A stretch of DNA of 64,000 nucleotides, from the NCBI GenBank assembly GCA_025558095.1, contig JAIVFI010000015.1:310001-374000 (forward strand). The letters run 5' to 3'. The DNA comes from Hyaloraphidium curvatum SAG 235-1. Taxonomy: Eukaryota; Fungi; Monoblepharomycota. Shown one piece after another: positions 1 through 64,000 of the stretch. How positions within the stretch are numbered: position 1 is the stretch's first letter; the number at the start of each line of letters is the position of its first letter. The notes under the pieces are model-generated. The model was given only the letters and a program-made list of their open reading frames with translations, was not told the DNA's origin and did not search any database. The position numbers were made by a program, and so were the translations under genes.

Positions 1-68
1 ATGTTTGGAATAGCGCCTCGGACTCCTCTCGCAGCTCCATTCCCTTGTACGCGGGCGACACCGCTGCG

Positions 69-2223
69 ATGCAATCCTCGTGGTCGCTCGTCGAGCTATT
101 CGGGCGGCATGTCCGATTCCGCGGCTGCGTCGGCGTCGCGGCGCGGACTCCGCGGGACGCGCCCCGCCGCGCCCGGTCGTCGCTGACGCGTGCGGCGCGC
201 GACGGCCCGTACTGGCAGTTCGATCAGGACTTGCTGGAGCCGATGACGATCGACCAAGTGAGCATTGGAAGCGGCTCGGGTCGGTGACGCGTCCTGATCG
301 TCCGGAAGGCGGCCGCGGCGTACGGCAAGGGCTCCCTTTCTCCGACGACCGTGGTTCGCGCCACGCTGAACAGGATCCGCACCTACAACCCCTTGGTGCA
401 CGCCATGACAAAGGTGCTGCCCGAGTTCGACGCCGCGATCCTGGCACGCGACTCGGAGGTGCGCTGGAAGGCCGGCAAGCCGATCCGCACCAAGGACGTC
501 TCTCTGCCCTCGCTGGACGGGATCCCCATCGCCGTCAAGGACAACTTCAGCACCATGCAATTGGCTACTACGTGTGCGTCCGGAATGCTGAGGGATTACC
601 GGGGTGCGATGGACGCGGCGGCGGTGGAGCTGCTCGAGGACGCTGGGGCGGTCATCATCGGAAAGACGAACATGGACGAGTTTGCAATGGGGTGGGCGGC
701 GACTTAATCGGTGTTGCAGTCTCTGTTTTGACGCGTCAATGTCCCGACAGATCCATGGGCGTCCACTCCTTCTTCGGCCCGTGCATCAACCCCTTCAACG
801 CTCACCCGCCTTCATCGTTGACGGAAGCCGGCTCGACGTCGGCGAAACGCGTTGCCGGTGGAAGCTCGTCGGGCAGTGCAGCTGCCGTCGCCGTCGGAAT
901 GGCGTTTGCGTGGGTGTCCCACCTCATCAGCGACGTGTTTTGGAAGCTTACAGTGCCCCGCTTCAGCGCGCTGGGCTCCGACACTGGCGGCTCGGTCCGG
1001 CTTCCAGCCGCGTTTTGCGGGGTCTTTGGCTTCAAGCCGTCGTACGGCCGCATCTCGCGCTGGGGTCTCATAGCGTATGCCAACACGCTGGACACGGTTG
1101 GCATCCTCGCCAAGAGCGTCAGGGATTGCCGCACAGTCTACGGTAGGGACGAGCTTGCTTGCGTTGGTTGCGGAGTCTCACATGTGTTCGGGTTCGTGTG
1201 TTCGGGTTTGCAGACGTTCTTAACCGCTACGACCCCCGCGACCCCACGTCTTCTTACGTCCTGCACCACCTCCACGAGCCGCGGCGGCTCGCCTCTCCTT
1301 CCGATCCTTCGAAGCCGCTTGCGGGCGTCCGCATCGGCATCCCGCTCGAGTACCGCCCGCAGGAGCTGTCTCCCACCATGCTCCGACGGTGGTCGCGGGC
1401 GGCCTACGTGCTCGAGGACCTCGGCGCCGAGTGCGTCTCGGTCTCGCTGCCCCACACGAAACTGGCCCTACCCGCCTACTACGTGCTGGCACCGGCGGAG
1501 GCGAGCAGCAACCTCGCTCGGTTCGACGGGGTCCGGTACGGATACCGAAGCGAGCGGGGCGAAGGCTCGGTGTCTGGGGACGACCTGCCGCTGCAGAACA
1601 ACCTGCGACCCGCCGGCGCCATGTACGCCGACACCAGGACCGAAGGATTCGGCGAGGAGGTGAAGAGGCGGATCATGCTTGGCACATTCGTGCTGCGCGA
1701 AGAGTGGGTTTCCTTCGTTAGGCATGGTGCCCAGGCTGACTGTTGATGCCTGCCAGCGCGTACAACTCGTACTTTCTCCACGCCCAAAAGTACCGGCGCC
1801 TGGTGAAGAAGGACTTTGACGACGTCTTCCGTATGCCGAACCCTCTGGACGAGTCGCCGCAAACCCCTGCCGATTCGCCCAAGATCGACATCCTACTGAC
1901 GCCTGCGGCGGTTGGCACCGCCCCGATTCTCGAAGACGTGCGCTCCAGGCGCAATCCCGTCGAGGAGTACGTCAACGACGTCATGACGATACCCGCGAGC
2001 CTGGCCGGTGCGTTTTGTCGCGCGTCAGAAAGCCATGGGCATTTTAACTAAACCACAGCATGCAGGTCTCCCGGCGCTCGTGTTTCCTTTCGGCTCCTCC
2101 CGCGAGGACGGATTTCCAATCGGCTTGCAGCTTCTGTCCCAGTACGGTGACGAGGAATACCTGTTCGACGTTGCGAGCGTGTTCCACGACGCCGTCAAGT
2201 CGCAGTCGGCGATCAACGAATAA
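69..2223 (+). CDS. HER2: Glutamyl-tRNA(Gln) amidotransferase subunit A (GatA/QRSL1/Her2), multi-exon
   Basis: Spliced ORFs give amidase signature motifs: [96 protein letters not shown]; stop TAA at 2221-2223. Start codon uncertain. Confidence 0.9.
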
Positions 2224-2427
2224 ATGCCGCGGCATTTGAATCGCAGCCATTTCATTCGCGCTTTCCGCATGGCCGATCTTGCACTGTCCAGTATGCTGAG
2301 GAACAAGACCCGCGATCCCTGACGGAACGATCACGGACGTACGCCGCTCCCCGACCCTGGAACACGTCTGAGGGGCCTTACGCGTTCCCCGTTCCCGCTG
2401 GCCTCGTCGACGACTTGGACTGCTGCG

Positions 2428-3119
2428 ATGGACGCGCTGAAGTCTGTTGGCAGCAAGCTGTACCAGCTCCTCGACCGGGCCGCCGGCGACCCCACGCCTG
2501 CCGCCCGAAAGGTTCGGGCTCGCCCGCGAGATCAAACAGAGCGCCATTCACGCAAGCCTTCAGCGCAACTTGCAGTTCATCGCCTGGTTAGCCGTGATGC
2601 TGGATTCGAAGTTCGTGCTTCCGTTCGCGATCCCAATCCTCGGGAAGCACAGGTTCGGGCTTCAGCCCATGCTCGACCTCGGTCAGTCCCCAGATCCCCG
2701 GGAAGAGATGCGAACGGTCGCTAACGACGCTCGCAGTGCCCTATGGAGGGGCGACTCTCTGCGCTCTGGTTTCGGCGTATTTGATTTACCTCTCATTGAA
2801 GTTTGACTTGCCCACTACGACTCTCGTGCGGATGGCGATATGGACGACTATTTCTCTCTCCGCGAGCTACATTCCGGTACGATTTTCCTCGTTTCTGTTC
2901 CTGATCGCCTTACACGCTTCGCCTCGGCAGTTCCTCGGCTGGATTTTGGGTACCCTATTTGACACGGTCGCAAAGCCCAACATTGCGAACCTCCGGCTTC
3001 TCAGCGACCACCTGAGCAAGGAAGACAAGCAAGTCGTTTACCAGGCCGAGGTCGAGCACGCGGGAGAGACCGTAGCCACTGCTACGCGTTCCGCCCCGCC
3101 GCCGCCGCCGCCGCGATGA
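2428..3119 (+). CDS. DUF4112-family small membrane protein, multi-exon
   Basis: Joined exons read IAWLAVMLDSKF..RFGLQPMLDL.VPYGG..LVSAYLIYLSLKFDLP...RM...FLGWILGTLFD..KPNIANLRLL, matching the DUF4112 pattern. Confidence 0.7.
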
Positions 3120-3292
3120 ATTGGACTTGATCGCATCCTGCTGGACTGTCATCTGTCATTGCGTGTAAGACCATCTCTTGGAAATGGAATACTGTTCGTC
3201 ATTGGGACCAGTTGTTGGACCAGTCCGCATCATTCGCCCAAACCCACGATCCATCCGGACACCGTGTCGAGCCCCACATGGAGTCTGCCATC

Positions 3293-5859
3293 CTAGACCC
3301 ACACCTCCTCCGGCGTCCGCTGGCAGAGCCACAGCTTCACCTCGGGCGCCGCCAGCACCGCCGCATGCAGCGTCTGCCCTTCCATCACCTCCCCGCGCCC
3401 CACCGGCGACTCCAGCTCCAGGTAGAACTCGGCGTTCGGATCCCGCTCCATGAGCTTCCGCGCCACCTTCTCCCGGACCTCGGCCACGGTCGTGTTCGGG
3501 GGGAGGAAGTACCGCCGCGGTGCGGGGCTCTCGGCCTCGCGCAGGGGGGCGCTAGAGAGCTTGACGCTGGGGGAGAGGTGCACGCTGACGAACACCAGGG
3601 GCGGGCCCTCGGATGCCGCGCGGAGGGTGGGGACGGGGGTGTAAGCGGCCGAGGGCCCGTCCTCGGCCTTGACACCCACGCGGGGGGAGTTTGGCGGCTC
3701 CGCGTTGGCCGGGCTCTGCTGTACGTCCGGGGTGTGCGGTTCGATTCGGTTCGGAGCGGGTGCCGTCGCCGCGAGGGAGGGCAACGGCGCGGGGTTGGGG
3801 CTGGAAAATCCGGAGGCGGCGGGCAGCGTCCCCCCGGGCGGCTTCTTCGGCGGCCGGCCCCGCCTGTTGGGAGGCGGCACGCCGTCCACGAGGGACGCGG
3901 ACGGCGGGCCCTTTGCCGGACCACCGGCGGCCTCGGCAGCCTTCTTTGGCCTCGGGCCGCGCTTCTTCGGGGCCGGTTCCCCCTGATCCTCCTGCTTGGG
4001 CGGGTGGGGCGCCGGCGGCGGCAGCAGGGGCTTTGCCGGTTGCCCTGCCGGCGGTAGCAGCGCCTTCGCCGGATGCGGCGCCGGCGGGAGCAGCGGCTCG
4101 GTCGGTTGCGCCGCGGGCGGTTCCCGAACCGCCTCCATCCTTTGGTCGACGGGCTCCTCGGCCGGCGGCGCCGGTTCTGCCTCCGCCATCGCATGATCCC
4201 CGTGCACCTCCGCAGCTGCGGGTGCCGATCCGACCGCGGGCGCCGCATCCTGTTCCGCGGCGGCCGCCGAGCCCGTGTGGAGCGCCGCCCCGGAATCCAC
4301 CTCGGTTTCCGACACGCCGTTCACGGGGGTCTGGCTCCTGATCCGTGGCGCCCGCGAGCGGCGCCTCGGCGCTTCCGCGCTGCCAAACCCGGGACGTCAG
4401 TTCCGATCGAGGGTGAGCAGGAGCGTGGAACCAACCCCTCCTCGCCGGCGGCGTCCGCCTTCCTCTTGCGCTTCTGCGGCGCCGTCGCCGCTGCCGACGC
4501 CGGCGCGGCCTCCGCCGCGGGCCCCTCGGTCCCGGGCCCCTTGGCCAGGGCATCCTTGACGAACTTGCTCTGCTTCCTGTACCACTCCGCGTCGGGGCGC
4601 AGCGCCGTGTAGCCTTCCTCGACCTTGCTGGAGAGGTACTGGTAGAGCTCCGAATACAGCTGCTGGGCGCGTCAGCAGGGGATCACGGGGGGGCTCGTGG
4701 GGGAGGTCCCACCTCGCTGACGTCGAAGCCGCACACGCTGTGGAGCTTTGCCAGGCACACCGGGCAGAGGTGAAGTGGGACCTGGTCGTCCTGCTCGGGG
4801 CAGCGATTGAGGGCGCAGTAGTAGGCCGGGCTGTCGAGTCCGTTAGCGGGGAGCAAATCATCATCAAACGCGTCGCACGCACCACTGCGGAGGGCAGACA
4901 CGTCAGTCTCCGGATAACAATCAAGATCGAGCAAGCAACCCACTTCGTCCATGACCAGCGTCTGGCAGATGTTCCAGACGACGAGCTTGCACACGCGGCG
5001 GAACATGGACCCGTCCGGGTCCTTGGGGTCGCCCAGGCGCGCGCTCGATATCGCGCACAGGTTGCGGTGCACCTTTTTCGTCCCGCTCTCGGTCTCTGCC
5101 TCGAGGTCCGAGAAGCACCACGACGACGAGAGGTAGGCCCAGGCCACGTCCGCGCCGCGGCCCTCGTCCGCGTCCTGCCGCGCGTTCTCCTCGCCCACGG
5201 CGGTGGTCCCCGACACCTCGATGTTTGTCACGCCGATGATTGTCTTTGCGCGCGACGGGATCCACGGGCAGCGGTCCAGGCCGTCGAGCAGCGCGTCCAT
5301 GTCGTGCTCGTTGCGGGCCCACTGCACCTCGTTGTGCTTTGCCAGCAGCGCGATCGGCATGCCGCGGAAGAAGAGCACTGCAAAGTCCTTGAGGTCTGTG
5401 TGGGGGCGGCGCGTGAGCAATGTGAGGGCAGGGGAGGCGTCGGCGGGGAGCCCACCGCTCAGCAGCGTGTCCGGCACGGGGGTCTTGGGGTCCTCCCAGT
5501 TCTGCATCGGCAGCAGCAGCACGATGAAGTCGTCCATGTTCTGCGGCATGCGGCCTGCGGCGACCTCCGCGGCCCGCTTGCGCGCGTACTGCGCCATCGT
5601 CTGCAGCGCGGGCTCGCCGTCGCCCTCCTCGGGCTCCTCTGCCGCGGCCTGCTCGTCGGTCAGCACGCGCCACCGCGCGGCGCGGCGGCGGAACAGCGGC
5701 GACCGCAGCGCCGCGGCGACGGCACCGTCGGGCGACGCGCCGGCTGCACATTGTGGGGGGCGGGATCAAGGCCGGGAGGGTCAGCACACGTCAGCGCGCG
5801 CAGCCGCCGCGCCCACCGAGGACAGCATCGAGCGATACAGCGGGCGCGCCGGCCGGCAT
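3293..5859 (-). CDS. Inactive archaemetzincin (peptidase M54)-like protein with AT-hook and C-terminal beta-grasp-like domain (paralogue 1)
   Basis: Spliced product has ISSARL..RRVCKLVVWNICQTLVMDECPAYYCALN..LCPVCLAKL..GFDV..EWYR (M54 layout with HExxH replaced), then a Pro/Ala-rich linker with RRGRPPKK and a ~100-aa globular C-terminus. ATG at 5859 inferred. Confidence 0.7.
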
Positions 5860-5959
5860 CGCGATGTTGAAAGGGCGAAAGGCTGCCCAGCGGCCCAGTT
5901 GTTCTGCAATATTATAACCGTTCCCTTGCGATCCCCCAACCGGCGTGCCGCGAATCAAC

Positions 5960-7288
5960 ATGTCGCAGCCGCGGCGCAGCAAGCGGCGGCGCGTCGCAGA
6001 GGACGACGAGGTCGCAGAGGCACTCGAGTCGTCGCCCCCAGCGCCCGAGGCTGCGGAGCTCGCCGCCGACGGGGACTCCCAGCCCCAAGGTAGGTCCTTT
6101 CCGCTTCTTGCGCGAATTCCACGCGACCCGGAGCCCTGACCCCGCGATCGCCCCGCAGAGGACGCGCCCGCTGCCGAGGAGGACGATTCCGGATGGGCGC
6201 CCGCGGACGACCCATCGTTCCCCCTGGACCCCGTGTCGCACTCCTTCTCCTACTACTCGGACGTTCCCCCGCCCTGCCGCACCGAGGAGGTCACCCTGGG
6301 CGTCGACGAGGCCGGCAGGGGACCCGTGCTGGGGCCGATGGTCTACGCCTGCGCGTACATGCCGTCGTCGCGCAAGGAGGACCTCAAGGGCATCGGGTTC
6401 GCGGACTCGAAGACGCTCACGGACCCGGAGCGCGTCGCGCTCTTCAAGGAGCTGCGGGAAAAGAATGGCGACTGGATCGGCTGGGCCAACACCGTGTGCA
6501 GCCCGAAGGACATCTCAAACGCCATGCTGCAGAGGTATGCCTGACGCCTCTTTGACGCCCAATTCGCTCAAACTGGATCTCACGACCCAATCAGGTCCAA
6601 GTACAACCTGAACGCCCTTGCGCATGACACGACGATCGCCCTCATCCGCGGCGTGATCGATCGGGGTGTGCGCGTCTCCGAGGTGCGCCCGAGCCCGATC
6701 GATTCCGCGCCTTCGCCCACCAACCCCGTCACCCCAGGTCTTCATCGACACCGTCGGACCCCCAGACACATACCAGCAGAAACTCTCGCGCATCTTCCCC
6801 GGCATCTCCATCACCGTCTCCAAGAAGGCCGACTCGCTTTACCCCGTCGTGAGCGCGGCCTCCATCTGCGCCAAGGTGCCCCGCGACCGCATCCTCGCGC
6901 GCTGGTCGTTCGCCGAACCGGGTCTCGACGCGGTGGCTTCGCGCAAGTTCGGGAGCGGGTACCCGGGGGATCCCAACACGGTCGCATGGCTGGCGAGGCA
7001 CATGGACCCCGTGTTTGGGTACCCGATCCTGCTGCGGTTCAGCTGGAGCACGTGCGACAGGCTGCTGGAGGAAAAGGCGATCAACGTGGTGTGGTGCGTT
7101 GCGCGACGCCTGTTTGGCACCGTATTGGGGCTGACCGTTCCGCTAGGCCCGACTACGAAAACGCCGAAGAAGGAATCCCGTCCATCACGCAGTTCTTCCA
7201 GCCCGGAGCGGCAAAGGACAAGGTCGCAGAGCACCCCAAGTATTTCAAGGACATGAAGCTGAAGCGGGTCGAGAACCTGTTTGGCTAG
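5960..7288 (+). CDS. RNH201: Ribonuclease H2 catalytic subunit A
   Basis: LGVDEAGRGPVLGPMVY, GFADSKTL, VFIDTVG, KKADSLYPVVSAASICAKV, FGSGYPGDP, FGYPILLRFSWST. Confidence 0.95.
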
Positions 7289-7379
7289 CGGATGCTTAAC
7301 GGAAACGTCGCTGCTTATTGCGCGAGGAAGCCCATGTATTCGCGATCGTCGATACCACGCATACCAGGAACGGCTGTTG

Positions 7380-9131
7380 TCAATCGTCCTTCCCCTCGGA
7401 GATTGGCCGCGGCATCGGAGCGCGCAGCACCGCGACGATAACCACGAGCGCGCCGAGGACTACGTTGGCCCACGTCGCAAGCCTCACCAGCCGTGCTTCC
7501 TCGGGCGGGCCTCCGATCGGCACCCTGAACTCCACCGTGCCGTCCGCCAGCATCGCGGGCGGAACGTCGATCGCGGTGTACGCAAGGCCGACGAGCTTGC
7601 GGCCCGGTAAAGGCGGGCGGGCCCAGATCCCGGCCGGGTCCGAAAGAAAGAGGCCGTCCCTGCTTCCCTCCCGCACCCATTCCACTTTCTCCTGTGGCCA
7701 GGGCCCCCCGTTCGTTTCCGCCGCAGGAGCAAAGCACCCGATCCCGTCGTCGAGCACACCGTACGCCGCCGGCACCTCGACCCTCGCCCTCCCGCACGGT
7801 CTCTCCCCCCCGGGCTCTGGACCGTCCGCCGGCGCCTGGTACCGCAAATGGAACGGCACGTCCGCCCATCCCCTCGCAGCATCCACCAGGACCGACGCCC
7901 CGTTCGCACGCGCTGCAGGGGATTGCGCGGGCGCCTCGAGGTCCGGCGAGCCCCAGGGGACGTACGCGATCCCGGGGGCCGAACGCCACTGCACCTCGTA
8001 CGGGTCGGCAAAGGCGGTGTTGGTAAGGCGCAGGGCGAGGAGGATGCGGGTTAGGTTGGCGGAGGAAGCAAGGGAAGGGGACCACGAGATCCGGAACGCA
8101 GGGTGGAAGCCGGCCGAGGTTTTGAAAGATAGGGTGAGGTTCACGTCCGCAGCCCGACACAATGGGCCCAGCGTGATCGGATTGGCGGATCGATGGCCGG
8201 TGAGCATGACCTTCCCGCTTGATCCATCCGTGGCCGGCGTTGCTGCAAAGAGCCGATGCCGGCTTCCGAGGCAGGTTTGTGAAATCGCGAGCGGAGACTC
8301 CCTGTCGACGATTGCAGCTTGCAGACGCTCCGACATCTCCATCCGGGAGCCTAGGAAACGAAGAGAACCGCCCAGCGAGACCCAGCGCCCGCCGGCGAGG
8401 CAGCTTCGGACATCTTGCAGCTCAAACACGCCCTCCGCCTCCGATTCCGAGCCCAAAACCGCCCCAGCGAAAGGCTCCGAGCCAGCCAGCGGCGCGAGCG
8501 TCCGGAACGGCGGGACGCCAGAGCATGCACAAAAGGCCATGAAGATCCGGTTTCCCGAACCCTCGCCCAACGCGAGAGAGCCTCTCGTCACGTCCAAACG
8601 CCGGAGCCACAATGTCCTGTTGGTCCAACATCCGCAGCACACGTTTTGCACGCCCGCTGATTCGAGAAAGGCGCAAACCGCCCGGAGCGCTTCCGGTGCG
8701 ACCTGCCGCACCGATGCGTCCAATCCGAGCTCAACCGTGAATCCACGCGAGCCTTCCGCCCAAAACGGATCCGTAGGGAGCAGGCGGAAAGGATCCGCCA
8801 TTGTGCCGCCCCAGGAGACGGTGAGCGACGTAATTCCGGCGGGCAAGGACGCGGTCGCGTCGCCAGGGGCAAGAGAGTGTCTGGCGGCGAATCGCAGCTC
8901 AGCGCCACTTTCAAAGACCACGGCATCGTCGCTCCAGCGAATTCCGCGCTCCGGAACACGCTCGCTCGCGTCCGACGGAGTCTCCGTTCGCCAGGTCCCG
9001 GGACGCGTTTCCCTCGCGAACACGACCAGCTCCGCGCCAGAACTGTCGTGGGCAATGTCTCCGGCCACCAAAATAAAGCAACCCGCTCCGGCAAGCAGCA
9101 GCGGCATCCATGGTGGAATGCGCGCAGTCAT
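7380..9131 (-). CDS. PBN1: GPI mannosyltransferase I subunit PIG-X/Pbn1-like
   Basis: N-terminal signal peptide, F.DPYE..W, PDLEAPA, VPFHLRYQAP, VPIG followed by a C-terminal TM helix (ATWANVVLGALVVIVAVL); intronless 583-aa ORF. Confidence 0.7.
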   Translation of the reverse strand: MTARIPPWMPLLLAGAGCFILVAGDIAHDSSGAELVVFARETRPGTWRTETPSDASERVPERGIRWSDDAVVFESGAELRFAARHSLAPGDATASLPAGITSLTVSWGGTMADPFRLLPTDPFWAEGSRGFTVELGLDASVRQVAPEALRAVCAFLESAGVQNVCCGCWTNRTLWLRRLDVTRGSLALGEGSGNRIFMAFCACSGVPPFRTLAPLAGSEPFAGAVLGSESEAEGVFELQDVRSCLAGGRWVSLGGSLRFLGSRMEMSERLQAAIVDRESPLAISQTCLGSRHRLFAATPATDGSSGKVMLTGHRSANPITLGPLCRAADVNLTLSFKTSAGFHPAFRISWSPSLASSANLTRILLALRLTNTAFADPYEVQWRSAPGIAYVPWGSPDLEAPAQSPAARANGASVLVDAARGWADVPFHLRYQAPADGPEPGGERPCGRARVEVPAAYGVLDDGIGCFAPAAETNGGPWPQEKVEWVREGSRDGLFLSDPAGIWARPPLPGRKLVGLAYTAIDVPPAMLADGTVEFRVPIGGPPEEARLVRLATWANVVLGALVVIVAVLRAPMPRPISEGKDD

Positions 9132-9232
9132 TCGTGCTCGTCAATCACCAAGTCCAGGATCAATCCAATATCCTCTTCATAGACATCTTTTCGTGCCGAG
9201 ATACAAAGGATAGAGCACTTTTAAAAAGTAAA

Positions 9233-11665
9233 TCAATCCGTTTCCTCCCGCGACTCGCAGCAAATGAAGAGCGTCTTTGCCCCCGCGGGCAGCTCGTCGA
9301 TCACTTCGCCGATGGTGTCCCTCCCCTCGAATCGGAACCCCTCGTGCGCGTCGGCGACGATCGGATCCGCCGTGGAAAGGAAGAATCGCCTGTCCGGGAA
9401 GCCCTTGACGAGCCGCGGGCACACCCTCTCTAGGAATGCATCACACGATTCCTCCGAGTCCCGAGACAGGCGCATGGTCGACGTTCTGGCAGCCGCTGCG
9501 CTCTTGAGCAGCGCCTGGCACGCCACGGAAAACTTGATTCCGACCCTTTCGACGTCGGGCACTCCAGACGGCGGTGAAAGAGCCGCAATTTGCTCACAAG
9601 CAGCGTCCGGCGCGGGATCGGGCGCGGCGGGCGCCACGGGTGGCGCCGTGCCACCCTTCTCCACCGTCTCGACACTCTGATCATCCGCGGCCTGTTCGAC
9701 CTCTGGCTCGGATCGCTTGCGGAACGAAACGAGGCTGGACAGGAAGCTGCCAAACGCAGAGCCGACCTGGCGAAGGAATCCAGGGCGAGCTACCGGTCGC
9801 GCGGGATCCGGGTTGTCTCGTGGGCTCGGGTCCTGCACAGACGACACAGAGGAAGGCGGGAACGTAAAGCTGCTCTCGTTTCGGACTCCGTTCACGTCCG
9901 GTTCCGCCGCAGCCTCAGCAAACTGGCCTGCGTGCGCATCAGGTTCGACGTTGGAGCTGTCTGCCGGATCCATGTGATCCTCCAGTGTGGTTGTCTCCGG
10001 CACAGCCGCCGGTGAAGCCCTCCGCGGGCGCCGCGTGGGGGTGCGCTGCACGTAGTCCTCGTCGTCTTCGTTGTCCGAGTCGGAACTTGAGCGGTTGGAT
10101 ACGGAAGGAACGCGACCGATTCGCTGCATCCCTGTGACCTCGCCCTCGGGTGGTGCGTCATTTGCACTTGCACTTGGAGCTTCCGGAGAAGTCTGGCGCA
10201 GCGCCAAGCGGGGGAACTTGGAAGCCGAACCCCCGTTTCGTCCCTTTCGCCGAAGGCGCACCGACCAGTCTTCGTCGCTTCTGAAGGAAAAATGAGGCCG
10301 CGAATTCAAATTTCAACCGCCGCGCAAGCTCACTCTTCGCACTCGAGCTCCACCCGCTGCGAACGAGCACCCCGCTTTCTCCTGCCCAAGTTCTCCATCA
10401 GATGCTTGAGTTCGGCTGCGCTCTGCTTTTCCCGAATGTAGCCGGCGCTGGCCCTGTACCACTCGAGATCTCCCGCAAAAGCCGACAAGCCGCGATCCAC
10501 GAGATCCTGAATGTAGCTCTCGATCCCTTCGAACCACTTGAGACAATCCTCGGGCCGAGAGAAACAGCACGCCGCCAACTTCAGCAGGCAAATCGGGCAT
10601 GGGAAGAGAACGCCGTCTGATTTGGAATCGTTGTGCTCGGGTCTGTTCTTGATGCACGCAAAGGTCACGCATTCCTCGATGGCGAACTGGTGCATGATGA
10701 GCGCGACCGTGCTTCTCAGCGTCCGGCGCAGCACGGCCCCCGTAGCATCGCCGTCGAGATCACCGAATGGTGCGGTGGAAATCATACCGAGGTAACGCTT
10801 GTTGCAGCCGTTCACGGGGAAGGATTTGGCGCACGTCGTGTCGGTCCAACTGGACGTGAAGTAGGAGAAATCGATCCGCGGCTCGCCTTCCTCCGAATCG
10901 TCCAGCGCATCCCCCGATATGAGAGACTTAGTGAAGACGATGACGCTCCAGACGTGCGGGGGGAAGGTGTCCGAGACGGCGTCCAAGCCGTCGAAAAGGT
11001 CGTCCGCTTCCCATTCCGTCAGCGGGATCTGGGTCGGTGGTCTCCCCAGCGACAACACTTTCTTCGGCCGAATGATTTCGAACTCGTCCTTCGGAACGAA
11101 AGGGACGTTCGGGAACCAGCGCTGACAGAAGTGCATTACTTCCTGGACGAATTCTTGCGGCGGCGTGCCGCACTACCGAAGAAGAGTTGAGGCACAACTC
11201 GTGCTGACGAAAACAGCAACGACACACCTCGCAAACGGTGAACTCGATGACACGGTCCTTGACCGCGCGAGGCACCCGCTGGTCCAGTATCCGTTCCTCG
11301 AGCACCCGCTCGTGCTCCTCGCAAGTTTGGTTAACGATTCTCTTCTGCGGCCGTTGGACGGGGGCTTGAGCGGGAGACGGTTCTGGTGTCGGCTTGGGAG
11401 AGCTTTCAGAGGCTTCACTGGCTCGGCCGACGAAATGGCAGCTTACCAAGCTGGAGCCTGCTGCACGGGGGCCGAATGGGGCGGCGGAGGTGGGGGTCGA
11501 CGGCGATGTTGTAGAAGTAGGCGATGGAAGCTGGGAGGCTGCTCCGCGGCACAAGATTGCAGGTATGCAAAGTAGAACCGGGGGAGGCTCGTCACCTTGG
11601 CCGCGTCCGACCCTCCGGGCCGTCAACTTCTTGCGGATCGGCTGAATGGTCGTGTAAAACGGCAT
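9233..11665 (-). CDS. Inactive archaemetzincin (peptidase M54)-like protein with C-terminal beta-grasp-like domain (paralogue 2)
   Basis: Exons joined by introns at ~11173-11227 and ~10281-10333 give NQTCEEH..GMISTAPF..LRRTLRSTVALIMHQFAIEECVTFACIKN..FPCPICLLKL..LEWYR, an acidic/Pro linker and a ~105-aa globular C-terminus. 5' exons uncertain. Confidence 0.65.
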
Positions 11666-12190
11666 GCTGACGGCATACTTGAGCGTATCGTCTTCTCGTA
11701 GCTGAACGTGTGACCGGGGGGATCGCGTTTCAAAGCCACGAGAATGGGTACATGTAATGTAACGTTCCCCCACGAAGAATCAGCAACGGCGCGGCGCCGG
11801 TAAACGGCAAAACAACCGACCCAAGCGAGCTATATGAATGAATTGGATCCGATGGAGGCGAATGTGTTTGTGCAGCCGTTGGCGAGGTCGGAACCCGGCA
11901 CAAGTCCGACGGGGAGTCACACATCGAATGAGCACGTTCCACGGCGCTGCCGAGCCCCAGATAGGACCCAGAGGGCACGATTCGACTCCCACAGATTTCT
12001 CGACCGCGTTTAGTGACATTGAAGGTGGGGAGGACCTGCCTCGTACGAAGTGTGGCAAAGCAGAGGTCGCCGGGATCGATATGAGGCGTCATCAAGACCG
12101 GGGAATGGGGACGCGCTCAAGGCCCTCAAGTCACCGTGCTGAAGATACAGAAAGTAGATAGCCTAAAGGCCTTTTGAAGGGTGACCCCAC

Positions 12191-15100
12191 TCATTTCGCG
12201 GAACCGTCCACGGTGTTGTCCGAGCGCTGAGCAGCGGCATCGCGGACGGCGGCCTTGAGCTTGAGCTTCGGCGTGAGGAACGGAGAGACTCCCGACCCGT
12301 TGCTGGGCAAGAAAGGCGCGTTTTCAACCAGCCGCGGTGTGGAGTGCTTGGTGTAGTGGCCGTGATCGGGAGTGAGCGCCATGAGGGGCTTCCCCGTTGA
12401 GATCGACCGTTCCGCAGCAAAGAGCTCGACACTCGGCGTCGCGTGCCTCGTGTAAGACCTGTGGTCGGCAGCATCCGATCCTTTCCTCGGCGTCCAGATC
12501 TGCACTCCGTGCGAACGAACGCTCCTTTTGTCGCTGGCCATTCCTCCGTCGGCGGCATTGCCCAACGAAGTGAGATCCTGGCTGCGATCGGGCACGCTGA
12601 TCGGACGCGCCGACTTGCGGGCTTCTGAAAAGCGACGTTCGAACGTATGCCTCGACAAGTCAACGAGGCACACCAACCGTCGGCTTGCTCAACCCGCGCC
12701 GCAGCCTGCTTCTCGCTCCCTCCATCCAGCTTCGGAGATTTGCTGGGCCGATCAATCTCCTCCTCCGAGACCCGCTTGCGATCGTTGGCCTGTGCCGACG
12801 GCGCTCCCGACTTCGACGTGCACGACAGGTTGGACGCCTCGTAGTTCAGCCGGATGTCCGCGCTGCCGTCGAGCTTCTCGCCTGATGCGGGCACCAGTTC
12901 GACGCGAATGTCCGTGGCCTCGGCGGGCAGGGAGCCCCTCCCGGTTGCTTCGGTGCCAACGTTGACGGCGACGGAATCCCCGGCCTCACGCTCCCGCTCT
13001 AGCTGCTCCCGGATGAGCTGGATGATCTCGCGCTGGAGGTCCTCGGAGTCGCTGAGGGCTTCCTCCTCCATGCTACCCGAAGCCGAAGACTCCGATCCAG
13101 AACCCGATTCGGAGCCCGATCCGGAGCCCACGTCCACGTCCTCGTCCTGGCACGAGTTGCCCCCCTGGCAGCAACGTCGCTTAGGATACATGCGCGCGAA
13201 GATGCATGGTCAACGAACCTCGCTCATCGGATCCCCGTCGCTGCCGTCGCCGCTGTCCTCATCTTCATCTTGGCTGGCACTCTCGTCGTCGGAGCCGCCG
13301 GAAACATCGCCCGATCCCCCGCCCGACTCCTCGCCGTCGCTGCCGCCATAGTCCGAGCCCGATCCATCCCCGCTGCCGTCGTCGTCCTCGTCGTCGTCGG
13401 AGCCGTAAGCGCTCGAATGCACAGGCGAGACCTTCGTCAGGCGCTTCAGTCCGCCAATGAGGTTGTCGAGCTCCCTGAAAATGTTGGCGTTCTTGGCGTA
13501 CGTCAGATGCAGGTTCGACTTCACGTGCTGCGCGGGCAGAGGCTCGGATGAGACGGGAGCAAGACCAGCGCAACAAACGCTATCACCTCGTGGAACTGGT
13601 CGTACTTGACGCAGCAGTGCTCGCAGTACCCTGCCTTGGTCATGAACTGCGGCATGATGCGCTCGGAAGGATCGGTAACCTGAATGATAAAAGAAAGGTC
13701 AGCGACGAGAGGTCCGGCCGCCGTGGTCCCAACCTCCGATGCCTTGCGCTTCTTGGGCTTGTTGACCGTACGCGCAAGGTTGACCTCGCGGCCCAGATGC
13801 TTCAGAGCCAGGGGCTCCCGTCCGAGCTGCAGGTTGGTCGACTGGGAGATCATCTTGTAGCCTGAGGCTTCGAGCGGCTCCTGCAGGGTGCTGGACGTGT
13901 TCTTGAGCAGCCGCGGCTTCGCGCCCTTGTCGGCATCGTCCGCCTCCAGGGTGTGGTCCGAGTTGCCAACGAGCACGTTGCCGGCGGGCTTTCTCTCCCT
14001 CCGCCCAATCTCAGCCTCCGTCTTGCGCTGCTGGTCGCTGTCCTCGAAGAAGACCATGTCCAGCGATCCGAACTCGCGCTTCGCCCTGCTGAGGCGCCTG
14101 AGCCGGGAATTCTCCTTCTTTGCGATGCGTTCCGCATCTTTGCGCAGGGTCTCGTCGTAGCGCTGCTGCTCCAACTGGAGCATGTTGTCGATCTCCTCCT
14201 GGGTCGCGACGTGAAAGCTGAAGGGGCAGCGGTTGAGGATGATGCGGTCGCAGTAGAGCTGCGGGTAAGGCTTCTGCTCCGTCTTCTCGTCTTCCGGGCC
14301 TTTGCCGTATTCCTTCACGAGGATGGGCTTGTATTGTGTGCTCTGGTCTTCGCAGAGCAAGTGCCGGCCTGTGCAACGGGTCAGGAACGCTCAGAAGAAA
14401 GACGCGCGGGGTGCACCACCTTTGAAGTAGTGGTACTTCTTCTCGTCCAGCGCTCCCCGCGACGTTGACGGACCGTGGATCTTCTCCTCCAGGAACCTCT
14501 GCGTAAGGCTCTTCCGGGCCGGCTGGGCATCGATGTGGGGCCGGAGGTACCGTTCGAGCCGGGTCTTGAGTTCTTCGACGCAATGTCGCGTCAGGACATG
14601 CCCAACAATGCACGACGGGCATCAACTCACCCTGAGGGACCCAGATGTGCATGTGAGGGTTGCGCTGGCGTGCGGTAACGTCGACGCCGCTGGATTCCCA
14701 GGAATGAGGCACGGAATGCACCTCGATGCACTACATTCACTCACGGGTCGCGGCGAATGACGTGCGTGCACTCTTTCGTGAGGAAGTTGTCGACACGCTG
14801 CGGTTCGTCGGGAGCTCAGCGACTCCGCCAATCGTGCATTCAAACGGTGCACGCACAGCCCCGAGCCTCTCGATTTGCTTCGTCCATTGGATTTTTTCCT
14901 CATCCTTCATGCGCGCGGGATCCAGGTAGAAGACGTAGGTCCGGAACTCGCGCATCTCCTTCGCCGTGCTCGCCGTGCCCGATTTCTCCTTCTCGGCGCG
15001 GTGCTGCAGGGCGGAGACGTCCGAGTGGCGCTTGGCAGCTTTGCTGCGAGTCTTTGTCGGCGGCGTCACGGTCCCGGGCTGCGTGTTCTCGTCGTTCCCC

Positions 15101-15498
15101 CTGCCCTTTGCATCCGGGACGCCGGGCGTCGACTTCGCGGTGCGAACGCCATCCTTGCCCGGCAGCCCCGGCAGGTGGCGGTACTCCGGCGACTTGAACG
15201 CCGCTCCCCCGCCGCGGGCGGTGGGAACGTTGCCCGGCTTCCCCGGGATGGAGAAGGACGAGCGGCGCGAGTCCGGGCCGGCGACCGAGCTGTTCACCGA
15301 GCCGAGCTGGCCGCGCGCGGTGCTCGACGGCCGCACCGACGACGCGTGCGGCTCGGCGACCGACGCGAGCGGCCTGCGCTGGATCTGGCCGGTCTCGGGG
15401 CGCTTCGTGTTGGGCGGGCCGGGCGCGGGCCGCGGCGCCATGGGCAGCGGCTTCTTGAACTCGCCCGCGCCGGCGCCCGCCGAATCCTTCCGGTCCAT
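12191..15498 (-). CDS. DBF4: Dbf4/Dfp1 regulatory subunit of Cdc7 kinase (DDK)
   Basis: Motif N/BRCT (FRTYVFYLD...IERLGA), motif M (YHYFKG.HLLCEDQSTQYKPILVKEY...YPQL) and motif C zinc finger (GYCEHCCVKYDQFHEHVKSNLH...FRELDNLI); acidic Ser/Gly-rich tail. Confidence 0.85.
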
Positions 15499-15810
15499 CT
15501 CGGCGCTGTTGCGCGGCACGGGCGTCGGGCCCCGCGCGGCGCAGGCCGAGGCTCAGCGGGTCGCAACCGCCGCGGCGTCGCGGGTCCCTCGGGCCCGCGG
15601 ACACTCGCGAACAGCCGCGCCGCCGGCTGACGGCAATTGTCCCGTCCGGTACCGCCTGGTCGCGGATCCGGTTGCCGCAGAGGCGGCCTCCTAGGGAGGA
15701 GAGGGGGCCGGAATTCGTGGGTTGAAGGAAGAACCTTTCCTGATCAAAGTCCTCATCCCACTGCCACTGTCTCCAAAACCAAGTGGGATCCTGCTTTCTA
15801 TCGAAGGACG

Positions 15811-18048
15811 CTACAGCTTTGTGGAGCTAGAGAACATGGTGCCCTCCGACGCGGTCGCCTGCGCGGCTTCGCCCGGATGGGCAGACAAGCCGGGCGCGAC
15901 CCATCCGATGCCCAGCGCCGAGGCCAGGCCCGTCAGGAACCGATCAGATGCGCCGACAGTCGCAAAGAGCAACGTCGCCGACTTCCTGTCGTCCGGCGCA
16001 GCGCTCTGTCCGTTCTCTGCGGCACCGCCACCCGTAGTCCGAAAGAAGAGCTTCACCGCCCACTGCCATCCGGTCGCGGTGCCAGGTGCAGGATGCCCAG
16101 CGGCGGCTCGGGCCTTGGCAGCCTTCCGATTCACGACCCCGCCAACGAGTCCGCCCTGCACCATCCACGACTCCATGTCAGGGAACTCAACCCTGCGCAC
16201 CGACCAACGTTCGGCGCGGTCAAACTCCGCCAACGGGCAGGCGAAAACAGGGGGCGAAAACTGGCCGATGATGTCCGCCAGTAAACCTTTCTTGGGGACC
16301 TTGCCGACCTTCTGGTTGACCCACTGCCTGCTCTCCCCAAGCCTCTCTGGCGGGAACAACAGCGGCGGCCAAACCTGCCAGCGCTCCTCGCTGAGCGCAA
16401 AAGTGGTGCCGTCCGACAGCGCGGAGCAAGTCGTCAGGATACGTCGCACGGGGTCCAAGTGGCCAACCGTCGAATAGAGTGCAAGCGTCTCCGATGCAAA
16501 CTCGAGGTCGTAGACAGCATTCAGACCCGTCCACCAACCCTCTTCGTTCCAAACACGGCCCGCCTCTGGGGGGATGGCAATGCGAAGCGCTTCCAGGAGC
16601 ACCGCCGCGTTCTGCGCGTCCCGCAGCTGAAAAATGTACGATGCAACTTCCGAGCGGTCGCCTCTGGAGTTTGCAGGTGCCCGTTTGGTCCGCAACACGA
16701 TGGTCTCCCCGCCGAAGCAGACGTCAACGCGTAGAATGTTCCCCACTGGTATCTCCTCCCTCAGTTTCACGTACTTTGCGGGGTCAACATAAGTCGGTCC
16801 GGAAAGCTCCGCCTCACGGTACGGGACGTCAAAAAGCGCGGTATAGATCCTCAGACTGGTCGAGGTGGCGAGAAAATACGCCGCAAACTCCGCCGGCGCG
16901 TCATACACTGCGCCATCCGATTTCCGCCCCTGAGCTTGCTGCATAGCAGCAGCCTCCGCGTCCGATGGCGGCGTCTGCAAAAAGTAGGAGCCCGGCGCCC
17001 AGCCCAGAAGCCGTTCCGAAGCGCCTAGCACTTTCAGACTCAGCCAAAGCTTGAGCGAATTGTCCGCCCGTTGGAACGGCAGCACGATGTTCTCCGCCAC
17101 GGGTCTGGTGTCCGACGCCGCTTTCGTCACGAGCGAGGGAGCAACGATCGAATCGGCATCGGAGCGCGCACGGCTGCGAATGCTTGGCGCCAGACTCGCC
17201 CTCCGAAAGTCGGGATTCGGTGTCCGATCGTCCGGCGTCCCAAAGACGCGCAGAATCGGCGATCCAGAAGATGAAACCGAGGTCGCGGTCGGCGCGGTCG
17301 GAATCGTTCGAGGGTGGAAGGTCAGCACACCAATCTTTGGTCCTCCGCTTGCTGGAGCTGGTGGCTCCTGATTCGCAGCAGCCTCCTTCTCGCGCTCAAT
17401 GAGCTCCCGCACCGCCGCAAGGGCTTCCTTCTCCTTCTCAGGTGGAACCATGGACTTCCTCTTTTCCTTGAAGGGGCTCGAAAGCGGCGGGAACTGGAGC
17501 AACGCCTCGGTTTCCTGGGTCCGGGCCGCCGCGTCTCCTTCCTTGTCCTGACCATCCTCAGCTTCCAGAGCACCGACTTTAGCAAACGGAGACTCCGAAG
17601 ACAGGTCAACGGGGCGAATGGGGGACCTGGCCCGGGTGCCGGCTCGGAGCAGCAATGTGCTCACTCTCCGCTGGGGTATGATCGACCCGGGTCTAGCAGA
17701 CGCGTCCAAGTCCGTGGAGGCAGCTCTGGGCATCTCATCCGGGACGGAAGACGCGTCCCTGACAGTGCCGAGAGCCGTCTCCGACCGCGCCAGCATCGGC
17801 TTCCCCGCTTCCGATACGACCGAATTTGCGCGTTTCGGCTTCGACCGCGGCCTATTCCGCGTCACAAGATCACCCTCGCTGCCCAGATTTGACCAGGAAG
17901 AGGCCACGCTCGCCAGTTTCGCGGCCCGGGTGAGTCTCTGGTTGGGCGAGGGCGTCGTCCCCCCGACATCGCCATCAGAGCCCGAGACCGGGATCGGCGC
18001 GCTGTTTGGCTCCGAATGAAGGTCCGAATCTGATTTAGATTCGCTCAT
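15811..18048 (-). CDS. Protein with disordered N-terminus and tandem PLEKHM2/nischarin-type PH-like domains
   Basis: Intronless ORF; DNSLKLWLSLKVL..AYFLATSTSLRIY..EEIPVGNILRVDVCFGGETIVL..YIFQLRDAQNAAVLLEAL resembles the PLEKHM2/NISCH PH-like module; RRILTT..FALSEERWQVWPP resembles the NISCH C-terminal module. Recalled similarity only. Confidence 0.5.
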   Translation of the reverse strand: MSESKSDSDLHSEPNSAPIPVSGSDGDVGGTTPSPNQRLTRAAKLASVASSWSNLGSEGDLVTRNRPRSKPKRANSVVSEAGKPMLARSETALGTVRDASSVPDEMPRAASTDLDASARPGSIIPQRRVSTLLLRAGTRARSPIRPVDLSSESPFAKVGALEAEDGQDKEGDAAARTQETEALLQFPPLSSPFKEKRKSMVPPEKEKEALAAVRELIEREKEAAANQEPPAPASGGPKIGVLTFHPRTIPTAPTATSVSSSGSPILRVFGTPDDRTPNPDFRRASLAPSIRSRARSDADSIVAPSLVTKAASDTRPVAENIVLPFQRADNSLKLWLSLKVLGASERLLGWAPGSYFLQTPPSDAEAAAMQQAQGRKSDGAVYDAPAEFAAYFLATSTSLRIYTALFDVPYREAELSGPTYVDPAKYVKLREEIPVGNILRVDVCFGGETIVLRTKRAPANSRGDRSEVASYIFQLRDAQNAAVLLEALRIAIPPEAGRVWNEEGWWTGLNAVYDLEFASETLALYSTVGHLDPVRRILTTCSALSDGTTFALSEERWQVWPPLLFPPERLGESRQWVNQKVGKVPKKGLLADIIGQFSPPVFACPLAEFDRAERWSVRRVEFPDMESWMVQGGLVGGVVNRKAAKARAAAGHPAPGTATGWQWAVKLFFRTTGGGAAENGQSAAPDDRKSATLLFATVGASDRFLTGLASALGIGWVAPGLSAHPGEAAQATASEGTMFSSSTKL

Positions 18049-18267
18049 GGCAGTCCAAGGGGCGGAGGGCGTGTGTGCAGAAGCGGCGCCGGATCGCGGA
18101 GTTCGAGCCGCGTACACACCGCTTGGAATCTTGCCTTCGGCTGCAGCACACAGACCTCCGCTAGCTCGGATGAGCCCACCGATGGATTGTTTCTAAGTAG
18201 CCTCTCTGCCGGCGGAGGTGGCACGGAGCGGACGGGGCATCCACCAGTCCGCGGCCAGGGTCTGAAC

Positions 18268-20201
18268 ATGTCGCCGTCGGAGGCGCGAACGGCCGCGAGC
18301 CGCGAGCGCATGCTCAAGGAGATTCGCAGTTGCGTAAAGGAAGCCAGAGAAGCGGGAATAGGAGATGGAGGGGAACGGGACGCTTACACGCACCTACGCT
18401 CCTTCGTCCTCGCGACGAGGTTGTGGCCTTGGGGCTGGTCGCACGCCCTTTCTGCTTCCATGTCGGAGACCATATGCCTTCTTTGTGCATCCGAGGACCT
18501 CGATGCTGACCTGCGGCAGCTATCGGAGGAAGATGCGGGCTACCATGACGCCCGCTCGTCCTTGTTCCGGGGTACCAACGCGCTGGAAGCCCTGTGCTTG
18601 CCGGACCAAGTCTTCATCATCTGGGACCTGACCGTTCTGCTGATGGAAGACTGCGGCCAGCTAACGCCTGCGGCTTGCCGTGCGCTCGTGCGGTCGTTCG
18701 AGGCCCATACCGAACACGACCGTGCTCTCGAGGTTCTGGAGTGGATGGGACAACATCGCTGGAGGCTCGACGAATACAAGAAAGCCATCGGCTTCTACAT
18801 CATGAAGCGGCCCATGAACGTTGAGCGGGCGCGCCAGGTCGCACTCGATGTCGGAAGGACGATCATCTGCATTCAAGTCCGCGGCCAGCTGGGAATCCAA
18901 TACGTGAAGAACACCCCGGAGGTCGAAAACGCTTCAGAAGAAGACAAGGTGGACATCATGAACCATTTCCGTGCTTGCTTCCAGGAGCGAAAGTGGCTTG
19001 ACGCCGTCGGAAGCTACCTGACGCTGAGGGAGCACACGGTGCAGCACGAAAAGCCGGACTCGGGGGTTTCCGTGACCGAGGTGGACAATGCGATGCTGGA
19101 AATCTGCAAAACGTACCGCAAGCATTCGGAAGCCTGGCGCATCTACGAGGCAATGGCCGAGATCGACGCGCGGACCCTCCCGATCGTGATTGCCGTATGC
19201 CACCAGGCATTCGTCGCCTTAGGTGCCGCGCACCAAGATGGTGAAGGCAGAAATGATGGGGACAACGAGAAAGCTGGGGTGGTCTGGATGAGACGCGCAC
19301 GGCAGGTTTACGAGCGGTACCTTTCGGATGCCAGGGTGCAGTCGTACACGAACCTCCGTTTCGTCCTCCACGAGCTCATGTGGATCATGAGCTACGATTC
19401 GGAAGCTTCGGATGCCAGTCTAGTGAAGCTTTCGGAGCTGGACACGACGCTGGCGTCGTTCACGGACATGCCCATCGGGGATGACTACCTCGCGAAGCCA
19501 GCCATTCGCATCTGCTGGAATGCCACGGGGGCTCGGTGCGAAACCGAAGCTGACGAAATCGACATCATTACTGGCAGGATCCCGGAGGTCAACATCAAGG
19601 CTGCCGAGCTGGCCTTCCGCATCTACCAGCGCATCCGAGAACGCACGGTGCACGGCAAGTACAGGCGGATTCGCAGGTGCGACAGCGATATCTACGTCAT
19701 GATGCTTGAGCTATGCACTCTGGCGGCCGATCGAGGGAAGGTGGCTTACATGTGTCAGGACGCCTTGGACGCCAAAGTCGATCTAGAGCAGGACCTGGTC
19801 GCCGTGATCCAACGGGTACGGAACTTGCTGGTTCTTACCTCTGTGCTCTGACGTATTCCTCTGCATCTTCTACAGGCCCACGACTACCTGGTGAGCTCAC
19901 ACTGCCTTCGCGCACGAAACGGATCTGACGAGCCCTTTGACAGATCTGCGACGATGAATGCCCGATGTCGCAGGGATTCAAGCCCGTTTCTGCAGCAGCG
20001 TCGCAAAATCTCGGCGCATCTCGATCCCAAGATCTGTCTCGCGGAAGCCACAACGACGACCGTACGCGGCAGCTGATCAAGCACCTGGTGCGGAAGTGCC
20101 AGTCGACTCTGAACGCAATGACGGAAGCGGAGGTGGCGGCAAAGTCGAGTGCGTCGCAACCGAAGCGAATTCGATGGAGCCTGCGGGTCAAAAGCCAATG
20201 A
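18268..20201 (+). CDS. Helical-repeat (PPR-like) protein
   Basis: Long ORF plus two short 3' exons; PPR-like units ACRALVRSFEAHTEHDRALEVLEWM, VDNAMLEICKTYRKHSEAWRIYEAM, DSDIYVMMLELC. Start uncertain. Confidence 0.5.
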
Positions 20202-20332
20202 TATCTTCGTTTTCATGCGTTGAACATTTGCGGCCGCCAAGCGGTCGCTGACTGATCACCCGTTTCTCGAGTCGCCCGGTCCTCAACCAGTCCCTCTTCC
20301 CTTTGTCCGGCGCGCCTCGGACACGACCGACG

Positions 20333-22085
<1,753 letters not shown>

Positions 22086-22191
22086 CGCCAGGGCGACGCG
22101 GCGGCTCGGTAGATTAATTGCTTTTTCCGATACCCGACGGCAAAATGTACAGCCATCTACTATCGTGCCCAGCGCCGTGCTGCAGAGTCCA

Positions 22192-23625
22192 TCAGCGCCT
22201 GGGGGCGCCCTCTACGGCGGCGTTCTCTCCCGCCGCCATCTGGTTCTCCACGAGGACCCTCGCGTTCCCCAGCACCTGCAGGATCTCCGCGAGCCCCTCC
22301 TTCCACCCTTCCAGCTTGGAAGCCAGCTGCTTCCAGTGGTCCATGGTGAAGGAGCGCACCGTGGCGCGACGCACGGCCACGGTCTTGGTGACCTGGTTCA
22401 TCCGGGCGTCCAGCAGTCCCGCGCGGATAGCTGCCAGGACGAGCGGCGTAAGTACGCGGAAGCAGGCAGGGCCGCCTGTGCAATGACGCACCGTCGATCA
22501 CCCAGATCTCGACCTCGCTCTCCTGGATCTCGAGCGCCTTGACGATGGTACGGTACTCGACCTCCTTTCCCTCCTTCCCGCCGGCCAGCCCCGCGAGGCT
22601 CAGCATCCTGATCTTGCGCTCCGCGTCCGCCTCGTCCAGCCCCAGCTCCGCCAGCTTCCCCGGGTTCTTGGCGGTCCACGCGCGGTACGCCGCCAGGTCG
22701 CCCTCGAGGAACAGCTCGAGCAGCTCGAAGGCGGCGCTCTTGCCGCGCAGCGCCTGCACCGCGCGCAGGCGGTGCGGCTCCTCGAGGTTGAAGACGGCGG
22801 GGATGCGGAGGGCCTCGACGACGGCCTTTCCGGCCAGGGCGGCGGCGGAGTCGGTGGAGGAGGAGGATTCGTAGGTGGTGAGGTTCTTGAGGAGGAACTG
22901 GTAGGCCTGCAGACTGGGAGGAGGGCCGGCCGTCAATCGAAGGAGCGCAACACAAGCTGCCGCTGGAACCCACGAGCCCCTGTCGCCTTGCTCCGCGTAC
23001 TTCTCGCTCAGCAGGGCGTAGACCGCCCGCGTGCGGTCCGCGTCGAGGCCCCAGCGCACCATCTCCGAGTCCAGCCGCGGCAGGAACTCCTCCAGCACGC
23101 CCATCTCCCCGGCCCCGGCGGCCACGCCCACAATGGCCTCGAACACGTCGCATCGTGCGGGATCGGTCTCGGCGAGTGCGTTGTAGAAGTTTGTCAGCAG
23201 CCGCAGGCGCGCCGCGGGGCGCGCGGGGTTCGCGGCGACGGCGGCGGCCAGCGCGCGCACGGCATCGGGCGACTTGAGGTCGGCGATGAAGGCGTGCAGC
23301 AGGTTGACGACGGACTCGAGCTCTAAGGGGGTTAGGAGGGGAAAAGGTCGTTACTTGCGGAGAACGAAGTGCCCCCAGGTCCCCACGCACCCTTCTCGGG
23401 CAGGGAGGCGGCCAGGCCGACTTCGCCGGCGAATTTCTGCGCGATCGCGGCCGAGTCGGGCGCGTCCCCGGCGGCCAGCGCGCGCACCGAGGCGAGCAGC
23501 GAAGCGTTGTCGTCGGCCTCGCCCTTCTGCGAGGAGAGGTACCGCGCGAGCTTGACGGCCTGCGCGCGCCGCGCCGCGTCGCCAAAGAGGATCGACGCGG
23601 ACCCGGCTGCGGAGCCCGCCGCCAT
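22192..23625 (-). CDS. Translation initiation factor eIF3 subunit M (PCI domain)
   Basis: RLRLLTNFYNAL, KAVVEALRIPAVFNLE, KIRMLSLAGLA, EVEIWVID.AIRAGLLDARMNQ, RSFTMDHWKQLASKLEGWK. Confidence 0.85.
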
Positions 23626-24020
23626 TCTGGGGAGCGGGGAGTGGGACGGGAGCTTTTTGTTGCAAGCCAAGGGAGCGACGGCGCGCATCGGAGGCGTGCC
23701 CACGAGGGCGGGCCACCACACCCCAAAGGGCTGCTCAAGGACTGTGATGCGCGGTATGCATGTTGCATAGATGCTGAAGGACCTGCTGCCGGGGGTTGGA
23801 TGGCGCTGGCGTGGATGCGCGATCACTCTGGGTCATTCAGGGCCATCAACGCGCGAGCCCACCGCCTCCTGCCCAAAACATTACATGCTCGATGATGCGG
23901 GTAACTGGCTTCCTAGTGCCTGCCTACATGATCTAGAGGGTGAAGCGGGGAAGGGTGCCGGGGGTGGGCAAGTGATCGGTCCAACTCAGCTCCTTGCGTC
24001 TCCGCCCACATCTCCGCACG

Positions 24021-25436
24021 ATGCCTGCGCTCGACAGCGACGAGCGGCGCTACGTGCACTCCGCGCTCGGCGGGCAGACTGTGCTGTTCTCGACTGTGGC
24101 GCGGCTGTATTTGGCGGCGCCCGACGCGGCGCGGTGGGCGTACGGCGGCGTGTGGGGCGCGGTGGCGTTGGCGCACGACGGCCGCGCGTTCGCGCTGCGC
24201 ATCGTCGAGCTGCCGGCCGGCGGCCGCGTGCTGTGGGACTTCGAGCTCGCGCGCGACCCGCTGTACGACACGGACCGCCCGGCATTCCACTCTTTCGCGG
24301 GCCCCGGCTGCATGGCCGGCCTGGCATTCGCAGACGAGGGCGACGCTCGCAACTTCGCGGCCGCCGTGGCGCAGCGGGAAGCCCGCTTGGCCCAGGCGCA
24401 GGGCGGCCCGCCGCCGCCCACGCGGCAGTCGTCCATGACCTCCAAGCCGGCACCCGCGCCCGCGCCCGCCCCGGCACCCGCCCCGGCGCAGACAGGAAAC
24501 TCGTTCTTGAACATGTTCGGAGGCAAGGCGGCCAAAAAGTCCGTGAAAAAGTCGGAGATCTCGGCGCCGACGGGCTTCCAGCACCTCTCGCACATCGGCT
24601 ACACAAAGGGCAAGGGCTTCGACGTGCGTCCCTCGCCGATCACGCGTTCCTCCCGGTCTGCTGACGGCGGTCTGCCCGCCAGATCCAAAACATCCCGCCT
24701 GAGTGGCGCGAGACGCTGCAAAAGGCCGGCGTCACCGAGGCCGACCTCAAGGACGAAAAGACCGCGGCCTTCATCGCCAACTTCATGGAAAAGAACGGCG
24801 GCGAGAAGCCGTCGCGCAGGGCACCGCCGCCGCCGCCGAGCAAGCGCCAGCCCCCGCCGCCGCCCCCGCCCAGGGGCAGCCAGCAAACCCCCACAGGCGG
24901 ACCGCCGCCTCCTCCGCCCGCTCCCGTCGTGTCTGGTGGTGGGGGTGGGCCCCCGCCGCCTCCCCCTCCGCCTCCGGTTGGCTTTGGTGGTGGTGAGCTT
25001 CACCGTTTCGCGTGATGGTCACGATCTCGGAACTGACGCCTCCACGTTTGCCAGGCGCGCCCCCGCCCCCGCCTCCCCCGCCCCCCGTCGGCTTTGGCGG
25101 CGGCGCCCCCCCGCCTCCTCCTCCCCCGCCGCCCGCAGGCGGCGGCGGTGGCCTAGCCCCGGCCGCGAACCCGCAGGCCGACCTCATGGCCTCGATCCGC
25201 GCCGGCGGCTCCCTCCGACCGGTGTCGCAGGGCCCGCCGAGCCCGCAGCCGACCGAGCCCGCACCGGGCGGGGACGATATCGCGGGGGCGCTCGCGGCGG
25301 CGCTGGCGGCGAGGAAGGCGGCGATGAGCGGGGACGACGAGGGTGGGATGCGCGGTGCTCGCTGGGTTGCTCGAGATCTGACCCTTCCCAATCTGCAGAG
25401 GAAGACGAGAACGAGGACGACGAGGAATGGAAGTGA
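24021..25436 (+). CDS. WASP (WH1-CRIB/GBD-polyproline-WH2-acidic) actin nucleation promoting factor
   Basis: WH1 (STVARLYLA...FHSFAGPGCMAGLAFADE), CRIB (EISAPTGFQHLSHIGY), GBD helices, polyPro tracts, WH2 (DLMASIRAGGSLRPV), acidic tail ending DDEEWK. Confidence 0.92.
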   Translation: MPALDSDERRYVHSALGGQTVLFSTVARLYLAAPDAARWAYGGVWGAVALAHDGRAFALRIVELPAGGRVLWDFELARDPLYDTDRPAFHSFAGPGCMAGLAFADEGDARNFAAAVAQREARLAQAQGGPPPPTRQSSMTSKPAPAPAPAPAPAPAQTGNSFLNMFGGKAAKKSVKKSEISAPTGFQHLSHIGYTKGKGFDVRPSPITRSSRSADGGLPARSKTSRLSGARRCKRPASPRPTSRTKRPRPSSPTSWKRTAARSRRAGHRRRRRASASPRRRPRPGAASKPPQADRRLLRPLPSCLVVGVGPRRLPLRLRLALVVVSFTVSRDGHDLGTDASTFARRAPAPASPAPRRLWRRRPPASSSPAARRRRRWPSPGREPAGRPHGLDPRRRLPPTGVAGPAEPAADRARTGRGRYRGGARGGAGGEEGGDERGRRGWDARCSLGCSRSDPSQSAEEDENEDDEEWK

Positions 25437-25552
25437 TTGCAGATGTCTGGGACCTGGAATTGATTGCCAACGCGGGTGGTGTGACAGAGTTGAAGGATGG
25501 TACATTCAGATTGTATCGGTGGCACCTCGCAACAGCATCTCTCTGGACCGCA

Positions 25553-26797
25553 TTATCCCATGCGTTTCGAAACGTCGTCCGGCGGGTATTCCTCCTGCGC
25601 TGTGCGTCAGCCGACGGCCCTGCCGGCTCCCAGAGCAACCCACCTGAGCCCACGTCATGACCCGCTTGAGCGACTGGATCCACTTGCGCGTGGCCTCGTC
25701 GTTGAGCACGTGCGCCACCTTTGACGCGAAAATCTTCTCTCGGCCTGCCAAAAGACCGTCAGGAGGGGCTGGTAGGGCACCCAGGGTCACCGCCCACCGG
25801 ACCGCTCGTGGATGCCGACCATGGTCACGCCGATGGGCCACGGTGCATTGCCGATGCTGAGCTGGAGGTACTGGTTGTTGGCCTTCTGGTACTCCCGCTG
25901 CTGGAGGTAGACCGCCATCTCCGTCACGCGCGCCAGCACGTCCGCCTCGATCGTCTTTGTCTTTAGGCGGCGGAAAAAGGGCTGGAGAAACTCCTGGCTC
26001 TGCCGGTAATTGGTCTGCAACAGCTTGCCCTCGCGCGAGCGCTTCTGCTCGTCGGGCATGCGGTCCATGGCGCGGCCCCAGTCGCGGAGCAGGCGCCGGA
26101 AGAACACCGAGACCAGGTAGATGTTGCGGTCCTCGTCCTCCTGCAGCAGCTGCAGCGAGATGGGCGACGTGTCCACGCTGTCCAGCAGGGCGTCCTCTGC
26201 GGCGCGCCGCCGCTTTTCGTCGTCGTCCTCCAGACCGGCCTGCTTCTGCAGCGCCTCCTTGACGAGCCGCTGCTCCGTGGCCTCCATGGCGCGCCGGAAC
26301 TCGTTCGCCTGCCCGGCCTCGCCCGGCTGGTCCGCGTCCTGCGACTCGAGCAGCCGCAGACGGTTCATGCGCTGCCTGTCGGTCTCGCCGAACAGCCGTA
26401 TCGGCTCGCCGCGGGCCCGGAGCCGCTTGATGACCTCGTCGTTGGGCACCATGCGGTCGGCGGCCTCGCCGCCATTGTCCACCGCCGCGGGCGCCACCAC
26501 CGCCGGCGACGCGCTGCGCGAGCGCTCCTTGGTGGCCCGCTCGGCCTCGCGCGCCCGCTCGGCGTCCTCGCGCGCGCGTCGCGCCCTGTCCTCCTCGTCG
26601 CGCCGCAGCCGCTCGTGCACCGACTCGAGGTCGCCGCGCCGCACGTACTTCTTTGCGGGCGCGACGGCGGCGGGCGAGGCGTCCTTTGCGACGGCAATGA
26701 GCTTCCGCTTCTTCTGCACCTCCTCCTGCAGGATCTGCCGGCAAGTCAGGCCGCGTCCCGCCCCGCACCGCTCGGGGCCTGCCTTGGTGAAGTCCAT
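25553..26797 (-). CDS. PRP18: Pre-mRNA splicing factor Prp18
   Basis: EVIKRLRARGEPIRLFGETD (SFM), QREYQKANNQYLQLSIGNAPWPIGVTMVGIHERSG|REKIF..VAHVLNDEATRKWIQSLKRVMT..YPPDD. Confidence 0.95.
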
Positions 26798-26927
26798 CTC
26801 GACCGAAACAGGACCCGAAGAGGCGACCCGGCGGACAGCCCCCACTTGCCGCGCAGTCGTTGGGTATCCGCCGCGGCGATCGACGCTTGCTGCATGCCCG
26901 TCAATCAACATCACTCACCGCGAAGAT

Positions 26928-28137
26928 ATGGCCTCGCACGGGAGCCTCAAGAACGTGCCGGGCGCGGACAAGCTGAAGTTCGGACTCAACGTGCCCGTTA
27001 AGGCGGGGAAGCCCGCGGGCAACGCTCTCGCGGGCCCGCGGAACGCCCCCGGGTCCGCGCAGCGGCCGCCCCCGAAGGCCCTCTTCGGCGACGACGACGA
27101 TGCCGCGGGCGGCGCAGACGCCGCGCGGGCAAACGTCAACGCCTCGCTGCGGCGCGTGCAGGGCCACGCCGCGAAGCTGGCCGAGAAGGAGCACGAGAAG
27201 GCGCTGGAGGAGGACCCGACCGCGTTCGACTACGACGCCGTCTACGACGACATGAAGAAGGTCGAAGAGAAACGGAAGAAGGGCGCGGACGACGCACAGG
27301 CAGAGGCGAGGAAGCCGCGGTACATCGGGAACCTGCTGGCGTCGGCCCAGGAACGGAAAGCGGAGCTGCTGCGGGTGCAGGAGCGCAAGATCCAGCGGGA
27401 GCGGGAGGAGGAGAAGGAAAAGTTCGGCGAGATCGACTCGGAAAAGTTCGTGACGTCGGGCTACAAGAAGCAGATGGAGGAGCAGCGGCTCATCGAGGAG
27501 GCAGAGAGGAAGCGCGAAGGTCGGTGTCCTGCCTCGTCCACGATCTCTTCGCGACGAACCAACACTCCCCGCAGCGCTCGAGGACGTGACGAAGAAGAAG
27601 GACCTGACGGACTTTTACCGCAACGTCCTAAACACGACCACGCGGAGTGCTCCGATGCCCGGGGAGCTGAAGCGCGCCGCCGAGGGCGCGGAAGGCGGTG
27701 CGAAACCGGACGAGGAAAAGGCAAAGGCGCCGAAAGTTGGCGTCCGGCTCAACGACGCCGAGGAGGTCGTGGACAAGCGGGACCTTCTTTCTGCCGGGCT
27801 CAACGTCGTCAAGAAGCCGCAGCCCGCGGCGCGGACGGCGGATTCGGACTACCGCCCCTCGGGGCCGCGGGCGGACCAGGGCCGCGGGAGGAACCGGAGG
27901 GAGGAAGAGACGCGCCGGGCGCTGGCGATGCTCGAGGCGCAGCGGGCGGAGACCGAGGCGCAGGAGCGGAAGCGGCAGCAGGAGGAGCAGGAGGCGCTGG
28001 CCGCCAAGATGGCGCGGCACAACACGGAGGACACGATCAGCGACGCCAAGCGTCGCTATTTGGAACGGAAGAAGCAGAAGGAGGAGGAAGCAGCCGCGGC
28101 GGCCGCAGCAGCAGCAGCCGACGCACCCCCTGCATGA
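26928..28137 (+). CDS. Nuclear speckle splicing regulatory protein 1 (NSRP1/CCDC55, DUF2040)
   Basis: [81 protein letters not shown]. Confidence 0.88.
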
Positions 28138-28326
28138 CGACTTGCGATACCAGATACCCGACAATAGTCTTGATCTTTGTCACGATGATATAGTTCATTA
28201 CCCAGGTGGTATAGAATCCCGCTCGCCATCCGTGTCTGAAGTCCGTCCCTGCCGCCCACGCCCAACCAAAAGGCCACCCTCTTCAAGAGACAGCCACCGA
28301 GAAGAACAACACCGCCAGCCCGGGCG

Positions 28327-29004
28327 CTACGCACACCCGCGGCACCCGCAATGTTGGCACTCGATGAGTTTGTTCGACTCCAATTTCGTCTGCGGCACCC
28401 TGCACACGCAGGCCGTGCCAAAGTTCGTGTCCCGGGTCTGGATGCAGCGCAGACAACAGAGACCGTCGTACCCAGGCTGAAAGCAATGTCAGTCGGTCGA
28501 ACTTCGGGGTTCTCGGCAGCAAAGCGACCAACCTTCCTCCATTTCGCGATGAGCGCCGCGTCCGCGTACTTCTCCTTGATGCACCACTCGTAGAGCTCCT
28601 TCGAGATGACCTTGCGCTTGTAGTACAGGTCGTAGATGTACCGCGACCGCTGGTGGTGCAGCTTCATGATGGGCCACATGGACTCGCTCTTGCGCTTGCC
28701 CTCGTGGGATTCGGCCTCGGCTGCGCGGACGGAGGGTGTCAGCGCCGCCCTGCTCGGCGTCGGGCAGGTCTGCGAACCTTCCCGGAGCTTCTTCGTGATC
28801 TCGATGATGGTCGGCTCCACATCTTCCCACCCGTCCGGTGCCGGCTTCGTTCGTGCCTTCTTGATCTAGTCGGGGGGGGTGGTCCGCGTGGAGGCCGACA
28901 AGTCGTTGCAGCCGGGCAGGGAGGGCCGCAAAGCGACGGCAGACGAAGCAGAGCGTAAAAATTCGTCCAAAGAGACCCTTCAAACTCACACGTACCTTGG
29001 GCAT
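28327..29004 (-). CDS. BUD31: Splicing factor Bud31/G10
   Basis: MPK|[81 protein letters not shown]-stop. Confidence 0.95.
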
Positions 29005-29127
29005 TGCTGTGAAAGAGGAGACTGTTTTTGAGCGGTCCGTGCGCGGGAAGCGGCGGCGCATGCACGGTCACGGCCGATCACACCTTGAAACCGTTTCGCT
29101 GGCTCGGATTCGGGACACGCGGCAGCG

Positions 29128-32100
29128 ATGCTAGCCGGCAACGGCCCGTCTGCGGGCGATGCCGGCGGTCGGAACGCGCCCGAGTTCGGTGAGCGCTCCC
29201 CGGGCCCGTGGAGACGCCGAACCGTCGCTGAACCCGCCGTCCCATGCGACGTCTCCCCGTCCTGCAGACAAGAAGGAGCAGCTAGGCTTCTGCTCCTTCT
29301 TTGCCGGGCTGCCCGAAGTATGTGGCGCGCTGGCGAGGCGTCGGTCGCGGGCTGACGCGCCCGCAGCCCGAGCCCAACTCAATCCGCCTCTTCGAGCGCG
29401 GCGGCGGGGAGTGGTACTCGTTCCACGGCCCAGACGCGCTCTACGTTGCCCAGAACGTGTACAAAACCACCACCGCGCTCAAATACTGGGGCAGCGAGGG
29501 CGGCTCGGTCCGCCCGCTCCCAATCTGCACGCTGTCGCGGAGCAACACGGAGGTCTTTGTGCGCGACCTCTTGGTGCAGAAGCAGCACCGCGTGGAAATT
29601 TGGCAGCCGGCGGGCAAGAACCAGTGGCGCGTCGGGAAGCGCGCCTCGCCGGGCAACCTCGGCGAGCTCGAAGACTTCCTCTTCTCCGAGACCGAGATCT
29701 CGGTCGACCCCGTGGTCGCCGCGGTCAAGCTCTCGACCAAGGGCGACCAGAAGCTGGTCGGCGTCGGTTTTGCGGATGCCTCGGCGCGCAAGCTGGGGTG
29801 CTGCGAGTTCGTCGACAACGACCTCTACTCCAACTTCGAGAGCATGCTGATCCAGATCAACGCCAAGGAGCTGGTGGTGCCGTCGGACGAAGGGCAGGCG
29901 TACGACCTGAACAAGCTCAAGCAGGCCGCGGATCGGTGCGGCTGCGTTGTCACGCTCAAGAAGAAGTCCGATTTCTCCGGCAAGGACGTGGAGCAGGACC
30001 TGTCGCGTCTCCTGCCGGAAGAGAACGTGGCAACCCTACGTGAGCGGCGTTGCTGCTGCCGCACTTGCGTAGCCAACCAGCAGCCTTCGTTGGGTTTCAG
30101 CCCAGTTCGAGCTCCGTCTCGCCATCGATGCCGTGGGCTGTCTCGTCAAGTACCTCGGGCTCATGGGGGAGGAGTCCAACTTCGGCCAGTTCTCCATCTC
30201 TACGCACGATCTCACGCAGTACGTGCGACTGGACGCCGCGGCCGTGCGCAGCTTGAACCTGGCACCAAGTCCCGGCGATTGTGCGTAGTTTATCTCGTGC
30301 TCCTTCACCTTCGCTCACTCGGCTCGACAGCTACCAAAACCGTGTCCCTCTTCAGCCTGCTCAACAACTGCAAAACCTCGCAAGGAACCCGGCTCCTGTC
30401 GCAGTATATCAAGCAGCCCCTGGTTTCCGTACCCGAAATCCTCGAGCGTCAGGACCTCGTCGAGGCGTTGGTGATCGACCAGCACCTCCGGCAGACGCTG
30501 CAGGAACGGCACCTGAAGCTTTTCCCCGACCTGCACCGCATCGGCAAAAAGTTCCAGCGCGGTAAAGCGAAGCTCGAGGATGTGGTCCGAATCTACCAGG
30601 TGGTCTGCCACCTGCCGGGTCTGAAGGACGCGCTGCTTCAGTACGACAGCGGCGTGGAAGGCGACCCGATGGTGACGGACGACGACAAATCGGCTCGGCT
30701 GTCGGAGCTCATCCACGCCAAGTGGGTCATGGAGGTCTCCGAGATCTCGGGCCAGCTCGACAAGTTCCGGGAGCTGGTGGAGGCTACGATCGACCTCGAG
30801 GCGATCGACCGGCACGAGTTTCTGATCCGTGCGACGTACGACAGCACCTTGGAAGGTGGTTGATCGCGGTGTTCCGGGCGGCTTCGTGCAGCTCATTGGA
30901 TTTCCTGCAGAGCTTAAGGAGCGAATGGACGAGGCGCAGGCGGAGATGGACCCGGAGCTGAACCGTGTTTCGCGGGACCTGGACACGGGCAAATCTAAGG
31001 GCGGTGTGAAGCTCGAGAACCGGCAGCCCTATGGCTACCACTTCCGGCTGGCCAAGAGCGAGTCCGCCGCCATCCGCAACGACAAGCGGTACATCGAACT
31101 AACAACGCAGAAGGCCGGCGTGCTGTTCACGACAAAGAAGCTGCAGGAGCTTGAGAAGCGCTACAGGGAGGCTTCCGAAGAGTACGAGGCGAAGCAGACG
31201 ACACTCGCCGCGGACGTCATCGACGTCGCTGCCTCGTACTTTGGTGTGCTGGAACGGCTCAACGCCGTGATTGCAAACTTGGACGTGATATGCAGCTTCG
31301 CTCAGGCCACGGTGACGGCCCCGACGCAGTGGATCCGGCCGAAGATTCACGCCACGGGGGCGCCGAAAGCCCAGATCGTGCTGAGCAACCTCCGGCATCC
31401 GCTACTCGAGACGACAACGGACTACATCCCCAACGACGTGACCCTTCTGCCGGAGCGGTCGTCGTTCCAGATCATCACCGGGCCAAACATGGGCGGGAAG
31501 TCGACTTTCATCCGCTCCGTGGCGATCGCCGTCATCATGGCCCAGATGGGGTGCTTCGTTCCGGCGGACGCTGAAGGCGCCGAGATTGGCTGCGTGGACG
31601 CCGTCTACTGCCGTGTCGGTGCGGGAGACAATCAGATGCGGGGAGCGTCGACGTTCATGATGGAAATGATCGAGACGGCCACGATCCTCAAGTCGTCGAC
31701 CAAGAACTCGCTCATCGTGATTGATGAGCTGGGCCGAGGCACATCGACGTACGACGGTTTTGGCCTCGCCTACGCCATCTCCCAGCACATTGCGAACCAG
31801 ATCCGCTGCTACTGCCTATTTGCCACCCACTTCCACGAGCTCACCGTGCTAGGCGATGAGATTCCGACGGTCAAGAACCTGAACGTCACGGCGCACGTTG
31901 GGAACGGGCAGCTGACGCTGCTGTACAAGGTCAAGGAGGGCGTCTGCGACCAGAGCTTTGGAATCCACGTTGCAGAGCTGGCGCAGTTCCCGGACTCGGT
32001 TGTGCGCCTTGCCAAGAAGAAGGCAGCGGAGCTGGAGGACTTCAGCGCGAAAGGTGGGGGTATGCTTGCGTGCTCACCGCGCTAAGGTCGCTGAAGCGCT

Positions 32101-32327
32101 GTCCAGGTGATGGGACACATGTCCAGCGTGTGTGGAACTCGACCAAGGACGAGATCGAGGAGGGCACGAACATCATCCGCTCTTTCTTGGAGGAGTTCAG
32201 CGCACTGGGTAACCCCATGGACCTCGACGACTCTGATGTCGCAGCGTCGCTTGACGCTTTGAAAGAGAAGTACCGGGATGCCGTTGATTCCAACGCTTTC
32301 GTACGGGAGGTTCTCGCGGAGCTTTGA
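29128..32327 (+). CDS. MSH2: DNA mismatch repair protein Msh2
   Basis: IRLFERG..YSFHGPDA, RASPGNL, DNDLYSNFES, IITGPNMGGKSTFIR, RVGAGDNQMRGASTFMMEM, DELGRGTSTYDGFGLA, FATHFHELT, DQSFGIHVAELAQFP. Confidence 0.97.
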
Positions 32328-32395
32328 ACATGGTGCCATACCACTCTCCCGGATTGGATGATACCTGCCCCTGCTATACCTGTAAAGCCCCGAAA

Positions 32396-34939
32396 TCAAT
32401 TCTTTTTCGACGTGGTGTACGTGAACGTCTTCATGGCTGATTTCGGCGCCAGATGCGCGCGAGGTTCTGCCGGCACCTTCTTCTTCTCCGTGTCACCCGC
32501 CACCTTCTTGATCTTCTTGCTCCGGTCCTCGTCCAGCACTTCAAAGTCCATCTCGTCAATGTTAAACCTAGCTTCCTTTCTCTCCCTCTTGGCCGACGGA
32601 TCCCCGAGAACTGCGTCCAAAGCGGCAGGGCGCGGAACAGCAGAGTAGTCAAACGGTTCCACGCTTCTGGTTTTGGCCTTCTTCTTCTTCTTGGCCGATG
32701 AAAGCGCGTCCCTCTGGAAGCTTTCGAGATCGTGCTTCGGTGGTTTCCTCGCTTCCATCTCGCCAGCTTTGGGGGACGGAAGAGAAACCTCGTCCCGTTC
32801 CTCCGGCACATGGTCCACCGTTGACGAAGGGACATGCGGCAGGATTGGTGACGGCTCCTCGTTCTGAGCGGGCTCAGGTGTTGCAGAAGAGGACAGAAAC
32901 GCCGCAGGTATGTGTGACCGCCTCGGCGAATCGATGTCGTCCAGTCCATCGAAGAATGTCGAGCGACGCACGAGCCCAGGAGCCGACACGGCCTTGGAAA
33001 TCACCGTAACTTTCCTCCGTGGTTTCGTCGCTTTTTCATTCGCAATGTCCTCGACCGTGCGCTTCGTGGGAACAACAGATGAAGGTTCCGGAGCGAGGTC
33101 AATTGCTGCTGTCGGCCCCTCGGGCTCCTCTGGCTCTCCCTCGGCGTCCTGACCATCCATGTCCATCGCTTCCGGCTCATCCTTGGCCCGAAACGTGGGG
33201 CTCGGCACGGTTTCCGAAGGGCGTGCCGCGTCGTCCAAAGCACCTTTAACCTCCGCCAAGAGTTCAGTCATTCTCGATCGCACCAGGGGTGGCATGGGGT
33301 TGCAGATCTTTGCCAAAGCGTGAGCGTCCACGGGAGTGGCCTCGGCAATCATCCCGAGCAGCTTCGCTGGCATGACGTAGGCGGTCGACTCATCTTCCTC
33401 CCGAGCCACGCGGTCTCTCCAGGCGTGCACACGCCTGAACACGGCAACCTGCCGTGGAACCAGGGAGCCGCGATGCTTCTCGAGTGCCTTCCGCCAACCG
33501 TTGGCTCCGCCACCAGTCGAATCGTAGGTTTCCTTCGCGTAGACCTTGAGGGCGGTTGCGGCAGACCGCTCGAGCGTGGCCGTCAGCAATTGGTGGCTTC
33601 CATCCGGTGCCAGTCTCAGGAGCTCCGTCTTCATACGGTCGTAGATGTAGTGCAGGTAATGCGTATCCGACCGGGCGTAGGCGAGCATCTCTGCCGGCAC
33701 GGGCCGGATCCGCCAGTCCGCGAGCTGGTACTTCTTGTCCGCATCTATGCCGCAGTAGAACTTCAGCAGGTAGGCGTACGAGTGCTGGGGCATTTGCAGA
33801 ACATGCGACGCGTGGTACGTGTCAAACAAGTTGACTAGGTAGACGCCGAAATCGCGCTGCAGCCACTGCACGTCCATGTCCGCGCCGTGCAGAATCTGGA
33901 GGAGCGGGTTGGAACGATGATCGGTAGACGGCGAACGGCTGCTCACCTTGACGATTCTGGGATTGGCGAAGACAGTGTTCAGGGTGTGCAAATGAGGGCG
34001 CAAAGCAAGGGCGTCCAGCACAAAGTCCTCTTCGCGGGTGCTTATCTGGATCAAGCAGATGAACCCCTGGAAACTCCGGTAAGAATGGTTCTCCGTGTCG
34101 ACAGCAATTTCGTCCGCGCGCTCGAGCTTCCCAAGCATGTTCCGAAGAGCCGGCACCGTGTCCACCCAGGTGAAAGCCGTCTGCGACATGTCCTCGACAA
34201 AACTAGGGTCCTCGGCGGGCTCAAACACGTGGTCAGGATACTCGACAGTGCCAATTTCGTGCTGGTAGGCGTGGAAAAAAGGGTCCGAAACCGCGGAAAC
34301 GTCCAGCGGCACGACAGCATGCGGCTTGTCCGTGATCTTGTGCCTAAATGGCCGCGAGCCGTCGTTGTCAATCTCATCCTCGAACCGCAGCTGCGGACGG
34401 AGCAAATGCGCCGCGTTGTAGAGTTTCGGATCGAGCCTGGCCGCCTTGTTGCGGCTCCTGGAGTCCGAGTAAACGTCGGCCGGCGACCCGTGGTCCCGCG
34501 AGGGGGTAGCTCCCTCAGCCTGAGGCGCTGCACCGAAGCTCCCCGGCAGTGCCCTTCTCCCCAGATGGACATCAATTGCGGTATCGGCTCGTTCCAGCAG
34601 GTCATCGAGGACGTCGACCACGGGCCCGAATCGGTCCAAGACGTCGTCGGCATCCTGATACTCCCGCGGCGTCTTCCGCCGTCGGGAGCCGTCCGAAGAC
34701 GCAGTCCCAGCGTACGCTAGCAGCTTGTTTGCCAGGCGCAGTACACGGTTGCCGACGGCCTTCATGCCGCTGGCAAACTCGCGGGACGATGCGGCCTGCA
34801 CCGCGAACTCGTCTGGGCGGACGAAAGCCGCAGCCTTTGTCGCGGCGACCAGTTTCGAGCACGTGGCATCGATGTACTCGTCGAACGACGGCGCATCGTC
34901 GTCACCGGCCGCCCGAGCGGCCTCCTCGGCCCCGGCCAT
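32396..34939 (-). CDS. RRP6: Nuclear exosome 3'-5' exonuclease Rrp6 (PMC2NT, DEDD, HRDC)
   Basis: RPQLRF, IAVDTENHSYRSFQGFICLIQISTR, LHGADMDVQWLQRDFG, KKYQLADWRIRP, YARSDTHYL, WRDRVAREEDES. Confidence 0.95.
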   Translation of the reverse strand: MAGAEEAARAAGDDDAPSFDEYIDATCSKLVAATKAAAFVRPDEFAVQAASSREFASGMKAVGNRVLRLANKLLAYAGTASSDGSRRRKTPREYQDADDVLDRFGPVVDVLDDLLERADTAIDVHLGRRALPGSFGAAPQAEGATPSRDHGSPADVYSDSRSRNKAARLDPKLYNAAHLLRPQLRFEDEIDNDGSRPFRHKITDKPHAVVPLDVSAVSDPFFHAYQHEIGTVEYPDHVFEPAEDPSFVEDMSQTAFTWVDTVPALRNMLGKLERADEIAVDTENHSYRSFQGFICLIQISTREEDFVLDALALRPHLHTLNTVFANPRIVKVSSRSPSTDHRSNPLLQILHGADMDVQWLQRDFGVYLVNLFDTYHASHVLQMPQHSYAYLLKFYCGIDADKKYQLADWRIRPVPAEMLAYARSDTHYLHYIYDRMKTELLRLAPDGSHQLLTATLERSAATALKVYAKETYDSTGGGANGWRKALEKHRGSLVPRQVAVFRRVHAWRDRVAREEDESTAYVMPAKLLGMIAEATPVDAHALAKICNPMPPLVRSRMTELLAEVKGALDDAARPSETVPSPTFRAKDEPEAMDMDGQDAEGEPEEPEGPTAAIDLAPEPSSVVPTKRTVEDIANEKATKPRRKVTVISKAVSAPGLVRRSTFFDGLDDIDSPRRSHIPAAFLSSSATPEPAQNEEPSPILPHVPSSTVDHVPEERDEVSLPSPKAGEMEARKPPKHDLESFQRDALSSAKKKKKAKTRSVEPFDYSAVPRPAALDAVLGDPSAKRERKEARFNIDEMDFEVLDEDRSKKIKKVAGDTEKKKVPAEPRAHLAPKSAMKTFTYTTSKKN

Positions 34940-35027
34940 TCGGGCTCGTGATGTTGACTTGTTTTCGATCACACCAGCAGTCTGTGCTCCGCAAGTAGCA
35001 GCCCGACCCCGGCCACTTGAGGCTGCC

Positions 35028-36114
35028 ATGGGGGCGGACGAAGGGGAACAACTCTTGGCGCAAGCCAAGAAGGCGGCATCGTACACGGGATGGTTCGGGG
35101 GGAACAAGCTCGACGAGGCGGCGGAGCTCTACCAGAAGGCCGCCAACCGATTCCAGCTGGCCAAGAAGTGGAAGGAGGCCGGCGACGCGTTTGTCGCGGC
35201 TGCGGAAGCGCAGATCAAGCTCCAGGAGCGCGACGAGGCCGCTTCCATCTTCGTGAACGCGTCAAAGGCCTACAAGAAGGTCAGCCCGCTAGGCGAGTCC
35301 CGTCCCGGTGTGGGCGCCTGGGGTCCCCGGTTGACAAGGCGCATGCTGGCGGATAGATGCCGTCAAGGCCTTGCAGCAGGCGGTGGACATCTATACCGAC
35401 CGGGGGAGGTTCCACCCGGCGGCTACTCAGCAGAAGGCAATCGCGGAGATTTACGAGACGGACCTGACGGATCTTGAGAATGCCATGATCGCCTACCAAA
35501 AGGCGGCGGACTGGTACTCCAGCGAAGACTCCAAAGCGTGGGTGGACTCTCCCTCTGCCAGGACCGTGGGCCCCTGACGAGCCGGCGCGCAGCCTGACGA
35601 ACAACTGCTTGCTCAAGGTTGCGCACTTTGCGGCACAGCTCGAGCGCTATCCGGAAGCGATCGAGAAGTTCGAGTCTGTGGCGGAGGCGAGCGTGGACAA
35701 CAACCTGACGAAATGGTCCGTCCGCGAGTACCTGATGAAGGCGGGGTTGTGCCATTTGGCATCGGGGGTGGGTCGATGATCCAAGCTAGCTAGTTCCAGG
35801 GAGCTTACACGTCATGCAGGATATGGTTGCCGCACACCGAGCTTTGGAAAAGTACCTGAGCATGGATGTGACGTTTGGTTCGACACGGGAGTACCAATTT
35901 TTGAAGGTGGGGTGGCATGGATTACCCCGACGCGTACACGTTGACGAATGCACTCTCGCAACAGAGCCTTCTTGAGGCCCTGGAGGCGGGCGATGTTGAT
36001 GCCTTTACGAACGTGGTGGTGGACTTTGACAGGATGACCAAGCTGGACCCCTGGAAGACCAGCATCCTGCTCAAGATGAAGAAGTCGATCGGAGAGGAGA
36101 TGAGTATCACCTGA
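35028..36114 (+). CDS. SEC17: Alpha-SNAP
   Basis: GWFGGNKLDEAAELYQKAANRFQLAKKWKEAG, GRFHPAA, YQKAADWY, KWSVREY, FDRMTKLDPWKTSILLK. Confidence 0.95.
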
Positions 36115-36133
36115 CTTCAATCACCTGACTTCA
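36106..36133. repeat. 14-bp tandem duplication spanning the SEC17 stop codon
   Basis: ATCACCTGACTTCA occurs twice in tandem. Confidence 0.9.
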
Positions 36134-36230
36134 ATCCTGGGCATCTGCGTGTACATATCTCCCTCTAATGCCGATGATCACATTCAGACCGAAACCGTGA
36201 ACAAGCTCAAACACCACGTGCAATGCTCCC

Positions 36231-39200
36231 CTAAACTGGAGCTTCCACCTCCGGCCGCACCTCGGCCTTCGCCTCCACGTCCGTCATCACCACGTCCCCG
36301 CCAGCGTCTATCGGCGGTACGGGGCCCGCGGGCCCCGAAGAGCTCGTCAACACCTCCGGCTTTTCGACTTTGGCCGGAGTGGCCGGAGCGTCCGTGTCCG
36401 GCAAAAGCGCAACATTCGAAGGCACCATTGACAATGGAGCTTCGGAAACCGGAGGCCGCTTCTCAGTCTCTGCATGAGAAGCCCCAGTGGCCGAGAGAGG
36501 CTTCGCGTCCTCCCGTTTGACATCGACAACAGCTCCCTCGGCCCTCTGGTCGACGTCCGGAGGAGCTCGCTCAGGCTTCCGGTCAGGGTCGGCCTTGAGC
36601 TTGAATCTCGGCGCGTCACGATCATGCTTCCTGTCCGGATCCCCTAAACCCTTGTGCTTGAATTTGAGAGTGTCGGACGATTTGGAGCCGGCTTCACGGG
36701 GTCGCGAGGAGCTCTCGTCCTTCCGTGGCTCGTCCTTGATCCGTGGCTTTCCAGGATCCGACTTCTTCAACTCTCCTTTCCCGCTGTCCTCCTTGGGCCG
36801 TCCGTCGCCGGATTTCGTCTTCCCTGCGGAATCGTTCTCCGTGGCCCTCTTCTTGGGCGACTTGTCATCGCCCTTTGGAGGATTGTCCGTGGCCCTCTTC
36901 TTTGGCGGTTTGTCGCCGTCCTTGGAGGGATCCCCCGTCTTCTTCTTCTGCGCCTTGTCGTCCCCTTCGTCCCCCTTAGGGGAGTCCCGAGACTTGGTAC
37001 CCTCGCCCCCGCCGCCATATTTCAACTCCCACTTGTCGTGCATTCCCTTGAACTTTTCGCCGTCCATGTCGTCGTTGAACTTCCGTGCGGCGTAGTCCCA
37101 CAGCTTCCGCTCCAGTTTCTCGCGCTTCTTCCCCTCGGCACGCTGGACGGCATCCCGGATGCACTTCCCGACCTCCTTCACGCGATCCCAGAGATAGAGG
37201 AGGCTCGCCTTCTTCTCCGTGATATGGTCCGGGACTCCTCCATTCAGCTCCTTCAGGATCGCACGAACAGGCTTCAGCAGATCCCGCACGTCGGGCTCCG
37301 CGCCCTTGGATACTGCGGAATTCCGATCGGCCTTGTCCTTTGAACCGGGTCCCTTGGACTTCTTCTTCGGCGACGTCGGATCGACGTCCTGGTCGTTCTT
37401 GGATGCCGCAGACGATGATGCCTTCGGTTTCGGCTCCGCCTTTTTCGCCACTGGACCCCGCTCGTGGGGCGCACGGAGAGAGTCAATCAGGCCCTTGATG
37501 GCGGACTCGGCACGCCGAGTCAGGTGGGGAGCCTTCGGAAGCAGCTTCGCATCCGCAGACCCATCCGCAGCTTTGGAAGATCCGAGGAACATCTTCCCCA
37601 TCAGGTCGAGGCTTTCATCCTGCTGCATGTCGTCCCAGTTCCCCATGCCGTGCTTGTAGACCCCGACTAGAAGCATGGAGTCGTCCTTGAGCGTCCAGTT
37701 GCAGGCCCAGTTTGCCGGGGCGCGGAAATTGTCCGTCACCAAACGGAACTGCTGCAGGTTGGGGATCGTCGACAGGTGTTCCGCAAGCGCCTTGAGCTCC
37801 TTCTGGCGGTCGCATATCTGAGTCGCGTTCAGGCCCTTCACACCCTCAAAATCGATCTGCGCAAACTTGGCCGCCTTCTTGCCGGACTCTTTGGCGTCGC
37901 CTTCCTCGTCGACAGGTGTCTGCACCGCAGGCTGGCTCTTCGAGTCCTTGACGGCCTGCCGGCACGCCTTGAGGAGCCGTTCCGCAGCGTCAACGACGAC
38001 GGAACGATCCTTGCCCTCCAGCTGGGCTTCCTTGACGATCCGATCGTACTGGATCTCGATGCCGCCAAATTTCGTGAGCGCTCGGGCGAGATTCCGAATG
38101 TCCTTTTCGGCCAGAGTGCTTGCCGAAGCCCCCTTCTTTCCGGACGACGAAGCCTTCTTCTTGGCCTTCTTCTGCGCGGGCGCATTGTCCGCCTCTGCAG
38201 AAGCTGCGGCGCGCTTTCGAGCGGCAGCGGCAGCCGCCTCCGCGGCCTTCCTCTTTGCTTCAGCCTCGGCCGCCGCCTTGGCCTCCTCTTCGGCTCGCAA
38301 ACGCTCGGCCTCCGGGATGATTTCTTCCCAGCTCAGCTGATCGGCACCGAAATCCGCGATCTTCCACGCGTCCTTGAACTCTTCGAAGCCCTCCTCGTCG
38401 TTGTCCGCAACGGTATCGTGATGCTCCGCGCGCTCGAGAATGTCGTCGAGGTTCAGCGCCTCGAGCTGCGCCTGGCGCGTCGAGTCGTTCTCCTTGAAGA
38501 GATTCTGAGCCCCGAACTTGAGGATGGCCTGGAGCTCATCGCGACTGTAGTTCTCCGGATCGACGGCCTTCTTGCTGGCCGGCGCGGCGTGAGCCACGGA
38601 CGATCCATCCATCTTGCGCATGATGCTGTACTCCAGCACCATCTTCCGCTTTGCCCTTTCAAGGATGTCTTCCTCGATCGTCTCCTTGGAAACGAAGCGG
38701 TAGACGTTCACGTGCTTCTTCTGCCCGATGCGATGCGCACGGGCCATCGCCTGGAGATCGTTCTGCGGGTTCCAATCACTGGAACAACATCGTGAGTTCG
38801 GGCAAGAGAAGCGTGCACGCCGGCCATACCTGTCGAAAAGGATGACCGTGTCGGCCGTCTCCAGATTGATCCCCAGACCACCGGCCCTTGTGGACAGCAA
38901 GAAAATGAAGTCCTGCGAGCCTGGCGCATTGAACCTTTCGATGGCCTTCTTCCTCGCCTCCGCCGGCACGCTCCCGTCCAACCGCTGGTAGCCGTAGGAG
39001 CGAAGCTGCACGTACTCCGCCAGAATGTCCAGCATCATCACGAGCTGCGAAAAGATGAGGACCCGGTGCCCGTCCGCCTTTAGACGGGTCAGGAGCTTGT
39101 CGAGAAGCACCATCTTGCCCGAGTTCATCACCAGCCCCTGCAACCGCTTGTCCTTTTCGACGCCCCAGGTGTCGTCAGCGCCGTCGATGAGATACGGATG

Positions 39201-42143
39201 ATCGCTGGTCTTCTTCAGCTCCATCACGATGTTCAGGAGGCTGCGCGGCCTCGAGCCCTCCGAGGTGAGAGCCTCGTAATTACGGGTGATGATGTGCTTG
39301 TAGTAGCGGACCTGCATGGGGGAGAGTTCGACGCGCAAGATGCGCTCGGTCTTGCTGGGAAGATCCTTCTCCACGTCCTTCTTCAGCCTGCGGCACATGT
39401 ACGGCTTCAGGCGGGTGTGGAATTCGGTGATCTTCTGCTGCGTCTCCGAGTTGTCCGCGAGGTTGATGTCCACGTCCTCCAAGTCGGCGAATTTGCCGGG
39501 CATCAGGAACTTGACCAGCGACATGAGCTCCTGGACGTTGTTCTGGCGAGCCAAGCGTTGGAATCGAAAATGAAATCGGCGCTCCCGCTTCCGACCACCT
39601 ACCTGGAGCGGCGTGCCCGTGATGAGAAGCCGATTCGCGGTGTAGAAATCGCCGACGAGCGTCTCGTGCAGCTGGCTCTCCTGGTTCTTCAACCGATGAG
39701 CTTCGTCGACGGCCAAGTATGCCCAACGAATCTGGCCCAACTCGGCCTTGTCCTTCAACACCAGCTCATAAGTCGTGAGGAGCACGTTGAACTTCAGTTT
39801 CCGCCTCCCGGCTCCCCCGCCGCCGTGAGCGTAGAACTCGTGCTCCCGAATTATGTCCCGAGAAAGTCGGTTGCCCATGTAGACGATGAGGTTCATCTGC
39901 GGCGCCCACTTTGCGAACTCCCTCTGCCAGGATCCGATCGTCGACAAGGGCACCACGACCAGGAAGGGCCCGTACAGCTTCGCCGCGTTGAAGAGGTAGT
40001 TCAGCAAGCAGATGGTTTGCACCGTCTTCCCCAGCCCCATCTCGTCCGCCAGGATGCCGTTCTCGTTCCGGTGCCACAGGTGGGCAGCCCACTGAATGCC
40101 GGTCATCTGGTAGTCCCGCAGATCTCCGCCGACCATGTACGACGGTTGCTTGCCGCCGAAGCGTTGCAAAATGCCCCGGTTGTCCGGGCCGTAAGTCGTG
40201 GAGTTGGAGGGCAGTGTCCGGCAGTTCTCCCTCTCCAGATAGGCATCAATCTGCGGGCCACATGACTCCGCAATGTCCTCGCTCGCCTCCCAGGTGCAAT
40301 CGGAGTAATCCAGCCTCTTCCACTTGCAGTAGTACTCGATCCCGCTCGGGTACTCCTCCGTCCTCTCCACCATGCGCTGCCCGATGACGCGTTCCACAGT
40401 CCGGTAGTCCTCCAGAATGTCGCGATCCATCTGCATGCGGATATCGAGCTGCTCAATCTCCTCCTTGGTCACGGTGGGGTCCTCCCGCTGAGCACGTTCG
40501 ACGTCCACGACCTTTTTCTGGTAGTTCTTGAGCTTCTGGAAGCCCTTGTACTCCCGCAAGGACGCCACCGTCTCCCAGGTATTGTGGAGGTGCGATCGCC
40601 CTTGCCACTTGACGAAGAACTCGTCCTCCCCGCTTACCGAATCAGCTAAAGAAGTATAACCGTGAGAATGTGCGCGGCGCGCGTCTTGGGACCGCCTCTC
40701 ACAGCCAGTTCTGTAGTCGAGGATCTTGTCGATGGTTTCGCCGTCCTCAAGTAGAAGCTCCTCTTGCCGCATCGTGCTGCGCTTCTTCTTCTCCGGCTCA
40801 TCCATGTCACTGCCGCTGAGGCCCAGTTCGTCGACAAACTGCTCGTCCACGTTGTAGTTCTGCACGGTCTTGTTCCTGGTGCTGAACCGAACCATCCCAG
40901 CGAAGCTGTCTTCATCCGACGAATCGCCACGACGAGCTGGATCGGCGTGAGATTCAACCCTCGTAGCGGCCTCGCGCGCCCCGACCTTTCTTGGCCTTTT
41001 TGCGAGGCCGCGACTTGGTGGGACGCCGCCCCCACGGGTCTTCATCATCGCCAGAACCCGAGCCGCTGCCGTCGCTGCCATTGCCTGGCGCAATTGACCG
41101 GTCAGCGGTCAGCGAAGATGGTCGGGCGGTTGCAAGTAAGGAAGCAGACACCCACCGTACTCCGCGCGGCCTTTCCCCTTCCCTCGTTTGGTCCCCCTGC
41201 GTCTCTTTTCTGTCCCATCGTCCGAGGTCTCATCTCCGGCAAGCTGGAGACAGGTGTGAAGCCAGGAAACACAGCCCGGGCTTCGGCACACCTGCCCCAC
41301 CTCAAAACGCTGGGTCGGTACTCTGGCACGTCCCGTCCTTCGGAGGCCGTAGAGCTCGGGATCCAGCTCGGCGATAGCACGCGGAGAATCCGACTCTTTC
41401 CCCTTTCGCCCTCCCCAGTTCTGGCCCGACGGCCGATTGCCGTTCAGCGTGTTCCGCCTGGAAGCGCCATAAGAGCGACTGCCATTGTCATCGCTCCCTG
41501 CTCCAGAGGATGTATCCCCCGAATCCGACCCGGAACCCTCGTTGGAGCCCGCGTCCCGAGATTCGTCGCCGTTCGCGGCATCGTCCTCCTCTGTCTCGTC
41601 CCCCGCGTCGTCCCCAGGCCTATCCACCGACATCTGCTCATCATCGGACCCCGCCCCCGACGATTCGGACCGCGTGAGATCCGCGTCATTGTCCGAAAGT
41701 CCAGACGACTCGGAGCTCCGTCCATCGTTGCCGTCCGCTGAACCGTGTCAAAGGCGGAAAAGGATCCAGGAACGCCGGAAAGAGGCAAGAGCATGGAAAG
41801 GGCGGAAAAGTAGATGTTAGCAATGCGAGTTCATGCACGATGCTGGCCTCCGCCTTGTCGCGCTGCGCTCAGGTGGAGCGCCGGAGGCAGCGGCGCCGGC
41901 GTCCGCCGACGGATTACCCAGGACGCCCACACCCGCGCCACGAGACGTCCGCCAGTCAGACCAAAATGCGCGAAACGTGGCGCATCGGGTCTCGGGACAC
42001 TGTCCCGTTCATCGCGGCGTTCTCGCGTTGGCCCAGCGTGCGTCCCCTCTGCCCGCCCGGTCCCACGAGCCGTGCTCGGAGCTTGATGCGGGCCAAGGCA
42101 ACTGTCCAGGATGCTGACCTTCGTTCTCATAAGCGTCGTCCAT
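36231..42143 (-). CDS. CHD1: Chromodomain helicase Chd1/Hrp3
   Basis: [10 protein letters not shown], double chromodomain ([16 protein letters not shown]; [16 protein letters not shown]), [52 protein letters not shown]. First exon (MDDAYENE at 42143) is tentative. Confidence 0.95.
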
Positions 42144-42245
42144 CTCCCGACACCATGGAAACCTCGGGGGACCCGCGTGTCTGGCCGATCACCCAAACTA
42201 CAGACAAGCGCGCGCAAGAACCAACTTTCGATGATCTTGACTACA

Positions 42246-44932
<2,687 letters not shown>

Positions 44933-45081
44933 GAGTTTCGGCCACGCGTCAGCAAGTCGCCGCGACGCGAAGGGTCATTGGGAGTCGGGTGGCCGTGGCG
45001 TCAGGAGACCCCCTCCTCGCTGACTGACTGGGGCAACGCGGGGCGGGCCGCCGCCGTCACCACACACACCTCGTTGACACG

Positions 45082-45809
45082 ATGATCGAAATCACCTGCA
45101 ACGACCGTCTGGTTAGCATCTTGTTTCTCCTCGACCACGCCAAAGCCGTTTCTGACGGGCTCCTTCCTTTTCTGGGCTCTTGAACCGGACCAACGGACGC
45201 GTGCTGCGCATCCTGTGAACCGACACCGTGTCGTCACCATGCGGTCTACGCCACGATGATAACAGGGAAAGAAAGTTCGGATAAAGTGCAATACAGGTTA
45301 GTCGCGGCAAGATCGCGCCCGCATCGGCCCCACGCTGACCGCGGACTTCTGGCCCAGACGACACCATCGGAGACCTGAAGAAGCTGATTGCGGCACAGGT
45401 GGAGCTTTGTGTCTTCTTCAACGAGTCTGAGTGGCTCCTCACCGGCATGCCCATGCCTCTTCCGCATAGACGGGCACGAAACCGGAGAAGATCGTCCTGA
45501 AGAAGTGGTACAACGTCTACAAAGCAGGTTCGCTGCGTACTTGCCTGGCAACTGGCTGATCGTGATATTGTTACAGGACCACATCACGCTCGCTGACTAC
45601 GAGGTCCACGATGGTGGGTGCCCCGATCATGCTGCTGCTGCCATCGCTTGACAGTTCGCCTTGTTTACTTCGGCGTTCGACCACTATTACGCTATCTCTC
45701 GCTTCTCCCGCATTCGTGCAGGCTTCAACTTTGAGGTGGATAGGCCCTGCAGCGCGAGCTCGAGCGATCTCTAAGCATTTCCGCCTCCCTTCAGCTCTAC
45801 TACGCGTGA
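45082..45809 (+). CDS. HUB1: Ubiquitin-like protein Hub1/UBL5 (7 exons, 73 aa; not recoverable from the ORF track)
   Basis: Exons 45082-45111, 45266-45296, 45358-45398, 45470-45523, 45577-45613, 45722-45735 and 45795-45809 give [73 protein letters not shown]. Confidence 0.93.
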
Positions 45810-46143
45810 GTCTGGGGTTGACCGTCTCCCGTGACGGCTTGCGGCTCCATGGACGCGGAGTACTTGTTGGCCCATGCCCATTCTTGATCCAAGGCGATCC
45901 CGGGCTGGGATCTGGACCTGTTGGATCTGGACTCTGCACAGATCTATTCCGGCGCCGCGGCGCCGTGGCACCGCAACGCGTGGCGCACTCTGATCGACAT
46001 GGCGAAGCGAATGTAATCTTTGTCTGAATGCTATCGTTATCCTAGTAGGCTGTCATGAACATGAACGGCATGCGTGATGAGTGCGCTCCCCCCCCCGCAA
46101 CCCCCGGTTCGACTGTCGTTTTCTGCCACCACGACATTGAGCG

Positions 46144-48240
46144 ATGGTGGGGCACAACGCGCCGCGTGGCGGCGAGGAAACCTCCGGAACGCGATGGATT
46201 AATGCCGGCGCGCGATGCCTCGTTCCGTAGTCGGCCGGTGCCCCCATAAACATCTTCGCCGATGAGGCGACCCAGGAGAGGGCCGAGAATGCCCGCATGG
46301 TGAGGATCTCTGCGCCGGACATCGCTGTACATCTCATGAACGCGTCCCGGCTCCAGTCGTCGTTCGTCGGGGCCATTGCCATCGGGGACATGATCAAGAG
46401 CACCTTGGGACCGAAAGGAATGGTGCGCGACCCCCGGCCCATTGGCTCTCCCCGGCCGCGTAATCCGACGCCCTTTCCGCGCCGCTCCGTCTTTAGGACA
46501 AGATCCTGCAGTCCATGTCGGACGGGAACATCGTGGTCACGAACGATGGTGCGACGATCCTCAAAAGCATCGCGCTCGACAACCCGGCGGCCAAGGTGCT
46601 CGTGAACATCTCCAAGGTCCAGGACGACGAGGTCGGGGACGGCACGACGTCCGTCTGCGTCCTGGCATCGGAGCTGCTTAAGGAGGCGGAGAAGCTGGTC
46701 GCGCAGAAGATCCACCCGCAGACCATCATCGAAGGTTTCCGACTCGCCACCGCCGTGGCCCGCAAAACCCTGGAAAGCAGCGCCGTGGACAACAGGTGCG
46801 CTGGCCCGGCGGAGTGCGCATGGCATGGGATGCTGAACGCCCGCTTGCCCCGGCGTCTGGTCCCGCGAGCAGCAAGAACCCCGAGCAGTTCCGCGAGGAC
46901 TTGCTCAACATTGCCCGGACCACGCTCAGCTCCAAGGTGCTTTCGGGGGCCAAGGACTACTTTGCTAAGCTTGCCGTCGATGCCGTGCTGCGGCTCAAGG
47001 TAAAGCGCTTGCGAAGTCGTCGGGTACAGGAGCTGAAATCGCTGTGCCAGGGCAAGACGAATCTCGAGCACATCCAGATCATCAAGAAGTCCGGTGGCAG
47101 GCTCGAGGACTCGTATTTGGACGAGGGTTTCATCCTGGACAAGCGGATCGGTGTCAACCAGCCGAAGCGAATTGAGAACGCGCAGATCTTGATCGCCAAC
47201 ACCCGTGAGGCAGCCTCGCCGAGCGCTCGGGACCTTTGCTGACCCCGTGCGGTTTGCAGCCATGGACACTGACAAGATCAAGATCTTTGGGGCGCGCGTG
47301 CGCGTCGATGCGACCGGCAAGCTCGCGGAGCTGGAGCGTGCCGAGCGGGACAAGATGAAGGAGAAGGTCGAAAAGATCAAGGCCCACGGCGTCAACTGCT
47401 TCGTCAACCGCCAGCTCATCTACAACTGGCCGGAGCAGCTCTTTGCCGACGCCGGCATCACGGCGATCGAGCACGCCGACTTTGAGGGCGTCGAGAGGCT
47501 GGCGCTCGTAACCGGCGGCGAGATCGCGTCGACGTTCGACCACCCGGAGCTCGTGAAGCTGGGCAAGTGCGATCTCATCGAGGAGATCATCATCGGCGAG
47601 GACAGGGTGGGTGTCGTCTTTAGAGCCCGGCACCGGGCCGCTGCTGATTGGCGGCGCAGATGATCAAGTTCTCGGGTTGCGCCGCGGGCGAGGCGTGCAC
47701 CGTCGTCCTGCGCGGTGCCACGCACCAGATCCTCGACGAGGCCGAGCGGTCGCTGCACGATGCGCTCTGCGTTCTCTCGCAGACGGTCAAGGAGCCCCGC
47801 ACCGTCCTCGGCGGCGGCTGCTCCGAGACGCTCATGAGCAAGGCCGTCGACGAGCTCGCGGCCATCACCCCGGGGAAGAAGGCGATGGCCATCGAGAGCT
47901 TTGCCCGCGCCCTGCGCATGGTGGGTTGCTGCCCCGCGGCGAACTCAGGCAGCAGAGCTGACGGGTGCCGCGCTTGCAGATACCCACGATCCTGGCCGAC
48001 AATGCCGGGTACGACAGCTCGGACCTGGTGTCCCGGCTCCGGGCCGCGCACTACGAGAACAAGACGACGTACGGCCTCGACATGTACAAGGGCGACATCG
48101 CGGACATGAAGACGCTGGGCGTCACCGAGTCTTTCAAGCTCAAGCGCCAGGTGCTCCTCTCCGCCGCCGAGGCGGCCGAGCTCATCCTCCGCGTGGACGA
48201 CATCATCCGGTGCGCGCCGAGGCGGAGAGACAGGGAGTGA
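46144..48240 (+). CDS. CCT2: Chaperonin CCT/TRiC beta subunit
   Basis: ERAENARM|[71 protein letters not shown]. Confidence 0.96.
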
Positions 48241-48322
48241 AGAGCTGGCCGGCATACCACGATATTCAGCGATATCTTACGCATACCCTGGATTAGAATC
48301 TCTCCTGCCCCTCCTTCGCCGC

Positions 48323-48945
48323 TCATCCGTAACCCTGTGCCAGCGGCGGTCTCGGCGCGCCCGCCATCTTGCGGCTCCGCGTCCCGCCCTCCTCGCACGG
48401 TCCGGGCACGCGCGACCGCGGGTCGATCGCCTGGTTGCGCACGACGCCGACCCTGAAGTACTGCGGATGGTTCTCGTAGAACCGCTTCCACTTTTCCAGG
48501 TGCCTCAGCTCGCCGTCCGTCAGGCCGCGGAGGTCGTGCGTGCGGTGCTCCGCGCTCGCCAGGCACCCCGTCGCAAAGGCGCGGGCGCAGTCCCGGCCGC
48601 CAAATTGTTCGTAGGCGCCGCCGGGGCCATAGAAGCGCCGGCCTGCGGTCACGTCGAATATGGTTCCATTGATAGCCAAGTAGAGGGGTTTCGAGGGGTC
48701 CCGTCCGTCGTGCCGTGCCAGCTGCTGGGGAGTGAGAACCAGGTTGGGCCGCTGGCGGGGACGCGTGAGTGCGCGTCGCATCGCGTCGGCACGGTGCGCA
48801 CAAAGGGGAAGAACTTGCGGCGATCTGGGACCACGTAAGTCCAGAGGAACGTCTGCGTCACGATGTAGGATGCGCAGGTGGACAGAACGGCGAGGACGCC
48901 GGCCCAGCGCAGCAGCGCGGCGAAACCCGCGGCAGCCGGGGCCAT
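48323..48945 (-). CDS. Cytochrome b5-like heme/steroid-binding (MAPR family) membrane protein
   Basis: N-terminal TM helix, LTPQQLARHDG.DPSKPLYLAINGTIFDVT.GRRFYGPGGAY..FGGRDCARAFATGC, W.RFY..H..YFRVG. Confidence 0.88.
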
Positions 48946-49109
48946 TACCGGATTGCACGCGCCGGGTGAATTGTACGGAGCCTGGCACTGCAAATCGAAC
49001 GAGATTCGTGGGTCGGCCCGTCGGGGTGCAAGGGTTTGACCATCCGGGGAGGCTGCCAGTTGAACAATTGCACCTTGCGACTAACTAGATAACCGTTCCC
49101 GCCGTAGCC

Positions 49110-50078
49110 ATGAGATCTGCTGGACGTCTTGTCGACCGCCGCGAGGCCGCTTGGCAACTGAAGAGCCGCAAGTTCCTCGATGTCCCCGCCATCTGCGATC
49201 TCTTTGGCGTGGACCGAAGCACATTGTACCGGTGGATCCAGAAGGTCGAGCGAGGGCCCGCGCCGGCCACGTGCAAAGGCCGGGCCCGGAAAGTCACCAC
49301 GGAGAGGGCCAAATGGCTGGCCGAGTTTGCCGTGTCGAAGGTGACTGCAAGCCAGGCCGACATGGCAAGGGCCTTCGAAGACCGGTTCGGGGTCGCCATC
49401 TCGCACCAGTGGGTCTCAAAGATCCTGCAGGAACACGGTGTGACGCGCAAGAGGCTGCGGGTGATGAGCTCGGAGGCCGCGGCTCAGCCGGAGCGGCACC
49501 TCGCCTTTCACGAGGCCGTCGCGGGCACCGACGAAACCGACCTCGCCTCCCTCGACGAGTCGTCATTCCACATCAACGAAAGCCCTTCCTACGGCTACGC
49601 TCGGCGCGGGGAGGAGGCCAGGGTGGAGCGATCTAGCGACCGCGGCACGAAGCTCACCCTGGCAGTTTGCGTGTCCATGGTTCCCAGGCCCGGGAACTTT
49701 TCGGGCTGCGTTGTTTCCTATGCCATCTACGAGGGAAGCATGGACAACGCCAGGTTTGTCAGGTTCCTCTCGTCTGTTGGGAAAGCGCGGCGGGATGTGC
49801 CAGGCACCCCGTCGGCCCCTGCAGACCCTCCGGGGCCTTTGACGGTTATTCTGGACAATGCGGGCTTCCACGGACCGCCCACCCAGCGCCGCAGAGGGCC
49901 CGATGGGCGGTGGAAGTACCGCGACTGCACTACCACGAAGTCGTATCGGGCAGTACAGGCGGCCGCACAGGCTGGTGGCATCAAGCTCGCCTACATGAGG
50001 CCCAGGTCTCCGCAGTTCAACCCCAGCGAGAACGTGCTCTCTGTCGTCAAGCGCCGCGTGAGTCCTCCAGCATCCTGA
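49110..50078 (+). mobile_element. IS630/Tc1-mariner superfamily DDE transposase (C-terminus truncated or spliced)
   Basis: Two HTH-like segments (ICDLFGVDRSTLYRW; MARAFEDRFGVAISHQWVSKILQEHGVTRKRL); catalytic SLDESSF (D 49554), VILDNAGFH (D 49854), SPQFNPSE (E 50028), VVKRRV. No TIRs found. Confidence 0.85.
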
Positions 50079-51064
50079 CGACCTACTGGTTCCACGGCGG
50101 GCCCGTTGTGGCCGAGGCCGCGTTCTTCGTCCAGCTCTTTGCTCGCGGGCTCGGCGACGTGGGCCTCGAGATGGCTCTAGCCCCCGGCTCCACCGCCAGT
50201 GACCTCGGCGGAGAAGCTGGGCTCCGCCGGTGGAACCTGACCCGGCTGGTCGTGCCCATCACGTGGGACGACGAGAGCTTCAAGGCGTGGAGGGAGCGGA
50301 TGGCGGCGGCGGCCGTCACGGGCAAGATCGGGAAGCCGCTCGTCGTGGTGGGTTGCCGTGCGTCGCTGATCTTCCTGCAGATCCGCCCTCTTCTGTGCAT
50401 CTTCTGACCTTCATCGACATCCAGGAGTCCATCCTGTACTTTGTCGACGCCCTGCGGATGCGGTACCGGGTCGTGACGCGCGTGCACGCGTACCGGCTCG
50501 AGCTGCGGTCCGTTTGGCCGTCCCCCGAGGACGTGCAGCGGATGCTGTTTGCCAGACTCGACCGGTACGTTGTGGCCATGCTGCGGGAACGCCGCACCAC
50601 GACGGATGGCCTCGGCTTCACCGAGTTTTGGACACATGGCCTGGCCCACATCTTGGTCGGCGTGCTCGCCAACGTCAGCGACGGAGAGTACGCCAACTTT
50701 GAGTCCTCCATGCGGCTGCATCCGTTCAGCGAGTATTTCGACGTCGTTGTGGGTACTTCGCACTCGGGCATGGCCACGCACCATCAGGCGAGCTGATCAC
50801 GTCGAAGGTCCTCTCGGTTTCCAGGAGGCGGTGCTCGGCGAGGTTCTTCTAATACGATACATCCATCGCGAGTACCAGAAGGAGGCCAAGAAGAAGTCGG
50901 GCGAGTCCATGCGGGAGCCTCGGCACCTGGACGCCTTCTCGCGTGGCAACACGGGACCGTACTATGCCGTGAGTCGGCCTGTCTGCGAGCCCTGCATCGT
51001 TCGCTGAAGCAGCATCCTCCATCAGCAGGGCGTTCCTTACGAGTTCCCGACGGGAAGGAAGTGA
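50071..51064 (+). pseudogene. Orphan spliced gene lacking its own 5' end, or C-terminal fusion partner of the transposase
   Basis: Codon-biased exons join in frame through introns 50322-50380 (GC-AG), ~50750-50824 and ~50969-51025, ending QGVPYEFPTGRK-stop; no convincing start codon upstream of the exon. Confidence 0.5.
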
Positions 51065-52604
51065 GCTGGCGGCTGTCGCGTGGTTCACGGGGGGCACATT
51101 GGTCGGTCTGCTCGCTGCTGCACGCCAGCATGCACTGATTGCATCATCTCCACCAGAAGCACGGTGATTCGGGGGATGGGTTTGGGGCGCATTTGATGCC
51201 GGACACGGTTTCCGCGGGCATGGGTTCGGGGCATGGGTTCCCGGCGACGCTGGGATTCGCTTTAGCACGTCTTTTTGCTCATCGCGGTTGCAAACTAGAT
51301 CTTTTCTGCGTTGCCAGTCGTCCGGATCTTTCGTCCGAGGCACTTCCAGGTCAGCTGTCGCACGAGGTGCGGTCTCACCGCTACGGAGCGGCTTTCGGCC
51401 GATCGGGCGGCGGTTCTGCGTTCCCGGTGCGAACCTTCATCTTCACCAATGAATTGGAGAAAGGCGCAGGTCCGAAGGCGGGCAACAACCCCGTTGACGA
51501 GGGCATACCGGACCGCGAGGCGTGGTGAACGGGCCGGTGCGCTTCCGCGGCAATCAGTTGCGATTGCATCAGGTTGAGGATACCTCTACGGCCTTCTCTC
51601 CGAGCGCAGCGGCGTAGGCGTCGGGTGTAGACTTCTTTCATTTGATCTTTTCCCCTTAAAGCGCTGGCTCGGGGTCTGGTGACCGCACCGTGAAGAGATC
51701 GGGGCATCCGACGATCTGAAATGTTTGCAATGTATGTGGAGCAGGTCCCCTGTCCCTCGTGCGCCCGCGAGAACCGGTGCTGGGCGCTGGAAGAGATGAA
51801 ACGTGGTCAAATTTGGTGAAAAATGAATGTGGAGCGGTGGTGGAAGCTCGGAGCCCTTCCAGACCCTCCAAGCCCGCCGAAACAATTTGAACCGTTTTGC
51901 CGATGGATGAAAGGGGCGGTTCCCGACGACCACCGCGGCGACACGCGGCACCGGAGCGCTTATAAAGTAGAAGATGGGAAAAGAAATGGAGATGGTAAGC
52001 GATGAGCGCAAACGACGGAGAAAGGTGCGGAGACCCACGAAAAAGAGCATCGCGAGATATAATAGGGAAATTTGGGAGGGAGCGCCGTCGAGGGGACGGG
52101 GAGTCAGAAACGGTTCGGGCCGGCTGCTGACCTCGCCGACGCCGAAAGTCGAGCTTGGACGCACCCGGCCGATGAAGAATCAGTGCAAAAGCGCCGCCGG
52201 CCCCGCGAATGCCCGCCTGCATCAACGGTGGGGTTTGTGCGCGGGAGATTCGATTCCGTGGCTTGACCGGCGACATGGTCTATAGGAAACACGAGTCGAA
52301 ATGGGAACTGCCAACAAGTGGGCGCAACGGCAAGATACGGTGTCAGAGCAGCGCGAAGAAAGCTCGGATTGAACCTACATTGTTTTGCGCGCGGGGGGGA
52401 TGGGGGTGTTGGAGTCGGTCATCTGAGCGGGGCTCGTGTGAGGTTTCTTCCTCGTCCTGTGCCGATCCGACGCTACCGACGCGTTCCATGGGGACGTATC
52501 CCGCTGAATGCAATCTTTCTTCTGGCCTCTACGGAGCCGGATGTGCACGGATGAGGATGAGGTTCGGTGTTTACGGTTGTTGCCGGCCCGCCGCTCGCAC
52601 ACTC

Positions 52605-52977
52605 TTCCCGGGCGTGACAGGCCAGTCGGGTGCGGCAGACTGTCTGTTGCATTATCCGATGGACCACTCGCAGCGGCCGTGGACCGCTTGCTTTGCCCGT
52701 GGACCAATCTTGGCGGCCGTGGACCGCTTTCCCGTGGCGTGACAGGGCCAGTCGGGTGAAACGCGGGCCTGAACCACATGAGCCGTGGACCACATGAGAA
52801 TCCGGGAACCAGTTGCGCAGACCGCCGAGTTCCCCTGTGAACCGTCGCAAGGCTCTATATGAGATTCTTGCCCACGACGGACCACTCGCGGCGGCCGTGG
52901 ACCAATCGTGGCGGCCATGGACCAATCGCGGCTGCCGTGGACCGCTCGGGCGGCCGTGGACCACTTGCGGCGACACG
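52605..52977. repeat. Two arrays of ~20-bp direct repeats (core GCCGT-GGACC) plus a ~30-bp direct repeat
   Basis: GGACC at 52661, 52681, 52701, 52721 and at 52879, 52899, 52919, 52939, 52958; variants at 52771, 52787, 52806; TTCCCG(T)GGCGTGACAG(G)GCCAGTCGGGTG at 52605 and 52729. Confidence 0.9.
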
Positions 52978-52992
52978 GCATTCAACGGCACG

Positions 52993-53387
52993 ATGCCCTT
53001 CTGGCTCACCTACCAAAGGTGGGGAGCTCCGGTGATCGGAGAGGAAGGTGAGAAACTGACTTTACTTTTCCAGGCAACAAGTCGTGCGCGAGATCCGCAA
53101 GATCGCGTCGCTAGCGGACGACGGGGTCGTATACACCAACCTGTCCGCCCAAGAGGGCTCCGCTGTGCCGTCGTCGAGCGGTGGCTGGCCACTCTGCCTG
53201 AGGTGCGTGCGTGCTTCCGTGCTCGTGGGTGCTCTCTTGACCTTGCGACCCAGACTCTCGCCCGGCTTGCGGCTTCGGAGGACTCGGCAAAGGACTCGCT
53301 GCCGCGGTTCTTTGCCCGCGAGAACGCAACGGCGCGGCGCCTGCTCAACGACTACATCCAAGACGTCGCGGAGGGGTACCAGTCTAG
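52993..53387 (+). pseudogene. Spliced gene remnant with frameshift, truncated at ~53385
   Basis: MPFWLTYQR|QQVVREIRKIASLADDGVVYTNL, frame change near 53155, LRCAVVERWLATLPE|TLARLAASED...LLNDYIQDVAEGYQ; coding character ends at CTAG 53384. Confidence 0.4.
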
Positions 53388-54329
53388 TAGTTTCCGTTGG
53401 CCCTCGTGGTGTGGCCGACAGTCTGATGGTACTGAGTGAGTTGAGTGTGATGATCAGTCCGCTTGCTATGCGCAGGGTTATCTTCCCGTGCCTGCTGGCA
53501 TTCAGCTTCTCTCTCTCGCTGATGTAATGGACGTAGATGGTGTAGGGTGATCAGCGGTGGAGGAGTGAATAGCCCCGGGAGTAGAGAGCTGATCAGTCCG
53601 AACCGCAAGACACACTCCCGAATTCCGGCGCCGCCGGGCCACAATTTCCCACTCGAAGGAAGCAGCAGTCCCTTGAGCGACACGGAAACACAAGGCTTTG
53701 CTCTGGTGTGGTCGGACACGGCTGCCGGGACGGCCCAACTTGGACTGCCACGCTCATCCGTCGCGCGCTCTCCTCCCTTTCCAGCACACGAATCCCGCAG
53801 ACAGCGGACCTCATGCGACACAGCTACCGCTCGACATGTACGTGCTGCTGTCGGTCGTGCCGTTTGCCGGAGATTTCCGGGCCGTCTGACCCGTTTGCCC
53901 TTCCGTCCCCGCCTGCGCCGTCGAGTCAGGTCGGACCGCACGCCGTGCCCAATGGAAGCATCTCCAATTGCCGAGTACGTGGCGAGGCGCTTTCGCTGCT
54001 CGCGTCTCTCACATTCCTTTCCATTCAGACTCGTGCTCCTACCCACCGCCCACGGGCTACCCACGTCCGGACCGGCCGGCGAGCTCGGGGCAGGTGGACT
54101 CGGGGAAGCGGACTCGGCGAGGGGAGGCGGGTTCGGCCGGAGTTCGTGATCCGTCGTGCGCGACAGGAAATCGCTCCCCGGTCGACGATGCCGACCGTAA
54201 GCCTTGTCCTGGCGGACGGGACGGTCATGGCCACCGCGGGCGATCGCGGCTACCTACGCAGGCAAGCGTGGATTCGCTTCTCGTCGTGCGCGACAGGGGA
54301 GTGCTTCCGCGCCTGCTATGCTAGCTAGC

Positions 54330-54638
54330 TGCCCGATCGTCCGCGGTCCGTGGTGGAAGTTTGCAGACGGTCCTGGACAGCCATTCGCGCCGCCGATCCG
54401 GACGCACCTCCCCTGCCTGTCCGAGCAGCAGTGGCTTGATCCCCACGAGCGCATCGTCGACCTCCAGCCGGTGCACGTTCTTGTCCCCTTTGATCTGTTT
54501 CCAGGAAAACTTGGCGCCCTTCGAGACTTTCTTCCCCTCGCCAGGCCGCACGGTGAAGAACCGGCAGCCGGCGAGCGCGGGCTGGACGCCGTTGGGGACG
54601 CCCGGCCGGAGGTTCTCGGACGCGTGCAGGTGCACCAT
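54330..54638 (-). pseudogene. 5' gene fragment (MVHLHASENL...LLGQAGE followed by a GTGCGT donor)
   Basis: Strong third-position C/G codon bias over ~77 codons, then an intron donor; no downstream exon before the GCTAGCTAGC junction. Confidence 0.4.
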
Positions 54639-56783
54639 TGATGTGCGCGAGCGGAGGAGTGGCTGATGGGCGGGATTCGGTGTTGCGGGTCGCCGGTCCG
54701 GTGCGCCTGGATGGAAGTTCGTGGACAGGCAGCAGCAGGACCCTGGCACTGACACCCCCGCGAACGCCGCCCGCTCTTCCCGCGCGAGCGGGTGATCGAT
54801 CGACCATCAAGGGCGAATTCTCGAAGGTGTGATAAGAGATCCGGCCGGTCCGCATGGCATCATCCACAGGGACGCCGCCCAGCGGACCCCGCCGCGCCCG
54901 TCCTCCGTCCGGCGTCGCTGCATGCGGGAATCACGGGAGTATGAGACTCAAACGGGGCCCGAACGATGGGGCAAAGGTCCATCCCCAAGGATCTCGGCCG
55001 ATCGGGGCTCAAGTTATCGGGATCGCAGCAGTGCGAGGCAATTTCCTGGGTTCCCGTAGGAGGTTTGTTAGTGGTCGCACGGAGCGCAGAGCTGGACCCT
55101 GCGCGTCGAGCCGACAAGTCAAACCTCCCTTTTGAGCGGCGCTCCCCGGCGCATACCGCGCCCACGGCTGTGCGGATCCCCGCCCGACGCAGCCCGCGTG
55201 GAAAGGAGTTCAAGAGGCACGCACTGGTTGCCTGTCACCGGCCGCCGCGGGCTCTCTGCGCGACCAGGACCATGCCTGCGCGGACCGGCGACGGCCGACA
55301 TCCCACCTCATCAACCTGCGGGGCCCGACCATGCGAAAGGCCAGGGGTTGTGCGATGCGCGACGTTTGGCGATGGATCTTGGGCAAATCGCGGATTCTTT
55401 TCGCAGGCGGCGCTGCTCACACGCGAGGACGGTCCCCAGTACCCGGAACGCGCCGAAGCCGGCCAATCTCGGCGGATTATGGGCGCGGAAAGCTAGAACG
55501 GCGAACCGATGGGCTATCGGAGGCCTCCCTACACAGCAATAGGCTCCACTTCACACTCGTCCAGCAACTTCGAGCGTCCGGCTCTCCAGACGCCAAGTCC
55601 ACGAGCCCGCGCTATCGAGGTCACGTAATCAGGTCCGGTGACGACGATCGGGGGGAAAGCGGAGGATGAATCCGCGCACAGTCGACCTGGATCGCGGAAA
55701 GTATCAACCGTTGGCGAGCGCGGTCGCCAGACGATGGTCGGCCGAACCTTTCGCACATCCCAGCGCGCTCCCACCGCGCGTGCCAAGGCGCCGTGAACAT
55801 TCTTCGCGTTGGAAAGTCTCCAGTCTCCGATCGGTGGCGCCCGACCCGAGATGAACTGGCGCGCGCGGAAAAGGGCGCCGGACTCGCCGACGAACACCAC
55901 GGCCATCCGGCGGCCGCACCGTCCGGCCAACACGGCGGGCAAAAGACAGCGCATCGCGGGCACAGTTTGCTCTGCCGCTGCCGGCGCAGCGGCGGCGGCG
56001 GCCGTCGCACGCAGGCGGCGTTGCGCGCTGCCCCGCCGCGCGCCACAGTTCGGCTGCCGCGGCTACCTCTCATCCAAACTTGCCGAGACCATCCAACGGA
56101 GCCTCTTCACAGTGTTCGTCGCGGAAACCGCTTTGGGTCGGGAGCAAGGGAAGCGTCCTCGGATCCCGCGAGGACGGCGCTTTGTTTCGCCGGCGGAAGT
56201 CGCCGTGGAAAGGAACACGGCCAGGGAGCTCGCAGGCAAAGGAGTGAAACAGGCACCGAGGAGCACCGGTGTGTCGCCCGGCGGAGGTGGAGAGCGCTGG
56301 GCGCGGTCGGCCGGCGGATCGGGGCTACCCCCGGTCGACGTGACCAGGGGGTCCCGGTCGCTCAGCCACGGCAAGAACGGCCATCCGGCGCGCTCGGGCC
56401 AGGGATGACATCGGGATCTCGGGTTCTAGAGCGTCGTGCGTAGGGAACGGGAGATGCTCGGCAAACTCCGACGTGCCGAGGCAGGCCCGCGCAGGCTGCA
56501 AAGGCCTAAGCGGCTTCGGGAACACGCGTTTCGCTGAATTCGGAGCCGAGACGTGCTCGGTTTCAGCTCGTGTGGTTTGCAGTGGCCGCGCCCTTTGACT
56601 TGGCGCGTGGAGGGCGGCTGTGCGGCAGACGCGTCTTTAGCGGACCGACCACCGACTCGGCGCGGCCTCGTCGGGACCGCCGCAGGCTCCGCGTAGGTCA
56701 AGGAGCGTTCTATTGCCATTCTTCGTCGGCTACGGGTCGTTTGGACGCGCGGCCGCGCCTGTTTCGAGAACACGTGCGCCCCC

Positions 56784-59700
56784 ATGGCGCCCGCTTCGGC
56801 GTCGCTACGGGGCCCGCCCGGCGGCCAGGCGGGCAGCGGATCCGTCCAGCGCGCGTCTAATGAGCCAGGAAAGGCAACGGTGGGGGCATCACGGGCTGCC
56901 GCACCGGAGATCTACGGGGCGGCGGGGTCGTCGCACGAGCGAGGCAGAGAAGCTGACCCTTCTCCATCCTTTGCCATCCGACAGAGCAAGCCAACCACCA
57001 TCAAGGCGACGGTGCTCGGAGGCACCGATGACGAGCAGCTGATCGGGTTCAGGTCGAACAACGAGGACAAGGTGGGTTTCACCCCCGAGCACCGCGGCTC
57101 CGGCGGTCAACTCGCTAACGCCCGCATCAGGTCGCGCGGGTGTTCAAGATGGAATCAGTCGCAGGGAAGAGGGCGCCGGCGCCGAGCCGCAAGGCGGTGC
57201 GTGGCACCGGAACGTCGGCGACGCTGGCGCAGATCCAACCTGCTGCCCCTTCCTCCGCCAGGTGTGGGTTGGACAAACTGAAGATGGATCATCACAAGGA
57301 CTCGTTGGGAGTCTCGGACCCCACCACGGCCAGTTCGTCGTCACCCACCAATCGACGTGCACCTCGGGCAGCCCTGGGGCGCGCTCCGCGTCTCGTGACT
57401 GCAGCACTGCTCCGCCTGACCGCCTTGAGCATCATCCCGACTTCGCACGCATGAAGAAGCTCGGGTCCGCGGTGCACGACTCGGTGTCAGGACTCGAGGG
57501 AGGCCGGCGGATCAAGAAGGAACTACGGGCCGTGTTTGCTTCGGCAGAGAAGCAAATGGAGGAGCAAGCGAGAGGTACCGCACCGCCGCGCGATGGCTCT
57601 TCGACGCGGCTCATCATCTCCACAGGGGGGGACAACGGCTTGCGGATACTCGATGCCCTGAAGCGAGGTGTCGCGCGCTGCCGCCGCAAGGCCGACGAGC
57701 TGCTCTCGGACCCGGTTGGTTGCGCTCTACGCAAAGCTCAAGACGAAGCTGCCTTCTGGGAGGGCTGGGCCGGGTACCTGCTGGAAAAGGCGGTCATGGC
57801 GCAGAGCGAGGCCAACGTGAAGAGGTGGTCGTATGAGCGGGCACGGGTACGTCCCCTTCGACATTGCAGCCTCGGGCGTGGTTCTCAATCCGGCGTGCAT
57901 CCGCATATCTAGGCATACGCGATCCGGACTTCGGCCCGCGTCGAGGAGGAGAAGGCGGACGCAATCAAGGGGGCCGAAGCCGAAGCAGCCTCCGCCGACG
58001 AAGAGACCCGAGAAAGGATCCGGGTCATCCTCGAGCGGTGCCTGGATGAGAAATCCTGGACGGAGGAGCACGAGTGGCGGAAGGCCCGTGCAGCCGAGGA
58101 GAAGTCGCGCGCAGCGACGGCCGCCGCGGGCACGGCAAGGCGGCAGGCCGACGTCGCGGCCGCCAAGGCCGCCAAGGCTAGGGCAGCAGCTGCCCGGGCG
58201 CAAGCGGCGCTGGACGGCCCGGAGGACGTGGACGGCGCGGTGGCAGCGGTGGACGCGGAGGTGGCCCGGCTGGCGGCTCGGGAGGAAGCCCGGATCGAAG
58301 CACGGGCCCGTGCCGCCGCGGCGCTGAAAAAAGCCAACGAAAAAGCTCGGCGGAAGCGGGCCGCTGCGTCAGGGGAGGACGCCGAGGAGCAAGCCAAGGC
58401 CGACGCCGCCGCGGACTACCTGGCTCGGATGCCGGCAACGCCGTCGCCGGCAGTGCGGCCACTCAGCCTGGTCACCCTGCTGGACTTCCACGAACGCCGC
58501 AAGTGGATCATCTCGGCCACGCGCTTTCGGCTGGTTCGCCTGGACTGGCGGGTGTACCACTACGCCAGGCCGCCCGCGGTCGTCGGACCCGAGCTCCTGG
58601 TCCCCGCCCTGGTGGCAAAAGCGGCGCGGGACCTTGGAAACGAGCGCGGAGGATACCCCACCCGTGAGCGCCGCTGCACTGTGTTTGGCTCGCAAAGTTC
58701 TGACGCAGCGCTTCCAGCCGACGAGGTCAAGCATTTCGTCGCCGCCAGCGGACAGCCCCTGCCACGACGCCATTTGTCCAGCGGACAGCCGAGATGGTTC
58801 CAGGGACGACCACTTCCCCCGCTTCCTCAAGTCCGGCTCTCCGAGATCGCGACTGGTGGGCGTTCCCGATGCTCCAGGTATTGCCAGATCTCACGGCGAC
58901 GCTTCCTCCGCAGTGATCGAGTGCATCGTGTTTGCACACGGGAGCCACTATGCCATCCCAGACCCGCACTTCAAACCCTCTACGCACCACAAGTCCCGTA
59001 CCCGGTTCCTGCCTCACCTCCCCCCCGGCACCCTCAAGGAGCTGGCAGCGCTGCTGCGGCAGCCCGCGGACCAACCGATCCCGTCGGGGATCCACGGCTT
59101 CGGCACGGACTCCGCGCGTCCCGACAAGTGCATCACGATTTCCTTCGGCCCAAGCGACACCTGCCGGATTACGCTCCCCTCCGCTGCCACCTACCTCGAC
59201 GTGCAGGTGAGAATCGCGAGGTGCCACCGAGCCGGACATTCCGCTGACCAGCGCTTTTGCAGCGGACCCTGGTCGAATTCGGCGTCGAGGACTTCCGGCT
59301 AGAGACCTCGGCTGGCCGCGTCGTGTGCCCAGACGACGCGCCTCCCGACGGCGCGTTGCTCCATGTCCGCATCCGCGGGCGCGGCGGGGCACCGAAGGCG
59401 GCCAGCGGATCGCAGGATGCTCCCGCCGCACGATCAGTGAGCGTCGTTCTGTTTGCTTGTCCTCCCGCAGCACGTGACAGTTTCGTTCGGCCCAGCAGGC
59501 ACAACCGGCCGTCCAACCGCTCCCCGACCTCCCTCCCCGGCCGACGATCCCTCCGACCACGGGCCTCGGAGACGCCGCCCAGGACGTGGCCTCCATCGAC
59601 GCGCTGCTCACTCGGCCTCCCACGGGTTTGGCCAGATCGGTGTTCGTCCCTCCGGGCAAAACCCAAGCCCACGAGGTGGCAGTCGGGATTGTGCGGCTCT

Positions 59701-62700
59701 TCGGCTCGTACACGGCCTTCTACCGATTTCTCACGGCGCATCCTGCGGGACCACGAGCTACGAAACGTATCAAGGAATCGTTGATCCGCCACAAGCTCGT
59801 CACCGCCCAGCGATTCTCCTTCGCGTCGGGCAACCTTGGTCCGCATTTCGACGCGCCGGACGAGTCCCTGTTCTCACTCCGTGTTCGGGCGGTGGGCTAC
59901 AAGCTGGTATCCCAGACAATCCGTACCCTAACAGCGGCGACCGCACTCCACAGAATCCGGTTTCCGCGGTGTTTACGGAGGCGCCCGATCGCCACACAGT
60001 CGCTGCGTCAGGCGACCGTTGGTGGACCAACATCACCGGCCAGACGCAGGTCGTTGCCCCGGCGTTCAGGCGGACCACGGACATTCCACAAGCGCTAATG
60101 GAGGACGACGTCGGGGATGTCAGCATTATCCGAGCCATGGTTGCCCCTCATGCGGTCCCGGGTGCCGCCCAAAGGCTTGCCCTGGGCTTCATCGCGACTT
60201 TTGGTTCCTACGTGTCGGCCTTTCATGCGTACCGCCACGTCCGCACCATTTCAACAAGATCTCCTTTGACAGCCATGTTGAAGCTAGTCGACTACGTCAA
60301 GCGCAACGGTTTCTTGGACAACACCGACGTGACGGGGAGGGCAGCGCCCCTGTACCGCTGCCTTGCCCAGCCTCAGAACCAAGAGAATTCTCGCCTTAGC
60401 TTGGCGTTCGATTCCGTAAGGGAAAAGTGTCGTGCTCGGATCCCCATCTCACGACAACGTCTACAGAGCCCTCCACCCGGACAGATGCCGCTTGCGCTGA
60501 CCTCGGCCACGGCACCGGCTCCTGTGCCTGCCCCAGTCCCGGAACAAGCCTCGTTTGCTGCGGAATCTATTCCCCCTCCGCTGGCGCTCGAAACTTTCCT
60601 GTTCCGTACCATCACCATTCTCCACAAGAAGGTCGAAGAGGCCGCGGCGGGGCGAGCCGCTGCAGCATTAGCGAGGCATTACGGATCGGCTTCCGCGCCC
60701 GAGGGAGCTGCTGTGGAGGAGCACATGCTCAGGACCGGCTGGGAAGCGCTCACTTCCGACTACTCTCGGCTCTATGCCCAATGGATGATCGACCAATCAA
60801 AGACGCACCCACTTTACTACCTCATCAACCCTCTGCGGACCGCCGGAGCGTTCGAGACTACGGATTTCGACCGGTCGTCCGACTCGCTTTCAATGGTCTT
60901 CGTCAACGGCGAAACGGACTTGGCGACGTTCCTTCGCTGCGTGAGTACCTCGCGACCTCTGCCTCACAACACCCCGCTGACCTCACAACACCCCGCTGAA
61001 CGGTGCCTCGCTCCAGTTCCACCGATTCGACGACGCCAAGCTCGCCGTCGGATACCCTGCCTTTGGGCGCACGCCCGACCTCGACAACCCGCCGTCGGGC
61101 CACCTGCCCGCTCCGCGGGCAAAGATCGACTCCAATCGGGCGGCTGCCGTCGCCGACAGCGGCGCCGTCCATCTACCGCCGACACCCGGATCGTATTCGA
61201 CGACATCCGTCAGGCCGGCCCCGCCGCGCGACTCAGAGGTGCGCGATCAAACCTGCCGGCAGGATCCGCAACTCAACCCCGCACAGCAGAGACGCCTTCC
61301 CTCGGCAAAGCATACTCGCTTGCTGGACGAGCGGCTTCGACAAGCGGACGCACACATGGCAACCGGATCCACACCCCTCAAGGCCCAATCACCCGTTCAC
61401 CCGAAGCCCACGCCGAGCGCGGCATCCCCGGCCGCGAAGCGAGTCGCCATTGAAGGCGAACAGCAACCGGCAGCCGCGACTCCTCAGCGCCGCGTGGCCA
61501 TGGAGGTGGACCGTGGTGGATCCGCCGCTACTGCTCGCAAGTTCAACTACGTGAGGATCGCCATCTCCTTTGCCCGCGCACGTCAGCTGACGTCGATCAT
61601 CTCTACCAGCCCCTTGGCGGCCACGTTCCCGGCCTGTCTCGCGACGAATCCGTACGGAGGACCCTGCAGGAGCTCCCCGCGGAGAAGCTCGTGAGATCTT
61701 TCTACATGTTCGTCAAGGGCCTCACGACCATGGGCCCAGAGCCGCCGGCCGGAGAAGCCGCCCCGGTAGCAAAAGACAAGCACGGGCACGAACGGCCCCA
61801 CCAACGCCCCGGACTGTTTGAAGCTCGCTCCCCGCCTGCCCCCCGGATCTGGACGCTGCTTTCCAAAGGAGCATGGAGGGAGGGCGCGGGTGGTCTCGCG
61901 CGGCCGTTCGAGGCCGGCAAGCAGCTCCTCATCTCGCAGGTGCGCGTGGACAAGCTCAACGAAGTAGTCAGCACGCTGCCCAAGGACGGTGACGAGCGCC
62001 GGCGTGCGTGGTGCTACATCTGGAACCTCCGCTGGACGGGCCAAATGCTGTACTTTACGGCGAGTTGGCGGCCGGCAGAAGAAACCCACCGCCTTTCTGA
62101 CACGTTGCTGACCGACAGCACGATTTCAACCCCACGGAGCACCTACCCTACCGCATCCCGCCGGGCGCCGCCATTGACCAGCTGCCGACGGAGCAGGCGA
62201 TCTCGCTCAGGCAGATCAAGGAGCCGATCACGCCGAGGGTGGGAGGCCAAAGCACAACTGCAAGACGGCGCCAGATCTTTCGCCCATACGGATGGCGAGA
62301 CTTCGACACCCTGCGCGATCTGCTCGTGACCGTTAAGGCTGTCGCCGATAACGACAAAGAGCGATTGGCCGTTGATCAGCTCACCCACCTGATCGTGGCC
62401 GTTGGGACCAATATTGACGCGTTCGTAGGGACGGCTGGTGTTGTGTGCCCTCACTGACTTGCCCTCCTTTGCCAGCCCCAACTCGGCCTCCTTCCTCCTC
62501 AAGAAGCCCAGAACATGCTTCGTGAGGTGTCTCCAGGACTACTCCGTGCCGCGGCAGGTCATGGTGCCCATCCTTTATCTGGTCGAGAAGGCTGGAATCC
62601 ACATGGGCGTGGAGTTTGGCGGGCAAGTCGAGGTGACACACGAGTGCCAGTACGTCGGCCGCGTGCTCTCGGCGAACGGTTCTGACACACCGGCCCAATA

Positions 62701-64000
62701 GCCTTTGCGACGATCCGCTATCAACCGAAACTGCCAAAAATGCTCGTCTCGCGGTTCCCCTCACCGCCGACCAGGCGCTTGATCTCCACCACGCACGCAA
62801 CCACTTTTGGGTTGTTGCGGATGGCGAGGTGGCCCGGAAGGTCAAGGCGGCCGCCTCGGACCTCGTGCTGTGGTCAAGCGAGAACGTCGGACCCTGGCGG
62901 GGCGCGCTTCGGGCTCGGAACATTGACGTGCCCACGGGCGATGGCGCGGCAATCCTGGGCTTTCGGAATATGAGCAGTTTGATGCTCGCCCCACTGCGCG
63001 CTGGGTACGACGTGGACTGGCTCCGGAGCGGCACGTGGTGGGTTTCGGCTCGAACGGCGCATGGTCGATGGATGATTCTCAACAGGAAGGCGCCCGACAG
63101 GCAAGTTCTCGGGGAACGCATCGTCACCTCGTTCGCCAGCAAGAGGGCACTTTCCCACGATGCCCGCCTTTTCCCCGCACTGCACGATACGGAGGCATGG
63201 CTCAAGGTTCGCCAAATCGCGCAAAGCTTCGGTGAGGCCGTCTCCACCGCGCACATTGCCGACCGCCTCACCAGGCACCTCAGACGGATGGTTCAAGGAC
63301 TCTGACAAGATCACGTTCGCCGCGGCCCTCGACACGACCCCCCTCCTGCCCATCACCGACATCCCTCGCCGACCGACCAGCGCCGGCGCAGGCAACATTG
63401 CAGCCACCCTGGGGCAACCTTCTTCGGCGGGATCGACGGAGCCTACCAAGGAGCACGTGGTCGTGGAATCTTCCCCGGGCCCGGCCACCGCGAGCCCCGG
63501 TCCTGCGGCGCGCAGCCGAGTAGCGGCGACCCCGGATCCCGCAAGCCCAACCCTGTCGGGTTCACCGAGCGCCCAGGAGTGCTGGACTGAGGACGGCGCC
63601 TGCGCCGCCTGCGGAGTCTCGAAGGTGCTGGTCGGCAAGACAAGGCATCGCAGCTTCTGCACCGAAAAGGTGCGGCGCTTCGTCTCCGCCACGATGCGCG
63701 CGGGAAGGCCGAGCAGCGACTACGAGGCGAAGGTCAGGTCAGCTCTTTCATGTCAGTTGCTTTACTCACGCTGCGTTTACTCCAGATCTCTACCACGGCC
63801 CACGGCAGGCCGGTGCAGTCGGCTGTTTTGGACCACCTGCGGCACATCCTAGTCCGCGAGTTCGAGGCCGAGGCACACACCGAGAAGCTCCGCAAGGAGC
63901 TGGGCCTCGCTATGGGAATGTTTCAAAGGCACTGGGTCGGGGAGCGCAGCTACGTCCTGGACACGGCCACCGTGTCCAGAATGGCCACCATGGGTACGAG
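56784..64000 (+). CDS. Very large multi-exon orphan protein (>1,900 aa, runs off window): coiled coil, internal ubiquitin-like domain ending RGRGG, duplicated FGSY helical domain, C2HC zinc finger
   Basis: From ~57405 the exons join in frame without stops through about 14 canonical-length introns (e.g. 57847-57912, 58664-58717, 59207-59261, 59438-59498, 59892-59953, 60941-61017, 62060-62118, 63232-63274). Exon structure 56784-57405 is ambiguous. Confidence 0.7.
60962..60999. repeat. ~19-bp tandem duplication in an intron, duplicating the branch-site region
   Basis: CCTCACAACACCCCGCTGA occurs twice; the intron is ~77 nt versus the usual ~58 nt. Confidence 0.85.

What the first reader, a model, noticed from the sequence alone, without database searches (positions are those of the whole stretch)
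4831..4943. A 2-nt micro-exon supplies two bases of a conserved zinc-binding Cys codon
Seen on the minus strand: ATG GAC GAA | GTGGGT...ACTGAC...CCGCAG (59 nt, 4943-4885) | TG (4884-4883) | GTGCGT...GCTAAC...GACAG (52 nt, 4882-4831) | C CCG GCC TAC TAC TGC. Splicing gives MDE-C-PAYY-C, the same C-x4-C spacing as paralogue 2 (IEE-C-VTFA-C). Skipping the micro-exon frameshifts. Retaining both introns stays in frame with a 37-aa insert, so gene predictors would miss it. Two-nucleotide exons are very rare and could act as a splicing switch (inference).
Basis: seen in the sequence. Interest (0 to 1): 0.75.

Follow-up and report, generated by a model that had tools for sequence, protein, structure and literature searches.

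The report
Two-base exon in fungal pseudo-protease gene
A fungal gene contains a real two-base exon, seen spliced into an assembled transcript, that completes a cysteine codon likely needed for a structural zinc site; such tiny exons are already known in fungi, but this one is missed by the public gene model and likely arose when a new intron appeared two bases from an older one.

Summary
Confirmed. A spliced contig of run X1 carries exactly the predicted GAA-TG-CCCG junction. Of 62 two-intron solutions, only the 2-nt exon 4884-4883 has GT..AG at both introns; no single intron fits. Both introns (59, 52 nt) are typical for this genome (median 55). The matching NCBI protein (Hyaloraphidium curvatum, KAI9022506.1) is frameshifted at this codon, as a non-canonical 112-nt intron would give. 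The host is an archaemetzincin-fold protein that keeps the four zinc-finger cysteines but has lost all catalytic His/Glu residues: a likely pseudo-protease. Added here: 4 of 4 close homologues that reach this codon read Trp instead of Cys and then derail, the read-through signature of the downstream intron alone. The downstream intron is therefore likely old and the upstream one likely gained; this rests on proteins only, and the tree does not fix direction. No skipping or retention isoform was seen, so the 'switch' is unsupported (contigs could hide one). Two-base exons are known in fungi (57 in Coprinopsis), and this scan noted another 2-nt fungal exon on other DNA. New member of a known kind.

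The parts
4883..4884 (-). 2-nt exon TG, first two bases of the Cys262 codon
   Evidence: spliced contig
4885..4943 (-). 59-nt phase-0 GT..AG intron, branch-like ACTGAC 23 nt from its 3' end; likely the younger intron
   Evidence: absent by read-through in 4 of 4 homologues
4831..4882 (-). 52-nt phase-2 GT..AG intron, branch-like GCTAAC 17 nt from its 3' end; position likely shared with homologues
   Evidence: Trp read-through in P0005-P0008
5817..5859 (-). exon 1 (start codon at 5859)
   Evidence: residues 1-261 identical to NCBI protein P0003; not covered by X1
5456..5743 (-). exon 2
   Evidence: X1 covers 5659-5456
4944..5395 (-). exon 3, ends at the degenerate active-site helix (WNICQTLVMDE in place of HExxHxxGxxH)
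4713..4830 (-). exon 5: last base of the Cys codon, the other three motif cysteines and one extra Cys
4436..4659 (-). exon 6, helical end of the M54-like domain and a basic NLS-like stretch (PQKRKRK)
   Evidence: acceptor seen; donor at 4435 predicted only
4380..4435 (-). candidate 56-nt intron; needed for the 737-aa product, not seen spliced
   Evidence: typical splice scores; X1 record 1 runs through it unspliced
3293..4379 (-). predicted last exon: Pro/Ala-rich region, two AT-hook-like motifs, about 100-aa C-terminal domain (ubiquitin-fold lead only)
   Evidence: Atlas 0.87, under the 0.9 lead limit; PF25565 E 0.083
10334..11172 (-). paralogue 2 (NCBI P0004), exon with the same motif and no intron at either position

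Best explanation
TG at 4884-4883 is a true two-base exon that is spliced into the mRNA and completes the first cysteine of a predicted Cys4 structural zinc site in a likely catalytically dead archaemetzincin-fold protein; it is likely constitutive, with its two short introns likely removed one after the other, and it likely arose when the 59-nt intron was gained two bases upstream of an older intron. Shown: the junction, the splice signals, the motif, the loss of the catalytic residues, the frameshifted public model. Inferred: zinc binding (from solved relatives), intron-by-intron removal (each intron has its own donor, branch-like site and acceptor, and two spliceosomes cannot sit two bases apart), constitutive use (about 0.8), and gain rather than loss of the upstream intron (about 0.65).
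For: Junction in X1. Introns of 59 and 52 nt against a median of 55 for 20 RNA-supported introns; donor scores 7.4 and 6.5 against a leave-one-out range of 1.9-7.0, acceptor scores 6.6 and 4.8 against -1.4 to 9.0: strong, not weak, sites. Skipping, or keeping one intron, removes the whole Cys motif. Fold: the paralogue model matches three archaemetzincins first, Z 9.9, 9.4, 9.0, rmsd 2.9-3.4 A over 137-152 residues; Atlas 0.94 to Peptidase_M54 clusters; the family profile puts the micro-exon Cys on the first Cys4 cysteine of 3ZVS/4AXQ, E 0.027. P0005-P0008 read M-A-[ED]-W then L-V, W-V, stop or L-V, which fits TG followed by GTT[AG]GT, GTGGGT or GT[AA/AG/GA] donors; keeping the window's own 52-nt intron gives W-C-V in the same way. 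One-after-another removal is the model proposed for the 1-nt Arabidopsis exon (PMC4674806, passage).
Against: One run, contigs only: no read counts, so minor isoforms are invisible. No DNA of the homologues was obtained (none of 44 and none of 595 candidate stretches confirmed), so their intron positions come from protein read-through, and for P0005 and P0008 the Leu codon also allows non-GT readings. The tree leaves the five close rows unresolved and does not reject the four homologues as one clade (p-AU 0.264), where one loss equals one gain. The two introns are no more alike than other pairs (48 of 153 score as high), so no gain mechanism is visible. The fold was modelled on the paralogue (29% identity over 208 residues; mean pLDDT 62.5, motif loop under 50), Foldseek found nothing and Pfam PF07998 was not hit.
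Confidence: 0.78

Rival explanations
1. The exon is real but regulated: retention of both introns (in frame, +37 residues, Cys to Ser) or skipping is used to switch the Cys4 site off.
For: Double retention is in frame and stop-free. Introns beside plant micro-exons are retained or delayed more often than others (PMC8831610, passages). A fifth Cys lies five residues after the second and might keep some metal binding.
Against: Only inclusion is seen. In-frame stop-free retention is expected about 1 time in 9 by chance, and the 60-nt intron 5455-5396 has the same property. Both splice-site pairs score as ordinary to strong. The paralogue has no intron here, and homologues seem to lack the upstream one.
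Confidence: 0.12
2. The two-intron layout is ancestral; the four homologues descend from a lineage that lost the upstream intron, and the paralogue lost both.
For: The AU test does not reject the four homologues as a clade apart from the window gene (p 0.264). The paralogue shows that this position can be intron-free.
Against: The nearest relative P0006 (51% identity) lacks the upstream intron by read-through, and what is likely its upstream fragment (P0011/P0013; P0013 and P0006 have the same longest-contig length) seems to share another intron position with the window gene that P0005, P0007 and P0008 lack (inference). That would put the window gene inside the group and need several losses.
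Confidence: 0.25
3. The TG in the contig is not an exon but an assembly error, an allele or RNA editing at a single 113-nt intron.
For: A single contig supports the junction, and no DNA run of the same strain was laid.
Against: Depth 99 and no other differing letter in that record; neither edge of the segment can supply TG (0 one-intron solutions); a perfect AG-TG-GT with two branch-like sites sits mid-segment (shuffle chance 0.007); the added bases restore the conserved Cys.
Confidence: 0.03

Closest known systems
1-3-nt exons of Coprinopsis cinerea (PMC12230235, passages seen)
   Same: Internal fungal exons of 1-3 nt (2 nt: 57 exons in 50 genes); leaving them out often creates a stop and breaks gene models.
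   Different: Basidiomycete; found genome-wide by long reads. Here one case in Hyaloraphidium (an early-diverging fungus, recalled), with a likely lineage-specific origin.
1-nt exon of Fusarium CYP621A (PMC12940212, first third of the text seen)
   Same: Tiny exon supplies part of a codon in a conserved motif; apparent intron about twice the median length; intronless relative as a ruler; confirmed by RNA.
   Different: One base; kept in 20 or more orthologues, whereas here no homologue found shares the two-intron layout.
1-nt exons of plant APC11 and VPS55 (PMC4674806, PMC8831610; passages)
   Same: Missed by annotation; one-after-another intron removal proposed; VPS55 shows forms with and without the exon.
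   Different: Conserved across land plants; alternative forms shown for VPS55, none shown here.
Archaemetzincins (Pfam PF07998, M54; PDB 2X7M, 3LMC, 3ZVS; PMC3427221, passages)
   Same: Predicted fold (paralogue) and the four cysteines C-x4-C...C-x2-C.
   Different: None of His, Glu, His, Gly, His or the Met-turn Met is kept; spacing 14 rather than 17; long C-terminal extension predicted.
Myxococcus CarG, partner of the AT-hook protein CarD (PMC8156234, passages)
   Same: Protease-dead archaemetzincin-like protein whose four cysteines are essential; works with AT-hook DNA binding, which the window gene may carry in the same chain.
   Different: CarG keeps its three His and binds two zinc; it is bacterial and separate from CarD. 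No sequence relation was tested: an analogy only.

Membership tests
internal micro-exon (15 nt or less) | flanked by two canonical spliceosomal introns | tested here: met
   GT..AG at both, branch-like sites, typical lengths and scores
internal micro-exon (15 nt or less) | its bases are present in spliced RNA and cannot come from neighbouring exon or intron edges | tested here: met
   0 one-intron solutions, 1 of 62 canonical two-intron solutions
alternatively spliced (switch) micro-exon | two or more isoforms in regulated proportions | tested here: inconclusive
   only inclusion in one contig set; contigs drop rare forms
recursive splicing through a zero-length exon | AG directly followed by GT, nothing kept in the mRNA | tested here: not met
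   two bases are kept; definition recalled
stwintron | an internal intron interrupts a splice signal of the external intron and must be removed first | tested here: not met
   both introns have intact signals; the 9 of 11 nested paths need pieces of 25-34 nt, shorter than all 20 reference introns (minimum 51); definition from the search listing of PMC5587772
archaemetzincin (M54) | metzincin fold closest to AmzA | tested here: met
   paralogue model: top three VIA-align rows are AmzA-type structures, Z 9.0-9.9; Atlas 0.94. Modelled on the paralogue, not on the window protein
archaemetzincin (M54) | four cysteines CX4C...CXXC | tested here: met
   present after splicing and in the paralogue
archaemetzincin (M54) | catalytic HEXXHXXGXXH | tested here: not met
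   WNICQTLVMDE in the window gene; one His left in the paralogue
archaemetzincin (M54) | Met-turn methionine (CXM) and X17 spacing | tested here: not met
   Leu and 14 residues in the window gene; Lys and 16 in the paralogue
archaemetzincin (M54) | Pfam PF07998 above its cut-off | tested here: inconclusive
   no hit for P0001-P0003 or P0004-P0008 and P0010-P0011; only distant P0009, E 0.034
archaemetzincin (M54) | zinc bound by the four cysteines | not testable with these tools
   inferred from PMC3427221

The most novel reading that the evidence does not exclude
A datable birth of a micro-exon: a new intron inserted two bases from an ancient one inside an essential zinc-ligand codon, after which in-frame retention of both introns became a regulated switch that turns off the Cys4 site of a one-chain fungal counterpart of CarG-CarD (dead archaemetzincin plus AT-hooks) acting on chromatin.
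Probability: 0.07. Interest if true: 0.65.

Novelty: new member of a known kind. Interest (0 to 1): 0.33.

Why it matters
It is a clean, RNA-supported case in which two missed bases wreck a public gene model: the correct product carries a Cys4 motif that the deposited protein lacks. It extends 1-3-nt exons to Hyaloraphidium, for which the searches here listed no such report. If the homologue reading holds, it shows a simple route to ultra-small exons (intron gain beside an existing intron, tolerated because short introns are defined one by one), testable with a few orthologous loci. The host family, archaemetzincin-fold proteins without catalytic residues, was not among the listed results and may be the more interesting lead.

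Tried and rejected
No whole genome is held, so no genome-wide count. No listed holder is on record as RNA; X1 is a guessed-RNA contig set. DNA of homologues was not found: 44 stretches, none confirmed; 595, none confirmed. Word-index protein searches returned only the window's own NCBI proteins or rows of the query alignment. Pfam gave no M54 hit for the window proteins; phmmer of the paralogue against PDB gave 0 hits; the single-sequence model was unusable (pLDDT 37); Foldseek on the better model had no match at E 0.001. Origin of the upstream intron by duplication of the downstream one or from a repeated element: rejected as unsupported (48 of 153 other intron pairs score as high; no second copy in the window). 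Trees with and without the long-branched paralogue did not resolve the close group. The 'motif intact' flag for double retention is a pattern artefact: it matched the second and an extra fifth Cys. A strict pattern scan of the window found 1 candidate 1-3-nt exon, this one, but the pattern was set after seeing the site, so it is not independent. X1 has no cover at 4449-4631 or upstream of 5659; nothing is concluded from that. Earlier-findings look-ups by place and by sequence were empty. No supplementary files were read; the Coprinopsis and plant supplements may list further 2-nt exons.

Full report
Observation. One public run, X1, holds the stretch. It is kept as contigs and only guessed to be RNA, but its record 3 removes the canonical introns 5455-5396 and 4712-4660 and joins 4831 to 4944 with one extra letter. 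Rebuilt, that joint is identical to the predicted GAA-TG-CCCG junction; 0 one-intron solutions exist and 1 of 62 two-intron solutions has canonical ends on both introns. All 11 sequential or nested paths keep the same two bases. In shuffles of the 113-nt segment AG-TG-GT falls in a usable place 0.7% of the time. The exon is real, on the evidence of one contig of depth 99.

Splicing. Of the 30 joints counted, 15 were shown; with those and the four introns resolved they gave 20 reference introns, median 55 nt, range 51-163. Both focal introns are typical, have a branch-like hexamer 17-23 nt from the end, and score as ordinary to strong sites. Each is thus a complete short intron, which fits intron definition with removal one after the other, the model proposed for the 1-nt Arabidopsis exon (PMC4674806, passage); the order is not known here. 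Skipping, or keeping only one intron, removes the whole cysteine motif; keeping both adds 37 residues and replaces the Cys by Ser. That last property is weak evidence of design: a third of shuffles are stop-free, and another intron of this gene is also in frame and stop-free. No alternative form was seen, but contigs show presence, not absence. Small exons are not exceptional in this genome: of the 4 rows with inserted letters, three resolve to exons of 2, 9 and 15 nt; the fourth, a go-back joint, was not examined.

Annotation. The best protein hit is NCBI KAI9022506.1, labelled Hyaloraphidium curvatum, 'partial'. It is identical to the window gene for residues 1-261 and then changes frame right after MDE. 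It is reproduced by a single 112-nt intron with non-canonical ends, TG..AG, GT..CA or AG..AC. So the public model did miss the exon, by a frameshift rather than by retention.

Host protein. Pfam gives no M54 hit, but the paralogue in the same window (29% identity over 208 residues) scores 0.94 to Peptidase_M54 clusters in the Atlas, its model (pLDDT 62.5) matches three archaemetzincin structures first (Z 9.9, 9.4, 9.0; Foldseek found nothing), and a profile of eight relatives aligns the motif to 3ZVS and 4AXQ at E 0.027. Archaemetzincins carry HEXXHXXGXXHCX4CXMX17CXXC, the four cysteines holding a structural zinc needed for stability (PMC3427221, passages). The spliced protein keeps the four cysteines and none of the catalytic His, Glu, Gly or Met positions: it is built like an archaemetzincin but fails membership as a protease. 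The micro-exon supplies the first of the four cysteines. If a further 56-nt intron (4435-4380) is removed the product is 737 aa with a basic NLS-like stretch, two AT-hook-like motifs and a C-terminal domain with a weak ubiquitin-fold lead; X1 record 1 runs through that intron unspliced, but it begins only 13 nt before the donor and is merged with a convergent gene, so this is open; if it is kept the product stops at 413 aa. A dead archaemetzincin working with AT-hooks recalls Myxococcus CarG-CarD (PMC8156234, passages); that is an analogy, not a tested relation.

Origin of the exon. The exhaustive search gave 8 proteins at E 0.001: the NCBI protein itself, four close homologues that reach this codon (P0005-P0008), one that ends earlier (P0011) and two distant repeat proteins with the Cys in place (P0009, P0010). 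All 4 close homologues read M-A-[ED]-W and then lose similarity or stop. Trp is what TG plus the G of a GT donor gives, the following residues fit GTNNGT or GTAA/GTAG/GTGA donors, and keeping the window's own 52-nt intron gives the same W-x-V pattern; Trp makes up 1.5% of these proteins. So they likely are gene calls on unspliced DNA with an intron at the position of the 52-nt intron and none before TG. The paralogue has neither intron. The simplest history is gain of the 59-nt intron two bases upstream of an older one. Against: their DNA could not be fetched, two rows also allow non-GT codons, and the tree leaves the group unresolved and does not reject the four as a clade (p-AU 0.264; the paralogue and the first P0009 repeat were left out of that tree, and P0011 of both). 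The two introns are not alike, and no copy of the younger one lies in the window.

Comparison and verdict. Exons of 1-3 nt are documented in fungi (Coprinopsis: 13, 57 and 27 exons of 1, 2 and 3 nt, PMC12230235, passage; Fusarium CYP621A, PMC12940212, part 1 of 3) and plants (PMC8831610, passages). Searches listed no paper on such exons in Hyaloraphidium or its class; the library lacks most subscription papers and no supplements were read. The scan earlier noted another 2-nt fungal exon on other DNA and called it ordinary; that is a lead, not support. Verdict: a real, likely constitutive micro-exon, a new member of a known kind, with modest added interest from the broken public model, the likely intron-gain origin and the dead-protease host. 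Interest 0.33.

Noticed in passing
window 11829-11821 (-): A 9-nt exon between 163- and 119-nt introns in the paralogue's transcript; it is in frame with an upstream Met that would add 24 residues to NCBI P0004.
   Followed up: partly
window 11595-11393 (-): RNA-supported joints of the paralogue give a different reading of about residues 25-52 than NCBI P0004: a second likely annotation error.
   Followed up: partly
window 19876-19890 (+): A 15-nt exon between 60- and 53-nt introns, in an open frame of a neighbouring gene.
   Followed up: partly
window 2930-4448: One X1 contig joins the spliced + strand gene (joints 257-2930) with the 3' part of the minus-strand gene, suggesting overlapping ends of convergent transcripts; it leaves the candidate intron 4435-4380 unspliced.
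   Followed up: no
window 3293-4379 (-) and 9233-10280 (-): Both paralogues continue into a long low-complexity region and an about 100-aa C-terminal domain; only the window gene has AT-hook-like motifs (KRGPRPKK, RRGRPPKK). The two C-terminal domains were not compared.
   Followed up: partly
P0009/P0012 and P0010: Proteins with three and two tandem His-less archaemetzincin-like repeats, labelled Eutreptiella gymnastica and a Phycisphaerae bacterium: catalytically dead M54-like domains seem widespread.
   Followed up: no
window 6040-7300 (+): A gene between the two paralogues, on the other strand, that looks by eye like RNase H2 catalytic subunit (DEAGRGP motif; name recalled, not searched).
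   Followed up: no

Follow-up and report, generated by a model that had tools for sequence, protein, structure and literature searches.

The window analyzed here, a stretch of 64,000 nucleotides of the chytrid-like fungus Hyaloraphidium curvatum SAG 235-1, carries two minus-strand genes (designated copy 1 and copy 2; Table 1), both of which were found where an earlier note had placed them and with the layout it had described, being an M54-like domain followed by a linker and a C-terminal domain. The raw open reading frames (ORFs) of the two copies are aligned by BLASTP with 26% identity over 200 residues (E=1e-6), and this match, together with the grouping of the corresponding lineages A and B in a phylogenetic tree, bears out their proposed status as paralogues. 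The sole large gap in this alignment coincides with the site of the putative intron pair 4943-4831 of copy 1. Flanking motifs reported as retained, i.e. IS.A, CL.KL and EWYR, were seen in both copies.

All introns of copy 1 are of the GT..AG type, measure 52-73 nt and contain branch-like sequences (CTGAC, CTAAC or CTCAC). The deposited protein KAI9022506.1, which is flagged as partial, matches the inferred copy 1 product as far as position 4944, following which a single 113-nt intron takes it out of frame. For copy 2, introns 11227-11173 and 10333-10281 were checked, the deposited model having two more upstream, and its M54-like exon contains CVTFAC (CX4C; 10671-10654), CPIC (10599-10588) and EWYR (10464-10453). 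Copy 1 exon 4436..4659 yields tblastn matches in two relatives (L007 and L008). The copy 1 linker displays a single RGRP core positioned between basic residues, and a search of this linker against Pfam matched zero families, AT_hook among them.

Table 1 Features of the two genes, given as positions in the window.
Feature	Position	Strand	Remarks
Copy 1 gene (lineage A)	3293..5859	-	CDS: ATG at 5859, TAG at 3295-3293; annotated as KAI9022506.1 (P0003), hypothetical protein
Copy 1 introns	5816-5744, 5455-5396, 4943-4885, 4882-4831, 4712-4660, 4435-4380	-	GT..AG, branch-like sites
Copy 1 M54-like core exon	4944..5393	-	Aligns with copy 2 and the M54 consensus
Copy 1 dead zinc-helix WNICQTLVMDE	4976-4944	-	Terminates the core exon
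Copy 1 putative micro-exon 'tg'	4883..4884	-	Would supply the opening two bases of the codon for the first Cys4 residue, completed by c at 4830
Copy 1 exon, remaining Cys4 site and CLAKL	4713..4830	-	PAYYC 4829-4815; CPVC 4766-4755
Copy 1 exon, C-terminal helices of the M54-like domain	4436..4659	-	EWYR 4587-4576; NLS-like QKRKRK 4476-4459
Copy 1 linker, disordered Pro/Ala/basic	3641..4379	-	RGRP (AT-hook-like) core 3865-3842
Copy 1 C-terminal domain, ~100 aa	3296..3640	-	VFVSVHL 3595-3575; KLWLCQR close to the end
Copy 2 gene (lineage B)	9233..11665	-	Annotated as KAI9022509.1 (725 aa), hypothetical protein
Copy 2 M54-like domain exon	10334..11172	-	Pseudo-motif ALIMHQFAIEEC 10704-10669
Copy 2 linker, charged disordered	9581..10280	-	Conserved acidic-Trp motif SDEDW (10279-10265) at its start
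Copy 2 C-terminal ubiquitin-like (beta-grasp) domain	9236..9580	-	From a structure model

A putative two-nucleotide exon in copy 1

The residues DEC of copy 1 are readable only if both 4943-4885 and 4882-4831 are spliced out, leaving between them the dinucleotide 'tg', with an intact acceptor (..ccgcag) on one side and an intact donor (gtgcgt) on the other. In three lineage-A relatives, one phase-2 intron splits the equivalent Cys codon (TG|C). When measured in the inferred frame from position 5666 downwards, and hence leaving out the first ~190 coding nt (5859-5667), GC3 was 0.83-0.97 in each exon piece of copy 1 and 0.57 in the segment 4943-4831. Removal of both introns is favored because it represents the sole reading that keeps the frame demanded by GC3 and homology. 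Single-intron and intron-retention readings of 4943-4831, worked through by hand, resulted in a frameshift, a stop or loss of the conserved Cys.

It is unlikely that copy 1 is instead a recently broken pseudogene, in which one 113-nt intron (4943-4831) shifts the frame and ruins the Cys4 site and everything downstream, even though the deposited, partial KAI9022506.1 is spliced in exactly this manner, an exon of 2 nt is extremely unusual, and the opening of the first of the two introns is similar to that of the lone intron in L008, as though 'tg' had been lost. Against this, the ~1.5 kb located downstream is open in the homologous frame, with two further in-frame introns and a GC3 of 0.83-0.95, while the halves of 59 and 52 nt fit the range spanned by the other six introns (52-73 nt), outside of which 113 nt falls. 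Furthermore, the internal acceptor and donor are intact, and 'tg' restores precisely the invariant Cys at the point where the relatives possess their TG|C phase-2 intron. A cDNA-to-genome mapping procedure would be expected to skip a 2-nt exon, thereby producing this very frameshift. The two-nucleotide exon putatively encoding part of the first zinc Cys of copy 1, which is backed by the intron positions of the relatives and by GC3, is a well-supported candidate for inclusion among the shortest known exons, one whose evolutionary origin is clear, and the analysis corrects one deposited gene model (KAI9022506.1).

Catalytic site, domain fusion and C-terminal domain

The catalytic zinc motif of archaemetzincins is HEXXHXXGXXH (PMC3427221). 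At the equivalent positions copy 1 reads W-N-x-x-Q-x-x-V-x-x-E, the first His, the Glu, the second His, the Gly and the third His being replaced by W, N, Q, V and E, respectively, and copy 2 reads A-L-x-x-H-x-x-A-x-x-E, its lone His being Ala in other orthologues; the HExxH...H site is absent from both copies and from every relative with a readable motif. The Cys4 site (CX4C...CXXC) can be read directly in copy 2 and in all lineage-B members, and in copy 1 on condition that the 2-nt exon is used. The motif readings of both copies agree with the earlier claim that the catalytic Glu and, apart from one His of copy 2, the Zn-His were lost while Cys4 survived. The accompanying claim of a lost Met-turn is correct for both window copies, where the position is occupied by K and L (CIK and CAL), but does not extend to several orthologues, since Met (CLM, CVM or CAM) is kept in P0001, P0004, P0005, L006 and L008, and Leu is found in L007.

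Judging from these replacements, the proteins would be incapable of peptide hydrolysis by the zincin mechanism. That they are still peptidases or hydrolases by means of a rebuilt metal or catalytic site, employing for instance the Glu/Asp conserved where the third ligand would lie, is considered very unlikely: an acidic residue does directly precede the first Cys in both lineages (EEC, DEC, AEC, ADC), and Asp serves as the third ligand in Asp-zincins (PMC3890501), yet no member retains the first His or the catalytic Glu, the second His occurs in only part of lineage B, where other members have Ala, and no alternative conserved His/Asp/Glu triad was seen in the alignments.

The assertion that a single gene encodes both the dead and the terminal domain was supported for both lineages. 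The fusion in copy 2 is based on a conserved phase-2 intron and on the existing 725-aa model; L001 and L002 possess a phase-2 intron at the same site, followed by the same SDEDW-type motif. For copy 1 the basis is L006, a relative of lineage A, in which the exon specifying the last M54-like helices (EWYR-type) is, as read by eye, one ORF that continues into the terminal domain. Prokaryote-style gene callers split the tail from the dead domain, and joining the two requires an intron in each window copy, as would be the case if the ubiquitin-like terminal domains constituted separate downstream genes. Such an arrangement is nevertheless extremely unlikely considering the single ORF of L006, the conservation of intron phase and position across three lineage-B genes, the joining of both parts in the deposited 725-aa model and the presence of neither a start codon nor a promoter-sized gap. 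Across the family, the linker varies from 200 to about 1,100 residues and carries NLS-like, RG-repeat or RGRP, and acidic tracts.

The terminal domain of copy 2 is modeled as beta-beta-alpha-beta-beta-(alpha)-beta and matches solved ubiquitin-fold domains, RA, RAWUL, FERM-F0, Atg8/12 and Ufm1 obtaining similar structural scores; because the ubiquitin-fold subfamilies score alike, this domain is not assigned to PB1. A search of the terminal domains against Pfam returned no significant family, and no PB1, RA or RAWUL model or subfamily-specific motif, that of copy 1 giving a weak hint of Ubiquitin_At1g33420 (E=0.1). The protein-language-model neighbors of the copy 1 domain are all of the ubiquitin fold (RA, Kindlin F0 and PI3K_p85B; 0.80-0.85), and the terminal domains of lineages A and B are weakly aligned by hhalign (probability 4.9%). 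The beta-grasp tail proposed for both genes is consequently upheld for copy 2 by its structure model, while for copy 1 the language-model lead and the weak alignment hint at the same fold. The copy 1 domain is kept at the C-terminus of its lineage-A relatives L006 (34% identity, E=4e-18) and L008 (47% identity, E=2e-16). An ESM Atlas feature search with the copy 2 domain produced no usable match. Ubiquitin-fold interaction domains (RA, RAWUL, FERM F0/F1, PB1, Atg8/Atg12 and Ufm1) have the beta-grasp topology modeled for the copy 2 tail; the tails described here differ from them in having no Pfam match, Gly-Gly end or subfamily-specific motif; all members end in acidic tails, C-terminal Gly-Gly being absent throughout.

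Relationship to archaemetzincins and to other dead metzincins

Archaemetzincins constitute MEROPS family M54 and Pfam family PF07998, and include human AMZ1/AMZ2 and archaeal AmzA, with structures 2X7M, 3ZVS/4AXQ and 3LMC. PF07998 (gathering threshold 24.4 bits) gave no match at E<=10 to the raw ORFs or to any of the alignment members, and a six-frame search of the H. curvatum genome with the same model likewise returned no match at E<=10, no canonical M54 being detected. Searches of PDB sequences with phmmer and with the family profile produced nothing, or chance nanobody matches only, and a word-index protein search retrieved orthologues only: copy 2 had two, copy 1 returned its deposited model, and the terminal domain gave one. 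The family profile, when run against 1.84 billion sequences, identified 389 proteins at E<=0.001, with most of the matches listed containing the full HExxHxxGxxHC motif and with matches spanning about 110-130 profile positions, beyond the Cys motif alone. PF07998 is carried by eight of the nine non-family matches scanned (P0008-P0010, P0012, P0013, P0015, P0017 and P0024; E 3e-9 to 3e-7). In addition, the M54-like domain matches the three-dimensional fold of archaemetzincins over 157-172 residues. The queries for these searches and fold comparisons were single exons, read-through ORFs or deposited models, the complete lineage-A protein being among none of them.

The reach of the family profile to genuine PF07998 proteins and the fold match corroborate the M54-derived fold claimed at the outset, and support the conclusion that both genes derive from the archaemetzincin (M54) fold, having diverged and lost catalysis while retaining Cys4. 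That the likeness to archaemetzincins reflects a coincidental arrangement of Cys residues in some unrelated zinc-finger protein, as the lack of any Pfam or PDB sequence match other than chance nanobodies might suggest, is given next to no credence in view of the hundreds of library-wide significant profile matches, the passing of PF07998 by nearly all non-family matches scanned, and the extent of both profile and fold matches.

The family has a narrow distribution, comprising H. curvatum and a few relatives, and consists of two ancient paralogous lineages. Related genomes contain the same architecture, both lineages having been found with conserved tails; the earlier note had proposed to look for this. 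Since lineages A and B occur together on one contig (L001) of a second organism, the duplication is old; the place on L001 that is syntenic to copy 1 harbors a MYND-finger gene, with the copy 1 orthologue lying ~4 kb farther along. Purifying selection acts on copy 2, in line with the selection initially proposed, and its linker is fast-evolving (pN 0.47-0.58). A search of metagenome contigs with an alignment of closer sequences gave 117 pattern matches, of which 0 were confirmed. The family appears to be undescribed, as first suggested: its members bear 'hypothetical protein' labels only, and a literature search found no paper on it.

Compared to archaemetzincins, members of this family are without HExxHxxGxxH and fall below the Pfam threshold, both window copies being in addition without the Met-turn, and they have a long disordered linker, a C-terminal domain (modeled as a ubiquitin fold for copy 2) and two linked paralogues. 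Non-proteolytic ADAMs are dead metzincins that have lost zinc-binding His/Glu, whose fold is kept under selection and which act as receptors or adaptors and not as enzymes. The family described here resembles them in the loss of these residues and the retention of the fold; these ADAMs belong to another metzincin family, however, and are extracellular membrane proteins, whereas the present proteins lack a start resembling a signal peptide and have linkers of nuclear type.

Dead M54-like domains also exist outside this family. DUF6775 is an archaeal M54-like domain found near Thi4/ThiS/ThiF genes and defined by gene neighborhood (PMC13325395); as compared by description, it is a single domain with a 3Cys-1His site, while the family analyzed here is eukaryotic, with four Cys and a Ubl-fold fusion. 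Further dead M54 domains were observed in Eutreptiella gymnastica A0A7S1NNE9 (three in tandem) and in P0046, P0049, P0066, P0079 and P0121, all having lost HExxH and kept Cys4 as in the present family, in different architectures. P0121 is a weakly supported sister of the A+B clade (SH-aLRT 77), and no other such dead domain is present in the neighborhood of this clade, taken as 18 tree rows from a tree that left out P0007.

Proposed identity and function

It is considered fairly probable that both genes are ancient paralogues of a small eukaryotic family which arose from eukaryote-type archaemetzincins and whose products bind partners or act as adaptors without catalysis. Confidence in the structural and evolutionary identity of the family is high, and the mechanism set out below, combining a dead cleft with a docking tail, is put forward tentatively. 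Each protein consists of a ~300-aa metzincin-fold domain, in which the catalytic site has given way to hydrophobic and acidic residues while CX4C...CXXC and the fold are conserved; a charged, fast-evolving disordered linker; and a non-conjugatable C-terminal domain of ~100 aa, modeled as a ubiquitin-like beta-grasp for copy 2. In the proposed mechanism, extended peptides would still be bound in the dead cleft, while docking of a partner would fall to the ubiquitin-fold domain. Based on their NLS-like, RG-repeat and acidic tracts, the proteins are probably nuclear or nucleolar, and they may serve as substrate traps or scaffolds, as the earlier note proposed. Regulation of an active paralogue is unlikely because no canonical M54 is detectable in the genome.

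More speculatively, and with rather low probability, the family may represent a novel type of adaptor acting in the nucleus or nucleolus, in which a dead cleft stabilized by a zinc knuckle would read extended peptides or termini, with an RG/acidic tether and ubiquitin-fold docking, and of which one H. curvatum paralogue would rely on a 2-nt micro-exon that encodes a zinc-ligand Cys and that arose by intron gain two bases upstream of an ancestral intron.

To our knowledge, archaemetzincins are poorly understood proteases with no established physiological substrate. Although the narrow distribution, being H. curvatum and a few relatives, limits the reach of the finding, a conserved dead branch in eukaryotes that kept the structural zinc site and gained a C-terminal domain suggests that the fold serves a purpose besides proteolysis. 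The family adds one more case to the catalogue of pseudoproteases, and the binding partners of its dead cleft would provide a handle on what active archaemetzincins recognize.

Homology to archaemetzincins and loss of the catalytic site

All searches were performed with single exons, read-through ORFs or deposited models as queries, lineage A (which includes the gene termed copy 1; copy 2 belongs to lineage B) always being represented in pieces. Pfam matched none of the ORFs or family members, PDB sequences yielded no real match to phmmer or to a six-row profile, and the PF07998 model, while positive in archaeal control genomes, retrieved nothing from the whole genome at E<=10. The best PDB sequence scores of the family profile (E about 0.01) belonged to camelid nanobodies, and were dismissed as a chance match between a framework-3 ...NTV.L.M..L...D.A.Y.C-like sequence and the dead zinc-helix region.

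These direct tests having failed, the question of M54 membership is settled by an exhaustive profile search of 1.84 billion representatives, in which the profile of alignment A1 recovered 389 proteins at E<=0.001 with matches spanning profile positions of roughly 115-240. The PF07998 threshold was passed by eight of the nine non-family profile matches scanned, and the complete HExxHxxGxxHC string was present in 115 of 153 proteins (the 150 profile matches listed plus three found earlier), with HExxH...HC in most of the remainder. The published archaemetzincin motif is HEXXHXXGXXHCX4CXMX17CXXC (PMC3427221). The near-invariant columns of a 136-row alignment correspond to three His, four Cys, one Pro and one Lys, and copy 2 carries A, H and E at the three His columns together with all four Cys.

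Neither the catalytic Glu nor the first His occurs in any of the orthologues of copy 2 (P0001, P0004 and P0005) or of copy 1 (P0011, P0089 and P0103), the single His kept by copy 2 is replaced by Ala in P0004 and P0005, and both lineages conserve an acidic residue immediately ahead of the first Cys. The zincin mechanism requires three ligands and a general-base Glu; as this set is absent, the M54-like domain is interpreted as catalytically inert, and the Cys4 zinc site as what maintains its fold. Loss of the Met-turn, as claimed in the earlier note, is correct for both window copies and does not hold beyond this genome, several relatives having retained it.

The locus and the gene model of copy 1

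The window is eukaryotic DNA with a GC content of 60-70% and short introns, in which the peptides quoted in the earlier note were all located where that note had placed them. A genome search identified these two copies only. Copy 1 corresponds to KAI9022506.1 of Hyaloraphidium curvatum (word search), being identical wherever the exons agree, and copy 2 is identical to the 725-aa model KAI9022509.1 (large protein search), the sole annotation of either protein being 'hypothetical protein'.

Coordinates of the two copies, the intervening genes and the DEDW-type motifs
Feature	Location	Strand	Remark
Copy 1	window 3293-5859	-	lineage A
RNase H2 subunit A (RNase H2A) gene	window 6233-7290	+	between copies 1 and 2, unrelated to them
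PIG-X/PBN1 gene	window 9131-7380	-	Pfam E=3e-12; between copies 1 and 2, unrelated to them
Copy 2	window 9233-11665	-	lineage B
DEDW-type motif, copy 2	window 10279-10265	-	
DEDW-type motif, L001	10992-11030		lineage-B relative
DEDW-type motif, L002	8194-8215		lineage-B relative
DEDW-type motif, L008	near 5870		lineage-A relative

Copy 2 contains the complete pseudo-motif inside one exon; the sequence of copy 1 is broken past WNICQTLVMDE at 4943-4831, and the sole large gap in the BLASTP alignment of the two raw ORFs (E=1e-6, 26% identity, 200 residues) coincides exactly with this interruption. Of the possible removals, the frame is preserved only when 4943-4885 and 4882-4831 are both excised, which leaves a 'tg' that joins the 'c' at 4830 to form the invariant Cys codon. 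In both half-introns the donor, branch-like and acceptor signals are complete, and the lengths of 59 and 52 nt are of the usual size, the six remaining introns measuring 53-73 nt. In the lineage-A relatives L006, L007 and L008 one phase-2 intron divides the same Cys codon (TG|C), suggesting that the second window intron is ancestral and that the first was added two bases upstream, generating a putative 2-nt exon. Retention of the whole segment would also leave the frame intact, adding 38 residues, at a GC3 of 0.57 as compared to 0.90-0.97 in the flanking exons. Its removal as one 113-nt intron, as in KAI9022506.1, causes a frameshift, past which the deposited protein, flagged partial, continues for approximately 150 Arg/Ser/Pro-rich residues out of frame; this model also omits intron 4435-4380. 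Removal of either half alone was rejected, resulting in a frameshift or a stop. Intron 4712-4660 ends in a tandem acceptor (cagcag; 4663-4660, minus strand), either AG of which is in frame, the difference being one Gln added or omitted.

Fusion to the terminal domain and its fold

In copy 2, L001 and L002 a phase-2 GT..AG intron is located at the identical point (three of three). The sequence past this intron encodes an acidic-Trp motif and stays open through to the conserved domain of about 100 aa in which it ends, and KAI9022509.1 joins the exons at this same junction. In L006, the exon encoding the last M54-like helices (EWYR-type helix) runs uninterrupted for 1,326 codons into the terminal domain, so that no splicing assumption is necessary for the lineage-A architecture from these helices onward. 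The terminal domain of copy 1 shares 34% identity with that of L006 (E=4e-18) and 47% with that of L008. The fusion of the C-terminal domain to the M54-like domain, as put forward in the earlier note, is thus borne out by the conserved lineage-B intron, the 725-aa model and the continuous L006 exon. The DEDW-type motif stands immediately behind the dead domain in every lineage-B gene, an arrangement shared by one lineage-A relative.

The same note had assigned both C-terminal domains to the beta-grasp fold, an assignment upheld for copy 2 by a structural model and Foldseek. This model, built from four family sequences only, has a pLDDT of 80.1; its elements are ordered beta-beta-alpha-beta-beta-alpha-beta, the first hairpin containing a short helical insert, and its leading Foldseek rows are all ubiquitin-fold domains (RA, Atg8/LC3, RAWUL, PB1, MoaD, UBX; E 0.03-0.09, probability 0.84-0.99). 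These scores are middling and single out no ubiquitin-fold subfamily, including the PB1 type that had been suggested, and a Gly-Gly C-terminal end was found in none of the proteins. For copy 1, three weak lines of sequence evidence are consistent with a ubiquitin-like fold, namely language-model neighbours that all belong to ubiquitin-fold families (0.80-0.85), a weak Pfam hint, and a weak alignment with the copy 2 domain (BLASTP E=0.004, hhalign probability 4.9%).

Evolution of the two lineages and proposed role

In a maximum-likelihood tree, lineage A (copy 1, P0011, P0089 and P0103) and lineage B (copy 2, P0001, P0004 and P0005) form one clade (SH-aLRT 94), which is placed among AMZ sequences of the eukaryote type; support at deeper nodes is weak. 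P0001 and P0089 share one 58-kb contig (run SRR26194948), where their order and strand match those seen in the window, and are separated by PIG-X, RNase H2A, a MYND-finger gene and two further ORFs. Therefore, the duplication and linkage are older than the split of H. curvatum and the SRR26194948 organism. The same run contains a second lineage-A gene, P0103 (L007, a 5.6-kb Logan contig), with Leu at the Met-turn position; it stems from an additional paralogue or from another organism present in the sample.

The dN/dS comparison proposed in the earlier note was run on the three lineage-B genes and gave about 0.06-0.12 for the domains where dS was estimable, synonymous sites being saturated in pairwise comparison (pS 0.72-0.84). 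Non-synonymous differences amounted to 0.18-0.26 over the dead domain; the terminal domain gave 0.26-0.34 and the linker 0.47-0.58.

The linkers matched no Pfam family. Copy 1 has QKRKRK just past the dead domain, one RGRP core and a Pro/Ala-rich linker of about 250 aa, the lineage-A orthologue at L006:6209-10186 (plus strand) has a linker exceeding 1,100 aa, in which long RG/RGG repeats and poly-Glu/Asp tracts take turns and several K/R clusters occur, and lineage-B linkers contain KRRR- and RKRK-type clusters. A composition of this kind is typical of proteins residing in the nucleus or nucleolus, and this localisation is predicted here.

A binding or adaptor role is proposed for the dead and terminal domains, because both folded domains are conserved, the tether evolves freely and the genome contains no detectable active M54; the same observations speak against a role in regulating an active paralogue. 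A literature search returned no publication describing a dead archaemetzincin in eukaryotes or the architecture combining dead M54 and terminal domains. The nearest described systems are active archaemetzincins and archaeal DUF6775, which likewise has an M54 fold without HExxH but with a 3Cys-1His site (PMC13325395). Dead M54 domains also occur elsewhere in databases, for example in the euglenid Eutreptiella gymnastica, whose protein A0A7S1NNE9 (P0007 / P0154; 1,204-1,324 aa) contains three tandem M54-like domains, all lacking HExxH and keeping the Cys4 pattern.
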